DNA from: Eubacterium sp. | Lineage (GTDB): Bacteria; Bacillota; Clostridia; Peptostreptococcales; Anaerovoracaceae | DNA: 64,000 nt | NCBI GenBank assembly: GCA_034180045.1 | Contig: JAXFOY010000019.1 | Span: 6,944-70,943 of the forward strand | Direction of reading: 5' to 3' | In this document: piece by piece, positions 1 through 64,000 of the stretch | Position numbering within the stretch: position 1 is the first letter of the stretch | How the letters are laid out: each line of letters opens with the position of its first letter | Program-made: the position numbers and the translations under genes | Notes under the pieces: model-generated | The model's database searches: none | Told to the model about the DNA's origin: nothing | The model's input: the letters and a program-made list of their open reading frames with translations, nothing else

Positions 1-906
1 AAAAAATAGAAAGCCATCTGGTAAAATGAGTTTAACGACCAACCATAGTATCAGAGAAAGGCTTTCTATGAGAATTAGTATAACAGAAGAAATGAAATTT
101 CGCCAGAGGGTTGTTGAATACGCCATAAAATATGATAATAACGCAAAAGCTGCCAGAAGATACGATACAAGCAGGCAGCAGGTACAAAGATGGCGAAAGA
201 AATATGATGGAACAGTACAATCACTAGCTAATAAATCAAGGCGTCCCCATAGTCATCCACAGGCACATACAAAGGCAGAAATAGAGCTAATAGAGAAAAA
301 GTATATCAGACACAAACATGAGGGAGTAGGTCAGGTGTACAGAAAGTGTAAGGATGCAGGTTATACTCGTAGTTATGAGTCTATGTGTAAGCAAATCAAA
401 AGATTAAAAAACTATGAAAAACCTAAACGGATCAGCTATCCGAAAAGCAAATACAAGCCGGTGAAAGCTAGTTATCCGGGTGAATATGTTCAAATGGATG
501 TAAAGTATGTTCCGGTTGAATGTATAGGATTCAAGAGTGATTACGATAGATACTATCAGATAACAGCAATAGATTTGTATAGTCGAAAAAGAATAATAAA
601 ATTGGTAAATGAGCATAGTACATACGAAACATCAAGGATGTTAAGGAGAACGGACAAGACCGTACTCGCTTTGGCAAAATGGAGTAGTGGAAAGAAGTCA
701 TAAAATAGATAATGAAATTTTTTATTCAAGACGAAGATTCAGAAGTGAAGAAGAGATGTATAAGGCATTTAATAGATATGCAAGTAGAACCAATAATATA
801 GCAAGAAGAGTACTAGACTTTAAGACCCATAATGAAATGGTTACAGCGTATCACAAGAACATAGCATAGATATTAACCGGATGGCTTTTGTCACATATGT
901 TTGACA
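1..906 (+). mobile_element. IS481-family insertion sequence remnant; left end lies outside the window
   Basis: Transposase pseudogene followed by TTGTCACATATGTTTGACA (888-906), ending in ACA as IS481 termini do. An alternative end at ACA 927 cannot be excluded. Confidence 0.65.
68..869 (+). pseudogene. IS481-family transposase, internally deleted and frameshifted
   Basis: N-terminal HTH (AARRYDTSRQQVQRWRKKY) and rve core start (VQMDVKYV...ITAIDLYSR) lie in one frame. The C-terminal core (RTRPYSLWQNGVVERSHKID) resumes in the +1 frame at 651. The segment that should carry the second catalytic Asp (TDNG-type) is absent. The ATG at 68 follows an AGAAAGG RBS. Confidence 0.85.
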
Positions 907-943
907 ATCCTAGAAAGCCTTTCTACAGCCTATATAAAAACAT

Positions 944-972
944 TTGATTTTTATCAAAAAAATATATATAAT
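944..972 (+). promoter_or_regulatory. Sigma-A-type promoter overlapped by a TTGAT-N4-ATCAA palindrome
   Basis: TTGATT at 944-949, 17 nt spacer, TATAAT at 967-972. TTGAT-TTTT-ATCAA at 944-957. Confidence 0.5.
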
Positions 973-1141
973 TATATAGGTTCTTGTTGCGATGAGAACT
1001 TATATTTTTGTGTAAAAGTTAGCATCTCCTAACTTTTTTTGACTAAATATATCATATAATCAAATCTATTGAGGAAAGAGAAAAAATTTCGCAATCCGGA
1101 ATAATTGATACAAACTTATCTACTAAGGAGGAATAAAGCTA

Positions 1142-1858
1142 ATGTTGGGCATTTATTGTCTTGTTACAGTAACTGTAATCAGCTATTTTTTTAGCGATTT
1201 TATCAAAAAATTCTCAGCGGAAATCTATTTTTTTGCGGGAACTATATCATTGATGTCAATTTATCATGCGATTATGCGTCTTAACGGCTATGATGTTGAG
1301 TATGTGAACGGTCTGGAGCAAGTGATGAGGTCGATTTCATCGGGGGCTCTTGGCGGTGCATTTTTTATTTTAGTAATGTATATGGGCGTTTTCAGCATGA
1401 AATACAAGGTGTTCAAGCAGCTTCGCAAAAACAGAGCGGAGCTTTCAATAATAGCTTGTATAGTAACCTTGCCTCATAACATCTATTATTTTTTCCAAAG
1501 TCTTTTGTACACTTTGCCGCTGGTAGGCGGAATGAAAGGCATTCCGCTTTGGACAAATTTGATGATGTTCGCTTCAGGCGCTTTTGCAATAGCGATAATG
1601 ATACCTTTATTCATTACATCTTTTAACTTTGTTCATAAGAAGATAAAAGCGAGCAAATGGAAAAGCCTACAGGAATTTGCATATATATTCTATGCCATGG
1701 TCTATGTACAGGTAATGATGGTTTATATCGGAAGACCCGACTCGAGCACAAGAACCTTAAATCTCATATTTTACTCGGTGATATTCCTATCGTACACGGT
1801 TTTGAGAGTACGCAAAGCTATTAAGTCATTCAAAAAGAAAGCCGTTCAGTCAGTTTAG
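1142..1858 (+). CDS. Ferric reductase-like / MsrQ(YedZ)-like integral membrane protein
   Basis: About 6 hydrophobic segments; R..L.I.A....LPH, PLFITS and W..L...AY motifs; AAGGAGG RBS; adjacent to FMN-binding proteins. Confidence 0.7.
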   Translation: MLGIYCLVTVTVISYFFSDFIKKFSAEIYFFAGTISLMSIYHAIMRLNGYDVEYVNGLEQVMRSISSGALGGAFFILVMYMGVFSMKYKVFKQLRKNRAELSIIACIVTLPHNIYYFFQSLLYTLPLVGGMKGIPLWTNLMMFASGAFAIAIMIPLFITSFNFVHKKIKASKWKSLQEFAYIFYAMVYVQVMMVYIGRPDSSTRTLNLIFYSVIFLSYTVLRVRKAIKSFKKKAVQSV

Positions 1859-1875
1859 TATAGAGGAGAAGAGGT

Positions 1876-2328
1876 ATGAAAAATAAAAGTCTGGTAAGAA
1901 TAGTGCTTACGGCATTGATTTGTATCGCAGTTTTACTCGGTATATTTTACGGAAGTACGATTAAAGAAGTTAAGATTAACAAGTTGCCTGAGAAAAAGGC
2001 GGTTAAGATGAAAGAACCGGAGACGAAGCGAGAAAGCCCGGCATCAGGCGAGGAAGCTGACGGCTTTAAGGATGGAATATATGAAGGCATCGGAAAGGGA
2101 TATAAGGGCGAGATAAAAGTAAGTGTAAGTGTTGAAAAAGGCAAAATTTCAAAGATTGATATTCTATCGAATGTAGATGACGCTATGTATTTTGAAAGTG
2201 CAAAAGCTGTAATTACAACTGTGATAGAAAAACAAAGCCCTAATGTAGATACGGTTAGCGGCGCAACCTTCAGTTCCGCAGGGATTTTGGAAGCCGTATA
2301 TAACGCACTTAACGAGGGAGGTAATTAA
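1876..2328 (+). CDS. Membrane-anchored FMN-binding (flavinylation target) protein
   Basis: N-terminal TM anchor; FMN_bind domain DGIYEG.G.GYKG.IKV.V.V ending in the canonical DTVSGATFSS. Confidence 0.9.
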   Translation: MKNKSLVRIVLTALICIAVLLGIFYGSTIKEVKINKLPEKKAVKMKEPETKRESPASGEEADGFKDGIYEGIGKGYKGEIKVSVSVEKGKISKIDILSNVDDAMYFESAKAVITTVIEKQSPNVDTVSGATFSSAGILEAVYNALNEGGN

Positions 2329-3431
2329 TGAAATTAAAAAGCGATAAAATTGTGGCGGTACTTGTGGTAGTTGCTGTATTTGTAGGAATCACAGGCTTTA
2401 GCATCAGCAAAAGTATAAATGCAGGCGATACATCAAATGCACAGCCGAAATCACAGAGTACAGAAGCAAAGAAAAAACCGAAGCCTACCGAAAAAAAATC
2501 GAATGCAAAAAAAGTGGAAAAACCGAAGGCTGTAGATAACAAAAAAACGGCGGCCGTATCAAATGTGCCAGTTCATAATATTTCCCTTGACTTTAAGGCT
2601 TCCGAAAACGGAAAATTAAAAGACGGCGTGTATTACGGAAGCGCTGTCGGATTCGGGGGAGAACTTAAGGTGAAAGTTACTGTTAGCGGAAACAGTATTT
2701 CCAATATAGAAGTAATTTCACACAACGAAACGCAGGCCCCGATAAACTATTTTGCCGGCGGTGCAGCCGTGATTCAGAGAATTATAAGCGCGCAGACTCC
2801 TAATGTGGATAAGATTACAAATGCTACATATACGAGCAATGCGATAAAACTTGCAGTGTACAGGGCGATTAAAGATGCATATGAGTCGGAAACTCCGCAT
2901 GCTCCTATACCTGCAAAACCTGAGGTGATACCACAGCCTGAACCAAATCCAAATCCGTCAGATAAGCCTGAAAACCCATCTGAAAGTACAGGAAAAGAGG
3001 ATGAAGTCGAAAATAAAGATAACATTTTTAGGGGAAATGTTGTTTTTAACGGCATGGACTACGACTACGATGTAATTATAAAGGTCGAAATCAAGGATGG
3101 CAAAGTGGTAGAAATAGTTGATAAGGGGAGCCGAGATGATGCCGCAAAATCAAAGTTTGCAGCGGTAAACACGGATTATTGGCAAAGATTCCTAGACGGA
3201 AAGGGGCTTGAACTTTTTAACGGTAAGACAGAGTCTGAAATAAAAGATGTTGATGCAGTGTCAAACGCTACTGCCACAACAGACGGTATTAAAGAAGCAA
3301 TACTGAAGGCTTTTGAACAGGCAAAGAAGACTGAGCCGAAGCCTAAGGATGTAGAAGATGAAAACTCTAATAATAAAATTGAAAAGGCAGCTATCGAATT
3401 AAAATCCAATCTTAGCAATCCAAATAGTTAA
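2328..3431 (+). CDS. Membrane-anchored protein with two FMN_bind domains
   Basis: TM anchor, Lys-rich linker, FMN_bind 1 (DGVYYGSAVGFGG...DKITNATYTS), Pro-rich linker, FMN_bind 2 (...DAVSNATATT). Start overlaps the upstream stop (TAATG). Confidence 0.85.
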   Translation: MKLKSDKIVAVLVVVAVFVGITGFSISKSINAGDTSNAQPKSQSTEAKKKPKPTEKKSNAKKVEKPKAVDNKKTAAVSNVPVHNISLDFKASENGKLKDGVYYGSAVGFGGELKVKVTVSGNSISNIEVISHNETQAPINYFAGGAAVIQRIISAQTPNVDKITNATYTSNAIKLAVYRAIKDAYESETPHAPIPAKPEVIPQPEPNPNPSDKPENPSESTGKEDEVENKDNIFRGNVVFNGMDYDYDVIIKVEIKDGKVVEIVDKGSRDDAAKSKFAAVNTDYWQRFLDGKGLELFNGKTESEIKDVDAVSNATATTDGIKEAILKAFEQAKKTEPKPKDVEDENSNNKIEKAAIELKSNLSNPNS

Positions 3432-3440
3432 TTTATGGTC

Positions 3441-3494
3441 TTGACAATATCGAGTATCGATAATATTATAATAATATTATCGATACTCGATATT
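3441..3494. promoter_or_regulatory. TTGACA promoter embedded in a perfect 24-bp inverted repeat (candidate PadR operator pair)
   Basis: TTGACA at 3441-3446. AATATCGAGTATCGATAATATTAT (3446-3469), one base, then its exact reverse complement (3471-3494). Confidence 0.7.
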
Positions 3495-3532
3495 TGTTTT
3501 ATTGGAATTTGCTATAGAAAGTAGGATTTACT

Positions 3533-4774
3533 ATGAAGCATACTTTTTGGAACTTTCAATATAGAGAATGCGACGAATTTACTGCATACCTGAACAAAAT
3601 GGCACGAAGAGGGTATATTTTTAAGGACTGGGACTATGCTTTGGCATTCGAGAAAGGAGAGCCTCAGGAGATTGAATACTTTGTTGATGTATTTCCATAT
3701 GAAAGTGAATTAAACAATGGAAATAGTAAAACTTCAGCGGAGTATGCGAGCTACTGTGAAGAAGCGGGATGGAAATTCATTACATCAAAACGCAAATTCT
3801 GCATTTTTCAAAAACTGAGAAACAATGCGATACCGCTTGTCACCGAAGAAGAGCGCTTAATAAATATCAAGACGGCGACACTCAAGAATTGGCCTATAGT
3901 ATATAGCGTTTTGATTTTAGTTTTTATATCTTATTGCAATGCTAAAAGTCTTGATATTATACTTACACCGATAGCTCAAGTTTTATTTATACTTACGGGA
4001 TTTCAACTTTTGGCATGCGTTTTGGGAGCAGTTTCGACTATGTTTTGGTATTACAAATCCAAAAAGAAGCTGGAGAAGGGAGAAAAAATTACATATGCAA
4101 GACATTTTGGCAGACAAAAAAGAACGTCAGTCGGCTTGATATGTTTCATGCTTCTCTTTATTTTTTCTATCGCAAGAGGAGGGATGATGACACCCGGCAC
4201 TGTGTTTCTTTTTATTTTTATGTGCTTTGTGATGATCGGAATTGCGATGATTGTTGGAAGTTTGAAACTGAATTTTTTGAAATCGTTTATTTTGGTAACG
4301 GTGATAAGCCTCGGATTATGTGCGATTTTTATATATTATGCGATACATGAGACAGGGCAAAAAGCGTTTTCCGGCAGAAATGCAGATATCGGAATATCAA
4401 GTGAACTTTTGATAAAAAAAGGTGCTGAGGTAGAATCAATTCAAGTAAAATCAGAAGGAAATATGCTGGGAAAGAAAACGGAATATATACTTAATTGCTG
4501 TAAGAATGGGGCAAAAGTTACGGAATATTTCGATGTAGGTATTACGGTATATGAGATAAAAATCGATTATCTGATTAGAGAGCATATGCTTAAGACATAT
4601 GAGAATATGGAAAAAACTGAGGATATAAGATTAAAGTGGCAAGCTAAAGAAGCCTACTTTGACGGATTTATAACGATTGTAAGATACGATGGAAAATGTA
4701 TTCATATGTATGGAATAGAAAATCTGAACGAAAATCAAATTGAAGGTTTAAGATTAAAGTTAGGATTAATTTAG
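3533..4774 (+). CDS. DUF2812-like membrane protein
   Basis: N-terminal 'YLNKMARRGY...FEKGEP..Y...EEAGW' pattern followed by several TM helices; paired with PadR. Confidence 0.65.
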   Translation: MKHTFWNFQYRECDEFTAYLNKMARRGYIFKDWDYALAFEKGEPQEIEYFVDVFPYESELNNGNSKTSAEYASYCEEAGWKFITSKRKFCIFQKLRNNAIPLVTEEERLINIKTATLKNWPIVYSVLILVFISYCNAKSLDIILTPIAQVLFILTGFQLLACVLGAVSTMFWYYKSKKKLEKGEKITYARHFGRQKRTSVGLICFMLLFIFSIARGGMMTPGTVFLFIFMCFVMIGIAMIVGSLKLNFLKSFILVTVISLGLCAIFIYYAIHETGQKAFSGRNADIGISSELLIKKGAEVESIQVKSEGNMLGKKTEYILNCCKNGAKVTEYFDVGITVYEIKIDYLIREHMLKTYENMEKTEDIRLKWQAKEAYFDGFITIVRYDGKCIHMYGIENLNENQIEGLRLKLGLI

Positions 4775-4777
4775 AAA

Positions 4778-5089
4778 ATGGCAAGAAATCAATTTCAAAC
4801 TCTTACAGAGCCTATGTTTTATATTTTGCTTTCTCTGACAGAAGAATGCTGTGGAGTTGACATTATGGAGAAGGTAAAAGAACTTTCAAATGGCAGTGTA
4901 CTCGTAGGTCCGGGTACGCTGTATGCTATGTTGCAAAAATTTGAGGAAAATAAAATTGTGAGAGAGACAAAACAAGAGGGAAGAAAACGTTCATACATTA
5001 TAACAGATATTGGACTTTCTATGCTAAAAGAAGAGTGTGCAAGGCTCTGGCGGCAGCTTGAAGATGCCGCCAAGGTTCTCGGGGAATAG
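4778..5089 (+). CDS. PadR-family transcriptional regulator
   Basis: LTEPMFYILLSL...G..IM...GPGTLY..L......RK.Y.IT..G winged-helix signature. Confidence 0.9.
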   Translation: MARNQFQTLTEPMFYILLSLTEECCGVDIMEKVKELSNGSVLVGPGTLYAMLQKFEENKIVRETKQEGRKRSYIITDIGLSMLKEECARLWRQLEDAAKVLGE

Positions 5090-5113
5090 CCGTGCACGCC
5101 ATATAATAGAATT

Positions 5114-6502
5114 TTATTCGGCAAGTCTTGGCAATGCGTCAAGGCTTGCTTTTATTTCTTTATCATCGGGAACATAATCGTTCATAGTTCCGTTATTAAA
5201 CTTTTCGTAGGCATATAGATCGAAGTAGCCTGTACCCGTAAGACCGAAAAGTATAGTTTTTTCTTCTCCGCTTTCTCTACATTTGACAGCCTCGTCCATA
5301 GCAGCCTTAATTGCATGGCTGCTCTCAGGGGCGGGTAGAATTCCTTCTACCCTGGCAAATTTCTGTGCAGCGGCGAAGACTTCTGTTTGAGTGTAACTTA
5401 CAGCTTCCATATATCCTTGATCATAAAGCTCGGAAATGGTAGGACTCATGCCGTGATAGCGAAGACCGCCGGCGTGATTTGGAGCCGGAATATATCCGCT
5501 GCCGAGAGTGTACATCTTTGCCATCGGTGATACACGACCGGTATCGCAGTAGTCGTAAGCGTACACTCCTCTGGTCAAGCTTGGGCAGGATGCCGGTTCA
5601 ACGGCGATGAAGCGGTAATCCGCTTCACCTCTAAGCTTTTCGCCCATAAAAGGTGAAATCAATCCGCCTAAGTTGCTGCCGCCTCCGGCACAACCGATTA
5701 TTAAGTCCGGCTTTATATCATATTTTTTCATAGCTGTCATGGTTTCGAGTCCTATTACACTTTGATGGAGCAAAACTTGATTCAGGACGCTGCCGAGAAC
5801 GTACTTATACCCGTCCATGCTTACGGCTGCCTCGACAGCTTCCGAAATTGCACAGCCAAGGCTTCCCGTAGTATTTGGGTGTTCAGCCAATATTTTTTTT
5901 CCGATTTCCGTTGTTTCCGACGGTGAAGGAGTAACGGAGGCACCATAGGTTCTCATTACTTCTCTGCGAAACGGTTTCTGATCGTAAGAAACCTTAACCA
6001 TATATACTTTGCAGTCAATACCGAAATATGAGCATGCCATAGAAAGAGCCGTGCCCCATTGACCCGCACCTGTTTCCGTAGTGACACCTTTTAGCCCTTC
6101 CTGCTTTGCATAATATGCTTGGGCTATAGCGGAATTAAGCTTATGGCTTCCGCTGGTGTTATTCCCCTCGAACTTATAATATATTTTCGCCGGTGTTTGT
6201 AGCTTTTCTTCCAGGCAGTAGGCACGCACCAGCGGTGCGGGACGGTACATCTTGTAAAAATCTCTGATAGCACTCGGTATTTCAATATATCGATTGGTTT
6301 CATCAAGTTCCTGTTTTATCAGTTCATCACAGAAGACCGCTTGCAAGTCCTCAAAACTTACAGGCTCTTTTGTAGCGGGGTTAAGAAGCGGTTCCGGCTT
6401 CTTTTTCATGTCAGCTCTGACATTGTAATAATGAGTCGGCATTTCGCTCTCGCTCAAATAAATTTTGTAAGGTATTGTTTTTTTGATAGCTTCGTTTGAC
6501 AT
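5114..6502 (-). CDS. trpB: TrpB2-type tryptophan synthase beta-like PLP enzyme
   Basis: GSHKLNSA (PLP Lys), TETGAGQWG, CAGGGSN, HAGGLRYHG and PAPESSHA motifs; long N-terminus typical of the TrpB2 type. Confidence 0.92.
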   Translation of the reverse strand: MSNEAIKKTIPYKIYLSESEMPTHYYNVRADMKKKPEPLLNPATKEPVSFEDLQAVFCDELIKQELDETNRYIEIPSAIRDFYKMYRPAPLVRAYCLEEKLQTPAKIYYKFEGNNTSGSHKLNSAIAQAYYAKQEGLKGVTTETGAGQWGTALSMACSYFGIDCKVYMVKVSYDQKPFRREVMRTYGASVTPSPSETTEIGKKILAEHPNTTGSLGCAISEAVEAAVSMDGYKYVLGSVLNQVLLHQSVIGLETMTAMKKYDIKPDLIIGCAGGGSNLGGLISPFMGEKLRGEADYRFIAVEPASCPSLTRGVYAYDYCDTGRVSPMAKMYTLGSGYIPAPNHAGGLRYHGMSPTISELYDQGYMEAVSYTQTEVFAAAQKFARVEGILPAPESSHAIKAAMDEAVKCRESGEEKTILFGLTGTGYFDLYAYEKFNNGTMNDYVPDDKEIKASLDALPRLAE

Positions 6503-6559
6503 TTTTTCTCCTTTTTGCGCACCTTAAGGTGAGTTGATTTGCGAAAGGATTGAAGATAA

Positions 6560-6866
6560 ATAAAAAGACTCCTATCCCGGAATTTGCCGGGACAAGAGTC
6601 GAAATCTCCTGCGGTACCACCCTGCTTGGCGTAAAACGCCCACTCTTTCGCATACTGACATATGCAGATATTGTTTACGGAGTATCTTCTCCGTCGCCCC
6701 TACTTGAAATCAAGACTTTATCCTAACACCTAAAGACCGATATTTCGTTCAGTTTGCCCTCCGGAGTCCATTCGGCAAAGCGCTGTCAGTCTGCAATCAC
6801 ACCGTCTGCAAATCTCTCTTCTGAAGCTTCAAAGCTTACTACTCTCCGTCACAGGTTTGTTATAAT
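6560..6866 (-). ncRNA. T-box riboswitch leader, Trp (UGG) specifier
   Basis: Minus strand GGGTGGTACCGC at 6611-6622; AGAGA and GGTG..GA..CTGA stem I elements; GAA-TGG specifier (6768-6770); GC-rich terminator with U-tract at 6562-6600; TTGACA-17-TAGTAT promoter at 6873-6901. Confidence 0.9.
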
Positions 6867-6909
6867 ATACAAATACTATCATCAAAAAATATGGATGTCA
6901 ACATATTTT

Positions 6910-8244
6910 TTAATAAAGCATGCCGTTTATGATTTGTTCACATATAAGCAAGCCGCCGCTCACACCTAAATGGGTTTTTTCGATTACATCAACATAGCCA
7001 AGTGAAGGCAAGCTGATTTCTACGCCGCAAAACTGTTTCCCTTTTGCTTTGAGCATGGCTATGGTCTGACCGTCAGCAAAGACAAGCTCGGCATCCGTGT
7101 CTAGAATATATCTTTTTTCGGCTTCAGGAAAGCCAAGTCCATTCAGCATAGATGATAATTTGCTGTCAAGAGCGGTATTTTGATGTGTGGCTGAAATATA
7201 AGCATCATCTGTTCTTTCAACTACAGAAACTGAATCGGGAATCATTCCGAAGTACTTAGAGATAAAATCAGTGTATCCAAGGCACTGCGAAATCGTGCCG
7301 TGTACTGCAAACTTTACGCCTTTTGGAAGTCCCGTAACCGCTCTTATTCTGGAAAGATGAGCAAAGCATTTGGCTCTTGCTTTTTCGCTTCGCACAATAA
7401 ATTTCTCGGCACTGCAATTAAGTTTCTCACAAATTTTTAAGATGAGAGTTTCCATGGCGGTAAAGCCGATGGGAAGCCCGTCACAAACTATATAAGGCAT
7501 ATCAAATCGCTTTGCAAGAAGTTTAGCCGCACAAGTTCCGTAGATAGGGTCAAGCACGATGTTGAGATCTGCTTGAGGTATATTTTCAATATCTTCAAGC
7601 CCTGAGCCGCTGCACAGGAAGCAATTCACATCAATTCCGCATAGCCTGAGCGCTGTTTCAAGCTCTATTTTATCCCCTGCGAAGTCCCTGTGATAAATAG
7701 ATAATCCCAGGATGTTTACGGATTTATTGGATTTATCGAACTTTGTTTTATTTTTTTCCTTTGCGAACCTGTTTATGAGCAGCTCACAAGCTTTGATATA
7801 ACCGTTCCAGATGGGGAGCGAATATCCGGGGCTGTCAAAAGTTATAATATTTTTGTCATTACAGGCAGCTTTAGAAATTCTTACAAGGTCGTCGCCTATG
7901 AGTGCGGCGCCGGGAGTATTTACAATAGCAAGAAGATCAAAGTCAATCTCATTTTTCAGAAAAACTATGGCATCATGAAGTTTGTCCTCACTTCCGTAGA
8001 CATAGTCTCTCTTGTCGAGATATGTTGAGGGTACGCGTGGCTGACCGAAATACCAAAACTCAGGGTATTCCAGCGGATCAAATTCAGGCTGCCTTATCAT
8101 CCTGTTATCAGAAGTAGCTGAATGATAGAATTTACAGCCTGTAGGTCCGTTCATAAGAACTATGCTTCGAGACACTCCTTCAAAAGCAAAAATCAGTCCC
8201 GATAAACTATCCGGAGTAATATTTGTCAAATAATTTTCTGTCAT
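6910..8244 (-). CDS. Nitrogenase component 1-like subunit (NifK/BchZ-like), single conserved N-terminal Cys
   Basis: NGPTGC(37), YVYGSEDKL and LIGDD oxidoreductase-nitrogenase motifs; start overlaps the end of the upstream gene with a GAGGAGG RBS. Confidence 0.88.
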
Positions 8245-10447
8245 TTAACCATTCTCCCTCCTCTTGTGAGTTAAACAGCCAAGCCCAGCGCTGCATTATT
8301 TTCAGACCTGAGAAAAATCCTGTGTCAGGACACATTGGAATCGTATCTGTTATACATTCTTGTACGCTTGCCGGTTCATAGTTCGACAAAATTATATCCG
8401 GCTCCAGCCGTTTTATGTCAGCCGTTCTTTCATTCCTATCGTAATTTTCAACGACATCTAAATTTTTCACTTCATCAAGAGCAGAACGGAACCCCTCGTC
8501 CTGAGAAAAATTTAATATGCCTATTCTGACAATATCCATTTCACAATCCAAAGCGGCACGCAAAACCCAATCGAGTTCATGATTGTATGTTATAATCATC
8601 AGCTTTTTGCCGCGAAGCAAAGGACGGATGTCTGCAATGGCTGATTCATAAATAATGCGGTTTTCTGAAATTATCTTTTCGGCTTCCTCTCGCACATCAA
8701 AATACTCACCCAGGGCTAAAAGCCAATGTTTAGTCGCATCAAAACCCACAGGAAACTGGTATTGAAAGAAACGAGAATTATAGTTTTTCTTGAAAAAGTC
8801 TTCAAGAATTTTTCCCGTATAATCCCGATAGGCTAAAAGATTAAGCTCGGCTGAGCAAAAATCACGAAGCGAGGCGTAGTCGGTATTGCATAGAAATCTA
8901 CAGTTGACGGAGATTCCCATGCGCTTTAAGAATTTGTTTATCCTTTGGAAATTTGCTTCCGTATTTCGTGCGACTACTTTTTCGAAGATGATATTTACAG
9001 TTTTAGGGCGAAGCTCAACATCGGGAATAATTATCTGCCGGGCAAGCGATGTATATGCCATGAGCATGCCTTGTAAATAATCCCCGGTGAGGTTTCCTTC
9101 AGCTTTGACAGTTACAATCTTTGTCCTATCGTTTGAAAGTGCGACAGCATCGTTTATATCATCGCCGATTATTCCCGAAGGACATGAACTTACAATTATC
9201 ACTGCCTTAGGCGGATTATCGGAATATATGATTGAACGAACCTTATCAAGCAATTTTTCACTTCCGCCAAATACCATATCACTTTCGTCCATATCGCTTG
9301 ATGTTACATTAGGAATAATTGATGATGGGAGGATGCTGCCTCTTTCAAAGAGTATTCTTCGTCCTGAAGAACTTATGGTCTGTACAGACAGATAGGTACA
9401 GCTTTTCGGTGAATGTGCCAAGATTACTACATCGCTGAGATTTGAACTCATTGTCATAGCTCCGTTAAAAGCGCAACCGTGAAGAGGTTCATCTCTGATA
9501 ACATTCTTTGATAAATAACCGCTGTCATAGCTTGAGCCTCCGCAGAAACTGTTGCAGGATGTTTTGCCTGTTTTGTCAAATCCGGCTTTCTTTTCATCAG
9601 AAGCGTGTTCTGAGTATGAGGTCTTCGTCTGTGCAGGCCTGCTCTGCAAAATAAGCGACTCCAATTCCTCGTCAGACAGCGGGTTTGCCGGATAAAGTAC
9701 AGGAGAGCTTATGATTCGTTTTGCAATGTCGGAAAAAATATTCGTGATTACATGTTCTTTACCTAAATTCAACTCAACTACAGTTTTGTTATTCTTTTCA
9801 GCCTCCGCAAAAATATCATGTCTCGGTATTTTGGCGAATACCGGAAGTTTAACAGCTTGTGCAAATTTGTAAACTCTTTCGTCTTCGTCTTTTACATTAC
9901 GGCTGTTATACAGTAAACCTGCGAGTCGCGAACGGTTTTCGTCGTAGTTTAGCACACCTCGAAGTATATTGTTTGCGGCATAAAGTGACATATATTCTCC
10001 CGAGGTGACGATGAAAATGGTATCGGAATATTCACGACGAATCGGTACGGCAAAACCGCCGCAGACAACATCTCCCAATACGTCGTATACGACGGCATCA
10101 TAGTTTTCTTTCGTGTGAAATTTTTCGAGCAGTTCAAAGGCTGTAATTATTCCTCTGCCTGCGCATCCGACACCGGGCTTCGGTCCGCCTGCTTCAATAC
10201 AGCCTACATTTCCAAAGCCCTCAAACAAAATATCGGATAATTTATATTCAAGAGGCGAGTGTGTTTTGATGTAGTCTAATACTGTAGGTATGTTTTCACC
10301 GCGCATGAGAAGCTTGGTGGAATCGTGCTTCGGGTCGCAACCTATCTGTAGAACTCTTTGATTTTGCAATGAAAGGGCTGCGGAAATATTTGCACTGAGC
10401 GTTGATTTGCCTATGCCTCCCTTACCATAAACAGCAATTTCTCTCAT
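8207..10447 (-). CDS. Fusion of NifH-like Fe protein and NifD/BchN/BchY-like component 1 subunit
   Basis: Residues 1-265: [24 protein letters not shown]95[12 protein letters not shown]129GGF. Residues ~320-746: HGC325, HSPKSC350, SSC422PSGIIGDD. Confidence 0.92.
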
Positions 10448-10534
10448 AAGTATTCCTTTGTAAAAACAGCCCGGGAAAAGGTAACTATCTTTAAGTCACC
10501 ATACCTCGGGCATATGGGTTATACCGTTAAGTTA

Positions 10535-10816
10535 TTATTTTTCGCTCGATTTTGCAGCGATAGCGATTATGTCACTATAGCGCTCGATAATTTTTTCATA
10601 GTTGCTGCGAACATGCGGGAACATGCAATTTGTGCAATCCTTAAATCCCGTTTCCGTATACCGGAAGTTTCCGCCGCACTTGTCACCTAGTGCATAAAGG
10701 GGGCAATAGCAGAACAGACAGTTAAAATCTTCCGGCTTATTAGTTTTGTGACAAGGGAAAAACTCGCATTCTTTGTGCTGAAAAAATTTATATTTTTCGG
10801 TTGTTATATTTAACAT
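10535..10816 (-). CDS. Cysteine-rich small-domain (zf-like) metal-binding protein
   Basis: CEFFPCH...NCLFCYCPLY...CGGN...KDCTNC..PH. Start refined to ATG 10816 by a GGAGG RBS. Confidence 0.85.
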   Translation of the reverse strand: MLNITTEKYKFFQHKECEFFPCHKTNKPEDFNCLFCYCPLYALGDKCGGNFRYTETGFKDCTNCMFPHVRSNYEKIIERYSDIIAIAAKSSEK

Positions 10817-10901
10817 GATAACCTCCATATTTCATTTCAAAAATCCTATGCCTATGATATAATTCTATTAGTATGAATCACTGCTGTCAAGGAGTCGAAA
10901 A

Positions 10902-13900
10902 ATGTCATTTACGCATCTGCATTTACATACCGAATACAGCTTGTTAGACGGCGCTGCCAGAATAGACGGCGTTGTTAAGCGTGCCAAAGAGCTGGGGATG
11001 GATTCTTTAGCGATAACAGACCACGGCACTATGTTTGGAGTTGTTGATTTTTACAAAGAATGCAAGAAGCACGGAATCAAGCCTTTGATAGGTTGCGAGA
11101 TATATATGGCGGCTCGTAAGATGACGGATAAGGATTCGGATTTGGACCGATACCAAAATCATCTGGTTTTGATTGCCGAAAATAACGACGGATACCGAAA
11201 TTTGATTAAGATAGTTTCGGAAGGATATATAAACGGCTACTATTACAAACCTCGCGTGGATAAGGATGTCCTGCGAAAACATAACGGAGGAATTATCGCT
11301 TTGTCAGCTTGCTTGGCGGGCAAGGTACAGCAGAGACTTCTGAACAAAGACTATGAGGGGGCAAGGCAGGAGGCGTTATCGCTTGACGAAATATTCGGTC
11401 ATGGTAATTTTTTCTTAGAAATGCAGGATCAGGGTCTTGAGGAAGAAGCTATGGTAAATCAACAGCTTTTAAGGCTTTCGGAGGAACTTGATATTCCGCT
11501 TGTCGCAACAAACGATGTTCACTATATAAGACAGGAGGATGCGGAGGCTCACGATGTGCTTCTCGCCATTCAAACCGCTACAAGCATAGATGACGAAAAG
11601 AGAATGCGTTTTCCCAATGATCAGTTTTACCTAAAAAGCGAAGCTGAGATGAGGACTATTTTTGCATTTGCACCGCAGGCTGTTTACAACACGGCTAAGA
11701 TTGCCGAAAGATGCAATGTGGAGTTTACTTTCGGTGAATATCACCTTCCTGAGTTTGTTCCGCCGGCAGGCAAGACCTGCTCCGAGTTCCTGCGGGAGTT
11801 AGTGGAGAGAGGACTTGAGCAGAGATATGAACATATAGATGAGTCTTTAACCGCAAGGATGAATTACGAACTGTCGGTGATAGAGTCCATGGGCTATGTG
11901 GAATATTTTTTGATAGTTTGGGATTTTATCAACTATGCACGAGAAAATAATATTGCCGTAGGACCCGGCAGAGGCTCAGCTGCCGGAAGCATTGTTTCAT
12001 ACTGCTTGAGGATTACCGATATTGACCCGATAAAATATAATCTCATCTTTGAGAGGTTTTTGAATCCCGAGCGAGTGAGCATGCCGGATATAGATATAGA
12101 CTTTTGCATCGAAAGGCGAGGCGAGGTCATAGAATATGTGAAGCGTAAATATGGCAGAGAGAATGTTTCGCAGATTATAACTTTCGGTAGACTAAAGGCG
12201 AAGGCGGCGGTAAGAGATGTAGGAAGAGCCCTCAATCTCACCTATGCGGAGGCTGACAGGATAGCTAAGGCCATCCCGTTTGAGCTTAATATGACTTTAG
12301 AAAAGGCTTTGAATGTAAGCCCCGAACTAAGCAAGATGTATGAGGAAGACGCCGGCGTAAAAAGAGTAATAGATATGGCTATGCGCATAGAAGGTATGCC
12401 GAGAAACGCTTCCACCCATGCAGCAGGAGTGGTTATTTCAAAACTGCCGCTAAACGAATATGTGCCGCTTTACATGTCGGACAAGGGTTTAGCTACGCAG
12501 TTTAACATGACGACAATAGAGGAACTGGGACTTCTGAAGATGGACTTCCTGGGGCTTCGTAACCTGACAATGATACGCAATGCCAAGGCATTGATAAAGG
12601 AAAATCACGGTATAGATATAGATTTCAGCAAGATAGGATATGAGGATTCCGCAGTTTATTCCATGATTGCAGACGGCAACACTCTCGGAGTGTTTCAACT
12701 TGAGAGCTCGGGGATGACCTCGTTTATGAAGAACCTTAAGCCGAGCTGCTTTGAAGATATAGTAGCCGGAATTTCACTGTTTAGACCGGGTCCCATGGAC
12801 TCAATTCCGAAATATATAGAGAACAAAAAAAATCCGCAAAATATTCAGTATGTAACCCCGCAAATTGCCAAGATACTCGATGTAAGCTATGGGTGCTTGG
12901 TATACCAGGAACAGGTAATGCAGATAGTTAGAGATCTTGCGGGATATAGTTACGGACGCTCCGACCTTGTGCGTCGTGCTATGAGCAAAAAAAAGGCGGA
13001 TGTGATGATGGAAGAAAAGGAGTGGTTCATAAACGGAAAAACAGCTGATGACGGAAGCATAGAGATTTCCGGTTGTATCAGAAACGGGATTCCAAAACAT
13101 GCGGCAGAGGCTATATTTGATGACATGGTCAGCTTTGCCGAATATGCCTTTAACAAATCACACGCGGCGGCATATGCGGTGCTTGCCTTTGAAACCGGTT
13201 ATCTGAAAAGGTACTATCCTGTAGAGTTTATGGCGGCTTTGATGACGAGCGTTATGAACGACTCATCCGCGATTTCCAAATACATTGCAAACTGTAGGGA
13301 CATAGGAATTGAAGTACTGCCGCCTTCGGTGCTGAAAAGTGAGCACAGCTTTTCTGCAAAGGACGGGAAAATTCGCTTCGGGCTTATGGCTGTCAAAAAC
13401 GTAGGCGAGGGTGTAGTAGATGCAATTATCAAAGCCAGGAAGGAAAAGGGCGAGCCGGGAAACATTTTTGACTTCATAAATAATCTCGACATAAGAGAAG
13501 TTAACAAAAAGGCGATGGAGAGTCTGATTAAGGCGGGAGCGCTCGACTGTCTCAACCCGAACCGTGCGGCTCATCTGGCAGTATATGAAGAAATAATTGA
13601 GTCGGCACAGCAAAACGCACGCAAGAACATAGCCGGTCAAATATCCCTTTTTCAGTTAAACAGTGAAGAGATGGGAAGCGGAGGCGTAACGCCAAAACTT
13701 CCTGATGCGGCTAATTTTGATAAAGCGGTACTTTTGAACCTGGAAAAAGAGATGACAGGTGTATATATCAGTGATCATCCGCTAAATCAATATAAAGATA
13801 TAATAGCAAGAGTTACAAGTTGTAATACGATGCAGCTTGTAGGCGGAGGCTATGAAGAAGGCGAGAATGCCGTGGAGGTAAGCGGAGAAAGCGGCATCAG

Positions 13901-14525
13901 AGACGGTGAGGAGGTAATTCTTGCGGGACTCATAGTCAGCAGGCGAACTTTAATAACAAAAAAAGGTCAGATGATGGCATTTGCTCAGCTTGAAGATTTG
14001 TACGGCGGTGTAGAACTGATTGTTTTCCCTAATACATTTGAAAAATGCTCGGATTTGATTGAACAAGATCAAATCGTAGTAGTCAGCGGACGCGCGGATA
14101 TATCCGAAAATGGGCAGGCAAAGGTGATAGCGGAGCACGTAGTAGGTATAGAGGAAGCCGAAAAGATTGCAGTGTTGAGAGCTGAAAGGAAAAAGTCACA
14201 AGACGCTGTAAGAGGTAAAGACGGCAATGCAGGTAACAAAATCGCGAGCGTAAGAAATGGGTTGAACGATGCTGTAAAGCTGAGAATACCTGAATTTGGC
14301 GAAGGTGTTTCAAAAGCGGGAAAAATGCAAGAAGCGGATGTCATAAGTGAAATTCAAAGGATTATGAGTGAATTTCCGGGTGAGAGCAAGGTGCTTGTAT
14401 ATCTCAGAAACGGTAAGATTGTATCGTCAGGGGACAAATATGTAAGGGCAAATTTGGAGTTTGCGGAATCTATGGCTGACTTGCTTGGATATGCCAATGT
14501 GAAGATAAAGGAGATAGCGAGATAA
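10902..14525 (+). CDS. dnaE: DNA polymerase III alpha subunit
   Basis: HLHLHTEYSLLDG PHP domain, GPGRGSAAGS, MPDIDIDF, FNKSH. Confidence 0.98.
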   Translation: MSFTHLHLHTEYSLLDGAARIDGVVKRAKELGMDSLAITDHGTMFGVVDFYKECKKHGIKPLIGCEIYMAARKMTDKDSDLDRYQNHLVLIAENNDGYRNLIKIVSEGYINGYYYKPRVDKDVLRKHNGGIIALSACLAGKVQQRLLNKDYEGARQEALSLDEIFGHGNFFLEMQDQGLEEEAMVNQQLLRLSEELDIPLVATNDVHYIRQEDAEAHDVLLAIQTATSIDDEKRMRFPNDQFYLKSEAEMRTIFAFAPQAVYNTAKIAERCNVEFTFGEYHLPEFVPPAGKTCSEFLRELVERGLEQRYEHIDESLTARMNYELSVIESMGYVEYFLIVWDFINYARENNIAVGPGRGSAAGSIVSYCLRITDIDPIKYNLIFERFLNPERVSMPDIDIDFCIERRGEVIEYVKRKYGRENVSQIITFGRLKAKAAVRDVGRALNLTYAEADRIAKAIPFELNMTLEKALNVSPELSKMYEEDAGVKRVIDMAMRIEGMPRNASTHAAGVVISKLPLNEYVPLYMSDKGLATQFNMTTIEELGLLKMDFLGLRNLTMIRNAKALIKENHGIDIDFSKIGYEDSAVYSMIADGNTLGVFQLESSGMTSFMKNLKPSCFEDIVAGISLFRPGPMDSIPKYIENKKNPQNIQYVTPQIAKILDVSYGCLVYQEQVMQIVRDLAGYSYGRSDLVRRAMSKKKADVMMEEKEWFINGKTADDGSIEISGCIRNGIPKHAAEAIFDDMVSFAEYAFNKSHAAAYAVLAFETGYLKRYYPVEFMAALMTSVMNDSSAISKYIANCRDIGIEVLPPSVLKSEHSFSAKDGKIRFGLMAVKNVGEGVVDAIIKARKEKGEPGNIFDFINNLDIREVNKKAMESLIKAGALDCLNPNRAAHLAVYEEIIESAQQNARKNIAGQISLFQLNSEEMGSGGVTPKLPDAANFDKAVLLNLEKEMTGVYISDHPLNQYKDIIARVTSCNTMQLVGGGYEEGENAVEVSGESGIRDGEEVILAGLIVSRRTLITKKGQMMAFAQLEDLYGGVELIVFPNTFEKCSDLIEQDQIVVVSGRADISENGQAKVIAEHVVGIEEAEKIAVLRAERKKSQDAVRGKDGNAGNKIASVRNGLNDAVKLRIPEFGEGVSKAGKMQEADVISEIQRIMSEFPGESKVLVYLRNGKIVSSGDKYVRANLEFAESMADLLGYANVKIKEIAR

Positions 14526-14538
14526 TAAGGAGTATAGC

Positions 14539-15498
14539 ATGAAGATTGGAGTTTTAACCAGCGGTGGAGATGCGCCCGGGATGAATGCGGCTATTCGTGC
14601 CGTGGTCAGATGCGGTATAGATGCAGGTATGGAGGTCTACGGAATAAGCCGGGGTTATGAGGGGCTGCTTGACGGAGAAATAGAAAGGATGGAGTTGTCC
14701 AGCGTCGGAGACATACTTCATAGAGGCGGAACGATATTAAAAACAGCCAGAAGTGCGAGATTTAACTCCGAGGAAGGTGTAAAGCGGGCAAAGGTGATTC
14801 TGGAAACTTTCGGCATAGAGGCGCTTGTCGTAGTCGGCGGTGACGGTTCTATGAGAGGAGCTCTTGAGCTGTCAAGGCTTGGAGTCAATGTTATGTGCTT
14901 ACCGGGAACAATAGATAACGACCTTGCCTATACTGAGTTTACTATAGGCTTTGACACTGCGGTGAATACGGTTTTAGATGCAATTTCAAAGCTGAGGGAT
15001 ACAAGCTCCGCTCACGAGAGAAATACAATTATAGAAGTTATGGGCAGAAACTGTGGAGATATTGCGCTTTATGCGGGAATAGGCGGCGGTGCGGAAGCCG
15101 TTTTGGTGCCAGAGATAAAGGCCGATGTAAACGAGATTTGCAGAAAGATTCTCAGAGGTGCTGCCAGGGGCAAGATGAACAGTATTATCATCAATGCAGA
15201 GGGTTCAGGAATAAGCTCTGCCGAGCTTTCCGAGGAAATAAGTACCGTGACAGGCAGAGAAACCAGAATAGTAGTTCTATCGTATTTGCAACGTGGCGGG
15301 GTACCAACACTCGATGACAGAATGCTTGCAAGTCAAACCGCGGCAAAGGCGATAGAGCTTATCGCAGGCGGTTTCAAAAACAAGGCGATAGGAACGGTAA
15401 GCGGAAGAATACAGGCTTTCGAAATTGAAGGGGCACTCTTGGAAAAGCGTGAATTCAACGGTGAAATGTACAGTCTTATAGATGTTTTGAGCAGATAG
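14539..15498 (+). CDS. pfkA: ATP-dependent 6-phosphofructokinase
   Basis: TSGGDAPGMN, GGDGS, PGTIDND, EVMGR; follows dnaE as usual. Confidence 0.95.
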   Translation: MKIGVLTSGGDAPGMNAAIRAVVRCGIDAGMEVYGISRGYEGLLDGEIERMELSSVGDILHRGGTILKTARSARFNSEEGVKRAKVILETFGIEALVVVGGDGSMRGALELSRLGVNVMCLPGTIDNDLAYTEFTIGFDTAVNTVLDAISKLRDTSSAHERNTIIEVMGRNCGDIALYAGIGGGAEAVLVPEIKADVNEICRKILRGAARGKMNSIIINAEGSGISSAELSEEISTVTGRETRIVVLSYLQRGGVPTLDDRMLASQTAAKAIELIAGGFKNKAIGTVSGRIQAFEIEGALLEKREFNGEMYSLIDVLSR

Positions 15499-15564
15499 AT
15501 TTATGCAAAAGGCATAGGTATACAATCAGATTTTAACAAAATATATTAAGCGAGGAATTATTTA

Positions 15565-17037
15565 ATGAAAGAAAGAATAGCGGGGAAATATCGCGGAACC
15601 GGAGTCCTGTCCGGACTGATGTACGGAATGGCGGAGTTTTATGGCGGCGGTGCCTTTGTAATAATAAACACATTTTTTATGGTTTTTCTCACAAAAGCGC
15701 TCGGTATTCCGGCAGCATGGGCGGGAGCAATTCCTTTGGCAGGCAAGGTATGGGATGCTATAACAGACCCTATAATGGGAAACATCACGGATAGAACGGT
15801 ATCAAAATACGGTCCTAAAAGGCTGTATCTTCTAATAGGCGGAATAGTATCGGCAGCGACCTTTATTCTTATGTGGACGACGCTTCCGACGGATAATAAA
15901 ACTGCGCTGTTCATGTATTACATCATAATTTATTGTCTGTTTTCAACAGGTTTTACAATCATTATGGTTCCGTACAACGGGCTTCTTCCGGATATGATAG
16001 ACGATTATTCCATAAGATCCAAGTTCTCCGCCATGCGCATGATTTGGTCAACCCTTGGAGCTATTGCGGCGGGTATCGTTCCTACTCTATTGATAAAGGA
16101 TACCTTGGATGTACATATGTATCTCAAGGTCGGAATACTTTTTGGCATACTGTTTTGCTTGAGCTCGCTCTTCACATTTACTTTCACATGGGAAAAACAA
16201 AAAGAACCTGTAAAAAGCAATATAAGAGAGAGCTTTACACAGGCTGCTTCAGTATTCAAAAGCAGGGCGTTTAGAATCTTTATAGGCATATATCTGTCCG
16301 GACAGTGCGGAATGGATTTTGTTTCTGGTATGGCGATATATTATGTCGACGATGTTCTAAACGGATATTCAAAGGGATATTTGACCATGCTGATGGGCGT
16401 TCTTCTGGTGTCACAACTTATAGGAATGCTCGTATTTGGACCTATAATGACAAGAACATCAAAGAGAACCACCATACTGATAGGCGCTCCGATAAGAATA
16501 GCATGTACGCTCGGACTTTTGGCGTTCTCATATGAGGGAGCTTCGATTTATCCTATACTAGCTCTTTCGGCAGGGGTGGGTATAGGAAATGCAGCTACTT
16601 TAACGAGTATATTCGCCATTCTCGCAGATATGGCAGAGGTTGACGAACTCATTACATCGGTAAGCAGACCGGGTATAGTGTCCGGTATGGCAACCTTTGC
16701 CAGAAAGATTTCCGCGGGCTTATCAGCTTGGATTATCGGTATTTTAATCGCTATGGTAGGATACGACACGGATATTGCGCAGTCGGGATTAAGACAGTCT
16801 CTTCATACCCAAAACGGCATTGCTCTTATATTTGTAGTTCTTCCCGTTATCTTAGTCAGCCTGCTTTTGATATTCGGATATATTTTCCCTATAACAAAGA
16901 GAGAATTCAGCATAGTTCAGAAAGAAATCGCAAGAAGGAAAGGCGAGGATGATTCGGAAACAACAGAAGAAGAAAAGAAGATTCTAAAACGCGTAACCGG
17001 TATGGAATACGATATGCTTTGGGGAAAGGAAAATTAG
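15565..17037 (+). CDS. MFS transporter, glycoside-pentoside-hexuronide (MelB) family
   Basis: About 12 TM; WDAITDPIMGNITDRT.S.YG..R signature. Confidence 0.9.
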   Translation: MKERIAGKYRGTGVLSGLMYGMAEFYGGGAFVIINTFFMVFLTKALGIPAAWAGAIPLAGKVWDAITDPIMGNITDRTVSKYGPKRLYLLIGGIVSAATFILMWTTLPTDNKTALFMYYIIIYCLFSTGFTIIMVPYNGLLPDMIDDYSIRSKFSAMRMIWSTLGAIAAGIVPTLLIKDTLDVHMYLKVGILFGILFCLSSLFTFTFTWEKQKEPVKSNIRESFTQAASVFKSRAFRIFIGIYLSGQCGMDFVSGMAIYYVDDVLNGYSKGYLTMLMGVLLVSQLIGMLVFGPIMTRTSKRTTILIGAPIRIACTLGLLAFSYEGASIYPILALSAGVGIGNAATLTSIFAILADMAEVDELITSVSRPGIVSGMATFARKISAGLSAWIIGILIAMVGYDTDIAQSGLRQSLHTQNGIALIFVVLPVILVSLLLIFGYIFPITKREFSIVQKEIARRKGEDDSETTEEEKKILKRVTGMEYDMLWGKEN

Positions 17038-17038
17038 A

Positions 17039-17794
17039 ATGAATGGCAAAAGACCCCTTGTTTGGGCACATAGAGGTGCCAGCGGCTACTGTCCCGAAAA
17101 CACTATGCCGGCATTTATAAAGGCTATAGAAATGGGGGCTGCCGGCGTGGAACTGGATGTTCAGATGTCAAAGGACGGACAGCTTGTCGTCTGCCACGAC
17201 GAGAAGATAGACAGAACCTCAAATGGTAAGGGTTTTATCAAAGATATGAGTCTGAGCGAGCTTAAAAGCTTTGACTTTTCCTATGGAAGCGAGAACTATG
17301 CAGGTGAGAGGATTCCCACCATGCGAGAAGTATTTGAACTTTACAGCGATACGGATATGTATATTAACATAGAACTTAAAACGGGGATAGTCTTCTACAG
17401 CGGAATAGAGGAAAAGATAATAGAACTTACAGAGGAATACGGTTTTACGGATAGAGTCATATATTCATCTTTTAATCATTACACAGTGAAAAAAATTAAG
17501 GAACTTAGACCTGAGGCACGCTGCGGATTCCTCTATGCGGACGGCACTATAGATATGCCAAAATATGCTAAACTCCACGGTATTGAGGCACTCCATCCTG
17601 CCGTTTACAATCTTCAATTTCCTGGATTTACGGATGAATGTTCAAAACAGGACATAGATGTAAATGTCTGGACTGTTAACGAGGACGAAGATGTTAAAAT
17701 GTGCTGCGAAAAAGGTGTAAATGCAATTATTACCAATTTTCCAGACAGGGCTCTTTCTCTAATCAAAAATATTATGGGTAAATCAAATGAGTAA
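17039..17794 (+). CDS. Glycerophosphodiester phosphodiesterase
   Basis: AHRGASG..PENT, GVELDVQ.SKDG, HD..IDRT, NIELK, WTVN. Confidence 0.95.
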   Translation: MNGKRPLVWAHRGASGYCPENTMPAFIKAIEMGAAGVELDVQMSKDGQLVVCHDEKIDRTSNGKGFIKDMSLSELKSFDFSYGSENYAGERIPTMREVFELYSDTDMYINIELKTGIVFYSGIEEKIIELTEEYGFTDRVIYSSFNHYTVKKIKELRPEARCGFLYADGTIDMPKYAKLHGIEALHPAVYNLQFPGFTDECSKQDIDVNVWTVNEDEDVKMCCEKGVNAIITNFPDRALSLIKNIMGKSNE

Positions 17795-18809
17795 TTTATT
17801 AAATGAAAATATAGAAAAAGCTATGAAAGAGTTCGGCGTAAGGCTGATAAACGATGCCGAATATGATGAATACATCTCAAATGAAAATGCAAAATGGCGC
17901 AGTGAATATGTAAGGCAAGGAGATTTTAAGTCTTTTGACGGTCTAAACCTCAGATATTACAACGCATTTCAGCCGAAGGGGGAAACTTCTCAGGGATGCA
18001 TTGTCATAGTTCACGGATACTGCGGATTCTGGGGAAAATTTCACGAGATTGCGCATTATTTTTGGCAAGCGGGCTATGAGGTTTTCTTTCTTGAGCAGAG
18101 AGGGCACGGTTACTGCGGCAGGCAGACGGACGATAAGGATATGGTTCATGTGGGCGACTATTCTGATTATGTAAAGGATGTGAAGCTGCTCATGGATAAT
18201 GTGATTTTACCGTCCATAGGAAATATTCCATGCATACTGTTTTCACATTCTATGGGCGGCGCCATAGGGACGCTTTTTATGGAAGAACACCCGGGCTATT
18301 TTGAAGGCGCCGTTTTGAGTTCTCCCATGTTCAGCATCAAAACCGGAAAAATTCCCAAGATTGCCGTATATCTGCTGCGTGCAAAGGTTAAGCTTTTCCG
18401 TCAGGAACTTCAGCCTTTTCCGGGAGGAAAGAGATTCGACGGAATTCCCGTATTTGCAAGCAGCAGCACAAGGTCGGAAGTAAGATATAACTACATATTT
18501 AATCAAAGATTAAAAGATGAACATTACCATACATACATGTTTTCAAACGGCTGGGGATGTGCTAGCTTCAGAGCCACGGGTAAGGTTTTGAAAAACGCAG
18601 CTAAAGTGAAGATTCCCGTTTTGATGTTTACATCGGGAAACGACTCATTTGTGAATATGGACGGAGCGGAGATATTTAAGAAGAGAGCAGCCTGCGTCAA
18701 ACATATTCACTTTGAAGAGGCAAAGCATGAACTTTTCAACGATACAGATGAGGTTAGAGCGGTATATTTTAATAATATATTTGATTTTGTTAAGACGATT
18801 AGATTATAA
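17787..18809 (+). CDS. Alpha/beta hydrolase, lysophospholipase L2 (PldB)/monoglyceride lipase-like
   Basis: VHGY, EQRGHG, nucleophile elbow SHSMGG, D..V, KHELF. Confidence 0.85.
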   Translation: MSNLLNENIEKAMKEFGVRLINDAEYDEYISNENAKWRSEYVRQGDFKSFDGLNLRYYNAFQPKGETSQGCIVIVHGYCGFWGKFHEIAHYFWQAGYEVFFLEQRGHGYCGRQTDDKDMVHVGDYSDYVKDVKLLMDNVILPSIGNIPCILFSHSMGGAIGTLFMEEHPGYFEGAVLSSPMFSIKTGKIPKIAVYLLRAKVKLFRQELQPFPGGKRFDGIPVFASSSTRSEVRYNYIFNQRLKDEHYHTYMFSNGWGCASFRATGKVLKNAAKVKIPVLMFTSGNDSFVNMDGAEIFKKRAACVKHIHFEEAKHELFNDTDEVRAVYFNNIFDFVKTIRL

Positions 18810-19001
18810 ATGTAATCGTCTTCTTTGCTAATAAGCGAATAATAAGAAATCGGAAGAACAGGGCTATGGTAAGCTGTCTAAAATAAGCTCACGACATGTC
18901 TTTGAACCGAGCAAAAATAATATCGGAATCCGGTATCGGCCTTGATACATATCGGATATAATAGAGAAAAGTTATAGAATACACTGAGCGCAAGCTCACG
19001 C

Positions 19002-20975
19002 ATGGCGAAAGCCTTGAGGCAGGATATTATGAACAGAAAAGCTAAGTCGAAGAAAAAAAGAAAATTGCTTGAGGGCGTCATACGAAAAGCAAAGGGCGGA
19101 TTCGGTTTTCTCGAACACGAGGACTACGAAAAAGATATTTTCATCAGAAGAAGTCATATGAAGGATGCGATGGAAGGCGATGTCGTAGAGGTGGAACTCA
19201 TCCCCATGCCGCTTTGGGAAAACGGACCGGAGGGTTTTGTTGTAAATGTAAAGGAAAGATCCGTTATCAAGGTGGTAGGAACGCTTGACAAAAGCGGTAA
19301 AAACGGTTTTCTAATTCCTATGGAAAACAGACTGAAAGAAGATATTTTCATTCCACATAAATGGCTTCACGGAGCAAGGCACGGAGATAAGCTCATAGTA
19401 AAGATAAAAAGATACCCAAGCGAAGACCGGCTTGCCGAGGGAGAGGTTGTGGAAATAATCGCAAAAGCAGATGATTCCGATAAGGATATAAAGGCTATAA
19501 TCAGTGAGCACGGACTCATCAAGGAGTTTGCACCGGAAATAGAAAACGAAACTCGCAAGGTTTCAAAGCTGGTGATGGAGTACTTGGATATTAAGTCACG
19601 GCTGGATTTGCGAAATGAAGAGATAGTAACAATAGATGGAGCTTATTCTAAGGATCTTGACGATGGTGTGTCGCTAAAAATCAATGAGGCGGGTAACTAT
19701 GTTCTGGGGGTGCATATTGCCGATGTGAGTGAATTTGTACGCGAGGGAATGTCTTTGGACTGCGAGGCGCTGAAGAGAGGTAATAGCGTGTATTTGATAA
19801 ATCATGTAGTACCTATGCTGCCTACTCTTTTGTCAAATGAGCTATGTAGCCTCAATGAGGGCAAAGACAGGCTTACACTTAGTTGCATCATGGAGATGGA
19901 CAGGAATGCCAAGGTGGTGGACTACAAGATTTGCGAGTCTATTATACGGTCAAAGGCAAGACTTGTGTATGATGAAGTGTCGGATTTTATAGAATACGGA
20001 AAGTTAAGCGCCAAAGTGAAATCTCATGCCGAGATGCTATCAAATATGTGGCAGCTGGCTGAATGTTTAAGAGCATCAAGGGAAGCTCTGGGGAGTGTAG
20101 ATTTTGATATAGACGAGGCGGAGTTTGAAATAGACGAAAACGGAAGCCCGATTGATGTTTTTGCCTCAGAAAGACGAAGTGCAAACCGTCTTATAGAGGA
20201 ATTTATGCTCATAGCCAATAAAACGGTGGCGGAACATTATTTTTGGATGGAATATCCTTTTATTTATAGAGTTCACGAAAAACCTCTACCGGAAAAAGTC
20301 ATGGAATTAAAGGCTTTTCTAAAGGGCGTAGGGCTCTCCTTGCCGCTAAACGAGGGAAATGTACATCCCATGGCTTTAAGAAAGCTTCTTGAGGAGGCGC
20401 AGGAAAGCAATCTTATGTCGCTTGTCAGCACCGTTATGGTAAGATCTATGCAAAAGGCATACTACTCGCCTAAATGCCTTGGTCATTACGGGCTTGCTTT
20501 TAAGCAATATTGCCATTTCACATCACCTATTCGAAGATATTCGGATCTTTGGATTCACAGGCTGATAAAATATCAAATGCATTCAAGGCTGAACGCGGAC
20601 GAGCTTTCTGCTTACTACGATAAGGCAGAGGCGATTTCGAAAACGGTTTCCGACACTGAGCGCAAGGCAATCAGCATGGAACGCGAACTCGAAAAGATTA
20701 AGAAAGCTCAATATATGGAGAGGTGGATAGGATTTGAGGCAACAGGCGTAATTAGCGGAGTGACGGGATTCGGCTTCTTTGTCCAGCTCGAAAATACTGT
20801 AGAAGGGCTTGTAAGACTTGACTCGCTGACAGATGATTATTATGATTTCGACAAAGAGAATTTCAAGCTTATAGGCAGTGCAAAAGGTAAGGAATATCGC
20901 CTGGGAGACAGAGTAGATGTAATATGCACAAGGGTTGATACGCTTATCGGTACGATTGATTTTAGGCTCTGCTAG
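19002..20975 (+). CDS. rnr: Ribonuclease R (RNB family)
   Basis: CSD (GGFGFL), TIDG..SKDLDD, EEFML.AN, HFTSPIRRY.DL, C-terminal S1 domain. True start may be ATG 19029. Confidence 0.93.
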   Translation: MAKALRQDIMNRKAKSKKKRKLLEGVIRKAKGGFGFLEHEDYEKDIFIRRSHMKDAMEGDVVEVELIPMPLWENGPEGFVVNVKERSVIKVVGTLDKSGKNGFLIPMENRLKEDIFIPHKWLHGARHGDKLIVKIKRYPSEDRLAEGEVVEIIAKADDSDKDIKAIISEHGLIKEFAPEIENETRKVSKLVMEYLDIKSRLDLRNEEIVTIDGAYSKDLDDGVSLKINEAGNYVLGVHIADVSEFVREGMSLDCEALKRGNSVYLINHVVPMLPTLLSNELCSLNEGKDRLTLSCIMEMDRNAKVVDYKICESIIRSKARLVYDEVSDFIEYGKLSAKVKSHAEMLSNMWQLAECLRASREALGSVDFDIDEAEFEIDENGSPIDVFASERRSANRLIEEFMLIANKTVAEHYFWMEYPFIYRVHEKPLPEKVMELKAFLKGVGLSLPLNEGNVHPMALRKLLEEAQESNLMSLVSTVMVRSMQKAYYSPKCLGHYGLAFKQYCHFTSPIRRYSDLWIHRLIKYQMHSRLNADELSAYYDKAEAISKTVSDTERKAISMERELEKIKKAQYMERWIGFEATGVISGVTGFGFFVQLENTVEGLVRLDSLTDDYYDFDKENFKLIGSAKGKEYRLGDRVDVICTRVDTLIGTIDFRLC

Positions 20976-21088
20976 CCTGAAATGGCTCGGAATTCAACTG
21001 CTCATAAATACATACACACATGCAATAAATTGAAGCACATGTAAATACATAAAACAAGGCAGGCATGTACAAAAATAAAAACAAATAC

Positions 21089-21117
21089 TTGACATATGTA
21101 TTTTGATAGGATATAAT
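21089..21117 (+). promoter_or_regulatory. Consensus sigma-A promoter
   Basis: TTGACA at 21089-21094, 17 nt, TATAAT at 21112-21117. Confidence 0.75.
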
Positions 21118-21287
21118 TTATATGAAAATTGATTAAATTATGTAAAATCGAGGTCAAGTTAATGGCGTGAATACGGGTGATGATTCCCAAATATATATTT
21201 ATATGTTAATATTCGCTTCCGGATCAGCTATGCTTATCGCAAGCAGGTTTGTGGAAAGAGAGAAAAACAGATAAAGTATTTTAGCAG

Positions 21288-21320
21288 ATGACATCAATGA
21301 GTTACGCTCATTGATGTCAT
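21288..21320. repeat. Perfect 14-bp hairpin in a long 5' leader
   Basis: ATGACATCAATGAG-ttacg-CTCATTGATGTCAT. Confidence 0.8.
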
Positions 21321-21381
21321 AGTGCCAAACAGAAAATTAGTTTTTTAATTATTCCAACTTAAAGTAAGGAGGATATTTTAT

Positions 21382-21978
21382 ATGAATAAATATTTCAAAA
21401 ACAAGAAACTCGCTTTTTCATTTATTATTGCATTTCTGATGGTATTTAATTCGGTTTTACTTTTGCCGCTATACGCTTATGCCGAAGAAGAAATCTCAAC
21501 GGAATTTGTTTCTGATAAACGAGAAGGCGATACTGCCCTTAATTCCGATGGGACAGAGTGCGTAGTCGGCAAGGATATTCGTATGACAAATTTGATTGTG
21601 TTGGAAAACGGTTTCTATGCAATTGTAGATGGAACAGAAAATACGGAGTTAAACACTCAGAACATTCAATTTCCGATATTGCAAGGATTTCCGGATAAAA
21701 CAAAAACAAAGTATTTCACACACAGGATATTTGATCGCAATGGTAACTTTATGGTGAACTTAACAACAGCCGTTACAGGTCTTTATTCGCAGGTTGATGG
21801 CGGTTCATCAAGAATACTAAGTATTTCAGGAAGTTTTTCGGGCGCATATGCAAATAACTTCTCTTATTCAACCGTGTTAAATGGAAGTACGGGAACGATA
21901 TATTTGTATTACAGGGGAATAAATGCAGGGGCAATTAAATACAGAATATATACTAACGGATATATTGGAGAAATATAA
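21382..21978 (+). CDS. Secreted hypothetical protein
   Basis: AAGGAGG RBS; Sec-type signal peptide (KNKK, hydrophobic core, AYA|EEE); no family recognised. Confidence 0.75.
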   Translation: MNKYFKNKKLAFSFIIAFLMVFNSVLLLPLYAYAEEEISTEFVSDKREGDTALNSDGTECVVGKDIRMTNLIVLENGFYAIVDGTENTELNTQNIQFPILQGFPDKTKTKYFTHRIFDRNGNFMVNLTTAVTGLYSQVDGGSSRILSISGSFSGAYANNFSYSTVLNGSTGTIYLYYRGINAGAIKYRIYTNGYIGEI

Positions 21979-22052
21979 TCGTCTCAAAGTAGCTGCCACA
22001 TTTATTTGAATGGCTACTCGTCAATATGAGAGTGATAAAACAAATGATTTTG

Positions 22053-22115
22053 ACAACCGGCAATATTGCCGGTTGTTTTGCTGCATAAGCAAAACCACGC
22101 GCCTAACGCGTGGTT
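22053..22115. terminator. Two tandem stem-loops between convergent genes
   Basis: ACAACCGGCAAT/ATTGCCGGTTGT (22053-22076) followed by T-tract; AACCACGCG-cctaa-CGCGTGGTT (22093-22115). Confidence 0.7.
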
Positions 22116-22173
22116 CAGTGTTTGTATTCTTAAGGCTGATACACGATTGTATGATTTTGAGGTATGTACCGCT

Positions 22174-23583
22174 CTATTTTATAGCTGTCATGTCCTTAAG
22201 GAACACCTTGTAGCACTTATATGCTTCGTATATATCAGCTTTGCTGGCGATTTCCCACGGGCTGTGCATGCACAAAACCGCAACTCCGCTATCAATAACA
22301 TTCATTCCGTAGTTTGCGAGGATATAAGCTATAGTTCCGCCGCCGCCCTCGTCAACCTTACCTAGTTCGGCAGTCTGAAAGCCAACCTTAGCCTCATCGA
22401 GAATAGAGCGTATTTTCGCCATATATTCCGCATTGGCATCGTTTGAATCATATTTTCCGCGTGAACCGGTGTACTTGTTGAAGCAGATTCCGTGTCCGCA
22501 GAAAGCCGCATTCTTACGCTCGAAAACGCTTTCGAATGACGGGTCAAAGCCTGCGCTTACATCTGATGAAAGCGCGCATGAGTTTCTCAAGGCTCTGCGA
22601 AGCTTTATTTCTGAAAATTCATCACATAAATTCATCATCTCGGCGAAGGTATCCTCAAAGAAATGAGACTGCATACCGCTGGCTCCGACACTGCCGATTT
22701 CTTCCTTATCCGAAAGAATGCAAAGAGAAGTGCGGCTTGGAGTTTCGCTGTCCATGATTGCGGCAAGTGAAGTGTATGCGCATACGCGGTCATCCTGCCC
22801 GTAGCCGATAACCATGCTCCTGTCAAATCCCAGGTCCCTGGCCTTTCCCGCAGGAACAACCTCAATTTCGGCTGATAGGAAATCATCCTCTTCGAAGCCG
22901 TATTTTTCTTTCAAAATAGCCATGATTCCGGCTTTGACTCTATCTTTTGCCGCATCTTTGTCCTCTTCATCAGTCGACAGAGGCTTGCTGCCAAGAAGTA
23001 CATCGAGTGCTTCACCTTCAATAACCACATTTGCTTTTTTGGTCATTTGATTTGCCGACAGGTGTATCAGCAGGTCGGTCACACAGAATACGGGATCGTC
23101 TTCGTCATCTCCTACTGCAATATTTATAACGCTTCCGTCTTTTTTTGCGACAACTCCGTAAAGAGCAAGCGGAATTGTCACCCATTGATACTTTTTGATA
23201 CCGCCGTAATAGTGGGTGTCTAAATATGCGAATTCAGAGCTTTCATAAAGGGGATTCTGCTTTATGTCAAGGCGTGGCGAGTCAATGTGAGCACCCAGTA
23301 TGTTTGTTCCGTTTTCTATGTTCTCCCTGCCTATAATGCCTAAAATCATAGTTTTGTTCATATGCTGAGCATAGAATTTGTCACCACAGCTTAGCTTTGC
23401 TTTGGATTTGATAAGTTCCTTAATATCTGTAAAGCCGTTTGCTTCAGCCATTTTGACAGCTTCGGCAACGCAGAGGCGCTCGGTCTTTGCCGTCGATATA
23501 AATCTTTTGTATTCCTCGGATAATTTATCGAGCTTTGCAAGCTCCGCTTCATTATATGTCGGCCATAAATTTTTGGTTTCCAT
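22174..23583 (-). CDS. apeA: M18-family aminopeptidase
   Basis: GAHIDSP, YGGIKKYQW, GQDDR, DKEEIGS, SSDV, MHSP metal-ligand motifs. Confidence 0.92.
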   Translation of the reverse strand: METKNLWPTYNEAELAKLDKLSEEYKRFISTAKTERLCVAEAVKMAEANGFTDIKELIKSKAKLSCGDKFYAQHMNKTMILGIIGRENIENGTNILGAHIDSPRLDIKQNPLYESSEFAYLDTHYYGGIKKYQWVTIPLALYGVVAKKDGSVINIAVGDDEDDPVFCVTDLLIHLSANQMTKKANVVIEGEALDVLLGSKPLSTDEEDKDAAKDRVKAGIMAILKEKYGFEEDDFLSAEIEVVPAGKARDLGFDRSMVIGYGQDDRVCAYTSLAAIMDSETPSRTSLCILSDKEEIGSVGASGMQSHFFEDTFAEMMNLCDEFSEIKLRRALRNSCALSSDVSAGFDPSFESVFERKNAAFCGHGICFNKYTGSRGKYDSNDANAEYMAKIRSILDEAKVGFQTAELGKVDEGGGGTIAYILANYGMNVIDSGVAVLCMHSPWEIASKADIYEAYKCYKVFLKDMTAIK

Positions 23584-23706
23584 AGTGATTCCTTTCTCTG
23601 TTAAATTATTTCACATACATTATATGTAATTTTCATTATGAATTCAATCTTCGCTATTCAAAAAAATGTCCGGCGGGAGTATAATTTATTATGGAGGAAT
23701 AGAATT

Positions 23707-24540
23707 ATGAACAAAGAGCTAATTAGAATAAATGAGAGTGTGATGCAGATTAAGGAAAAAATCGACTTTGTTCCCAAAATGGCAATCGTGCTGGGCTCCG
23801 GTCTTGGCGGATATACGAAGAATATTGATGTTGTGGCAGAACTTCCCTACAGTGAGATAGAGGGCTTTCCCGTATCAACAGTTCAAGGTCATGACGGCAG
23901 ATTTCTATTCGGTTATGTAAATGAATTTCCGGTAGTAGCGATGAAGGGCAGAATCCACTTTTATGAGGGATATGACATTGAAGAGGTAGTTTTACCTATC
24001 AGGGTCATGGGATGCCTCGGTGCAAAATACATACTTTTAACAAATGCAGCCGGTGGAATAGATTTGGATTTTACAGCCGGCGATTTGATGGCGATAAATG
24101 ATCACATATCAAGTTTCGTCAGAAGCCCTTTGATAGGAGAAAATCTTGATTATCTGGGAATCAGATTTCCGGATATGAGCAGGGTATATGATACCGAACT
24201 GCTTAATTGTATTCGCAGAGCGGCTGATTCTGAGGGATTTGGCATCAAAGAAGGCGTATATCTTCAGACGACGGGTCCGCAGTTTGAAACTCCGGCGGAG
24301 ATTAAAATGTTCAGAAATTTGGGCGCTTCCGCTGTAGGTATGAGCACCGTCGTTGAAGCCATTGCCGCTCACCATATGGGAATGCGGGTCTGTGGAATTT
24401 CGTGCATAAGCAATATGGCGGCAGGAATTTCGAATCAGCCGCTTAGTCACGGTGAAGTTCAGGAAACGGCTGACAGAGTGGCGCATAGATTTGAAAGTTT
24501 AGTTAGCGGTTTGGTAAAGGAAGTCGCCAAGATAGATTGA
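23707..24540 (+). CDS. punA: Purine-nucleoside phosphorylase (trimeric type)
   Basis: VLGSGLG, GHDG, GRIHFYEG, LTNAAGG, GPQFET.AE, GMSTV.E. Start refined by a GGAGG RBS. Confidence 0.95.
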   Translation: MNKELIRINESVMQIKEKIDFVPKMAIVLGSGLGGYTKNIDVVAELPYSEIEGFPVSTVQGHDGRFLFGYVNEFPVVAMKGRIHFYEGYDIEEVVLPIRVMGCLGAKYILLTNAAGGIDLDFTAGDLMAINDHISSFVRSPLIGENLDYLGIRFPDMSRVYDTELLNCIRRAADSEGFGIKEGVYLQTTGPQFETPAEIKMFRNLGASAVGMSTVVEAIAAHHMGMRVCGISCISNMAAGISNQPLSHGEVQETADRVAHRFESLVSGLVKEVAKID

Positions 24541-24590
24541 CAGCAATTATTTTTTATGACTCGGGTATTAAAGGCAGAAAGAGGGTAAAT

Positions 24591-25316
24591 ATGAGAAAAT
24601 CGGTTTTTATAACAGGCGGCTCAAGAGGAATAGGTGCAGCGTGCGTGGAACTGTTTTCAAAAGCCGGATATTCGGTAGCTTTTGCATATAGAAGTGATGA
24701 TGAGGCTGCAAAGAACCTGGCAAGCAGAACGTCCGCGCTTGCAATCAAGGCGGATGTGAGCAACGATGATGATATTTGCAAGGCATTTGATAATGCACGC
24801 ACATATTTTGGTATAAAAAGCTTTGATGCTGTGGTTTGCAACGCCGGAATTTCGGCTTCGGGGCTTCTTACGGATATGAACAACGAAGCGATAGAAAAAC
24901 TTATACGGATTAACCTGATAGGCACTATCAATGTCAGCAGGAAGGCTCTTAAGCATATGATAGAAGCAAAGAGCGGTTCCATCGTGATGATTTCGTCGAT
25001 GTGGGGACAGCGTGCCGCTTCGTGCGAAAGCGTTTATGCGGCGACAAAGGCGGGTATCATAGGTCTTGCGAGAAGTCTTGCTGCGGAGGCGGGACCTTCG
25101 GGAATCCGCGTTAATGTGGTGTCGCCGGGAGTGATTGATACGGATATGAACTGCGAGTACAGCGATGAGGATTTGTCTAATCTGGCTGACGAAACACCGC
25201 TTGGCAGGATAGGACATCCGAGAGAGGTCGCAGAGGCGGTATTTTATTTATCCGGTGAAAAGGCAAGCTTTATTAACGGGCAGGTATTGGGAGTGGACGG
25301 CGGATTCGCTGTCTGA
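24591..25316 (+). CDS. SDR oxidoreductase, FabG/YmfI-like
   Basis: TGGSRGIG, NAG, SSMWG..ASCES.Y...K (YmfI-like), PG.IDTDM. Confidence 0.85.
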   Translation: MRKSVFITGGSRGIGAACVELFSKAGYSVAFAYRSDDEAAKNLASRTSALAIKADVSNDDDICKAFDNARTYFGIKSFDAVVCNAGISASGLLTDMNNEAIEKLIRINLIGTINVSRKALKHMIEAKSGSIVMISSMWGQRAASCESVYAATKAGIIGLARSLAAEAGPSGIRVNVVSPGVIDTDMNCEYSDEDLSNLADETPLGRIGHPREVAEAVFYLSGEKASFINGQVLGVDGGFAV

Positions 25317-25331
25317 TTTGAAGAGGTTGAA

Positions 25332-27101
25332 ATGTCTTTTTTTGAAAGTATTTTATCAAAGATAGGAAATATGTTTTCGGACTTCGTAAATGTGGGCAGG
25401 GAACTTTTGAATTTGCCTGAGGGCTATGGTCTGCTTTACACTGCTATTGCAAGATGGGTCTTCATATTTTTGGCTATCTTTATTCTGGCAAAATCCATAT
25501 TTTCTTTGCTTGCGAGCAGAAGTCCGAACGAGGTTTGGGCATATTTCAATATAGATGACAAAATAAGTCACCCTATTACTCACTGGGAAAACCTGATAGG
25601 GAGATCAAAGAGCTGTGATTTGATTATCAAAGATGGAGCAGCTTCGCGAAGTCACGGAACTCTAAGCAGGGATGCCGAGGGAAACTGGAGCTATATGGAT
25701 TTGGGGTCAAGCAACGGTAGTATATGTGGCGGCGAAAAGCTCAAGAAAGGCGAAAAATGCTATATTGAGCCGGGCGACAGCATAGTTATAGGTAAAAGCA
25801 GGTGCACGCTGTTTCCTATCAGTTTGGAGGAAAGGCGGAATAATCAAAGGCTCAGAAAAGAAGAAACTTTTTTGCTTTCGCCATGGACTTCATTGCTGCT
25901 GCTTACACTTTTTCAACTGATGACGGTTATACAACTCAATGTTTCCTTAGGGGAATATTTCACAAGGCAAATTCCTATATCTTTTGCAGGGCTTTGCTGC
26001 ATGATGTGGATATATGTTATTGTGATGAGGAGCCTAAAACGCAAGAGTTTTGAAATGGAAACCATAGCTTTCTTTCTTTCGACATTGAGCCTTGCGGTAA
26101 CGGCGAGCAAATTTCCGGGGGCGGTATTTAAGCAGTTTGTAGCCATAGGTTTCGGTCTTGCATTATTTATTGCAATGTGCACCGTTTTAAGAAATATAGA
26201 CAGAAGTAAAGCCATAAGAAAATATCTGTACTTTGCTGCTGCTGGAATGCTTGTTTTTAACTTGCTTCTCGGTACGACAAAATTTGGTGCGGCAAACTGG
26301 GTAAGCGTAGGCGGTCTTTCGGTTCAGCCTTCTGAAATTGTAAAGCTTGCATTCATTTGGGTAGGAGCTGCTTCTTTGGACGAACTTATGGAGAAGAGGA
26401 ATTCAATTATATTTATGATTTTCTCGGGCTTTTGCTTCGTATGCCTGGCGCTTATGGGAGATTTCGGTACGGCTTTGATATTCTTTGTATCTTTTTTGGT
26501 TATATCATTTCTCAGAAGCGGCGACTTTACGAAACTGATATTAATCGTCGGAGTGGCATTTGTAGGCGGTTTGATGGTATTAAAATTCAAATCCTACGTA
26601 GCGGCGAGATTTGCAGCATGGGGGCATGTATGGGAATTTGCGGACGAAATGGGCTACCAGCAAACCAGGACCATGTCTGCTGCATCAAGTGGCGGCCTTA
26701 TAGGCGTAGGTGCAGGTGACGGCTGGCTTAAACATATTCCGGCTTCCGAAACCGATTTGGTCTTTGGGTTTATAACGGAGGAATGGGGTTTGATAATCGC
26801 GGTTCTGGCGATTTGCTCAATAGTCACGCTTTCGCTGTTTGCAGTTCGCTCGATTTGGGGAGGCAGGTCAACTTTCTATACGATTGCTGCCTGCTCTGCT
26901 ATGTCGCTTTTCCTTTTTCAAACCATGCTAAATGTGTTCGGATCTGTGGATTTATTTCCGCTTACAGGCGTAACTTTTCCGTTTTTGTCAAACGGCGGAA
27001 CCAGCATGGTGGCATCATGGGGCCTGCTCGCATTTTTGAAAGCCTCGGACACAAGGCAGAGTGCGAGCATAGCGGTATCAAATGAGGAGGCTTTGGTATG
27101 A
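25332..27101 (+). CDS. SEDS (FtsW/RodA/SpoVE) protein with N-terminal FHA domain
   Basis: FHA motifs GRSKSCD, SRSH, DLGSSNGS; SEDS motifs QPSEIVK, GDFGT, TDLVF...EEWG, TGVTFPFLSNGG. Confidence 0.92.
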   Translation: MSFFESILSKIGNMFSDFVNVGRELLNLPEGYGLLYTAIARWVFIFLAIFILAKSIFSLLASRSPNEVWAYFNIDDKISHPITHWENLIGRSKSCDLIIKDGAASRSHGTLSRDAEGNWSYMDLGSSNGSICGGEKLKKGEKCYIEPGDSIVIGKSRCTLFPISLEERRNNQRLRKEETFLLSPWTSLLLLTLFQLMTVIQLNVSLGEYFTRQIPISFAGLCCMMWIYVIVMRSLKRKSFEMETIAFFLSTLSLAVTASKFPGAVFKQFVAIGFGLALFIAMCTVLRNIDRSKAIRKYLYFAAAGMLVFNLLLGTTKFGAANWVSVGGLSVQPSEIVKLAFIWVGAASLDELMEKRNSIIFMIFSGFCFVCLALMGDFGTALIFFVSFLVISFLRSGDFTKLILIVGVAFVGGLMVLKFKSYVAARFAAWGHVWEFADEMGYQQTRTMSAASSGGLIGVGAGDGWLKHIPASETDLVFGFITEEWGLIIAVLAICSIVTLSLFAVRSIWGGRSTFYTIAACSAMSLFLFQTMLNVFGSVDLFPLTGVTFPFLSNGGTSMVASWGLLAFLKASDTRQSASIAVSNEEALV

Positions 27102-28429
27102 AAAAACTTGAAGTAAGATCTATAATATGCCTTACCATGGCTGCAATTTTGCTCTTGGGAACGGGAATATTTGTTTTCAGATTTGTAAAATACGGTTCTA
27201 AATGGGCAACATTCTATGGAAATAGAAGTATTTATGAAAACGGTGTGCTGAGGAGCGGCGCTATATATGACAGAAACGATAATTTGCTTGCAAAGAGCGG
27301 CGGCGGAGAAATAAAATATAGTGACGACGAAGACGTAAGGGCGGCAACGGTGCATACGGTAGGAGACGTAAACGGTAAGATTGCAACATCGGCTCTTAGG
27401 GTATATAAAGACAAGCTCATCGGATACAAGCTTTTGACAGGAACTTACAAGCTCAAAGGACGAAACGATGATGTCAAGCTGACTTTGGACAGCGATGTCT
27501 GCAAGGCGGCGTACAAGGAGCTTCTCAATTATGATGCCGGATGTATCGGCGTATACAACTATAAGACAGGGGAGATAATCTGCATGGTGAGCACTCCGAG
27601 CTTCGATCCCGAAAATGAACCGAAGCTTGAGGCGGATGACCGATCCGGAATATACATAAACAGATTCCTTTCATCGACTTTGCCTCCCGGCTCCATTTTC
27701 AAGACGGTTACTTCCGCCGCAATTATAGAAAATGTTCCGGATTACGACAGTTTCAGCTATGACTGCACGGGAGTCAGAATGGTGCATGGTGAGCCTCTAA
27801 AATGTGCATATCCGCACGGTCATGTGGATTTTACGGGAGCTTTGGCGTCTTCATGTAACGGTTCTTTTTCGATTTTGACAGAGAAGGTCGGAGCAGAAAC
27901 TATGAGCCGATATGTTGACAAGCTGGGGCTTACAAAGTCATATGATATAGACGGAATATCAAATGCTAAGGGAAGCTTCGAATTTCCCGAAAATGCCGAT
28001 TTGAATTTGGGATGGGCAGGAATAGGGCAGTATCATGACAGACTCAATCCTTGCTCCATGATGGTGTACATGGGTGCGATAGCTAATGGCGGCAAAGCGG
28101 CTGTTCCGAAAATTTTGATGCCGGGGCTGGGCTTTACGGATATGACTGAGCAAATGATAGACGAAAAGACCTCGGAAAAGTTGACGGAGATGATGAAAGC
28201 AACTGTCGAAAGAAGCTATGGCAGTCATAATTACCCTAATTTAGATATATATGCAAAGACAGGCACGGCGGAAGTTGAAGGAAAGAATCCCAACGGATGG
28301 TTTGCGGGATTTATCAAAAACGAAGATCATCCTTATGCCTTTGTAATATGCCTGGAGAACTCAGGTGAAGCCTTATATACCGCTGCACCGGTTGCAAACG
28401 CCGTTCTTCAGGTGGCGATAAGTAAATAG
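27098..28429 (+). CDS. Class B penicillin-binding protein (PbpA-like transpeptidase)
   Basis: SxxK (GSIFK), SxN (SCN), KTGT; N-terminal TM anchor; coupled to the SEDS gene. Confidence 0.92.
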   Translation: MKKLEVRSIICLTMAAILLLGTGIFVFRFVKYGSKWATFYGNRSIYENGVLRSGAIYDRNDNLLAKSGGGEIKYSDDEDVRAATVHTVGDVNGKIATSALRVYKDKLIGYKLLTGTYKLKGRNDDVKLTLDSDVCKAAYKELLNYDAGCIGVYNYKTGEIICMVSTPSFDPENEPKLEADDRSGIYINRFLSSTLPPGSIFKTVTSAAIIENVPDYDSFSYDCTGVRMVHGEPLKCAYPHGHVDFTGALASSCNGSFSILTEKVGAETMSRYVDKLGLTKSYDIDGISNAKGSFEFPENADLNLGWAGIGQYHDRLNPCSMMVYMGAIANGGKAAVPKILMPGLGFTDMTEQMIDEKTSEKLTEMMKATVERSYGSHNYPNLDIYAKTGTAEVEGKNPNGWFAGFIKNEDHPYAFVICLENSGEALYTAAPVANAVLQVAISK

Positions 28430-28510
28430 TTATATTTTTTAATATGTAATTGTCTTTTACATGGACACTTACATTGATAAGGACTCGCAATGCGAGTAAA
28501 AGGTACTAAA

Positions 28511-29773
28511 ATGAAAGATGAAACAAAATGCCTACATTCGGGCTACACCCCTAAAAATTCCGAACCTCGGGTAATGCCGATAGTGCAGAGCACAACCTAT
28601 GTATTTGATTCAACAAAAGATGTAGCTGATGTATTTGATGATCCGACAAAAGCATTGATTTATTCGCGCTTTGCCAATCCTACCGTAATGGCGGTGGAAG
28701 ATAAAATTGCCGATCTTGAGGGGGGCATTGCCGCTATGTGCACAAGTTCCGGTCAGGCGGCTAATATGTTCGCGGTGCTTAACCTTTGTAAGGCAGGAGA
28801 TCACATAGTGAGCGTATCACAAATTTATGGAGGAACATATAATCTGTTTAACTTTACGCTCAAGAAGATGGGAATAGATTGTACGTTTATTTCAACCGAT
28901 GCCGACAGAGAAGAAATTTACGCGGCATTTAGAGCTGAAACTAAGTTGGTCTTTGGTGAAACTATTGCAAATCCGGCATTAAGCGTCTTTGATATAGAGA
29001 AGTTTGCCGATATAGCTCATGCTCACGGAGTTCCTTTGATAGTTGATAATACATTCGCCACACCGATTCTTTGCAAACCGCTCGAGTTTGGGGCTGATAT
29101 AGTGACTCATTCAACTACAAAGTATATGGATGGTCACGCTGTTCAGGGCGGCGGTGTTATAGTAGACGGAGGTAAATTTGATTGGACTAATGGTAAGTTC
29201 CCGGATTTCGTAGAGCCTGATGAGTCATATCACGGATTAAAATATGTTGAAAAATACGGAAATCTTGCATACATACTCAAGGCTAGAATGCAGCTTATGC
29301 GTGACTTCGGGGCATATCCGTCAGCTCACTCGGCATTTCTTTTGAATATGGGTCTTGAAACTCTGCATGTACGTATGCCGAGATATTGTGAAAATACCGA
29401 GGCGGTTGCCAAGTTCCTGAAATCTCACGAAAAGGTGGAGCAAATAAGTTATCCTGCGCTTGAAGACGACAAGTATCATGAACTTTACAAGAAATACCTA
29501 AGGGGAGCAAGCGGGGTCATCTCTTTTATAATTAAAGGTGGAAGAGACAATGCTATTAAATTCATGGATTCGCTTAAGTTGGCATCAAATGAGGTTCATG
29601 TCGCCGATATAAGAACTTGCGTACTTCATCCCGCAAGCGAAACTCACAGACAACTTACGGATGAGCAGCTTACAGCGGCAGGAATCGATGCAGGAATGAT
29701 AAGGCTTTCGGTCGGTCTGGAAAACATAGATGATATATTGGACGATTTGAGGCAAGGATTTGAAGCCATATAG
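28511..29773 (+). CDS. metY: O-acetylhomoserine aminocarboxypropyltransferase
   Basis: YSRFANPT, SSGQAA, VDNTF, HSTTKYMDGH (PLP Lys), HPASETH, RLSVGLE. Confidence 0.9.
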   Translation: MKDETKCLHSGYTPKNSEPRVMPIVQSTTYVFDSTKDVADVFDDPTKALIYSRFANPTVMAVEDKIADLEGGIAAMCTSSGQAANMFAVLNLCKAGDHIVSVSQIYGGTYNLFNFTLKKMGIDCTFISTDADREEIYAAFRAETKLVFGETIANPALSVFDIEKFADIAHAHGVPLIVDNTFATPILCKPLEFGADIVTHSTTKYMDGHAVQGGGVIVDGGKFDWTNGKFPDFVEPDESYHGLKYVEKYGNLAYILKARMQLMRDFGAYPSAHSAFLLNMGLETLHVRMPRYCENTEAVAKFLKSHEKVEQISYPALEDDKYHELYKKYLRGASGVISFIIKGGRDNAIKFMDSLKLASNEVHVADIRTCVLHPASETHRQLTDEQLTAAGIDAGMIRLSVGLENIDDILDDLRQGFEAI

Positions 29774-30018
29774 AAATACAGATTATCAGTGATTGATAGT
29801 TTGTAAATAAAGATATATTTTGATATATAGTAGTTGTAGAATTAAGCAAAACACTTTATCACTGCCTTAGTGAAAGCGCTTTGCTTATTCTTTTTGAAAG
29901 AAGTAATTTCTGTGTAAAAGTAAAAGATTTTTTGCTTAAAAAAATGCATTGTCAAATGTTTTAGATAGAAATTTTGTTGCAAATGTGGCAGTCTGGTAGC
30001 GAAAGGAGAAATTTATAT

Positions 30019-30426
30019 ATGGAGATAGGGCAGAAGTTGCAGGAAGCTCGTATGGCTTCCGGATTGTCACAGGAAAATGTGGCGGAAAAGATTAATGTTT
30101 CCAGACAAACTATCTCAAACTGGGAAAATGAAAAAACTTACCCGGATATTATCAGTGTTATTAAGCTAAGCGACTTATATTCCGTAAGCCTTGATTCTTT
30201 GCTGAAAGGAGATCAAAAAATGATAGAACATCTGGAAGAAAGCACAGACGTTGTTAAAAGCAATAAAAAACTGATTGGTGCAGTCGTTTTGAATATCGTG
30301 CTTATTGTTTTACTGATTACTTTGAGTGTTTTTATTCCGAACAACCGGTATTTCCTTGTCGGAGTATTTTGCCTTACGATAGTCAGTACATCGGCATTAA
30401 TGTATCAAATCATTATGAAGCTTTAG
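30019..30426 (+). CDS. XRE-family HTH regulator with two C-terminal TM helices
   Basis: LSQENVAEKINVSRQTISNWEN..YPD; hydrophobic tail; GAAAGGAG RBS. Confidence 0.9.
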   Translation: MEIGQKLQEARMASGLSQENVAEKINVSRQTISNWENEKTYPDIISVIKLSDLYSVSLDSLLKGDQKMIEHLEESTDVVKSNKKLIGAVVLNIVLIVLLITLSVFIPNNRYFLVGVFCLTIVSTSALMYQIIMKL

Positions 30427-30439
30427 GGAGGAATTACAT

Positions 30440-30772
30440 ATGAATTGGGTAATAACGTTCATTACAATATTAGGCGCCGTCGCGCTGGTTGGAGGCTTTT
30501 GCCTTTCATATCAAATTTATCGAATAGTTAAGATAGACGCAAAAGCCAGAGGGCTAAAGCATCCAAAGTTTTGGGGGTTTTTTGCAATATCAAACAACAA
30601 TGCAGGGGGATTAATCACATACCTGATTGGTAGAAGACGATATCCTATTGTAAAAATGTCGGATGCAGATAAATTAGAAATTGCCGAAAGAAAAAAAACG
30701 ATAGGTGTAGCCTTGATATTCTTCACTGTCGGTATGCTCGGTATAATGTTACTTTCCGTAAAATTTATGTAA
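30440..30772 (+). CDS. Small membrane protein (hypothetical)
   Basis: GGGAGG RBS; 2-3 TM segments; DAKARGLKHPKFWG pattern; follows the XRE gene. Confidence 0.7.
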   Translation: MNWVITFITILGAVALVGGFCLSYQIYRIVKIDAKARGLKHPKFWGFFAISNNNAGGLITYLIGRRRYPIVKMSDADKLEIAERKKTIGVALIFFTVGMLGIMLLSVKFM

Positions 30773-30979
30773 ATGTTACGGCAATCAAGCAAATCGGCAC
30801 CTGTTTATATCATAATATAAAAAAACAATTTCAGAGCGTTGTATGCGATTAAAATCCTAAATCGGACAAATTTTAATTCAAAAAAGTATTTTTGTTGACT
30901 ATCAAAGTCTTGTAATGTAAAATATCTCTATAAAATATGCAATTATAGCAAAGTAGTCAGATTATGAATAGGAGAAAAT

Positions 30980-31387
30980 ATGAGAAATAAAAAAATTTTT
31001 GCAATACTGATGATTATGGTATTGGCAGTATCCGCTTTTGCACTAACAGCATGTGGGAATAAAAGCAAGACTCTTGAGAACTTCGTAGAAAGCGATAAGG
31101 ACTTGAAGGCTGAAATTGATAAAACAGCCGCAGAAAACGGTCTTAAAATTGAAATCAAAGATAATACTCTAACATATCTATATAAGTATGAAATGGAGGT
31201 TTCAGACGAGCAGGTTAAGGTAATGGCACCACAGCTTGAAGTTGCACTTTCAGCTGCTGAGAATACATTCAAGGGACTTGCCGCTGATTTGGAGAAAAAG
31301 ACAGAAATTAAGGGTCTAAAGATTGCTGTTGTATATATGGATAAGAACGAAAAAGTAATCTATAAGACAGAATTCGGTTCAAAATAA
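30980..31387 (+). CDS. Lipoprotein (DUF4854-like)
   Basis: Lipobox LTAC; AGGAG RBS; TTGACT-17-TAAAAT promoter at 30895-30923; terminator at 31418-31448. Confidence 0.75.
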   Translation: MRNKKIFAILMIMVLAVSAFALTACGNKSKTLENFVESDKDLKAEIDKTAAENGLKIEIKDNTLTYLYKYEMEVSDEQVKVMAPQLEVALSAAENTFKGLAADLEKKTEIKGLKIAVVYMDKNEKVIYKTEFGSK

Positions 31388-31417
31388 ATCTAAACATATA
31401 AGTGATTTTGATTTAAG

Positions 31418-31448
31418 CATAGTCGGTTGTTTCCGGCTATGTTTTTTT
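31418..31448 (+). terminator. Rho-independent terminator
   Basis: CATAGTCGG-ttgttt-CCGGCTATG followed by T7. Confidence 0.7.
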
Positions 31449-31506
31449 GTTGAATAGGTGTTGATTTTACTGTAAAATAAAAGTATTAATAATGCGTGAG
31501 GTAAGC

Positions 31507-33324
31507 ATGGAAAACAGACAATACGAAAATTATATAAGAAATTTTAGCATTATAGCTCATATAGATCACGGTAAGTCTACACTTGCAGATAGAATAATAG
31601 AGAATACCGGACTTGTGGCACATAGAGATATGAAGGAACAATTCCTTGACAATATGGACTTGGAACGCGAACGGGGTATTACGATTAAACTTCAGACGAC
31701 CAGACTTGTATATAAGTCAGAAGACGGCAACGAGTATATTTTTAATCTAATAGATACACCGGGGCATGTAGACTTCAATTACGAGGTATCGAGAAGTCTT
31801 GCGGCTTGTGAAGGAGCTGTACTTGTAGTCGATTCAACTCAAGGAGTTGAGGCACAGACTATGGCGAATGTATACCTTGCACTTGACGAAGATTTGGAAA
31901 TCCTGCCTATTCTTAACAAAATCGACCTCGCAAGTTCAAGACCGGATGAGGTAAAGGAAGAAATCGAAGAGATGATAGGGATAGATGCTTCCGAAGCACC
32001 GCTAGTTTCAGCTAAAGAGGGCATAGGTATCAACGACTTGCTTGAAGCGGTTGTAAAGACAATTCCGGCACCAAGCGGAGATCCTGATGGGAAGCTTAAG
32101 GCGCTTATCTTTGATTCGGTATACGATAACTATAAGGGTGTAGTTATATATGCGCGTATTTTTGACGGAACCGTTAAAGTCGGAGATAATATTCTTCTGA
32201 TGAATACCAAGAAAAAATACGAGGTTACAGAAGTCGGGATAATGGCTCCGTCTCATGTGCCGACAAAGTTCCTAAGAGCAGGCGAAGTTGGATATATCTG
32301 TGCCAGCATCAAACAGGTAAGGGATGCGAGGGTCGGTGATACCGTTACTCTTGCTCAAAATCCCGCGGAGGAAGCGCTTCCGGGGTACAAAAAAGTGCAG
32401 TCAATGGTTTACTGCGGTATATATCCCGCCGAGGGGGAGAAATACGAAAGTGTCAAGGATGCACTTGAAAAGCTTCAGGTAAACGATGCCGCTTTTGTCT
32501 TTGAGCCTGAGACGTCCACAGCTTTGGGCTTCGGCTTCAGATGCGGCTTCCTAGGTCTCTTACATATGGAGATTATAGTAGAAAGACTGGAGAGGGAGTT
32601 TGACCTTGGCGTTATAACAACATCACCTAGCGTAGTTTACAAGGTGGTAATGACAGACGGCAGTGAGCAAATGATACAAAACCCTACAAATCTACCCCCT
32701 CAGACCGAAATAGATCACATTGAAGAACCAATTGTAAAGGCTGATATCATGACGCCGAAGGAATATGTGGGAACGATAATGGAGCTATGCCAGAAGCGAC
32801 GCGGAAATATGCTGCATATGGAGTATATCGCTCAAGACAGGGTACAGCTTCACTATGAGTTGCCGCTTAATGAAGTAATATATGATTTCTTTGATGCTCT
32901 TAAATCCAAGACCAGAGGGTACGGTTCCTTGGACTACGAGTTTATAAGATACCAAAAGTCGAGCCTTGTTAAGATGGACGTACTCTTAAACAAGGACCTG
33001 GTAGATGCCTTTTCTATGATTGTGCATGATAGTGCCGCATATGACAGAGGCAGGTTTGTCTGCAAGAAGCTGAAGGATGTAATTCCTATGCACCAGTTCG
33101 AGGTGCCTATCCAGGCAGCTATAGGTCAAAAGGTGATTGCAAGAGAAACAGTCAGAGCTTACCGTAAGGATGTAATAGCAAAGTGCTATGGCGGAGATAT
33201 TTCCCGTAAGAAGAAACTTCTCGAAAAGCAAAAGGAAGGTAAGAAGAGGATGCGCCAATTCGGTAAGGTTGAAGTTCCTCAAGAAGCTTTTACCGCGGTT
33301 CTGAAATATGACGACGAAAAATAG
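31507..33324 (+). CDS. lepA: Translation elongation factor 4
   Basis: [45 protein letters not shown]. Confidence 0.98.
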
Positions 33325-33325
33325 A

Positions 33326-34555
33326 ATGTTAAAAAAGTCGGGGATATATATACATATCCCCTTCTGCATAAGTAGATGTATTTACTGCGGATTTTTCTCA
33401 GGTGCAGGTGCTGTAAGCGAGGAAGATGAGCACGCATATGTAAGATTAATTAAACAGGAAATAGAGAATGCAACACGTCGATATGCCGAATATTATGACG
33501 AAGTTGACAGCATCTTTTTCGGCGGAGGAACTCCCAGCGTGTTTAAGCCCGAAAGCCTGATTGAAATATTGGATGCCGTGCGTAAAGAGTTTCGCTTGAG
33601 CGCCGATTGCGAGATTACCATGGAAGCAAATCCCGGAACCTTGAGCCGTAAAAATTTGACAAAACTGCGTAAGAACGGCTTCAACAGACTATCTCTCGGA
33701 TGTCAGTCGATGAACGAAAATGTGCTCAGAACCTTAGGGCGTATTCACAGTGCAGAGGAGTTCTTGGAAAGCTTTGAAGCCGCACGAACATCAGGTTTTG
33801 ATAATATAAATGTGGACTTGATGTTTTCAGTACCCGGGGCAGATGAAGTCGTTTGGCAGGACAGCCTTGACAGGATAGTCGACTTATCACCGGAGCATAT
33901 ATCATTTTACAGCCTGCAAATTGAAGAAGATACACCGTTATATGATATGTATAGAAGCGGCTTGTTTCCTGAGGTGAGCGATGAGATGGACCGTAAAATG
34001 TATCACCAAGCGATACGAACGCTTAAGTCCGCCGGATATTTGCACTACGAGATTTCCAACGCGGCAAAACCGGGATGTGAGTGCCGCCACAATATCAAAT
34101 ATTGGAAGCTTTATGATTACATAGGCTTTGGTAAAAGTGCAGCTTCCTTTGTACGCGGAACAAGATTTACAAATTCCACAGATGAGGGCTATGAAGTCGG
34201 CGTTAAGGAAGAAAAAAACTTTATAGAAGGGCATTTAGGCGTTTTGCCGCCAAGCACAGATGAAAGTGATTCTTTACCTGAGTACGCTCTGAAGAAATAC
34301 TCAGAGTACCATATTAACAGCTTTATGGATTCTGCCTCGGAATTTGTTTTCTTGGGGCTTCGCATGGCAAGCGGAGTGAACTACGCTGATTTTAGGGAGA
34401 GATTCAGCCGGGAGTTTTCGGATGTGTTTTCAGACAGGATGGAAGAAGTAAAGGAGTTTATATCCTGTGGTGCTTTGATTGAAGATGAGTCAGGCATTCG
34501 TCTCAGCGAAAACGGTTTTGATATTTCAAATAGAATTATGGCTTTATTTGTTTAG
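33326..34555 (+). CDS. hemW: Radical SAM heme chaperone HemW
   Basis: YIHIPFC, CxxxCxxC, FGGGTPS, YEISN and HNxxYW; lepA-hemW synteny. Confidence 0.92.
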   Translation: MLKKSGIYIHIPFCISRCIYCGFFSGAGAVSEEDEHAYVRLIKQEIENATRRYAEYYDEVDSIFFGGGTPSVFKPESLIEILDAVRKEFRLSADCEITMEANPGTLSRKNLTKLRKNGFNRLSLGCQSMNENVLRTLGRIHSAEEFLESFEAARTSGFDNINVDLMFSVPGADEVVWQDSLDRIVDLSPEHISFYSLQIEEDTPLYDMYRSGLFPEVSDEMDRKMYHQAIRTLKSAGYLHYEISNAAKPGCECRHNIKYWKLYDYIGFGKSAASFVRGTRFTNSTDEGYEVGVKEEKNFIEGHLGVLPPSTDESDSLPEYALKKYSEYHINSFMDSASEFVFLGLRMASGVNYADFRERFSREFSDVFSDRMEEVKEFISCGALIEDESGIRLSENGFDISNRIMALFV

Positions 34556-34572
34556 AACTTATTTGGAGGTAA

Positions 34573-36066
<1,494 letters not shown>

Positions 36067-36342
36067 CAATAAGTATATCTATTAGCGGCATCGATGCCAT
36101 ATTCGTAAATTCAAAAATAAAATCCACAAACAGTAAATCTGAACGGTATGGATAAACAGACACGGCTTTTCTAAAAGATGTGCCTGTAATACCAAAATGA
36201 TTTACTGTTTTTATTTTCAAAAACACAATTCAAACACATTAAAAACAAAAATTAGAAACTAAAAAAACACAGGAAATACCAAAGTTTATTTGCAAATAAC
36301 TATTGACATATATAAAGTAAAGGAGTAAATTATATATAACGA

Positions 36343-36369
36343 TTAGCACTCTAATAGAGTGAGTGCTAA
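36343..36369. promoter_or_regulatory. CIRCE element (HrcA operator)
   Basis: TTAGCACTC-N9-GAGTGCTAA, perfect consensus; TTGACA at 36303-36308. Confidence 0.98.
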
Positions 36370-36426
36370 TAACGCAGCCGGATATGATAAAACTTATAAA
36401 GCGTAGTTATATCGCTTTATGCGTAA

Positions 36427-37488
36427 ATGGAGATGATGCAGATGGAGATGACAGAAAGAAAGCTAAAAATTTTACAAGCTATTATCAGTGATTATGTCAA
36501 GTCTGCCGAGCCGGTAGGTTCGAGAGCCCTGGCGAGAAAATTTGAATTCGGCATCAGTCCTGCAACGATTAGAAACGAGATGAGCGATCTTGAGGAGATG
36601 GGTTATCTTACACATCCTCATACGTCGGCAGGAAGAGTTCCGTCAGATAAGGCATATAGACTATATGTCAATCAAATGATGGAAAAACAGGAATTGACAG
36701 TAGACGAAAAAAGGGCGATAGCACATGAGCTTCAGGCGAATATCAACGAGTTTGACAGAACGATTGAACATGCGGCAAAAATTCTTTCAAGGATAACCAA
36801 CCTGACATCTTTTGCGGTAACCCCAACTGCAGTTGATGACACTCTTAAGTTCGTCAACCTTCTGCCCGTAGACGAAAACACGGTCGTAATGATGATAGTA
36901 TCTGATACGGGTAAGGTCAATAACACGGCGCTGCGCCTTAGAACTCCGTGTACGGATGAGAATTTGCAGCTCTTAGCCAAATCAATGACATATAAATATA
37001 GGGGTAAAAGGCTTACAGATGTACTGAAAAGCAATATTATAGAAAACTTCCAGACAGATGTTGCAGCACTTGATAGGCTGGAACAGGATATTATGCCGGA
37101 TTTCATCAAGACACTGGAAAGTATGCTTGATGTTCAGTTATACATGGACGGAATGACAAACATCTTTGACTTGCCGGAATACAGCGATATAGAAAGTGCC
37201 AAGAACTTCCTCAATCTTCTTAATCAAAAAGAGGAGTTCATTAAAACGGTAATAGAGCGTGACACCGGAACTATAGTAACCATAGGCGAAGAAAATATGG
37301 ATGAGCATATGAATGATTACTCGATAATCACGGCAACATATAGCGTCGACGGTAAGCAGATAGGCAAGATTGGAGTAATAGGTCCAAAGCGTATGAAATA
37401 TGGAGAAATAACTTCAATAATGGAATATCTGACAGATAATCTCAATCGAAGTTTTCAATTAGAAGAGGGAGGAAACGATAGTGATTAA
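36427..37488 (+). CDS. hrcA: Heat-inducible transcription repressor
   Basis: EPVGSR, SPATIRNEM.DLEEMGYL.HPHTSAGR.PS, IGVIGPKRM.Y. Confidence 0.97.
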   Translation: MEMMQMEMTERKLKILQAIISDYVKSAEPVGSRALARKFEFGISPATIRNEMSDLEEMGYLTHPHTSAGRVPSDKAYRLYVNQMMEKQELTVDEKRAIAHELQANINEFDRTIEHAAKILSRITNLTSFAVTPTAVDDTLKFVNLLPVDENTVVMMIVSDTGKVNNTALRLRTPCTDENLQLLAKSMTYKYRGKRLTDVLKSNIIENFQTDVAALDRLEQDIMPDFIKTLESMLDVQLYMDGMTNIFDLPEYSDIESAKNFLNLLNQKEEFIKTVIERDTGTIVTIGEENMDEHMNDYSIITATYSVDGKQIGKIGVIGPKRMKYGEITSIMEYLTDNLNRSFQLEEGGNDSD

Positions 37489-38104
37489 CGAGGAAAATAC
37501 AAAGCAGGTTAATGACGAGAAGCAGTCTGATTTGAACGATGAAACCGTTCATGAACATGTGGACGAAGAATCAGCAGCTGAGCGTGGAAGCTGTGATGAA
37601 AAAAGTGATTGCGATTCGGAAAAGAATGAATCGCAAGTAAGTGAAGATGCCAAGCCGGAAGATGACAAAGACATAGATTGCGATTCGGACAGTTCGGATG
37701 AAATGACAGGCAAATATGTAAGACTGATGGCTGAATTTCAAAACTACAAAAAAAGAGTTTCAAAGGAAAAGGATGATCTTCGTGCCTATGCAAATGAAAG
37801 TCTTGTAGTAAGTTTGCTCGAGGTCATTGATAATTTTGAAAGAGCGCTTGAACATGAATCGACAGATGAGGGTTATGTGACAGGTATGCAAATGATTTTC
37901 AAGCAGATTGTGGAAACTCTTAAAAAATCAGGGCTTGAGGAAATTGAAGCTCTGGGAGCGGATTTTGATCCAAGCTTTCACAATGCGGTGATGACAGGCG
38001 ACGACCCGGAATTTGACAGCGGAAAAGTGACTATGGTCATGCAAAAAGGATATACTCTGAACGGTAAGGTAATCAGGGCATCAATGGTTAAAGTAAACAA
38101 TTAA
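37481..38104 (+). CDS. grpE: Nucleotide exchange factor GrpE (GTG start)
   Basis: RLMAEFQNYKKR, DNFERAL, FDP..H.AV, QKGY.L..KVIR.SMV.V. Confidence 0.95.
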   Translation: MINEENTKQVNDEKQSDLNDETVHEHVDEESAAERGSCDEKSDCDSEKNESQVSEDAKPEDDKDIDCDSDSSDEMTGKYVRLMAEFQNYKKRVSKEKDDLRAYANESLVVSLLEVIDNFERALEHESTDEGYVTGMQMIFKQIVETLKKSGLEEIEALGADFDPSFHNAVMTGDDPEFDSGKVTMVMQKGYTLNGKVIRASMVKVNN

Positions 38105-38149
38105 TAAAATAAACATAAAAGTAATTGTAAATTTCAGGAGGAAATAGAA

Positions 38150-40015
38150 ATGGCAAAAGTAATAGGAATAGATTTAGGAACAACAAACAGCTGCGTTTCA
38201 GTGCTTGAAGGTGGAGAACCTACAGTAATTGCTAATGCAGAGGGAAACAGAACAACACCGTCGATAGTGGGTTTTGCTAAGAACGGTGAAAGACTCGTTG
38301 GTGAAACTGCGAAAAGACAGGCTGTAACAAACCCGGAAAGAACTATAACTTCAGTAAAAAGACATATGGGTGAAGACTTTACAGTAACGATTGACGATAA
38401 AAAATACACACCGCAAGACATCAGTGCCATGATTTTGGCAAAGCTTAAAGCTGATGCTGAAAGCTATCTTGGAGATAAGGTTACAGAGGCGGTAATCACA
38501 GTACCTGCATATTTCTCGGATGCTCAGAAACAGGCAACAAAGGATGCCGGAAAAATTGCGGGTCTGGAAGTTAAGAGAATTATCAATGAACCTACAGCGG
38601 CTTCACTTGCTTACGGACTTGACAAAGAAGAAGGCTCTCATAAGATTCTTGTATACGATTTGGGCGGAGGTACTTTTGACGTATCAATTCTTGAACTTGG
38701 CGACGGTGTATTTGAAGTACTTGCAACAAACGGTGATACCATGCTCGGCGGAGACGATTTTGACAACAAGATTGTAACTTACCTTGCCGACACATTTGCG
38801 ACCGAAAACGGCGTTGATCTAAGAGCTGACAAAATGGCGCTCCAGAGACTGAAAGAAGCGGCGGAAAAGGCTAAGAAGGAGCTTTCAAGCGCTCAGACGA
38901 CAAATATCAATCTTCCGTTTATCACGGTGACATCAGACGGTCCGCTTCATATGAATGTTGACCTTACAAGGGCTAAATTTGACCAGTTGACTGCTGATTT
39001 AGTAGAAAGATCGGTAGCACCTATGCAGAAAGCAATGGCTGATGCAGGTGTGACAAACAGCGATTTGGCAAAGGTAATCCTCGTCGGCGGTTCTACAAGA
39101 ATTCCTGCCGTACAGGAAGCTGTAAAGAGAGTTACAGGCAAGGAGCCTTTCAAGGGTATAAATCCTGACGAATGTGTAGCAATAGGTGCGGCGATTCAGG
39201 CAGGTGTTTTGACAGGTGAGGTGAACGATGTACTTCTACTTGATGTTACACCGCTTTCACTTTCAATCGAAACACTTGGAGGTGTGGCAACAAAGCTAAT
39301 TGAAAGAAATACGACAATTCCAACAAAGAAGAGCCAAGTGTTCTCAACCGCTGCTGATAATCAGACCGCTGTAGATATACATGTAATGCAGGGTGAAAGA
39401 CAGATGGCAAATGACAATATTTCTCTAGGTCGTTTCCAGCTTACAGGAATTGCTCCTGCTCCACGCGGAATTCCGCAGATTGAGGTAACATTTGACATAG
39501 ATGCAAACGGCATAGTAAATGTTAGCGCTAAGGATCTAGGTACAGGCAAGGAACAGAAAATCACTATCACATCTTCAACAAAGCTTTCCGAAGATGAAAT
39601 AAATGCCAAAGTAAGAGAAGCTGAAGCATATGCGGCAGAAGATAAGAAAAAGAAAGATGCGATAGAGACAAGAAACCAGGCTGAGGCTATGGCATATCAG
39701 ACAGAGAAGACTCTAAAAGATTTGGAGGGTAAGATTTCTGATGAGGATGCAAATTCTCTTAAGGCTGCAAACGAAGAACTCAAGAAGGCTCTTGAACTCA
39801 ACAATGAAGAAGAAATTAAACAGAAGACGGAAGCTTTGACAGCTAAATTTAATGAAGTTTCAACCAAGCTGTATCAGCAGAGCGGTGCTCAGGGAGCGCC
39901 GGACATGTCAGGAATGGGCGGTGGAACAGCCCAGGATGCAGGCAACGCATCAGGTGCTGCAAATGATAATGTAGTGGATGCGGATTACACGGTGGTTGAC
40001 GACGAAAATAAATAA
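38150..40015 (+). CDS. dnaK: Chaperone DnaK
   Basis: [33 protein letters not shown]. Confidence 0.99.
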
Positions 40016-40030
40016 GGCTTTAATTGCAAA

Positions 40031-40054
40031 AGGATTTGCCATAGTGCAAATCCT
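40031..40054 (+). other. Intercistronic stem-loop between dnaK and dnaJ
   Basis: AGGATTTGC-catagt-GCAAATCCT. Confidence 0.55.
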
Positions 40055-40080
40055 TGTTTGCAGTTAATATAGGTGAAAAT

Positions 40081-41223
40081 ATGGCAGAAAAAAGAGATTA
40101 CTATGATGTTCTGGGTATTGAAAAGGGTGCGTCGGAGGGCGATATAAAAAAAGCTTATCGTAAGCTGGCGCTGAAATATCACCCTGACCGAAACCCGGGC
40201 GACAAGAGTGCAGAAGAAAACTTTAAGGAAGTAAACGAAGCATACAGCGTTCTTTCGGATGCGGATAAAAAGAGCAAATATGATCGTTTCGGACATGCAG
40301 GAGTAGATCCTAATGCCGGATTTGGACAGGGCGGATTTTCGGGAGGTTTCTCAGGTAGCGGATTTGAGGACATCTTTGACATGTTCGGCGGCATGTTCAG
40401 CGGTTTTTCCGGCGGCAGAACCAGAAACGGTCCTCAGAAAGGTCGAGACCTTCAGAAGCACATAACCATAGAGTTTGAAGAAGCTGCATTCGGTGTCAAT
40501 AAGAAGATAAATATAACAAAGCAGGTAAAATGCTCTACCTGTAACGGAGAGGGAACGGCTCCCGGAACAAGCAAGAGAAAATGCGGCAGATGTAACGGGA
40601 CGGGTACGGTTACAACAGTACAGAGAACACCGTTTGGTCAGTTTCAAAGCCAAAGCGTGTGCCCTGACTGTAACGGAAGCGGCTTTATCATAGATACTCC
40701 ATGCCCTGACTGTCACGGTACGGGAAGTGTGAGAAAGACAATAACTATAGATGTAAATATCCCGGCAGGTGTTGATAATGAAACGGTCTTACCTATCAGG
40801 GGACAGGGAGAGCCGGGAATAAACGGCGGACCTGCGGGCGATTTATACATAGTGCTTAACGTTAAGCCGCATAAGATGTTCAGTCGTTCAGGCAGCGATT
40901 TGTATTTAGAGATACCTATAAGCTTTGGTCAGGCGGCTCTTGGAGACGAAATTACAGTACCTACACTTGATGGAAAAGTTACATATAAGGTTCCTGCGGG
41001 AACTCAGCCGGAGACTGTGTTCAGGCTGAAAGGTAAAGGTGTTAAAAATGTCAGAAGCAGCAAGATGGGAGACCTGTATGTAAAGGTGCAGCTGGAAGTG
41101 CCGACAAAGCTTAACTCAAAGCAGCGCAAGGCAGTTGAATCAATGGACAAGGCTCTTGATGAAACTTGCTACAAGAAGAAAAGCGGTTTTGCACAGAAAG
41201 TCAAAGAAATTTTTGGATTTTAA
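40081..41223 (+). CDS. dnaJ: Chaperone DnaJ
   Basis: J domain with HPD, G/F region, four CxxCxGxG repeats. Confidence 0.98.
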
Positions 41224-41290
41224 TTTTTTTGATGCGGTGCGGAGCTGATTACCCTGCATGAAAAGGCTAATTTGAATGGTATAAAACATA

Positions 41291-41320
41291 TTGTAAACCA
41301 AAACGAGTTTTGGTTTACAA
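41291..41320. promoter_or_regulatory. BirA-type biotin operator upstream of bioY
   Basis: TTGTAAACCAAAAC-ga-GTTTTGGTTTACAA: perfect 14-bp arms, fits TGTAAAC-N14-GTTTACA, directly upstream of bioY. Confidence 0.85.
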
Positions 41321-41374
41321 GAAAAAATTGTGATGATATAATAACCTTCGTATTTTACTACGGAGGTTATTATA

Positions 41375-41941
41375 ATGATTACAGAAAAAATTCAAAACAG
41401 AACAGGAAGACTCGCTATGGCGGCGCTATTTACGGCTTTGGTTGCAGTAGGTGCCTTTATTAAAATCCCTATGCCTTTTATGGATTACTTTACCTTGCAG
41501 TTTTTCTTTGTTATCTTATCGGGTATAGTGCTTGGAAGCAAACTGGGAGCACTTTCTCTCAGCCTATATTTGATTCTGGGACTTGTCGGTGTTCCCGTAT
41601 TTGCGGGCGGAGGCGGATTTAACTACGTTTTGATGCCGACCTTTGGTTACATTATATCGTTTATATTTGCATCATATGCTATAGGATATATTACAGAGAG
41701 AGGCAAACCGAGTCTTAAGAGATATTTTTCGGCTACACTTGTAGGTTTTGTATTGATTTACGCGATAGGTATTACATATAAACTTTTGATACTTCTTTGC
41801 TATATTCATACAGATAAGGCTGTTTCGGTAATTTTGCTATCATCCCTTTCAATTCAGATGCCTTTTGACATTTTTCTTTGCTTTGTTGTAGCAAATGTAG
41901 GACTCAGACTCAGAAAAATCGTATTCAAGTCCATGGCTTAG
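41375..41941 (+). CDS. bioY: Biotin ECF S component
   Basis: FTLQ, LGLVGVPVFAGGGG...PTFGYI. Confidence 0.93.
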   Translation: MITEKIQNRTGRLAMAALFTALVAVGAFIKIPMPFMDYFTLQFFFVILSGIVLGSKLGALSLSLYLILGLVGVPVFAGGGGFNYVLMPTFGYIISFIFASYAIGYITERGKPSLKRYFSATLVGFVLIYAIGITYKLLILLCYIHTDKAVSVILLSSLSIQMPFDIFLCFVVANVGLRLRKIVFKSMA

Positions 41942-42053
41942 GTGTAAACAAGTATATAGCCCATATAGCTTCATATTTGTTTGCGTAAATTCTTTGCAGA
42001 TGTTATATTGTAGACAAGGCAGTTTGTCTCTCTAGCTTTCAAAGGAGAAGAAT

Positions 42054-43280
42054 ATGGGACTATATAATTTCGATGAGAAAATCAGCAGAAAGAATACTAA
42101 CTCTCTAAATGTCGAGGGTTGGAGAACTTACATTTTCGGTGCTGAGGGCGAAAACAAGGAATTTGCCTTTGCTGATGATGAATTTATTCGTATGTGGATT
42201 GCGGATATGGAATTTGCCGTCGCGCCTGAGATTCGTGAAGCCATAGTGGACAGAGTCAACCAAAAGATATTCGGATATACGCTTGTATATGAAAAAGAAT
42301 ACTTTGATGTTTTCAGAAAGTGGTGCAAAGATAGATATGATTGGGATATAAATCCTGAAGAAATTTGTTTTTCCGCAGGTATCATCCCCGCGCTTTATCA
42401 GCTTGTTGAGGATTTAGTCGCAGAAGACGAAAAAGTGATGACGATGACGCCGGCATACGGATATTTTAAGCATGCATCCGACTACTCGGGCAGAGAAATG
42501 ATAAAGTGCCCCATGAAATTTGAAAACGGACATTTTAGTTTGGATTTTGATGAATTTGAGCGAAAAATCTCAGACCCTAAACTCAAGATGCTCTTCTTAT
42601 GCAATCCTCACAATCCTAGCGGGCATATATGGACAAAGGAAGAACTTGAGTTCATGGCATCAAAGATAGAAGAAAAAGGCATATGGGTGGTTTCGGATGA
42701 AATTCACTGCGATTTGTTAAGAACGGGTAAAGCGCATACTACAATGGCAAAGATAATGCCCGGCTATGATAAGCTGATAGTATGTATGTCCGCGAGCAAA
42801 ACCTTTAATATGGCGGGTTTGATGTTCTCGAATGTGTTCATAAGAAATGAAGAGGAGCGAGCTCGTTTCAAAAGTCGTGATAAATTGTTGGGAAGCGTAA
42901 GTCCTCTTTCCATTGCTGCACATAAAGCTGCCTACGAAAAAGGCGGAGCATGGCTTAACGAACTTAAGCTGTATATTGACGGAACGCTTGCGGAGCTTAA
43001 GGCTTTCTTTGATAAAAACTTACCTAAGGCGGTATTTGAGATTCCTGAGGCTACATACTTTGCCTGGCTTGATTTTAGAGCTTACTTTGATGATACGGAA
43101 AGCTTGACGGATTTCTTTGCAGATAAGGCGGGTGTGCTTGTAGAGGGTGGAAATTCTTTGTTTGTAGGGAATGCAGACGGATTTATAAGACTCAATTTAG
43201 CAATGCCAAGAGAAACTGTGATGGAAGCTCTTTGCAGAATAAAGAGGGCGATAGACGGCAGGCATACTGAAGGTTTATAG
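42054..43280 (+). CDS. MalY/PatB-family PLP-dependent C-S lyase
   Basis: MWIADMEF, LCNPHNP.G, SDEIH.D, SKTFN.AGL, RLNLA.PR. Confidence 0.9.
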   Translation: MGLYNFDEKISRKNTNSLNVEGWRTYIFGAEGENKEFAFADDEFIRMWIADMEFAVAPEIREAIVDRVNQKIFGYTLVYEKEYFDVFRKWCKDRYDWDINPEEICFSAGIIPALYQLVEDLVAEDEKVMTMTPAYGYFKHASDYSGREMIKCPMKFENGHFSLDFDEFERKISDPKLKMLFLCNPHNPSGHIWTKEELEFMASKIEEKGIWVVSDEIHCDLLRTGKAHTTMAKIMPGYDKLIVCMSASKTFNMAGLMFSNVFIRNEEERARFKSRDKLLGSVSPLSIAAHKAAYEKGGAWLNELKLYIDGTLAELKAFFDKNLPKAVFEIPEATYFAWLDFRAYFDDTESLTDFFADKAGVLVEGGNSLFVGNADGFIRLNLAMPRETVMEALCRIKRAIDGRHTEGL

Positions 43281-43298
43281 GAGCGGTACGGCAAATTT

Positions 43299-44264
43299 AT
43301 GAAATATATTGAAGTAAGAATAAAGACGAGCAAAAGCGGAATAGAGCCTGTGCTAACAGCGCTTATGAATATAGGGATAAATGATGCGATGATAGATGAT
43401 CCGGATGAGATAATGGAGATGCTGGCTTCGCCTAAATCCACAGAGTGGTACGATGAGAGTCAAATTCCCGATGTCACAAGGATGGAGCCCGGAGTGACAG
43501 TTTTCTTTGCAGATGATGAAGAGGGCAGGAAAAAGGCTGCCGAGCTTAGGCAAGCTATAGAATTTCTGGCAAAAAATGCTGCTGAGGGTATGTTCGGAAG
43601 TGATGTCGAGCTAGGGGCACTTTCCGTAAGTGCAAAGGTTGAAGACGATGTGCTGTGGCGTGACAAGTGGAAGGAATATTTTAAGCCTGCCAGAATTTCG
43701 GGAACTATAGTAGTGAAGCCGTCGTGGTGCGATTACGAGGCCGAAAAGGACGATATTATTATTGAAATCGATCCGGGAATGGCTTTCGGCACAGGAACTC
43801 ATGAAACAACTTCTCTTGCAATTAAGATGCTGGATAAATATATGCAAAAAGGATATAAGGTTCTTGATGTGGGCAGCGGATCCGGAATCCTTTCGATAGC
43901 GGCAGCAAAGCTTGGAGCATCGGAAGTTCTGGGAATAGATATAGATGAGGATGCGGTGAGAGTAGCAAATGAAAATCTCACGCTCAATAGCTGTGAAAAA
44001 ACCGCAAGATCTGTCAAAGGTGACCTTACGGACGGAGTGAGCTACGAGGCTGATATTGTAGTAGCAAATCTTCTTGCGGATTTGATAATGCGTTTATCAA
44101 AGGACGTTCCGGGACATATAAAGCAGTCCGGCATATATATCAGTTCAGGTATTCTTACAGATAAAGCGGATATGGTAGCAGATTGTATCCGTGAATGTGG
44201 CTTTGAAATAATAGAAAAAGCTGTGGACGGCGAATGGTGCAGCATAGTTGCTCGAAAAAAATAG
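43299..44264 (+). CDS. prmA: Ribosomal protein L11 methyltransferase
   Basis: IDPGMAFGTGTHETT, LDVGSGSGILSI, VVANLLA. Confidence 0.96.
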   Translation: MKYIEVRIKTSKSGIEPVLTALMNIGINDAMIDDPDEIMEMLASPKSTEWYDESQIPDVTRMEPGVTVFFADDEEGRKKAAELRQAIEFLAKNAAEGMFGSDVELGALSVSAKVEDDVLWRDKWKEYFKPARISGTIVVKPSWCDYEAEKDDIIIEIDPGMAFGTGTHETTSLAIKMLDKYMQKGYKVLDVGSGSGILSIAAAKLGASEVLGIDIDEDAVRVANENLTLNSCEKTARSVKGDLTDGVSYEADIVVANLLADLIMRLSKDVPGHIKQSGIYISSGILTDKADMVADCIRECGFEIIEKAVDGEWCSIVARKK

Positions 44265-44274
44265 TAAATTTATC

Positions 44275-44301
44275 ACCACCGATTCAAAATCGGTGGTTTT
44301 T
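44275..44301. terminator. Terminator between convergent prmA and cobO
   Basis: ACCACCGATT-caa-AATCGGTGGT followed by T-tract. Confidence 0.75.
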
Positions 44302-44375
44302 GTATTCTTAGAATGCAATATCTATTTCCGCGATTATAAATAAAATATCTTTAGTAAATAAATATATAATATAGT

Positions 44376-44897
44376 CTATCTTTCTATCCCGTCTCTTGCC
44401 GGTACACCCAGGCTGTAATAATGCTTTATTTCTTTCATCTCAGATACCAGGTCGGCGCGGTCTATAAGGTATTTCGGTGCATATCTGCCGGTCATTACAA
44501 GTTCGGTATTTTCAGGCTTGGAATCCACAATGGATAAAATCTCTTCTTTTGTAAGCAAATTAAAATATGTGCAAATAGTAATCTCATCTAAAATGACAAT
44601 ATCATATTCACGGGAATTGAGAATTTCCTTTGCTCTTTTCATACCCGAAACGGCACTTCTTACGTCTCTTTTGTTTGCATCTCTTCCCGCTATACATCCG
44701 TCTATACCATAAAGCTCTATCGTAATCTCGGGAAATCTGTTTTTTAGAATAGAAATTTCGTGATACTCCATACTTTTAACAAACTGTCCTATATATATTC
44801 TCAGTCCCGCACCTACGCCGCGAAGTGCAAGTCCCAGTGCCGCAGTTGTCTTTCCCTTACCGTTTCCCGTATATATTTGAAAATATCCTTTTTCCAT
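44376..44897 (-). CDS. cobO: Cob(I)yrinic acid a,c-diamide adenosyltransferase (CobO/BtuR type)
   Basis: YTGNGKGKTTAA.G, QFVK, LDEI, MTGR, ADLVSEM..IKH, ARDGIE. Confidence 0.93.
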   Translation of the reverse strand: MEKGYFQIYTGNGKGKTTAALGLALRGVGAGLRIYIGQFVKSMEYHEISILKNRFPEITIELYGIDGCIAGRDANKRDVRSAVSGMKRAKEILNSREYDIVILDEITICTYFNLLTKEEILSIVDSKPENTELVMTGRYAPKYLIDRADLVSEMKEIKHYYSLGVPARDGIER

Positions 44898-45182
44898 TTT
44901 CTCTCCCACTATTGCATTAAACCGAGATAATTTTAATTATAGCCGGCTTAAACTCACAAAGCAAGTTAACATCCGCATCTCTTCACATAATCACCATATG
45001 GGCGTAAAGAAAATACCATTTGACAGAAATAATTAAAAGTGATATTCTTACAAAGAATTATATAAAATATTTTAACTAAATTATTTTATATAAAATAATT
45101 TATATATTTTCTTGTAGTATTGCATTGAGAAATCTTACGGAAATATATACGGAAAATAAGTGAAAAAAGAGAGGTAAGAATA

Positions 45183-45413
45183 ATGACATTTGAAAAAGTA
45201 AAGGAACTGATTGTAGAAACACTTAGCGTAGACGAAGCCAAAATCACAATGGAGGCAAGCCTGGCAGAGGATTTGAAGATTGATTCACTTGATGCAGTAG
45301 AACTGGTTATGGCACTTGAAGAAGAGTACGATATCAAGTTGCCTGACGATGTTCTAAAGACGCTTGTAACCGTAAGCGATGTAGTTAAGTGTGTAGACGA
45401 ATACAAGGCATAA
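45183..45413 (+). CDS. acpP: Acyl carrier protein
   Basis: DSLDAVEL phosphopantetheine site. Confidence 0.95.
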   Translation: MTFEKVKELIVETLSVDEAKITMEASLAEDLKIDSLDAVELVMALEEEYDIKLPDDVLKTLVTVSDVVKCVDEYKA

Positions 45414-45415
45414 AT

Positions 45416-45877
45416 ATGGATTATAAGAATAAGGTAAAAGATTTAATAGATATATTCGAGTCATCAAATTTATCAGAAATGGAATTTGATGCTGACGGGC
45501 TTAGACTTAGACTGAAAAAGTCATCGACTTCGGATGCTGAAATGCTGATTGAAAATCAGATGCGTAGAACTGAAAGCAAGCAGGATATTTCAATTTTGGG
45601 CACTCAGGACTTGAACAATAATGAAGATGAAAGTTCCAAAGAATATATCAAAAGTCCGCTTGTCGGAACACTTTACCTTGCGGCAAATCCCCAAAGTCCG
45701 CCTTTTGTCGATACAGGCAGCAAGGTGAAGGAGGGAGAAACACTTTGCATAATCGAAGCGATGAAGATGATGAATGAACTTAAGGCACCATTTGACTTAA
45801 TTGTTAAGAGTGTTTTGCGAAATAACGGTGAGATGGTCGAATTTGATGAGAATATTTACGAGGTAGAAAGATGCTGA
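45416..45877 (+). CDS. accB: Biotin carboxyl carrier protein
   Basis: SPLVGT, EAMKMMN biotinylation motif. Confidence 0.93.
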   Translation: MDYKNKVKDLIDIFESSNLSEMEFDADGLRLRLKKSSTSDAEMLIENQMRRTESKQDISILGTQDLNNNEDESSKEYIKSPLVGTLYLAANPQSPPFVDTGSKVKEGETLCIIEAMKMMNELKAPFDLIVKSVLRNNGEMVEFDENIYEVERC

Positions 45878-47256
45878 AGCGTGTCTTAGTTGCTAACAGG
45901 GGTGAAATTGCACTTAGAATCATCAGAGAGTGCCTTGATAGAAGTATAGAAACAGTAGCCATATATTCCACAGAAGATAAAGACGCACTTCATGTACTTC
46001 TTGCAAATCAGGCTGTATGCGTTGGCGACGCACCCCCGTCTGAAAGCTATCTCAACGCCGATAATATAATTGAGGCGGCGCTTGGAACAGGATGTGACGC
46101 GATACATCCGGGGTTCGGTTTTCTCTCCGAAAATTCGGAGTTTGCCGCGCTTTGCGAAGAAAACGGAATCAAGTTTATAGGTCCGTCAGCAAAGGTTATA
46201 AGGCAGATGGGAAACAAATCTTCGGCAAGAAGTCTTATGGAAAAGGCAGGAGTTCCAACTGTTCCCGGGTCGTGCGGAGCAGTTAAAAGTCTTGACGAAG
46301 CCGGAAAAATAGCATCCGACATAGGCTTTCCAATACTTATAAAAGCCTCCGCAGGCGGTGGAGGCAGAGGAATGAGAAGAGCAGATTCAGAGTCTGAAGT
46401 TGCGGGAGCCTTTGACGAAGCTAAAGCGGAAGCTAGGGCGGCGTTTGGTGATGATACTGTATATATCGAAAAATTGATAGAAAATCCAAGACATATAGAA
46501 GTGCAGATTCTATCGGATTCTTTTGGCAATACAATTCATCTTGGTGAGAGAAATTGCTCAATACAAAGAAAAAATCAGAAAATGCTGGAGGAAGCTCCGG
46601 CATTTGGTTTTAATCAAAGCCTTAGGGAAAAAATATGCAGCGCTGCCGTACGTGCAGCGAAAATATGCGGATATGAGAGCGCAGGTACCGTTGAATTTGT
46701 TTTAGATAAAGATAACAATTTTTATTTTATAGAAATGAACACCAGAATTCAGGTAGAACATCCTGTGAGTGAAATGGTGACAGGTGTGAATCTCGTAGCG
46801 GAGCAGTTGAGAATCGCCTCGGGACTTCCTCTTAATCTTAAGCAAGAGGATATTGAAATTAAAGGGCACGCAATAGAGTGCAGAATATGTGCGGAAGATC
46901 CGTTGAATAATTTTTCGCCATCGCCGGGCAAGGTTGAATTTGTTCACTTCCCCGGAGGAAACGGAATTAGAGTGGAAAGTGCACTCTACAGCGGGTGTAA
47001 AATAAGTCCTTATTACGATTCTATGGCAGCCAAGGTTATCGTCTATGGAGAAACGAGAATCGAAGCTGTAAGAAGAATGAGAAGAGCTCTTGAGGAAACC
47101 ATAATCAGAGGAGTTGATACAACGCTTACGCTTCAGTACTTGATACTGTTCAACAAGGCTTTTCTGAGAGGCGGTTACGATACATCTTTCATACAAAAGG
47201 AACAGAAGAATTTGATAGGACTTATAGAAACTGCAAGCAAGATAAGAGGAGAGTAG
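45871..47256 (+). CDS. accC: Biotin carboxylase
   Basis: ANRGEIA, HPGFGFLSEN, GGGGRGM, EMNTRIQVEH, YYDSM.AK. Confidence 0.96.
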   Translation: MLKRVLVANRGEIALRIIRECLDRSIETVAIYSTEDKDALHVLLANQAVCVGDAPPSESYLNADNIIEAALGTGCDAIHPGFGFLSENSEFAALCEENGIKFIGPSAKVIRQMGNKSSARSLMEKAGVPTVPGSCGAVKSLDEAGKIASDIGFPILIKASAGGGGRGMRRADSESEVAGAFDEAKAEARAAFGDDTVYIEKLIENPRHIEVQILSDSFGNTIHLGERNCSIQRKNQKMLEEAPAFGFNQSLREKICSAAVRAAKICGYESAGTVEFVLDKDNNFYFIEMNTRIQVEHPVSEMVTGVNLVAEQLRIASGLPLNLKQEDIEIKGHAIECRICAEDPLNNFSPSPGKVEFVHFPGGNGIRVESALYSGCKISPYYDSMAAKVIVYGETRIEAVRRMRRALEETIIRGVDTTLTLQYLILFNKAFLRGGYDTSFIQKEQKNLIGLIETASKIRGE

Positions 47257-48969
47257 ATGGAAAAATTCTTCAAGGATAAAATTGGACTTCTGAGAGTTGT
47301 AAAAAATTTAAGTAAAAGTCCCGGCACGCCGGAGGAAATACGCATTGAAAATGAAACTATAAAATGCTTGCATTGCGGAACTGAAACAAGCAGAAATAAA
47401 ATGCGTGAGACACTTTACGTATGTCCTGTTTGCGGAACACATAGGAATATTACGGCAAAGCTGAGACTTAAATACACCTGTGATGAGAACAGTTTCAGAG
47501 AGTTTGGAAGATGGATTAAGGGTTATAATCCCTTAGATTTTCCGGGATATGAGGATAAACTTTGCCAAGCGGAAGAAAAGACAGGCATATCTGAAGCGGT
47601 GATAACAGGAACGTGCAGGATAAAAAATATCAAAGCGGTGATATGTGTGATGGATGCCAGATTTTTGATGGCAAGCATGGGAATGGCTGTTGGAGAGAAA
47701 ATAACCAGAGCTATTGAATATGCGACCAGGAAAAGATTACCGCTCATAATTTTTTCCGCCTCGGGAGGTGCGAGGATGCAAGAAGGAATGCTTTCTCTTA
47801 TGCAAATGGCAAAAACTTCAGCAGCCGTAGCTAAGCTGAGAGAAGCGGGAGGGCTGTTTATTTCGGTGATGACAAATCCTACTACCGGCGGTATTACAGC
47901 AAGCTTTGCCTCATTAGGGGACATACAGCTTGCTGAACCGGGAGCTCTCATCGGCTTTGCAGGTCCAAGAGTCATAAGTCAGACCATAGGAGAAAAACTT
48001 CCGGAGGGATTTCAGAGCGCTGAATTTCTGTTTGAACACGGTTTCCTGGATAAAGTAGTGCAAAGATGCGAAATGAGAAATACTCTTGCCAATATATTAT
48101 TGCTTCATCAAAAGAGCAGGAAGAACCGTATAGCGTGCGAAATGCCGGAAGCTTATGAGGAATTCTCGGATAAGTTCGATGCTGCGGAAAGAGTGATGCT
48201 CGCCAGAAATGAACAAAGACCTACATGCAGGTGCTACATAGATAGGTTGATTGCCGATTTTTGCGAACTTGGCGGTGACCGCTGCTATGGGGAAGATGCT
48301 TCCATAATAGGTGGTGTCGGAAGGTTTAGAGATATTCCCGTAGTCGTTATAGGGCAGCAAAAAGGTCGGAATCTTGAAGAAAATCTCAAATATAGATTCG
48401 GAATGCCGAATCCTGAGGGTTACCGTAAAGCAGAAAGGCTTATGAGGCACGCTGAACATTTTGATATGCCTATAATCACCTTTGTTGACACTCCGGGAGC
48501 GTATCCGGGTAAGGAAGCGGAGGAAAACGGACAGGGAAGCGCAATCGCACATTGTCTTCTGACACTCAGCAGGGTAAAGGTGCCGATAATCAACATATTC
48601 ATAGGTGAAGGAGGTAGCGGCGGGGCTCTTGCGATAGGATTCGGAGACAGCGTAATTATGATGGAGAACAGCGTGTTTTCCATTCTTTCACCGGAGGGCT
48701 TCGCATCGATTTTATACAAGGATTCGACAAAATGGAAAGAAGCTTGCGAAAATATGAAAATGACAGCACCGGAGCTTAGGCGTATGGGAATTTGTGACTA
48801 TGTGATTGAAGAGTGCTCAGAGGGCATGCACGTTGAAAGCGAGCCGAGCTTTAAGAAGCTGGAGATGACTATCAGTTACGAACTTGGAAGACTCTTAAAA
48901 TTAAACGCAAATGAACTTGTAAGCCGGAGATATTCAAAGCTTCGCAGAGTGGGAAAGGAACTGATCTAG
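47257..48969 (+). CDS. accDA: Acetyl-CoA carboxylase carboxyltransferase, fused beta+alpha subunits
   Basis: Cx2C-x15-Cx2C zinc finger, [16 protein letters not shown] (beta half); [25 protein letters not shown] (alpha half). Confidence 0.95.
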
Positions 48970-49911
48970 ATGACAAATGAATATCTTGCCATGAAATTTA
49001 TAGGTACAGGGCTTGCGCACGGAAGTAAAAAAGTTCTAAACGATGATTTAGCAAGGATAATGGACACAAGCGATGGATGGATAAGAGAAAAAAGCGGAAT
49101 TGAAAGCAGGTGGTTCGCAGAAAATGAGAGCAATCTGGATATGGCGCTTGAGGCTTCTTTGATGGCTATGGAAGATGCAAATCTTTCTTCAAAGAAAATA
49201 GATGCGGTAATCGTTTGCACTTTCACGCCCGACAACGCAACTCCGGGTGTGGCAAATGAACTTGCAGGCAGATTAAAGCTGAGAGAAGATGTCTTGGCTT
49301 TCGATATAAACGGTGCTTGCTCGGGATATATTTACGGAGCAATACTGGCGGATTCTTTGCTTAAAAGCGGAAGCTACAGGAATATTTTGCTCGTTGGCAG
49401 TGAAAAAATCAGCAGCGTTATGAGTATGAAGGACAGAGGCACAGATGTCTTGTTTGGAGACGGTGCAGGTGCGGCAATTTGCGCACTCAGCGATGATTCT
49501 GTATTTTCACACTTGGAAGGGCTTGTTCCGAATTCCGATATTCTCTTTTGTGAAAGATTTGAGCCGAAGATAAAAATGCAGGGACAGGAAGTTTACAGGT
49601 TTGCTGTGAACAAAGTGCCGGAACTTACAGAGGCCTTACTTAAGACAAATAAGCTGAATAAAGATGAAGTTGACTGGTATATTTTTCATCAGGCGAACAA
49701 GAGAATAATCAGAAGCATAGCATCAAGACTTGGAATACCTTTGGAAAAATGCTATATGAATTTGGAAAAATACGGAAATACTTCGGCGGCAAGCATAGCG
49801 ATAGCCATAGCCGACATGAGAAAGAAAAATCTGCTAAAACCGGGTATGACGGCAGTAAGCGTCGGTTTTGGAGCAGGTCTTACATATGGCGGTATATTGT
49901 TTAAGGCGTAG
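48970..49911 (+). CDS. fabH: 3-oxoacyl-ACP synthase III
   Basis: NGACSG, FGDGAGA, FHQAN, YGNTSAAS. Confidence 0.95.
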   Translation: MTNEYLAMKFIGTGLAHGSKKVLNDDLARIMDTSDGWIREKSGIESRWFAENESNLDMALEASLMAMEDANLSSKKIDAVIVCTFTPDNATPGVANELAGRLKLREDVLAFDINGACSGYIYGAILADSLLKSGSYRNILLVGSEKISSVMSMKDRGTDVLFGDGAGAAICALSDDSVFSHLEGLVPNSDILFCERFEPKIKMQGQEVYRFAVNKVPELTEALLKTNKLNKDEVDWYIFHQANKRIIRSIASRLGIPLEKCYMNLEKYGNTSAASIAIAIADMRKKNLLKPGMTAVSVGFGAGLTYGGILFKA

Positions 49912-49923
49912 GGAGATGAATAT

Positions 49924-50853
49924 ATGATAGAACTTAATAAAATTTTTGATATGGAATTTCCTATTTTTCAGGGCGGTATGGCTCAGATTGCAACGGGATC
50001 TTTTGCTGCTGATGTATCAAATGCAGGCGCGATGGGAATTATAGGTACGGGCGCAATGAACGCCGAAATGCTCGAAGCGGAGCTTAAAGCGGTAAAGGCA
50101 AAAACGGATAAACCTTTTGGTATTAATTTGATGATGATGAATCCCGATGTGGACAGGATGGCGGAAGTGATAGCAAATTCCGGGGCGGCTCTTGTAACAA
50201 CAGGCGCGGGAAATCCCGGAAAATATATTGAGCTATGGAAAAAAAACAAGATTAAAGTTTTCCCCGTAGTTTCATCGGTCGCTTTAGCAAAAAGACTTGA
50301 GGCCTCAGGAGCTGACGGAATAATTGCCGAGGGCTGTGAAAGCGGAGGACACATAGGAGAGCTTACCAGTATGGTACTTATTCCACAGATAGCGGATGCA
50401 GTGAAGGTACCGGTAGTGGCAGCAGGTGGAATCGCAGGCGGAAGGCAGATGGCGGCAGCGGAATTGTTGGGAGCTAAGGGCATACAGATAGGAACAATAT
50501 TACTTGCCAGCGAGGAATGTCCTATACATCAAAATTATAAAGACGCAATTATAAAAGCTAAAGACAGAAGTACAGTTGTCACAGGCAGAACTGTCGGAGC
50601 TCCGGTAAGAGTTATAAAAAATGCCATGACGCAGGAATATATTGAACGCGAAACAGCAGGAGCAAGCCTTATGGAACTTGAAAAATATACGCTGGGAGCT
50701 TTGAGAAGAGCTGTCAAGGAGGGTGACATCAAAGCAGGCTCACTCATGGCAGGTCAGGATGCAGCCTTCGTAAAAGAGGTAAAACCGCTTCGCAGTATAT
50801 TTGAGCAGATTATGAATGAGTATGAGGTTTGTAAGAATGAATTTTGTAAATAA
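49924..50853 (+). CDS. fabK: Enoyl-ACP reductase FabK
   Basis: PIFQGGM, TTGAGNP, EG.ESGGHIG, AAGGIA, G.LMAGQ; no Cys cluster. Confidence 0.88.
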   Translation: MIELNKIFDMEFPIFQGGMAQIATGSFAADVSNAGAMGIIGTGAMNAEMLEAELKAVKAKTDKPFGINLMMMNPDVDRMAEVIANSGAALVTTGAGNPGKYIELWKKNKIKVFPVVSSVALAKRLEASGADGIIAEGCESGGHIGELTSMVLIPQIADAVKVPVVAAGGIAGGRQMAAAELLGAKGIQIGTILLASEECPIHQNYKDAIIKAKDRSTVVTGRTVGAPVRVIKNAMTQEYIERETAGASLMELEKYTLGALRRAVKEGDIKAGSLMAGQDAAFVKEVKPLRSIFEQIMNEYEVCKNEFCK

Positions 50854-51892
50854 GAGCGATGTAAATATTCTCGGCGGTAAGCTCGAAATTCCGATAATTC
50901 AAGGCGGGATGGGAGTAGGCATCTCTATGGGAAGGCTTGCCGGGAATGTAGCTGCTTGCGGCGGAATGGGAGTAATCTCTACCGCTTTAATCGGCTTTCG
51001 GGAGGATGATTTTTACCAAAACCACGTAGAGGCGGATGTAAGAGCACTAAAAAAGGAGATACGGCTTGCTAAAAAGCTTTCCAAGGGTCGAGGAATGATT
51101 GCCATAAATGCCATGACCGTAACTACCGACTTTAGAGAGTGTATAGAAGCCGCCGTCGAAGAGGGAATAGACGCAATTATTTCAGGTGCGGGCTTGCCGC
51201 TTTCCTTACCGGAAATCACCAAGGGGAAAAATGTTCTTATCGCCCCGATAGTTTCCAGTGCTAAGGCAGCCTGTCTCATAGTCAAAAGTTGGTGCAGAAA
51301 TTACGACAGAAAGCCGGATTTTATAGTAGTAGAGGGTGCAGGTGCCGGAGGTCATCTCGGTTTTAAGAAAGATGAGCTCTTAGAACAAAGCAATATGCCG
51401 CTTGAAGAAATTGTCAGAGAAGTGGTAGAAAGCTGCCGTGGTATACCTGTATTTGCAGCCGGAGGTATATTTGACGCAAATGACATAAAAAAGGCTATTA
51501 GCTGGGGCGCAAAAGGAGTGCAGATAGGAACAAGGTTTATCGCAACGGATGAATGTGATGCGAGCAGGGGCTTTAAGCAGGTGATACTGAATGCGAAAAA
51601 GGATGATGTGAATATAATTCAAAGTCCGGTAGGGCTTCCGGGAAGAGCTGTGAATACGGAGCTTCTTAGGCAAATTAAGACCGATGGAAGAAAGCCGCCG
51701 AGTCGCTGCATAAATTGTATTTCGACATGTGACCCTAAAGTCACTCCTTACTGTATAAGCCGGGCTTTGATAGCCGCATTTTATGGAGATGAGAAAAACG
51801 GTCTTTTCTTCAGTGGAGAAAACTGCGAAAAGATTACGAAAATCGTGAGAGTAAAGGATTTGATGGAGGAACTTTCAAAAGGCTTTGAATAG
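50837..51892 (+). CDS. fabX: FabX/UfaA-like FMN and [4Fe-4S] acyl-ACP dehydrogenase/isomerase (nitronate monooxygenase family)
   Basis: QGGMGVGIS..LAGNVA, GAGLP, PIVSSAKA, VEG...GGHLGF, SPVG.PGRA, and C-x2-C-x3-C-x7-C (CINCISTC...YC); matches my recollection of H. pylori FabX. Confidence 0.75.
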   Translation: MNFVNKSDVNILGGKLEIPIIQGGMGVGISMGRLAGNVAACGGMGVISTALIGFREDDFYQNHVEADVRALKKEIRLAKKLSKGRGMIAINAMTVTTDFRECIEAAVEEGIDAIISGAGLPLSLPEITKGKNVLIAPIVSSAKAACLIVKSWCRNYDRKPDFIVVEGAGAGGHLGFKKDELLEQSNMPLEEIVREVVESCRGIPVFAAGGIFDANDIKKAISWGAKGVQIGTRFIATDECDASRGFKQVILNAKKDDVNIIQSPVGLPGRAVNTELLRQIKTDGRKPPSRCINCISTCDPKVTPYCISRALIAAFYGDEKNGLFFSGENCEKITKIVRVKDLMEELSKGFE

Positions 51893-51952
51893 CTTTTAAC
51901 ACTTCGCTTCATCTGTCAAAAATCTCAGGAGATAAAATTATGGGAGATAAAA

Positions 51953-52876
51953 ATGAAAACAGCTTTTTTGTTTGCCGGGCAAGGCAGTCAGACAGTCGGT
52001 ATGGGGAAAGACCTGTGCTCGGAATTTGATGAGTTTGTAAAAGTATTTGATAAGCTCAAACCTGAGCAGAAAAAACTTGCATTTGAGGGTGATTTTTTGG
52101 AACTATCCCAAACACGAAATACTCAGCCCATCTTGCTTGCATTTGGAATGGGAATTTTTGAGGTTTTGAGGGCAAACGGCATAAAACCCGACTTTGCAGC
52201 CGGTCTTAGCCTGGGAGAATATACGGCGCTGTGTGCTGCCGGAGTATTTGAATATGAGGATGCTCTTAATCTTGTTCAGTTTAGAGCAATGGAAATGGAA
52301 AAGGCTTCAAAGGGAATAACGGCAGGTATGTCAGCGGTTTTGGGCATTGATAAACCAAAATTGGAAGAATGCTGCAAACTTGCATCAAACAAAGATTCTA
52401 AGGCGGAAATCACAAACATAAACTGTCCCGGGCAAATAGTCATTTCCGGAGAAGCAAGTGCAGTTTCAGAAGCGTCAAAACTCGCCTTGGAGGCAGGAGC
52501 AAAGAGAGTGATTCCACTTTCCGTCTCAGGACCTTTTCATACTTCATATATGAAGCCTGTAGGCGATGCACTTTTGGAAAAGATGAAGGAAATAAACCTG
52601 CACAAAGAAGGCTTTCCCGTGCTGTTTAATTACAGCGGCAAAATGCGTGCGAACGATGAATCAATTTCGGAGCTTCTTTCAATGCAGGTGCAGTCCGGTG
52701 TCCTGATGGAAAAAATCATTAGAAATTTAGTTGAGCTTGGAGTTACAACCTTTGTTGAAATCGGACCGGGAAGTGCGCTTTCCGGATTTGTAAGAAAGGT
52801 AGACCGTTCACTAAAGACGATAAGTATTACAACAGCCGAAGAACTTTATGCGGCGATAAAAGAACTTAAAAGATAA
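51953..52876 (+). CDS. fabD: Malonyl-CoA:ACP transacylase
   Basis: FAGQGSQ, GLSLGEY, SGPFH, EIGPG. Confidence 0.95.
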   Translation: MKTAFLFAGQGSQTVGMGKDLCSEFDEFVKVFDKLKPEQKKLAFEGDFLELSQTRNTQPILLAFGMGIFEVLRANGIKPDFAAGLSLGEYTALCAAGVFEYEDALNLVQFRAMEMEKASKGITAGMSAVLGIDKPKLEECCKLASNKDSKAEITNINCPGQIVISGEASAVSEASKLALEAGAKRVIPLSVSGPFHTSYMKPVGDALLEKMKEINLHKEGFPVLFNYSGKMRANDESISELLSMQVQSGVLMEKIIRNLVELGVTTFVEIGPGSALSGFVRKVDRSLKTISITTAEELYAAIKELKR

Positions 52877-52887
52877 TTGGAGGAAAT

Positions 52888-53625
52888 ATGGAACAGAGAG
52901 TTGCGATTGTAACAGGTGCAGGTAGAGGAATCGGAAGGGCAACTGCGGTTGAGCTTGCGAAAAATAATGTTAATGTGCTAATAAACTATAACAGCAGCGA
53001 TGAAGCGGCCCGCGAAACCCAAAGACTCTGCGAGGCGGAGGGTGTTAAAGCGGTGCTTGCAAAAGGAGATGTTTCTTCTGAGCAGGATTGCAAAAAAATT
53101 GTTGAACTGGCTGTTGAAGAGTTCGGTAAGGTGGATATTCTCGTAAATAATGCCGGAATCACAAGAGACGGAATAGGCATAAGAATGAGTGCTGACGATT
53201 TTGACGCGGTTATAAAAACAAATCTTAATGGTCCCTTTTATATGATAAAAGCTGTTGCCGGGGTGATGATGAAAAAAAGGTACGGTAGAATCATCAATGT
53301 TTCTTCTGTTACAGGACTTGTAGGAAATGTAGGGCAGGCAAATTATGCAGCTGCCAAAGCAGGTGTTGTCGGCATGACAAAGACCTTTGCCAAAGAACTG
53401 GCATCGAGGGGAATTACCGTAAATGCCGTAGCTCCCGGATTTGTAACTACAGATATGACTAAGGCTATACCGGAAGAGGCTGCAAATAAGATGTTGGAAG
53501 CGGTTCCGCTGCGCAGATCAGGAAGAACAGAGGATATAGCAAAGGCAATAAATTTCTTGGCAAGCGACAATGCAAGCTATATAACAGGAGAAGTCCTGCG
53601 TGTTGACGGTGGGCTGGCAATTTAG
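52888..53625 (+). CDS. fabG: 3-oxoacyl-ACP reductase
   Basis: TGAGRGIG, NNAGITRD, GQANYAAAK. Confidence 0.95.
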   Translation: MEQRVAIVTGAGRGIGRATAVELAKNNVNVLINYNSSDEAARETQRLCEAEGVKAVLAKGDVSSEQDCKKIVELAVEEFGKVDILVNNAGITRDGIGIRMSADDFDAVIKTNLNGPFYMIKAVAGVMMKKRYGRIINVSSVTGLVGNVGQANYAAAKAGVVGMTKTFAKELASRGITVNAVAPGFVTTDMTKAIPEEAANKMLEAVPLRRSGRTEDIAKAINFLASDNASYITGEVLRVDGGLAI

Positions 53626-53634
53626 GAGGCTTTT

Positions 53635-54867
53635 ATGAAGAGAAGAGTTGTTATAACAGGTATGGGAGCAGTCTCTCCGATAGGAATAGGCAGCCAAAAT
53701 ATGTGGGAAAACGCAAAAAAAGGTAAGTTGGGCATAGATTTTATAACTCAGTTTGATACGAAAAATACAAAAGTTAAAATTGCCGGTGAGGTAAAGGATT
53801 TTGAGCCTACAAACATCATGGATAAGATGGAAGCGAGAAGAACCGCGAGATTTACGCAGTTTGCTCTATATGCGGCAGATGAAGCCTTCAGGCAGAGCGG
53901 ACTTGATATGTCAAAGGAAGATTCCCTAAGATTCGGTGTAAATGTTGCCAGCGGCATAGGCGGGCTTCCGGTAATTCAAAAAGAGTGTGCGAGAGGTGAA
54001 AAGCACGGTTATGACAGAGTTTCACCCCTATTTGTACCGTCGAGTATTATCAATATGGCAGCAGGTATGGTGGCAATCAGATTGGGATTCAAAGGCAGCT
54101 GCACCTGCGTTGTTACAGCCTGCGCCTCGGCATCGGATTCCATAGGTGCGGCATTTCACTACATAAGGGACGGATATGCCGACGTGATGGCATGCGGTGG
54201 AGCGGAGGGCTGTATTTCAGAGCTCGGAATTGGCGGCTTCACATCTATGAGAGCACTTTCGGGTTCAGATGAGCCTTCTCGTGCTTCAATACCGTTTGAC
54301 AAAGAACGCAGCGGTTTTGTGATGGGAGAGGGAAGCGGGATTTTGATTTTGGAGGAGTATGAGCATGCTGTAAATAGAGGCGCAAAAATACTTGGTGAGA
54401 TAGCAGGATACGGCTCAAGCTGTGATGCAAATCACATGACTGCACCTCTTGAAGATGGGACAGGCGCGGCAAATTGTATGCTGCTTGCTCTGAAAGATGC
54501 AGGAATAGAGCCTTTTGAAATCGGATATATCAACGCACACGGTACAGGTACGCCTCTAAATGACGCCGGAGAAACAAAGGCGGTAAAACTTGCTTTCAAA
54601 GACCATAGCTATAATTTATTAATGTCGTCGACAAAGTCAATGACAGGCCATCTTCTAGGCGCAAGCGGAGCGATAGAAGCGATAATGACTGTCAAATCTT
54701 TAGAAAGTCAATTTGCTCCTCCTACAATAGGATATAAGATCGCTGATGAAGATTGTGATTTGGAAATATGTGCGGGTCATGGCCGTGAGTACAAAAGCAA
54801 GTATGCAATGTCGAATTCTCTCGGTTTCGGCGGTCATAATGCGTCTTTGATTTTTAAGTCGGTTTAG
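53635..54867 (+). CDS. fabF: 3-oxoacyl-ACP synthase II
   Basis: TACAS, NAHGTGT, GHLLGA, NSLGFGGHN. Confidence 0.96.
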   Translation: MKRRVVITGMGAVSPIGIGSQNMWENAKKGKLGIDFITQFDTKNTKVKIAGEVKDFEPTNIMDKMEARRTARFTQFALYAADEAFRQSGLDMSKEDSLRFGVNVASGIGGLPVIQKECARGEKHGYDRVSPLFVPSSIINMAAGMVAIRLGFKGSCTCVVTACASASDSIGAAFHYIRDGYADVMACGGAEGCISELGIGGFTSMRALSGSDEPSRASIPFDKERSGFVMGEGSGILILEEYEHAVNRGAKILGEIAGYGSSCDANHMTAPLEDGTGAANCMLLALKDAGIEPFEIGYINAHGTGTPLNDAGETKAVKLAFKDHSYNLLMSSTKSMTGHLLGASGAIEAIMTVKSLESQFAPPTIGYKIADEDCDLEICAGHGREYKSKYAMSNSLGFGGHNASLIFKSV

Positions 54868-54888
54868 TGTAGAATATAGGAGAAAAAA

Positions 54889-55314
54889 ATGGTTCTAAAT
54901 TCAGAACAAATTAAAGAAATACTTCCCCATAGATATCCGTTTCTTCTAGTTGATAAGATTACGGAGATGGAACCCGGGAAGTTTGCCAAGGGTATTAAAT
55001 GCGTGTCGCAAAATGAAATGTATTTTCTCGGACATTTTCCGCAGAAAGCGGTTATGCCGGGCGTACTTATTCTCGAAGCTTTGGCACAGACCGGGGCTTG
55101 TGCGCTGCTTTGCACAGAGGAAAACAGAGGAAAGCTTGCTTTTTTTGGCGGAGTGAAAAATTGCCGCTTCAAAAGACAGGTAGTTCCGGGTGATTTATTG
55201 GAACTTGAGTGTGAGGTCATCAAGAGTCGCGGTAATGTCGGTTTCGGTAAAGTGATAGCGAGTGTAGATGGAGAGGTGGCTTGCAGTGGAGAGATTTCTT
55301 TTGCAATAGGATGA
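54889..55314 (+). CDS. fabZ: 3-hydroxyacyl-ACP dehydratase
   Basis: [15 protein letters not shown]...MPGVL..EALAQ. Confidence 0.96.
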
Positions 55315-55327
55315 TAGGAGAACATGG

Positions 55328-55801
55328 ATGCTGAAAGAAAATTTTTCTCGTGTTTACGACAAGTTTAAGTTACTGTTATATGGAAAGGCCTTCAATGATA
55401 ATTCAGAAGATGCTCTTTCTGCTTTTGAGGTGCTTTGCATGGAGATAATCATGGCTCTGAGAGCGCCTACAGTTAATGAATTTGCAGACGCGGCGCGCAT
55501 GTCATCACCTAATGCGACTTATAGAATAAATCGCTTGATAGAAAAGGGATATATCAAAAAAAAGCGCGGGAAAACGGATCGCAGAGAATTCTATCTTGAG
55601 GCTACAGAAAAATACTCTAAGTCATACGGTGTTGTATATGATTATATAGAACTTTTATGCAATCGCATTACCGAGCATTTTCCAAAAGAGGATGTCGAAA
55701 AATTCGATGAAGTTTTGGGAACTGTAGCTAATGAACTTACATTTGAGGTTGAAAGCTTTCATGATGTGGCATCAAAAAACGGTAATCTCAAAGCAAAATA
55801 A
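55328..55801 (+). CDS. MarR-family regulator closing the fab cluster
   Basis: Winged helix ...SPNATYRINRLIEKGYI......DRRE. Confidence 0.85.
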   Translation: MLKENFSRVYDKFKLLLYGKAFNDNSEDALSAFEVLCMEIIMALRAPTVNEFADAARMSSPNATYRINRLIEKGYIKKKRGKTDRREFYLEATEKYSKSYGVVYDYIELLCNRITEHFPKEDVEKFDEVLGTVANELTFEVESFHDVASKNGNLKAK

Positions 55802-55832
55802 TCACAAGTGAGAAATTATAAATAGAAATTTC

Positions 55833-55881
55833 AAGTGCACCACAAAAGCCGGATGTTGAACTGACTTTTGGAGGTGTACTT
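55833..55881. repeat. Degenerate inverted repeat resembling paired IS3/IS150 ends
   Basis: AAGTGCACCACAAAAGCCGG ... CTGACTTTTGGAGGTGTACTT imperfect arms. Confidence 0.45.
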
Positions 55882-55914
55882 TTTTGCGGAAAAACTGCCC
55901 GCACTTACAAAAGA

Positions 55915-55939
55915 AAACCACCCGCAAAGCGGGTGGTTT
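55915..55939. terminator. Bidirectional terminator hairpin
   Basis: AAACCACCCGC-aaa-GCGGGTGGTTT between convergent genes. Confidence 0.75.
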
Positions 55940-55951
55940 GGATTAATGAAG

Positions 55952-57427
55952 CTATTTAACCGAAAGTGCAACATCTTCAATAGGTGTGCTGCTTGCTTTT
56001 GAATATACCTTTACGATATAGAATACAAATACTATTGCAGCAAATGAAATACCTATGATATTTGAAATTGTTGAATCGATTCTGAAGCCTTCCTTTGCCT
56101 GTAGAATATAGGCAACTGTTACAGATGTCATATATGTAGCGGGAATTGAAGCAATCCAGCTTCCGACTTTGCTTCTATAGCGGCAGAGATAAACTGCTGC
56201 TGCCCAAAGAGCCATCATAGCCAGAGTTTGGTTTGACCATGAGAAATATCTCCAGATGACTGTGTAATCAAGCTTAGAAATACCGTAACCAAGCAAAAGC
56301 AGAGGTGCCGTCATGATGAGTCTCTTCTTGGTATCCTTTTGGTCAACCTTGAACCAGTCCGCAATTGTAAGTCTTGCGGAACGGAATGCCGTGTCACCTG
56401 ATGTAATAGGACATGCTATAACACCGACCATGGCAAGTATGCTTCCCACTCCGCCGAGAAGAACCTTGGACATCTCATAAACGGTGTTTGAATTTCCGCC
56501 CTTCATTGCGAGCAGAGCTTGCATACCTGTGCCGATACCATCTTTGTTGTAATAGAATGCGACACCGGCAGCTGCCCAAATTAGTGCAATTATTCCTTCT
56601 GCAACCATCGCTCCATAGAAAATTCTACGACCTTCTTTTTCTTTTTTCATACATCTAGCCATCATAGGTGACTGCGTTGCATGGAAGCCTGAGATAGCTC
56701 CGCAAGCTACGGTGATGAACATCAGAGGCCAGATTGGGAGCTTATCCTTTGCAGGATACATATTTTCGAAGTGGTCCCATATCTCAAGCATAGGTCTTTC
56801 GCCGGAGTTATAGATTGTTGCAGCACCGATGCCGACAGCCATGATGATTAGCGCAAGACCGAACAAAGGATAAATCTTACCTATAATTTTGTCAATCGGA
56901 AGAAGTGTAGCAAGGAAGTAGTAAACAAGAATTACTATAGTCCAGAACTGTACACCCAAAGCGCTTGGTGTCAAAAGAGCGATGAGCTGGGCAGGGCCTA
57001 CCATGAAGACAACACCGACCATTACGAGCAGTACTACTGAGAAAATTCTCATGATAAGTGCCATTACAGGGCCAAGATATTTACCGACTATCTCCGAGAT
57101 GGAAGCTCCGTTGTTTCTCTCTGAAAGCATTCCTGATAGGTAGTCATGTACACCACCTGCCAAAATAGTACCGAATACAATCCATAGATATACGACAGGT
57201 CCCCACATCGCACCCGAGATAGCTCCGAATATCGGACCGAGTCCCGCTATATTCAGCAGCTGGATAAGAAATGCACGACCTGTTGGCATTGGCACAAAGT
57301 CGATACCGTCCTCGTTTGCATAAGCGGCTGTTTGACGATCGTCAGGGCCGACAAGTCTTTCAACAACCTTTCCGTAGGTGAAATAGCCTGCAATTAGCAA
57401 TATAACACCCATAAAAAATGAAATCAT
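55952..57427 (-). CDS. cstA: Carbon starvation protein A family transporter
   Basis: IAGLGPIFG, GGVHDY, ACGAISGFHATQSP, ITSGDTAFRSAR, WRYF.W.NQ. Confidence 0.95.
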   Translation of the reverse strand: MISFFMGVILLIAGYFTYGKVVERLVGPDDRQTAAYANEDGIDFVPMPTGRAFLIQLLNIAGLGPIFGAISGAMWGPVVYLWIVFGTILAGGVHDYLSGMLSERNNGASISEIVGKYLGPVMALIMRIFSVVLLVMVGVVFMVGPAQLIALLTPSALGVQFWTIVILVYYFLATLLPIDKIIGKIYPLFGLALIIMAVGIGAATIYNSGERPMLEIWDHFENMYPAKDKLPIWPLMFITVACGAISGFHATQSPMMARCMKKEKEGRRIFYGAMVAEGIIALIWAAAGVAFYYNKDGIGTGMQALLAMKGGNSNTVYEMSKVLLGGVGSILAMVGVIACPITSGDTAFRSARLTIADWFKVDQKDTKKRLIMTAPLLLLGYGISKLDYTVIWRYFSWSNQTLAMMALWAAAVYLCRYRSKVGSWIASIPATYMTSVTVAYILQAKEGFRIDSTISNIIGISFAAIVFVFYIVKVYSKASSTPIEDVALSVK

Positions 57428-57791
57428 AAATTCCCTCCTTTTCTATTTTAATCAAATTAAAAATTAAAATATTCTAATATAATTATAAAGCCTAAACATA
57501 TTTTTTCAATTATGACATATGATATTGGAAATCCGATTTATCATTAAATATATTAGAAAAATTCATCGGAATTTCACTGATATATGGTGAATGTGAATAT
57601 CTTGTGTGAATGTGAAACGTCGGGCATTTACATTTAGTCAAATCGAAAGATATTACAAATCATAAAAGAAAAAAGTTATGGTATAATGAGAAAAACTCAT
57701 TTTATTACTACCCGAAGAGGTATTAATGAATCAGGAAAGTGATATTTTTGTTCATATAATAATCACAAAGAAAAAAATGAATCGGAGAAAC

Positions 57792-59093
57792 ATGTACAAA
57801 ACTGAAAAAAAGTCCTTCTACGACATAATTGTCATAGGAGGAGGTGCCGGCGGACTTATGGCGGCAGTAACAGCGGCAGCAAACGGAGCGAAGACGCTTT
57901 TGCTCGAAAAAAATGAAGTTCTTGGGAAAAAACTTTCGCTTACAGGCGGAGGCCGTTGTAACTTGACAAACTCGGCATCAAGAGCGGAACTTATGGAAAA
58001 CATACCTATAAATAATAAATTCCTATATAGCAGTCTTGCGCTATTTGATAATGAATCAATTATGAATTTTTTTATAGCAAATGGAGTTGATCTTAAATGT
58101 GAAGATGGCGGCAGGGTGTTTCCAGCTTCAGAAACATCGCTTGCGGTTATTGAACTGTTTATAAAAAAACTGAAACAGCATGGGGTAAGCGTGAAGACAA
58201 AGCAAACTGTTACGGAGGTACTGCCGGAAAATGGGGGGCTTTGCTGTGTAAAAACCGAAGGAGAGGAAATTTATTATGCAGCAAAAGTGATTATTGCCTG
58301 TGGAGGTAAATCATTTCCAAATACAGGCTCTACAGGGGATGGGTATGTTTTGTTATCAAACCTCGGGCATAAAATTAATCCGTTATATGCGGCGGAAGTT
58401 CCGATAAAATGTGCAGATATTCCATTCGATTCGCATGAGCTGATGGGACTTTCATTAAGCGATGCAGCGCTTAGTGTTTACAATGGCAAGAACAGGAAAA
58501 TTGTGACTCACAGGGGTGAATTGGTATTTACGCACTTTGGAATTTCAGGACCTATAGCGCTCAGATGCTCCGGATTTGTCAATAAAGTAAAGCAAGTGGA
58601 ATCTGCAAAATTTGTCGCTCTCAGTCTCGATTTATCACCTGATAAATCAAAGGCGGAAATTTTAAGCGAATGGATGATATGGACAAAGCAAAATCCCGAA
58701 AAAGAAATCAAGTCTTTGCTGAGGAATTTTGTTCCCGACAGATTTGCAAAAGTCATACTGAAAATATCGGATAAGGCTGAGAATTCAAGAGTCAAACAGC
58801 TAAACCCGCTTGATTTTGAGAAAATGGCGGATTACATTAAAGATTTTAAGTTGAAAGCGAGCGGAACCTTTCCCATTGAGCGGGCGTTTATAACGGCAGG
58901 CGGGGTTTCAACAAAGGAGATTAATCCCAAGACCATGGAATCCAAGCTGATACCGGGAATTTACATTTGCGGTGAGCTTTTGGATGTAAGCGGATATACG
59001 GGCGGCTACAATCTTACCATCGCATTTTCGACAGGATATACTGCCGGATTTTCCGCAGCAGGCACGCAGACAGAAAGGCTGACAGATGTATAG
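57792..59093 (+). CDS. HI0933/YhiN-family flavoprotein
   Basis: GGGAGGL, KLSLTGGGRCN, GRVFP, GSTGDGY, FTHFGISGP, TAGGV, GELLDV.GYTGGYNL. Confidence 0.93.
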   Translation: MYKTEKKSFYDIIVIGGGAGGLMAAVTAAANGAKTLLLEKNEVLGKKLSLTGGGRCNLTNSASRAELMENIPINNKFLYSSLALFDNESIMNFFIANGVDLKCEDGGRVFPASETSLAVIELFIKKLKQHGVSVKTKQTVTEVLPENGGLCCVKTEGEEIYYAAKVIIACGGKSFPNTGSTGDGYVLLSNLGHKINPLYAAEVPIKCADIPFDSHELMGLSLSDAALSVYNGKNRKIVTHRGELVFTHFGISGPIALRCSGFVNKVKQVESAKFVALSLDLSPDKSKAEILSEWMIWTKQNPEKEIKSLLRNFVPDRFAKVILKISDKAENSRVKQLNPLDFEKMADYIKDFKLKASGTFPIERAFITAGGVSTKEINPKTMESKLIPGIYICGELLDVSGYTGGYNLTIAFSTGYTAGFSAAGTQTERLTDV

Positions 59094-60663
59094 AATTAGT
59101 CAAATAAAATTGAACCTGGATGAATCAAAAGAACTGTTGCCGCAAAAAATAAAAAAGAAAATCGGTGACAAAACCGTTGATATTGTGAACTATAAAATCG
59201 TCAGAGAGTCAATCGATGCGAGAAACAAAATGCAAATAAAACTGGTGTATACGGTTGATTTTGATGTTCAGAGAAAAGCAGCGGGAAAGAGGAGTGAGAC
59301 AAAACCTGTACTTAAACTCAATCCTAAGATAAACCTTACAGAGGCTCCGGATATGAATTACAGGCAAGTTTCATCCGGTAATCTTGAGATGAAGCATAGA
59401 CCCGTAATTGCGGGATTCGGTCCTTGCGGTATGTTTTGTGCCCTTATTTTGGCGCAGCAAGGATATAAACCTATAGTTATAGAGCGAGGCAAGGCGGTTA
59501 ACGATAGAGTGGGTGATGTGAAGCGCTTTTGGAGTGAAGGGATTCTGGACACTGAGTCGAATGTGCAGTTCGGCGAAGGCGGTGCGGGGACCTTTTCGGA
59601 CGGAAAATTGACAACGGGAATCAAGGATACAAGAATACATAAAGTATTGAACGAATTTGTGGCGGCAGGAGCACCCGAAGAAATTTTGTATAAGCAAAAA
59701 CCACACATAGGAACAGATATGCTCAGAATTGTCGTGACGAATATACGCAAGCAAATTCAGTCTCTTGGCGGTGAGGTGAGATTCAGCAATAAGTTGGTGG
59801 GAATAGACTCATCGGACGGAATTTTGAAAGGTGTAAAAATAGAAGATGTTTTGAGCGGTGAAAGTTACAAGCTGGATACGGATATACTAGTGCTCGCCAT
59901 AGGTCACAGCGCAAGGGACACATTTAGATATGCGAAGAGCATAGGCATAGAAATGTCGCCGAAGCCCTTTTCTATAGGAGTGAGAATAGAGCATCCCCAG
60001 GAACTTATCGACACAGCACAGTATGGAGAAACCAAAGGACTGCCTCCGGCAGAGTATAAGCTTTCTCATCACTGCAAAAATGGCAGAGGAGTATATACTT
60101 TTTGCATGTGTCCGGGCGGTGAGGTGATTATTGCTTCTTCACAACAAGGCGGAGTTGTTACAAATGGAATGAGTAACCACAAAAGAGATAGCGGAGTGGC
60201 TAACAGCGGACTTCTTGTAGATGTGAGAATTTCCGATTTTGAAAGCTCAGATGTACTTGCAGGCGTGGAGTTTCAGGAAAAATATGAGAAGCTTGCGTAT
60301 ATAAATAATGGAAAAAGATTTGGACTGCCCACGACGACTTGGGGGGATTTCAGAGACGGAAAACCCGAGGCTCAAGCCGTTATAAAATCGCTGCCGGATT
60401 TTGCTGTGGAATCTATTCGAGAAGCCATGCCTTTTTTAGGAAAAAAGCTGAATGGATTCGATGACGATGAAGTCGTTATGAAAGCTGTAGAAACCAGAAG
60501 TTCATCTCCCGTAAGATTCTTTAGAGATGAAAACCTTCAGGGGAACATAAAAGGCTTTTTCCCGGCAGGTGAAGGGGCAGGATATGCAGGCGGTATAACC
60601 AGTGCGGCTTGTGACGGGATAAAGGTTGCGGAAAAGATAATTTTAGAGTTTAGTCCTAAATGA
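59086..60663 (+). CDS. Uncharacterised FAD-dependent dehydrogenase
   Basis: GFGPCG, ERG, QFGEGGAGTFSDGKL, HIGTD, FCMCPGG, GEGAGYAGGITSAA.DG. Confidence 0.88.
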   Translation: MYRISQIKLNLDESKELLPQKIKKKIGDKTVDIVNYKIVRESIDARNKMQIKLVYTVDFDVQRKAAGKRSETKPVLKLNPKINLTEAPDMNYRQVSSGNLEMKHRPVIAGFGPCGMFCALILAQQGYKPIVIERGKAVNDRVGDVKRFWSEGILDTESNVQFGEGGAGTFSDGKLTTGIKDTRIHKVLNEFVAAGAPEEILYKQKPHIGTDMLRIVVTNIRKQIQSLGGEVRFSNKLVGIDSSDGILKGVKIEDVLSGESYKLDTDILVLAIGHSARDTFRYAKSIGIEMSPKPFSIGVRIEHPQELIDTAQYGETKGLPPAEYKLSHHCKNGRGVYTFCMCPGGEVIIASSQQGGVVTNGMSNHKRDSGVANSGLLVDVRISDFESSDVLAGVEFQEKYEKLAYINNGKRFGLPTTTWGDFRDGKPEAQAVIKSLPDFAVESIREAMPFLGKKLNGFDDDEVVMKAVETRSSSPVRFFRDENLQGNIKGFFPAGEGAGYAGGITSAACDGIKVAEKIILEFSPK

Positions 60664-60780
60664 CAGCTTTGGCTCCAATTTTATTTTCACATGACTTTTC
60701 AAAGCTTCAGAAATCAGCTTTACATTAAATTGAACGGACATAGACCATCTCTTTTGAAGAACAAATGCGATAAGACTGAA

Positions 60781-60855
60781 AACTGTATATATAGAAAATA
60801 GCAAAAATGAAATATACAGTTAAAATAAAATATAAACATAGCGGAAACTGTATAT
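60781..60855. promoter_or_regulatory. Three 10-bp boxes (direct, inverted, direct)
   Basis: AACTGTATAT 60781-60790, ATATACAGTT 60812-60821, AACTGTATAT 60846-60855. Confidence 0.7.
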
Positions 60856-60950
60856 ATTAAAAAATGATATATTGCATATTTAATAAAATCAAAAAAATGA
60901 TAAAATATCCGATAGTGATATATTTGATTGCAGCAAAGGAGAGTATTTCA

Positions 60951-61496
60951 GTGGAAAAAAATAACAAAATTACAACTCAAGAGCTGGTAATTACAGCAGT
61001 ATTTATCGCTATGGTATATGTAGCTACATGGCTGATTAATATTAGACTTCCTCTAGTGGGCAGCGGGGGGCTTATTCATCTCGGCAATGTGCCTCTATTT
61101 ATCGGTGCTATGCTGTTCGGTAAGAGAACCGGTGCGATTTCGGGAGCTGTGGGAATGGGTCTCTTTGACCTTATGAGCGGCTGGACGGTATGGGCGCCTT
61201 TCACTTTCGTAATAGTAGGCTTAATGGGGTATGTCGTAGGATATTTCGCAGAGAAAAAACCTATTAAAAACGCAGTTTTGAACGATGTTACAGCTATGGT
61301 TTCGGCATTGATAATAAAGCTTGTCGGATACTATTTTGCGGAGGTCATCTTGTTGGGAAACTGGCTCGCACCATTCGGCTCTATGCCGGGTAATATACTG
61401 CAAGTCGGATTTGCGGCAATCGTAGCCGTTGCAGCAGCTCCGGTGCTACGCATCGCATTAAGAAATATTACAGGAAATACGGTATGTTCAAGATAA
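60951..61496 (+). CDS. ECF transporter S component (PdxU2/HmpT-like, predicted vitamin B6 vitamer)
   Basis: GGLIHLGN, GMGLFDL.SGW..WAPFT, IPGN-like end; GTG start with AAGGAG RBS. Confidence 0.8.
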   Translation: MEKNNKITTQELVITAVFIAMVYVATWLINIRLPLVGSGGLIHLGNVPLFIGAMLFGKRTGAISGAVGMGLFDLMSGWTVWAPFTFVIVGLMGYVVGYFAEKKPIKNAVLNDVTAMVSALIIKLVGYYFAEVILLGNWLAPFGSMPGNILQVGFAAIVAVAAAPVLRIALRNITGNTVCSR

Positions 61497-62611
61497 TGAC
61501 AGCAGGGCCTACTCAGGTCAGAGAAAATGTAAGATTAGAAAGAAGCAAAGTTTTTACAAATCCGGATTTGGACCCTGATTTTTTTGATTTTTATAAAGAA
61601 ACTTGTGAGCTTCTTTCAAAGACGATGAACACGCAGATGAGAGCCTTTATAATGGGCGGTGAAGGCATACTGGGCCTTGAGGCGGCATGTGCTTCGCTCA
61701 CAGAGGAGGGGGACCGCGTCCTCGTAATTGATAACGGCATTTTCGGTAAAGGTTTTGAAGGCTTTGTTACTATGTATGGTGGTGAAGCTACAGTTTTAAG
61801 CAGTGACTATCGTAACCCCGTTAAACTTGATGATTTACGAGCTTTTTTATCAAAGGACAGCGATTTCAAATACGCCACAGTTGTTCACTGTGACACACCA
61901 AGCGGTGTTATGAATGATGTAGAAGCCATTAGCCGACTTCTTGATGAATTCGGTATAATGACGGTTTGTGACTCTGTTGCGGGGATGTTTGGTGAACCGC
62001 TGAATTTGAGCAAATCAAAGATAGACATTCTTTGCGGAGGATCACAAAAGGCTCTATCGGCACCTCCGGGGCTGACTATGGTCTGGGTAAGCGACAGAGC
62101 CTTTGAGGCTATGAAGTCACGTAAGTCGGCAATCAGAGCTTTTTATGCGAATATTCTTTTGATGGAAGACTACTATAAGAATCAGTGGTTCCCGTACACT
62201 ATGCCGATTAGCGATATTATGGGACTTAGAGTGGCAATTGAAAACTATCTTGGTGATTTGAATTTCCAAGAAAGACATAGCAAACTTGCAAAAGCGGTTC
62301 GCAAGACTGTGACAAAGGCAGGGCTCGGCCTGTATTTAGAAAGCGGATTTTCGAACAACGTTACTGTAATCGAGGTTCCTCAAGGCATTACAGATGAAGA
62401 ACTCCTTAACGAAATAAGAGAGGATTTCGGCATTCTAATAAGCGGATGTTTCGATGTGCTTAAAGGTAAGGTTGTCAGAATCGGTCATATGGGTGAAAAC
62501 GCAAATGTGGAAGATATTGCCGCGACTTTAGATGCTATGCAGAAAGTTTTGCTAAGGCATGGAATTGAATTGAAATGCAATATGATGAATGAATTTTTAT
62601 TATCTTGCTAA
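61484..62611 (+). CDS. Class V aminotransferase, pyridoxamine-pyruvate aminotransferase-like
   Basis: TAGP, GGEGILGLEAA, HCDTPSG, DSV, SQK(189)AL.APPGL, FPYT, RIGHMG. Confidence 0.85.
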   Translation: MFKIMTAGPTQVRENVRLERSKVFTNPDLDPDFFDFYKETCELLSKTMNTQMRAFIMGGEGILGLEAACASLTEEGDRVLVIDNGIFGKGFEGFVTMYGGEATVLSSDYRNPVKLDDLRAFLSKDSDFKYATVVHCDTPSGVMNDVEAISRLLDEFGIMTVCDSVAGMFGEPLNLSKSKIDILCGGSQKALSAPPGLTMVWVSDRAFEAMKSRKSAIRAFYANILLMEDYYKNQWFPYTMPISDIMGLRVAIENYLGDLNFQERHSKLAKAVRKTVTKAGLGLYLESGFSNNVTVIEVPQGITDEELLNEIREDFGILISGCFDVLKGKVVRIGHMGENANVEDIAATLDAMQKVLLRHGIELKCNMMNEFLLSC

Positions 62612-62656
62612 TGGGCATAGATTCAAGTAAAATACTCTTATAAATCTTTTAATTAA

Positions 62657-63136
62657 GTGAGAGTAATGATGGTAAAGAACTATTTACATTTGTTTTTTAT
62701 GTCTATGCTCCCTATGGCAGAGCTGAGAGTTGCCGTACCTATTTCTCAAGCGCTTAACTTGCCTATTGTCGAATCTTTTATCGTATGCATGATAGGTAAT
62801 ATGGTACCTGTGCCGTTCATATATCTGTTTGCAAGGAAGTTCTTGGTTTGGGGGAGTAAAAGACCTTATATTTGGAAGATGTGCAGATTTTTCCTAAGTA
62901 AAGGAGAAAAGGCAGGACACAAATTGACCGAGAAAAGCGGAAAAGGAGTTTTTATCGGACTCTTGCTTTTTGTCGGCATCCCAATTCCGGGAACAGGTGC
63001 GTGGACAGGAACCTTGGCTGCAAGTATCCTGGATTTCGGCTTCAAGAAGACCGTACTGGCGGTTACGCTGGGAGTTGCTGTTGCGGGCAGTATTATGATG
63101 GTCGCAAGTATAGTAGGAATAAATATATTTAATTGA
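62657..63136 (+). CDS. Small multidrug export-like membrane protein (COG2426-like)
   Basis: SMLP..ELR..P, FVGIPIPGTGAWTG.LAA. Confidence 0.85.
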   Translation: MRVMMVKNYLHLFFMSMLPMAELRVAVPISQALNLPIVESFIVCMIGNMVPVPFIYLFARKFLVWGSKRPYIWKMCRFFLSKGEKAGHKLTEKSGKGVFIGLLLFVGIPIPGTGAWTGTLAASILDFGFKKTVLAVTLGVAVAGSIMMVASIVGINIFN

Positions 63137-63180
63137 CAAGGCTGCTTCGTGCGGCCTTTTTGATATTTAGGAGAAAGCAA

Positions 63181-63798
63181 ATGAAGAAAATTATCTTGGA
63201 CGGCTGCGAGTATAGTATCGAGGAATGTCGAAACTATCTGATATTAGAGGAACTATTCACAGCTTCAGGTCTTGAATTTATGAGAAAAAGACTTGAAGCC
63301 GGTTCAAATTCTAAGCAAAAAACAAAGATGAGCACCTTGTGTTATATAGAGCGTGATGATAAGTATCTGATGTTACATAGGGTTTTCAAAGAAAACGATG
63401 TCAATAAAGACAAATGGATAGGTGTCGGCGGGCATTTTGAATTTGCGGAAAGCCCTGAGGAATGTCTTTGTCGTGAAGTTTTCGAGGAAACCGGATATGT
63501 GATAAGCGATTATAAATTCAGAGGATTGATTACTTTTGTTTACGGCGAAAAAGGAAAAGAAATAGTAGAATATATGCATCTTTTTACAGCGAGAAATGTA
63601 AAGGGGGAGCATAAAAACTGCGATGAAGGCATTTTAGAATGGATACCAAAGAAAGATATTTTTGAACTTGATTTGTGGGAGGGGGATAGGATATTTTTAA
63701 GGCTTTTAGATGAAAGAGATGATTTCTTTTCTCTTAAACTCGTGTATAATGACAAGGATGAACTCATCGAAAGCAAGCTGGATGGAGAGTATATATGA
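63181..63798 (+). CDS. NUDIX hydrolase (MutT-like)
   Basis: Nudix box GGHFEFAESPEECLCREVFEETG; LCYIE, CDEG.LEW, LWEGD. Confidence 0.9.
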   Translation: MKKIILDGCEYSIEECRNYLILEELFTASGLEFMRKRLEAGSNSKQKTKMSTLCYIERDDKYLMLHRVFKENDVNKDKWIGVGGHFEFAESPEECLCREVFEETGYVISDYKFRGLITFVYGEKGKEIVEYMHLFTARNVKGEHKNCDEGILEWIPKKDIFELDLWEGDRIFLRLLDERDDFFSLKLVYNDKDELIESKLDGEYI

Positions 63799-64000
63799 AA
63801 ATAAAGATAAAGGAAAGGGATATTTCCGATGTGCTGAATATTCCTAAAGAAGCTCATATTAAGCCGAAGCGGCAGAGTTTTCTTATGCGTTATTTGCTGA
63901 AGCTCCTATCAGAAAAAGAACTTAAGGAAGTAAACTTTAAGTGTGAAAAAGAAAATATGGACTCTATTTCAGCAGACGAACCTGTATTATTTCTGATGAA
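63795..64000 (+). CDS. 5' part of a probable lysophospholipid/PlsC-type acyltransferase, truncated by the window end
   Basis: Open frame from ATG 63795 to the window end (MKIKIKERD...EPVLFLMN), ending just where an NH acyltransferase motif would be expected. Confidence 0.45.
   Translation, partial: MKIKIKERDISDVLNIPKEAHIKPKRQSFLMRYLLKLLSEKELKEVNFKCEKENMDSISADEPVLFLM

Follow-up and report, generated by a model that had tools for sequence, protein, structure and literature searches.

A fused nitrogenase-like reductase pair in a gut Eubacterium genome and a possible link to corrinoids or tetrapyrroles

Introduction

The window, by which is meant the whole 64,000 nt stretch of Eubacterium sp. 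DNA that was analysed, contains a gene in which a nitrogenase-type Fe protein is fused to a component-1 subunit (HD), followed by a gene for a second component-1 subunit (K). The question raised by this locus is what such a pair reduces in a pig-gut/oral anaerobe that is not a methanogen and is, as the preliminary description of the locus stated, non-phototrophic. Only a handful of members of the nitrogenase superfamily have known chemistries, these being N2 fixation, the reductions of the chlorophyll and F430 pathways, and thioether and sulfonate cleavage. The fused clade, found in human, pig and ruminant gut microbes, oral microbes and gut methanogens, is chemically uncharacterised.

The layout itself has been known since 2012 and is not new as an architecture, so the earlier label of 'undescribed' does not hold. 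A single sentence, with 'data not shown', reported that Firmicutes, Archaea, and Deltaproteobacteria have H-D fusions without the FeMo-co ligands, each with a K/N-like gene behind it (Dos Santos et al., 2012, BMC Genomics 13:162), and a 'fused nifH/nifE' was noted later (Borrel et al., 2014). The words 'fused' and 'fusion' are absent from a 2026 Chem Rev review on nitrogenase-like (NFL) systems. The published mentions contain no clade name, function, or context analysis, and a literature search on the function of the fused clade found no paper.

Gene organization and protein anatomy

The genes of interest and the elements upstream of them are all on the minus strand.

10862..10890 (-): sigma-70-like promoter TTGACA-17-TAGAAT, upstream of the PF04071 gene (consensus match, 11/12 positions)
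10535..10828 (-): PF04071 'zf-like' small Cys-rich protein, 97 aa (Pfam E 4.7e-30)
10460..10511 (-): terminator-like hairpin and U-run between the PF04071 and HD genes (fold -26.6 kcal/mol, z -2.74)
10447..8207 (-): HD fusion gene, 746 aa (Pfam Fer4_NifH and Oxidored_nitro)
9644..10447 (-): NifH-type Fe-protein module, aa 1-268 (Pfam, NCBIfam, invariant residues, AF2 model)
9521..9643 (-): tether, aa 269-309, low complexity, predicted disordered (pLDDT <50)
8207..9520 (-): NifD/E-type component-1 domain, aa 310-746 and stop (Pfam, alignment, tree)
6910..8244 (-): NifK/N-type partner, 444 aa, single invariant ligand Cys37 (Pfam, alignment, tree)

In Pfam searches, the HD protein has Fer4_NifH over residues 2-268 (E 4e-92) and Oxidored_nitro over residues 325-722 (E 1e-73), and the partner has Oxidored_nitro over residues 16-442 (E 5.5e-44). 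The Fe-protein module contains a P-loop, switch I (CDPKHDS), switch II (DVVCGGF), and the cluster ligands Cys95 and Cys129; the P-loop and both Cys are invariant across 28-32 aligned homologues, bearing out the earlier claim of an intact Fe protein fused to a component-1 subunit. The AF2 model of the module matches known Fe proteins at TM 0.9 and rmsd 1.8 A. The switch I form CDPK-H-DS is present in 21/23 fusions, with Ala instead in 24/25 true nif loci, which agrees with its description as typical of nitrogenase-like proteins. The module is followed by a tether of about 41 residues; the AF2 monomer of HD, which yields the fold and the disorder of the tether, has pLDDT below 50 over residues 269-309. 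Tether length differs between homologues, which are 730-770 aa in size.

In the D domain, Cys325, Cys350, and Cys422, previously proposed as cluster ligands, align with the columns of the NifD P-cluster Cys alpha62, alpha88, and alpha154 and are invariant among the aligned homologues. The reported loss of the FeMo-co Cys position is likewise seen in the alignment, where the equivalent of Cys275 is Ala ('LNLLHCYRS' in NifD, 'LNLL-AYRD' here), and inspection of the corresponding C-terminal stretch of the D domain found no His equivalent to His442. The partner had been said to possess one Cys. It has 14, of which Cys37 (NGPTGC) alone is both conserved, being invariant in 25/25 partners, and at a ligand position, in the column of BchB Asp36. 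An overlap of 38 nt between the HD and K genes, together with a GGAGG inside the 3' end of HD, suggests that the two are translationally coupled.

Against NCBIfam models the Fe-protein module scores 324 bits with CfbC, 316 with NifH, 215 with BchL, and 199 with BchX, each below the cut-off. The partner scores 88 bits with BchB, 34.5 with BchZ, and 17 with BchY, and 65 bits with its top PDB match, 9d9u_C (E 4e-17). This chain is presumably MarK, chain A of 9d9u having the same sequence as 9fmg_A of the methylthio-alkane reductase complex. The partner is therefore 'BchZ-like', as it had been called, in its ligand pattern and not in its homology.

Evidence for a single-cluster reductase

The host genome (1.67 Mb, 99.5 % complete) was surveyed for other nitrogenase-related genes. 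It contains two PF00148 genes, HD and K, and thus no NifE/N or other further component-1 gene, and no NifB (top match 26.5 bits against a cut-off of 344); the statement that nifB, nifE, and nifN are not nearby can be extended genome-wide. The Fe-protein motifs, the three Cys in D with one in K, the absence of FeMo-co ligands and NifB, and the absence of any other component-1 gene together make it very probable that HD-K is an intact ATP-driven NFL reductase with a single [4Fe-4S] and not a nitrogenase, as its sequence anatomy had led the preliminary description to propose.

The best model scores of the D domain are of the NifD/NifE type, to which it is closer than to BchN/BchY, and scaffold roles have been raised for NFL pairs (Dos Santos et al., 2012). 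On these grounds HD-K could be not a catalytic reductase but a scaffold of the NifEN/NifH kind, on which an Fe-S or other metal cofactor is assembled or repaired for a different enzyme. This is very unlikely, given that NifB and L-cluster ligands are lacking, that no client enzyme is encoded nearby, and that the single 3+1 Cys site corresponds to the electron relay on the catalytic side of DPOR and COR.

Comparison with known systems

Nif, Vnf, and Anf nitrogenases differ from HD-K in having alpha Cys275 and His442, neither of which is present here, in having six P-cluster Cys (three alpha and three beta) as opposed to three in D plus Cys37 in the partner, and in depending on NifB and NifE/N, which the host of HD-K lacks.

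The Group V systems COR (BchX with BchY-BchZ) and DPOR (BchL with BchN-BchB) resemble HD-K in combining an ATP-driven Fe protein with one inter-subunit [4Fe-4S]. The proposed COR ligands, three Cys on the D side and one on the K side, are equal to those of HD-K, and the invariant Cys pattern supports the COR-type ligand set, with one [4Fe-4S] and no P- or M-cluster, that had been claimed. This is a mechanistic resemblance and not membership: scores with the DPOR/COR models are far below cut-offs (BchN 66-70, BchZ 35, BchL and BchX as above), the BchY model does not match the D domain, the tree keeps the fusions apart from labelled BchN, BchY, and BchB, and HD-K has a fused Fe protein and a non-phototrophic host. 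COR and DPOR act on tetrapyrroles, and the substrate of HD-K may be of tetrapyrrole type.

The top-scoring model for the Fe-protein module is that of CfbC, at 324 bits against a cut-off of 402. CfbCD (Group IV-B) has a simple [4Fe-4S], as HD-K very probably does, and acts on a tetrapyrrole, as HD-K may, and CfbC is reported to remain bound to CfbD, resembling the HD tether. CfbD, however, is a homodimer of ~350-aa subunits without a K partner, whereas HD-K has K, and its model scores 49 bits against a cut-off of 268.

MarBHDK (MAR; Group IV-C; PDB 9FMG, 9D9U) belongs to the same superfamily, but combines a P-cluster with an L-type cluster and has MarB, whereas HD-K has one K Cys, no equivalents of Cys270 and His429, and neither NifB nor MarB. 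The D domain of HD scores 48 bits to MarD, compared with 306 bits for a true MarD, and is outside the clade holding R. hungatei MarD. IsrBHDK (ISR; Group IV-F) is predicted to ligate one [4Fe-4S] at the D/K interface by four Cys, as in HD-K, with the pattern reversed (one in IsrD and three in IsrK, rather than 3+1). ISR also has the radical-SAM protein IsrB and sulfonate transporters and is unfused; HD-K is set apart from it by Cys pattern, fusion, and context.

Reviews report that Group IV NFL genes are often located with sulfur-metabolism genes, raising the alternative that HD-K, like MAR and ISR, serves to acquire sulfur by cleaving or reducing an organosulfur compound. In one related locus (L018), the genes immediately downstream of K are for a CysK-like PLP enzyme and an aminotransferase, and there is a MetY-like gene in the window, 18 kb from HD-K. 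This alternative is nonetheless improbable, as the fused D domain is outside the MAR clade, the P-cluster, L-type cluster, and MarB that MAR requires are not possible for HD-K, the ISR Cys pattern is opposite, and sulfur genes are present at just 1 of ~25 HD-K loci. The PLP gene beside K in the window (6502..5114) is TrpB2; it was considered as an operon member and rejected, having its own promoter-like site, Trp UGG T-box leader, and terminator.

Group VI NFL proteins have a NifH sister to BchL/BchX and a neighbourhood rich in radical SAM genes (Meheust et al., 2020). In HD-K, the H module scores much higher with CfbC/NifH (324/316 bits) than with BchL/BchX (215/199 bits), and there is no radical SAM gene near the pair in the window.

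The fused family

The window pair is a member of a 'fused NflH-NflD plus NflK' family. It had been called an orphan, which does not fit a large and widespread family of ~90 or more clusters at 50 % identity, with more than 100 intact orthologues of 757-770 aa. HD fusions were found in Clostridia, Methanomassiliicoccales, Methanosarcina, and Myxococcota, and ~14 were recovered in a contig scan with NifH motifs that was dominated by ordinary NifH. The pairing of HD with K is kept at every locus examined. H-H-D variants of the fusion exist elsewhere, and one gut archaeon (G405) has six HD-K paralogues in a single genome.

The tree included as references Nif D/E, MAR with R. hungatei MarD, BchN/Y/B, and several unnamed Clostridia clades, with locus L023 (306 bits to PDB 9fmg_A) as a MarD marker. 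All the fusions group together by their D domains (n=22, support 0.98), and the partners likewise form a single clade (n=23, support 1.0). Both clades fall outside NifD/E, MAR, and BchN/BchY/BchB; the phylogeny suggested as a check thus places the fusions in none of these characterised clades. Both genes are under purifying selection when compared with their [Eubacterium] sulci orthologues, with a dN/dS of 0.08 for K and, for HD, a pN of 0.17 with synonymous sites saturated.

Genomic context and candidate substrates

Neighbourhood analysis, which had also been suggested as a check, showed riboswitches and importers at some of the loci. At only 3 of ~12 bacterial loci is the HD-K operon immediately preceded by a cobalamin riboswitch (RF00174), which scores 54.7 bits in L005, 34.6 bits in L120, and 109.9 bits in L202. 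In L120, HD-K is in an operon with an ECF ATPase, an SLH/alpha-toroid protein, DUF4430, and an ECF S-component, and in L201 a riboswitch-driven DUF4430/SLH gene is divergent from HD-K. A RACo_C_ter gene is just upstream of HD-K in L197, and methylmalonyl-CoA mutase and MeaB genes adjoin it in L202. FecCD/Peripla_BP_2/ABC importers are within 5 kb at 8/12 Methanomassiliicoccales loci and at the Myxococcota locus, and CobN is nearby at 2 loci. Together, the riboswitches, corrinoid-type importers, DUF4430, CobN, and the RACo-type gene support a corrinoid or tetrapyrrole substrate for the family. The porphyrinoid/corrinoid substrate proposed earlier thus has backing from relatives, whereas the window's own neighbourhood shows no such sign: the genes around HD-K are dnaE, pfkA, and the separately regulated TrpB2, and Rfam searches at both gathering-threshold and E-value settings found no riboswitch in the window. 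Judged by these sequence contexts, a corrinoid or tetrapyrrole substrate is plausible, at a little under even odds.

Contexts across HD-K loci are heterogeneous, and this weighs against the corrinoid reading; in C. tetanomorphum, for example, HD-K is found with a DAO oxidoreductase and ABC exporters, and in L018 with the CysK-like protein and aminotransferase described above. An archaeal genome with six paralogues speaks for several substrates, again counting against it. FecCD importers also carry haem and siderophores. That archaeon has 43 FecCD genes, so the adjacency of FecCD to HD-K there is just modestly enriched.

The 43 FecCD genes alongside six HD-K pairs, the FecCD/Peripla_BP_2 importers elsewhere, the CobN chelatase, and one LarC-type nickel-insertion gene among the neighbours would also suit an enzyme that works on the metal of imported haem, siderophores, or nickel or cobalt chelates, freeing or exchanging it by reduction and leaving the corrin ring unmodified. 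We consider this unlikely, since the riboswitches and DUF4430 of the bacterial relatives point to cobalamin in particular, no iron or nickel regulator or transporter is near the HD-K genes in the window, and we know of no precedent for metal release from chelates in the nitrogenase superfamily.

B12-independent genes such as metE and nrdDG are likewise repressed by B12 riboswitches, and a riboswitch alone cannot separate the making or import of B12 from its replacement. The riboswitches of the three relatives are therefore also compatible with HD-K being a B12-independent substitute for a cobalamin-dependent reaction, not acting on corrinoids at all. There is little to recommend this, because an ECF transporter and DUF4430 proteins are encoded in the same operon as HD-K in L120, archaeal HD-K genes are beside BtuFCD-type importers and CobN, and to our knowledge no B12-dependent reaction is replaceable by a low-potential ATP-driven reductase.

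In favour of the corrinoid reading, the host produces tetrapyrroles and corrinoids, as judged from its HemC, HemD, SirC-like, CbiK, and CbiJ genes and five TP_methylases. On this gene content the anaerobic B12 pathway is apparently complete, including CbiJ, so a missing step for HD-K is not obvious; replacement of the ring reductase CbiJ by HD-K was rejected for this genome, as CbiJ is present.

Proposed mechanism

The preferred explanation, to which a probability of about 0.6 is assigned, is that HD-K is a self-contained two-component NFL reductase with a single [4Fe-4S] and a corrinoid/tetrapyrrole substrate. Two Fe-protein modules would dimerise around a [4Fe-4S] ligated by Cys95 and Cys129 from each chain and receive an electron from ferredoxin or flavodoxin. 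MgATP hydrolysis would then drive the electron to the single [4Fe-4S] between D (Cys325/350/422) and the partner (Cys37), as in COR/DPOR, and this cluster would reduce an organic substrate in the D/K cavity, and not N2. The substrate may be a corrinoid or related (metallo)tetrapyrrole needed under cobalamin scarcity, as the relatives suggest, in which related bacterial operons, alongside corrinoid-type uptake genes, would be repressed via cobalamin riboswitches. One Fe-protein module per D-K unit counts against this explanation, all studied systems having H2 per DK.

More tentatively, and as a rather doubtful extension, NflHD-NflK may be the first nitrogenase-like enzyme acting on corrinoids, a tethered ATP-driven reductase that processes scavenged or incomplete corrinoids by ring or cobalt-centre reduction under B12 scarcity. 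If so, it would supply a step so far missing from the way anaerobes of gut, mouth, and sediment salvage or remodel B12, and a new reaction in the metabolism of vitamin B12, a nutrient that shapes gut communities. The riboswitches before some members make this a concrete and cheaply testable hypothesis. A further question, whether the Fe protein has to dissociate after every electron, is touched by the covalent tether and by the 1:1 ratio of the Fe-protein module to the catalytic unit; the fused module would show that in the nitrogenase superfamily the components need not come apart.

Upstream elements and the PF04071 gene

The only promoter-like site predicted upstream of the PF04071-HD-K gene string is that at 10862..10890, and the intergenic gaps at the locus are 73 and 87 nt. 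The hairpin at 10460..10511 lies 13 nt ahead of the HD ribosome-binding site; in [Eubacterium] sulci, a hairpin of differing sequence with a U-run is in the same place (z -3.88). Three sequencing runs were checked for expression: one, of unknown type, gave fragmentary low-depth contigs across the region including dnaE, and the other two gave nothing.

PF04071 is not supported as a dedicated NFL accessory in general. It occurs in 78/399 Clostridia genomes with no NFL gene beside it, its neighbours being scattered housekeeping genes, and was next to NFL genes at 0 of 29 loci inspected in that survey. The span of the preliminary description also covers this gene (10535..10816/10828), unmentioned in its text. 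With the ATG start at 10816, preceded by GGAGG, the product is 93 aa. It is possible that this is an accessory protein of HD-K, and in two other genomes, those of [Eubacterium] sulci and an Oscillospiraceae MAG (L200), HD-K likewise has a PF04071 gene upstream.

Gene organization and expression signals

The fused NifH–NifD gene (HD) and its partner (K) are in a minus-strand gene string with dnaE and pfkA divergent upstream of it. The features of the string and of the TrpB2 unit downstream of it are as follows.

10890..10862 (−), promoter-like site at the head of the string
10828/10816..10535 (−), small, Cys-rich PF04071 gene, first of the string, followed by an 87 nt intergenic spacer to HD
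10460–10511 (−), terminator-like hairpin and U-run between the PF04071 gene and HD, immediately 5′ of the HD ribosome-binding site
10447..8207 (−), HD ORF, 746 aa (Pfam Fer4_NifH and Oxidored_nitro)
8244..6910 (−), K ORF, 444 aa (Pfam Oxidored_nitro), overlapping HD by 38 nt
6861..6585 (−), T-box leader of TrpB2 (68.7 bits, E 9e-15), specifier GAA-UGG-A (Trp)
6600..6567 (−), terminator of the TrpB2 leader
5114–6861 (−), stand-alone TrpB2-type PLP enzyme with its leader (NF009057, 693 bits)

A hairpin and U-run of different sequence is found at the same place in [Eubacterium] sulci (L085 7948–7990). This element may be an attenuator or partial terminator; from its location in both, HD-K may be made by read-through. 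The 38 nt overlap, with its internal GGAGG, is conserved and suggests coupled translation. TrpB2, which has no further trp genes beside it, has the same T-box arrangement in E. sulci and, due to its own T-box and terminator, is a unit apart from HD-K. There is no riboswitch ahead of the HD-K genes in the window, and the flanks are uninformative on substrate.

Family size, distribution and conservation

Although HD-K had been considered an orphan in the preliminary description, an exhaustive HMMER search of 1.84 billion representatives identified roughly 90 or more clusters (50 % identity) of 700–770 aa H-D fusions, and word-indexed searches more than 2,000 homologues. The family was already noted by Dos Santos et al. 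(2012) and is listed as 'fused nifH/nifE' by Borrel et al. (2014). No functional studies of it were found in the literature, and the words 'fused' and 'fusion' are both absent from a 2026 Chem Rev review of nitrogenase-like (NFL) enzymes. One of the homologues is in E. sulci (74 % identity, synteny complete). Against it, pN is 0.17–0.18 and K has a dN/dS of ~0.08, with synonymous sites saturated. Orthologues are intact across hundreds of contigs, and the window sequence is present in pig gut and oral metagenomes. HD-K is a real, intact member of a known but unstudied fused NFL family.

Bacterial carriers include Sporobacter termitidis, Thermincola, three Aminipila species, Emergencia, Muricomes/Faecalicatena, and Clostridium tetanomorphum; a Methanosarcina sp., numerous Methanomassiliicoccales, and one Myxococcota MAG are also among the carriers. 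The distribution is patchy: of 399 Clostridia genomes sampled, only 2 have HD-K, and no fusion is present in the genomes examined from four further genera in the family of the host. Six HD and K pairs are present in a single 1.9 Mb Methanomethylophilaceae genome (G405, the genome of L016; loci L154–L160). It also has an unfused pair, and its FecCD permease genes number 43. An in-frame TAG is present in one of its fusions (G405:C23, in L154); the lineage is one that decodes pyrrolysine. Ruminiclostridium hungatei (G403, via L023) has 28 PF00148 (component-1) genes, including nif, methylthio-alkane reductase (MAR) and several unnamed NFL pairs. In the Peptococcaceae MAG (L005), the fused HD-K is followed at a distance of 1 kb by a second, unfused nitrogenase-like set (D-like, K-like, then NifH-like; 7492–10828).

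Domains, cluster ligands and stoichiometry

Fer4_NifH covers residues 2–268 and Oxidored_nitro residues 325–722 of HD, and Oxidored_nitro covers residues 16–442 of K. In the AlphaFold2 model of HD (mean pLDDT 81.7) both domains are folded with confidence, and the tether, residues 269–309, is predicted to be disordered. Superposition of the H module on Fe proteins gave a TM of 0.9 and an rmsd of 1.8 Å. No curated NCBIfam equivalog cut-off was reached (H module: CfbC 324, NifH 316, BchL 215, BchX 199 bits; D domain: N2ase-alpha 135, NifE 111, NifD 108, BchB 75, BchN 66–70, CfbD 49, BchZ 35 bits).

HMMER alignment places Cys325, Cys350, and Cys422 opposite the NifD P-cluster residues Cys α62, α88, and α154, and LNLL-AYRD opposite NifD LNLLHCYRS, so that the FeMo-co Cys position is Ala; there is no His in the stretch corresponding to NifD His442. 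The P-loop, the switch residues and four Cys (95, 129, 350, and 422) do not vary across 28–32 diverse fusions, and Cys325 is invariant or nearly so. Among 25 bacterial and archaeal partners, Cys37 (motif GP.GC) is the sole conserved Cys, and it shares an alignment column with BchB Asp36. Partner residue 73 (window 8026–8028) is Ser (RVPSTYLD) in the window and E. sulci, and Cys (RVPCTYLD) in most partners. The host genome (1.67 Mb, 99.5 % complete) contains no further PF00148 gene and no NifB. These data bear out the earlier observation of a fused Fe protein and component-1 subunit with three cluster Cys and a fourth in the partner, and of loss of the FeMo-co Cys without nifB/E/N. By these ligands, HD-K could carry a simple [4Fe-4S] cluster between its subunits, but no P-, L- or M-cluster. 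The pattern matches the three plus one Cys ligation proposed for chlorophyllide reductase-type BchX/Y/Z (COR), whereas BchL/N/B (DPOR) differs in having Asp as the fourth ligand.

With the H module fused, each D-K unit comes with a single Fe-protein monomer. To our knowledge, in all studied systems an H2 dimer docks per D-K half. One H2 might be shared per (DK)2 or, alternatively, DK units might be bridged by H2. Among the relatives are H-H-D triple fusions of ~1080 aa (P0126; 1085 aa in the Myxococcota MAG, L011 2627–5884) and tandem H-H proteins of ~590 aa, which bring back the 2:1 ratio within one chain. These triple fusions and tandems (P0126, P0140, P0164, P0173, and L011) have a covalent Fe-protein 'dimer', unlike the single H module in the window.

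Relationship to known systems

In a FastTree (LG+G) phylogeny of 226 component-1 domains from the loci analysed, all fusions group together by their D domains (n=22, support 0.98), in a clade split into a bacterial/Methanosarcina/Myxococcota subclade, which has the window, and a Methanomassiliicoccales subclade. The partners are likewise monophyletic (n=23, support 1.0). MAR was labelled via R. hungatei MarD (306 bits to PDB 9fmg_A), and BchN, BchY, and BchB by NCBIfam. The fused D clade is outside the MAR clade. The NifD+NifE clade (n=48, support 1.0) adjoins it but does not include it, and BchN, BchY, and BchB are distant from it. In mechanism, COR and DPOR are the closest to HD-K. HD-K is no nitrogenase, and no member of DPOR/COR, CfbCD, MAR, or isethionate reductase.

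Context of relatives and candidate substrate

The HD-K operon is immediately preceded by a cobalamin riboswitch in L005, the closest named-genome relative, and in bacterial loci L120 and L202. Three in ~12 bacterial loci is far above background, which we estimate at well under 1 % of operons. Behind the L120 riboswitch is an operon with genes for an ECF ATPase, an SLH/alpha-toroid protein, DUF4430, HD, K, and an ECF S-component, while L201 has a divergent, riboswitch-driven giant DUF4430/SLH gene. The HD gene of Sporobacter directly adjoins a gene of RACo type (corrinoid activator), and in L202 HD-K adjoins methylmalonyl-CoA mutase and MeaB. The host has HemC/D, SirC-like, CbiK, CbiJ, and five tetrapyrrole methylases; by this gene content it is predicted to make corrinoids, with the known ring reductase (CbiJ) not missing. 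Based on the riboswitches and neighbours of relatives and the host corrinoid genes, a corrinoid or tetrapyrrole substrate is the leading hypothesis, with a probability of roughly 0.45, and the most promising lead to it is corrinoid metabolism. Rival readings are sulfur chemistry, a B12-independent substitute, freeing of metal from imported chelates, and a role as a cofactor scaffold.

The wider neighbourhoods of relatives also bear on the substrate question. The top families among 98 neighbours in 18 loci are ABC_tran (14) and FecCD (8), with Peripla_BP_2, CobN, and LarC also found. FecCD genes are within 5 kb of HD-K in the Myxococcota locus and in 8 of 12 Methanomassiliicoccales loci, although the archaeal enrichment is only modest, given the 43 FecCD genes in genome G405.

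L202 has three strong cobalamin riboswitches within 7 kb, at 5087–5256 (−), 5423–5599 (+), and 11610–11791 (−). One faces the methylmalonyl-CoA mutase/MeaB operon, which encodes a B12-dependent enzyme and is an unusual riboswitch target, and another faces a YitT-type membrane protein.

Follow-up and report, generated by a model that had tools for sequence, protein, structure and literature searches.

A candidate two-gene vitamin B6 salvage cassette pairing an ECF S component with a pyridoxamine–pyruvate transaminase-like protein in anaerobic Clostridia

Introduction

Pyridoxamine is a major dietary and host vitamer of vitamin B6. The only known pyridoxamine–pyruvate aminotransferase (PPAT; EC 2.6.1.30), from Mesorhizobium loti (PDB 2Z9U), functions in an aerobic B6 degradation pathway, which is to our knowledge its sole proven physiological role. 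Glu68 of PPAT, located at the phosphate site, underlies the specificity of the enzyme for unphosphorylated vitamers and is reported in the 2008 structure paper to exclude the phosphate; Arg336 and Arg345 both bind the carboxylate of the substrate. Catalytic roles have also been described for PPAT Lys197 and Asp171 (PMC9309667).

With respect to uptake, pyridoxamine is the reported substrate of the S component HmpT/PdxU2 of L. brevis, a ligand assignment that comes from mass spectrometry and simulation (PMC4860826). Downstream of uptake, reconstructions of B6 salvage have assumed that PdxK-only organisms use pyridoxal alone (PMC9997740), while "B6 auxotrophs missing PdxK" constitute a recognised gap, with more than 100 gut B6 auxotrophs lacking a known kinase (PMC6593275). 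Herein, we describe a gene pair from an anaerobic member of the Clostridia that encodes an ECF S component and a PPAT-like protein (henceforth AT), and we compare it with these systems.

Results

The window (i.e., the whole 64,000-nt stretch of DNA that was analysed) contains an S gene and an AT gene that overlap by 13 nt (Table 1), with both open reading frames agreeing with their description in the original prediction. That prediction had also coupled the two products, and the pairing proved to be conserved: an S ortholog lies immediately 5′ of AT in 75 of 80 species, of 20 genomes at greater distance, 13 have the two genes adjacent (some in inverted order), and this adjacency, whichever gene comes first, persists down to 43% identity. 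Cultured relatives with the pair include Emergencia timonensis and Eubacterium minutum. Across 80 loci, no pdxK, regulator, or degradation gene was recurrent near the pair (maximum, 3–5 of 130–143 proteins), and tblastn with the ThiD of the host genome as query detected no linked kinase at any locus.

Table 1. Coordinates of the S–AT locus and of associated features on contig C18 of the same genome
Feature	Position	Strand	Description
S gene	60951..61496	+	GTG start 60951, stop 61496; 181 aa
AT gene	61484..62611	+	ATG start 61484; class V aminotransferase-fold, PPAT-like; 375 aa
AT codon E60	61661-61663		key residue
AT codon D163	61970-61972		key residue
AT codon K189	62048-62050		key residue
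Operator-like boxes	60780..60863	+	three boxes of ACTGTAT type, alternating orientation; predicted PdxR-type regulator binding site
Box 1	60780		AAACTGTATATAT
Box 2	60812		ATATACAGTT, inverted
Box 3	60845		AAACTGTATATAT
Conserved block	60847..60881	+	ACTGTA-N19-TTGCATATTT; box 3, A-tract, TTGCAT box; 5′ of promoter-like site
Promoter-like site	60897..60924	+	ATGATA-16-TATATT with TG extension; consensus scan only
Ribosome-binding site	60935-60941		AAAGGAG, ahead of S gene start
PdxR-type regulator gene	C18:48813-50204	-	NF052282, 446.9 bits (cut-off 320)
EcfA1/A2/T module	C18:50448-52958		elsewhere in genome; TIGR04520, TIGR04521, CbiQ-type T component

AT is a member of PF00266 (aminotransferase class V; 65.2 bits, gathering threshold 21.5), and its AF2 model (pLDDT 90) adopts fold type I, with TM scores of at least 0.9 against class V structures. 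Searches by sequence, profile, and fold all returned M. loti PPAT or its family as the top match, bearing out the relationship first proposed for this protein: (i) the best PDB sequence match is 2z9u (173.6 bits, E 6e-50), and with the next structure at 129.6 bits the residue correspondence between AT and PPAT is not attributable to chance; (ii) the best fold match is 2z9u_A (TM 0.94); and (iii) the best NCBIfam match is NF046070, pyridoxamine--pyruvate transaminase (runner-up family, 157 bits), at 238.2 bits, a score far below the curated PPAT equivalog cut-off of 600 bits. In public annotations, AT relatives are labelled "alanine--glyoxylate aminotransferase family", and the family now bears that label in at least 579 species-level genomes.

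The AT sequence includes FIMGGE60GILGLEAA, accompanied by D163 and SQK189. In a HMMER alignment, these regions pair with ILHGEPVLGLEAA, D, and NK in chain 2z9u, whose index is the published numbering minus one. Their published counterparts are therefore E68, D171, and K197, which upholds the 8-residue offset originally noted between E60/K189 and M. loti Glu68/Lys197. More fully, PPAT E68, Y95, T146, D171, K197, and R345 correspond to AT E60, F87, T138, D163, K189, and R332, with K189 and D163 matching the Schiff-base Lys and ring-nitrogen Asp, respectively. PPAT Arg336 is replaced by Phe323, at a position that varies across the AT family, with the other Arg (R332) kept; pyruvate is thus not assured as the amino acceptor.

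E60 is invariant among 38 AT orthologs and is retained down to 36% identity in the AT family. Together with I62 and F236, it occupies a position at which canonical enzymes carry a polar ligand (Ser/Thr, Thr/His, and Tyr/Thr, respectively), consistent with the loss of the phosphate pocket that had been put forward for AT. Among 112 representatives, 38 (PPAT included) possess Glu at position 60, most of them with position 62 hydrophobic and Phe/Tyr at 236/238 as well, and 72 possess the canonical [S/T]-G-[T/S/H/R] loop; a single branch (support 0.889) divides the Glu60 group from the canonical group. Judged from these representatives, the phosphate-binding Ser/Thr loop is replaced by Glu plus a hydrophobic residue in the lineage that contains PPAT.

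The S component belongs to PF07155 (117.5 bits, E 8e-34), its only PDB relative being 4hzu_S, L. brevis HmpT/PdxU2 (E 1e-17); none of the NCBIfam S-component models scores it above cut-off (best, TIGR04002 at 70 vs 120 bits). The HmpT pocket residues E41, W76, H84, Q87, Y120, S136, N140, and Q143 correspond to N46, W81, V89, M92, Y127, S144, N148, and Q151, of which five of eight are identical. This pocket is conserved in 86 cassette orthologs, within which the substitutions E41N, H84V, and Q87M are also constant. The HmpT/PdxU2-like designation in the original prediction holds at the level of homology, with the accompanying B6 ligand made less secure by these three differing residues; we consider pyridoxamine the most likely candidate ligand. 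The ECF ATPases encoded elsewhere in the host genome match TIGR04520 (378 bits, cut-off 315) and TIGR04521 (386 bits, cut-off 330).

Upstream of the S gene, the layout of the operator-like boxes is consistent with the published motifs of MocR-type regulators (PMC5320631). Across 74 species loci, the ACTGTA/TACAGT hexamer occurs 66 times in the bin 100–200 nt 5′ of the S start, compared to ~3 per bin elsewhere, and the ACTGTA-N19-TTGCAT spacing is constant in the window and in loci L004, L005, L006, L008, and L020. In the host genome, the pattern ACTGTA-N19-TTG[CT]A[TA] occurs at window position 60847, where the match is perfect, and at C18:50221, and within the family of the host this pattern yielded 43 matches versus 7 in a reversed control. 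Outside this family, a one-mismatch search returned many chance matches, with counts near those of the reversed control, and we kept only matches with an A-rich spacer located upstream of genes. The motif precedes PF07155 S genes at 15 of 20 retrieved sites and also adjoins divergent genes for ~460-aa regulators.

One such regulator is encoded in the host genome, where it is divergent from ecfA1A2T with the motif in between. It scores above the cut-off of NF052282, the NCBI model for PdxR; its best PDB match is 7pq9, B. clausii PdxR, and its ortholog group carries Ser where PdxR and GabR have the Lys that forms the PLP Schiff base. The same motif is found beside orthologous regulators in six relatives as well as 5′ of S paralogs; a sister genus also has this regulator and motif, upstream of an operon for an S paralog and a pyridoxamine kinase (NF005491, 262 bits, cut-off 231). 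With a motif common to the regulator, the ECF module, and the kinase operon, the S–AT pair appears to be part of a B6 regulon to whose operators the regulator is predicted to bind. This upstream motif, linking the pair to all three, is new to the present study. Ordinary PLP-dependent aminotransferases are, however, known members of PdxR regulons (PMC5320631), and co-regulation alone is thus no proof that AT acts on a vitamer.

An Rfam scan of positions 54000–64000 (E up to 1) returned no relevant riboswitch. Two other readings of the boxes were rejected, namely (i) a terminator/antiterminator RNA switch, with no hairpin and T-run in the window or L004 and with the boxes lying 5′ of the promoter-like site, and (ii) the ends of a mobile element, with no matching repeat 3′ of AT.

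In the host genome (99.5% complete), neither PdxS, PdxJ, nor PdxH was found, in agreement with the notion that the pair bypasses the O2-dependent PdxH. The host, a gut-type anaerobe with a small genome, is by gene content unable to make vitamin B6. Among 50 cassette genomes, 43 are without PdxS and all 50 without PdxJ, and PdxH reaches the cut-off in none. Across the order, 21% of AT-positive and 36% of AT-negative genomes encode PdxS (OR 0.47; p = 0.035, without phylogenetic correction), an anti-correlation that constitutes weak support because the whole order is rich in auxotrophs. The proposal that pyridoxal would then pass to PdxK did not fare as well: no PdxK/PdxY was recognisable in the host genome, the sole Phos_pyr_kin protein of which is a genuine ThiD, encoded within the thi cluster on contig C6. 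As TIGR00687 gave 0 matches at cut-off as a PdxK detector, NF005491 was chosen for kinase detection; a PRK07105-type kinase is encoded in just 10 of the 50 cassette genomes.

Discussion

On balance, we favour a reading of S–AT as a vitamin B6 salvage cassette of two genes controlled by a PdxR-type regulator, in which AT probably converts imported pyridoxamine to pyridoxal with no need for oxygen; ligand, reaction, direction, and regulator binding are all predictions from sequence. The solitary S component would dock on the shared EcfA1–EcfA2–EcfT module and import an unphosphorylated B6 vitamer, most likely pyridoxamine. Co-translated AT would take the free vitamer as substrate, with PLP not bound as a cofactor, and would transfer its amino group to pyruvate or another 2-oxo acid via a Lys189 Schiff base in the manner of PPAT, releasing pyridoxal. 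Conversion of pyridoxal to PLP might then be carried out by ThiD moonlighting as a kinase or by another enzyme. Such a route would not need the O2-dependent PdxH; however, ordinary transaminases can in principle turn PMP into PLP, and the need for AT is thus not absolute.

Several other explanations merit consideration. AT could be an ordinary PLP-dependent class V aminotransferase, acting on Ser/Ala and glyoxylate or on an imported amine, with S taking up the same compound or an unrelated micronutrient, in which case PdxR control would reflect no more than the need for PLP. AGT/SGAT do share its fold, D163, S-Q-K189, and R332, its relatives carry the corresponding public annotation, and PLP-dependent aminotransferases are frequent in PdxR regulons. 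We nonetheless consider this unlikely, as all three polar phosphate ligands are replaced (E60, I62, F236) in a pattern that is otherwise that of PPAT, the top match by three independent methods, and as the gene is tightly yet rearrangeably linked to that of an HmpT/PdxU2-type vitamin S component. Distinctly unlikely, in our estimation, is that S imports PMP or PLP and that AT is the orphan pyridoxamine-phosphate:2-oxoglutarate transaminase (EC 2.6.1.54). The Ser/Thr/Tyr phosphate ligands are lost in AT, and E60 stands at the position of PPAT Glu68, reportedly phosphate-excluding. In its favour, this reading would no longer need a kinase and would suit a host without PdxK/PdxY, cassette genomes that mostly have no PRK07105-type kinase, and the recognised PdxK gap among B6 auxotrophs (PMC6593275); moreover, an enzyme with this activity was purified long ago from Clostridium (cited in PMC9309667).

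A role outside B6, on a thiamine-pyrimidine-type compound such as aminomethyl-pyrimidine, seems very improbable. The S component is homologous to HmpT, of a family for which hydroxymethylpyrimidine transport was first predicted, and PPAT-type chemistry could conceivably extend to other aminomethyl heteroaromatics, but there is no THI riboswitch or other Rfam match upstream, the thi cluster of the host includes its own ThiW, and the upstream motif also occurs at a PdxR-type regulator gene and at a pyridoxamine-kinase operon. We attach next to no credence to AT initiating B6 breakdown in the way known from Mesorhizobium and Pseudomonas MA-1: although this is the only proven role of PPAT, the pair has no conserved neighbours or adjoining degradation genes at 100 loci, the known pathway requires O2, and the hosts are small-genome anaerobes that are mostly B6 auxotrophs.

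The salvage interpretation could extend beyond the gene pair. More tentatively, and with considerable doubt, we suggest that "E-type" class V proteins, with their phosphate-loop Glu, may make up a large family, mostly of anaerobes, whose members transaminate vitamers without a cofactor and which, with dedicated S components and Lys-less PdxR, would form an O2-independent B6 salvage system. This PdxR variant, having no Schiff-base Lys, may respond to an unphosphorylated or amine vitamer in place of PLP. If true, E-type salvage would account for how many gut B6 auxotrophs that have neither PdxH nor PdxK live, and would imply either a new pyridoxal kinase or a route with no kinase step. A PLP-independent pyridoxamine transaminase coupled to a transporter would represent an O2-free entry for pyridoxamine that has been missing so far, as well as an anabolic counterpart to PPAT, the sole known enzyme of its type. 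It would also re-annotate the "alanine-glyoxylate aminotransferase family" in the genomes so labelled and sharpen predictions of vitamin cross-feeding in gut communities.

Relative to known enzymes, AT and PPAT share only 31% identity on a common class V fold. Both possess the Schiff-base Lys, the Asp to ring N1, an aromatic stacking residue, the Thr to O3′, and the C-terminal Arg; their main likeness is the Glu that replaces the phosphate-loop Ser in both, and they fall into the same "E-type" lineage. They differ in that PPAT has a P-N-K motif and acts in aerobic degradation, whereas AT has an AGT-like S-Q-K motif and occurs in anaerobic Clostridia alongside an uptake protein and a predicted PdxR-type operator. 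AGT/SGAT resemble AT in their fold, S-Q-K motif, Asp, and Arg, but retain the Ser/Thr-Gly-Thr/His phosphate loop and the partner-subunit Tyr/Thr, both of which AT is without.

Among transport systems, HmpT/PdxU2 (4HZU chain S) and our S component are both solitary (group II) PF07155 units using a shared EcfAA′T module, with the W/Y/S/N/Q pocket residues kept and HmpT E41, H84, and Q87 exchanged for N, V, and M. The PdxR–pdxKU loci of streptococci and other Firmicutes likewise combine a PdxR-type regulator, there MocR-type PdxR, with an ECF S component from PF07155, there PdxU, in a divergent arrangement with multi-box operators. There, the enzyme partner is the kinase PdxK; in the S–AT pair it is a PPAT-like transaminase instead, and the regulator, with Ser in place of the Schiff-base Lys, is encoded elsewhere, by ecfA1A2T. 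The sister genus has exactly such a set of regulator, S component, and pyridoxamine kinase.

Results

Organization and conservation of the gene pair

The genes for the ECF S component (S; Pfam PF07155, ECF riboflavin-type S components, 117.5 bits) and the class V aminotransferase-fold protein (AT) lie on the same strand near the window end, with the AT ATG falling 13 nt inside the S gene. Since the AT N-terminus, MxKIMTAGP, is kept among orthologs, the AT start is correct and the two genes are predicted to form a single transcription and translation unit. Directly 3′ of AT, with no intervening terminator, lie genes for a small PF06695 membrane protein and then a NUDIX hydrolase; a terminator-like hairpin occurs at their junction, just within the NUDIX ORF start. 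As this arrangement was found in the window's own genus only (loci L003 and L004), both genes are probably not part of the unit. On the 5′ side, the adjacency of two tandem FAD enzymes to the pair is not kept in other species.

Scanning one genome per species yielded AT relatives in at least 579 genomes. Among the 80 best (AT identity 59-99%), which include Emergencia, Eubacterium minutum, Anaerovorax, Hominibacterium, Clostridium aminobutyricum, Lachnospiraceae, and Oscillospiraceae, 75 carry an S ortholog (54-100% identity) immediately 5′ of AT in the same orientation; apart from S and AT, no conserved neighbour was found in the cassette loci. AT is present in 66 of 201 sampled genomes of the window's order, from which 20 more distant loci (36-56% identity) were fetched. 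All 20 homologs keep GE[G/A], D163, K189, and R332, and 13 have an adjacent S gene, sometimes downstream rather than upstream of AT. Linkage that outlasts rearrangement in this way argues for a functional coupling of S and AT.

Two loci with a PPAT-like gene and no adjacent S gene (L088 and L099) carry, directly upstream on the same strand, a Cof-type HAD phosphatase of the subfamily of E. coli pyridoxal phosphate (PLP) phosphatase YbhA, scoring under the YbhA cut-off; it may dephosphorylate pyridoxamine phosphate (PMP) or PLP prior to transamination.

Table. Features of the gene pair, its surroundings, and related loci
Feature	Position	Strand	Description
S gene	60951-61496	+	GTG start, 10 nt past RBS AAAGGAG; 181-aa membrane protein
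AT gene	61484-62611	+	375-aa class V aminotransferase-fold protein, PF00266
Motif box 1	60780		AAACTGTATATAT, upstream of S
Motif box 2	60812		inverted copy ATATACAGTT, upstream of S
Motif box 3	60845		AAACTGTATATAT, upstream of S
FAD enzyme	within 57726-60663		aminoacetone-oxidase/HI0933 family, 455 aa
FAD-dependent protein	within 57726-60663		PF21688 C-terminal domain, 525 aa
PF06695 and NUDIX genes	62657-63798		159 aa and 221 aa
Terminator-like hairpin	63138-63158		PF06695/NUDIX junction
PdxR-type regulator ortholog	own genome C18:48813-50204	-	50-62% identity; outside window
S paralog operon	own genome C8:19916-21162	+	174-aa PF07155 protein, 241-aa Amidohydro_2/TatD-like protein
HAD phosphatase	L088:6168-7085	-	upstream of PPAT-like gene
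HAD phosphatase	L099:6183-7043	-	upstream of PPAT-like gene
thiE-thiW-thiD-thiC	own genome C6 (L001 284-3633)		contains ThiD

Relationship of AT to pyridoxamine-pyruvate aminotransferase

The original prediction likened AT to M. loti pyridoxamine-pyruvate aminotransferase (PPAT; PDB 2z9u), and the residues it named, E60 and K189, are indeed present: the sequence reads GGE60GILGLEAA and SQK189, along with D163, and HMMER alignment matches PPAT E68 with E60 and K197 with K189. In published PPAT numbering (chain index + 1), the same alignment pairs Y95 with F87, T146 with T138, D171 with D163, R345 with R332, and R336 with F323. The 2008 PPAT structure paper is reported to describe the roles of E68, R336, and R345; those of K197 and D171 are given in PMC9309667.

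PPAT is the top match of AT by three independent comparisons: (i) NCBIfam (NF046070, 238 bits versus 157 bits for the next model), (ii) PDB sequence search (2z9u, 173.6 versus 129.6 bits), and (iii) Foldseek with the AT AlphaFold model (pLDDT 90.2; 2z9u_A, TM 0.94, with a narrow margin over PucG and alanine-glyoxylate aminotransferase [AGT] structures). However, AT is 31% identical to PPAT, its score lies under the equivalog cut-off of 600 bits, the PPAT P-N-K is replaced by an AGT-like S-Q-K, and one carboxylate-binding arginine is absent (R336 to F323). By sequence, AT is thus placed outside the PPAT equivalog family.

To examine the phosphate pocket, 1.84 billion representative proteins were searched for AT homologs, and 112 usable full-length matches were aligned with PPAT and two canonical enzymes. 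Positions 59-62 read G-E-[G/A]-[I/M/L/V] in every one of the 25 top full-length representatives (identity as low as 35%), most of which also have Phe236 and Tyr238; the 72 canonical sequences instead have [S/T]-G-[T/S/H/R], plus Tyr or Thr at 236. In AGT-type enzymes, these loop and 236 side chains hold the PLP phosphate. One branch of the maximum-likelihood tree (support 0.889) has the 72 canonical sequences on one side and, on the other, 38 Glu-type sequences with two exceptions; PPAT and AT both lie in the latter group. Phosphate-pocket loss is thus a lineage trait common to AT and PPAT rather than a one-off substitution. PPAT is the only enzyme so far characterised that is known to act on free pyridoxamine and pyridoxal as its substrates.

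The transporter

The suggested likeness of S to HmpT/PdxU2 was borne out, with the L. brevis protein (4HZU chain S) being its sole solved relative (E 1e-17). In PMC4860826, the HmpT/PdxU2 substrate was later reported as pyridoxamine from mass spectrometry and simulations. Five of the eight residues listed for its pocket in that paper are identical in S (W81, Y127, S144, N148, and Q151), whereas three are changed (E41 to N46, H84 to V89, and Q87 to M92). As the 86 cassette-linked orthologs show strong conservation at each of the eight positions, S represents a separate subfamily with its own fixed pocket, the sequence of which does not reveal the ligand. The shared EcfA1-EcfA2-EcfT energising module is encoded on another contig of the genome (TIGR04520, 378 bits; TIGR04521, 386 bits).

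A predicted PdxR-type regulon

Three alternating ACTGTA-type boxes precede S, followed by the fixed block ACTGTA-N19-TTGCATATTT; according to PMC5320631, three alternating boxes with a conserved TGT core match the published MocR-type motif architecture. Across 74 species, the hexamer is concentrated 100-200 nt 5′ of the S start (66 matches in that bin versus ~3 elsewhere), and searching the order for the pattern returned 43 matches in the window's own family versus 7 with a reversed control. Of 20 fetched matches, 15 precede PF07155 genes, comprising cassette orthologs as well as paralogs of 31-39% identity that are solitary or have a partner, either an Amidohydro_2 protein or, in a single sister genus, a kinase passing the NCBI pyridoxamine-kinase model NF005491 (262 bits, cut-off 231).

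A GntR plus aminotransferase-fold regulator of ~460 aa is divergent from the motif in seven of the fetched genomes. Its ortholog on contig C18 of the window's genome passes the NCBI PdxR model (447 bits, cut-off 320), has B. clausii PdxR as its best PDB match (293.7 bits versus 235.6 for GabR), and is divergent from ecfA1-ecfA2-ecfT, with AAACTGTATACTAAAATATTTGACTAATTGTAACTTT, the motif found upstream of S, between them. From these arrangements, we infer that the pair is part of a predicted PdxR-type regulon, which would also include the ECF module and, among relatives, an S-plus-kinase operon of the classical B6 salvage type.

The regulators of the window's family read GSFSSTLF at the site of FSK in B. 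clausii PdxR and GabR; the PLP Schiff-base Lys is replaced by Ser in 8/8 orthologs examined (C18 and L173-L179), and L076, a more distant regulator, has Arg there. These Lys-less regulators may respond to a non-covalently bound vitamer or to a signal different from PLP.

On contig C8, a second S paralog shares an operon, preceded by the degenerate motif ATTGTA-N19-TTATATATTT, with an Amidohydro_2/TatD-like protein that has no NCBIfam match. Also found in L134 and L135, this would be another pairing of an S component with a processing enzyme. In L005, L006, L008, L020, and L053, boxes 1 and 2 form the base of a terminator-like hairpin ~140-180 nt upstream of S, with an inner stem that differs compensatorily among species and a T-run after it; this is seen neither in the window nor in L004. 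Where present, the hairpin may be an insulating terminator that makes use of the operator.

B6 metabolism of the host genomes

The window's genome (1.67 Mb, 99.55% complete) has no PdxS, PdxJ, or PdxH and must thus salvage B6, in line with the premise of a PdxH bypass. The proposed hand-over of pyridoxal to PdxK is not supported, as neither PdxK nor PdxY is recognisable in this genome and the sole Phos_pyr_kin protein it encodes is a true ThiD (TIGR00097, 327 bits, cut-off 205) in a thi cluster. In 50 other cassette genomes, PdxS is missing from 43, PdxJ from all 50, and PdxH above cut-off from all 50; a PRK07105-type pyridoxamine kinase occurs in only 10. Within the order, TIGR00687 detects a PdxK-like kinase in just 27 of 201 genomes. 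The lack of a kinase leaves a genuine gap in the salvage model and matches the gut "B6 auxotrophs missing PdxK" described in PMC6593275. PdxS occurs in 21% of AT-positive versus 36% of AT-negative genomes of the order (Fisher p 0.035, ignoring phylogeny); AT is thus somewhat commoner in PdxS-less genomes, in weak agreement with a salvage role, given that auxotrophs abound throughout the order.

Discussion

We consider it reasonably probable that import, transamination, and phosphorylation occur in sequence. S on the shared ECF module would import a B6 vitamer in unphosphorylated form, pyridoxamine being the most likely; AT would transaminate it to pyridoxal via Lys189, passing the amino group to a 2-oxo acid, the identity of which is uncertain because Arg336 is missing; and some kinase would phosphorylate the pyridoxal. 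The homologies, residue pattern, linkage, pathway gaps, and common motif behind this model are observed, and its three steps are predicted.

PdxR regulons can also take in ordinary PLP enzymes, so the motif does more to tie the pair to B6 than to define the AT reaction. That AT is itself an ordinary PLP-dependent aminotransferase seems unlikely to us, with the AGT-like S-Q-K on one side and the lost phosphate pocket on the other. Were AT instead the orphan PMP:2-oxoglutarate transaminase (EC 2.6.1.54), with S importing phosphorylated vitamers, the kinase gap would be solved; this is at odds with Glu60, and we regard it as improbable. A thiamine-pyrimidine role for the pair is very improbable, and B6 degradation, in a genome that must salvage the vitamin, we can scarcely credit.

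Full-text literature searches, with partial coverage such that an earlier description is possible, returned no paper that connects a PPAT-like enzyme with ECF S components or with B6 salvage by anaerobes, and recent B6 salvage surveys (PMC9997740 and PMC6593275) do not list one. We regard the pair as joining an enzyme type and a transporter type that are both known, in a physiological role and a regulon that are new.
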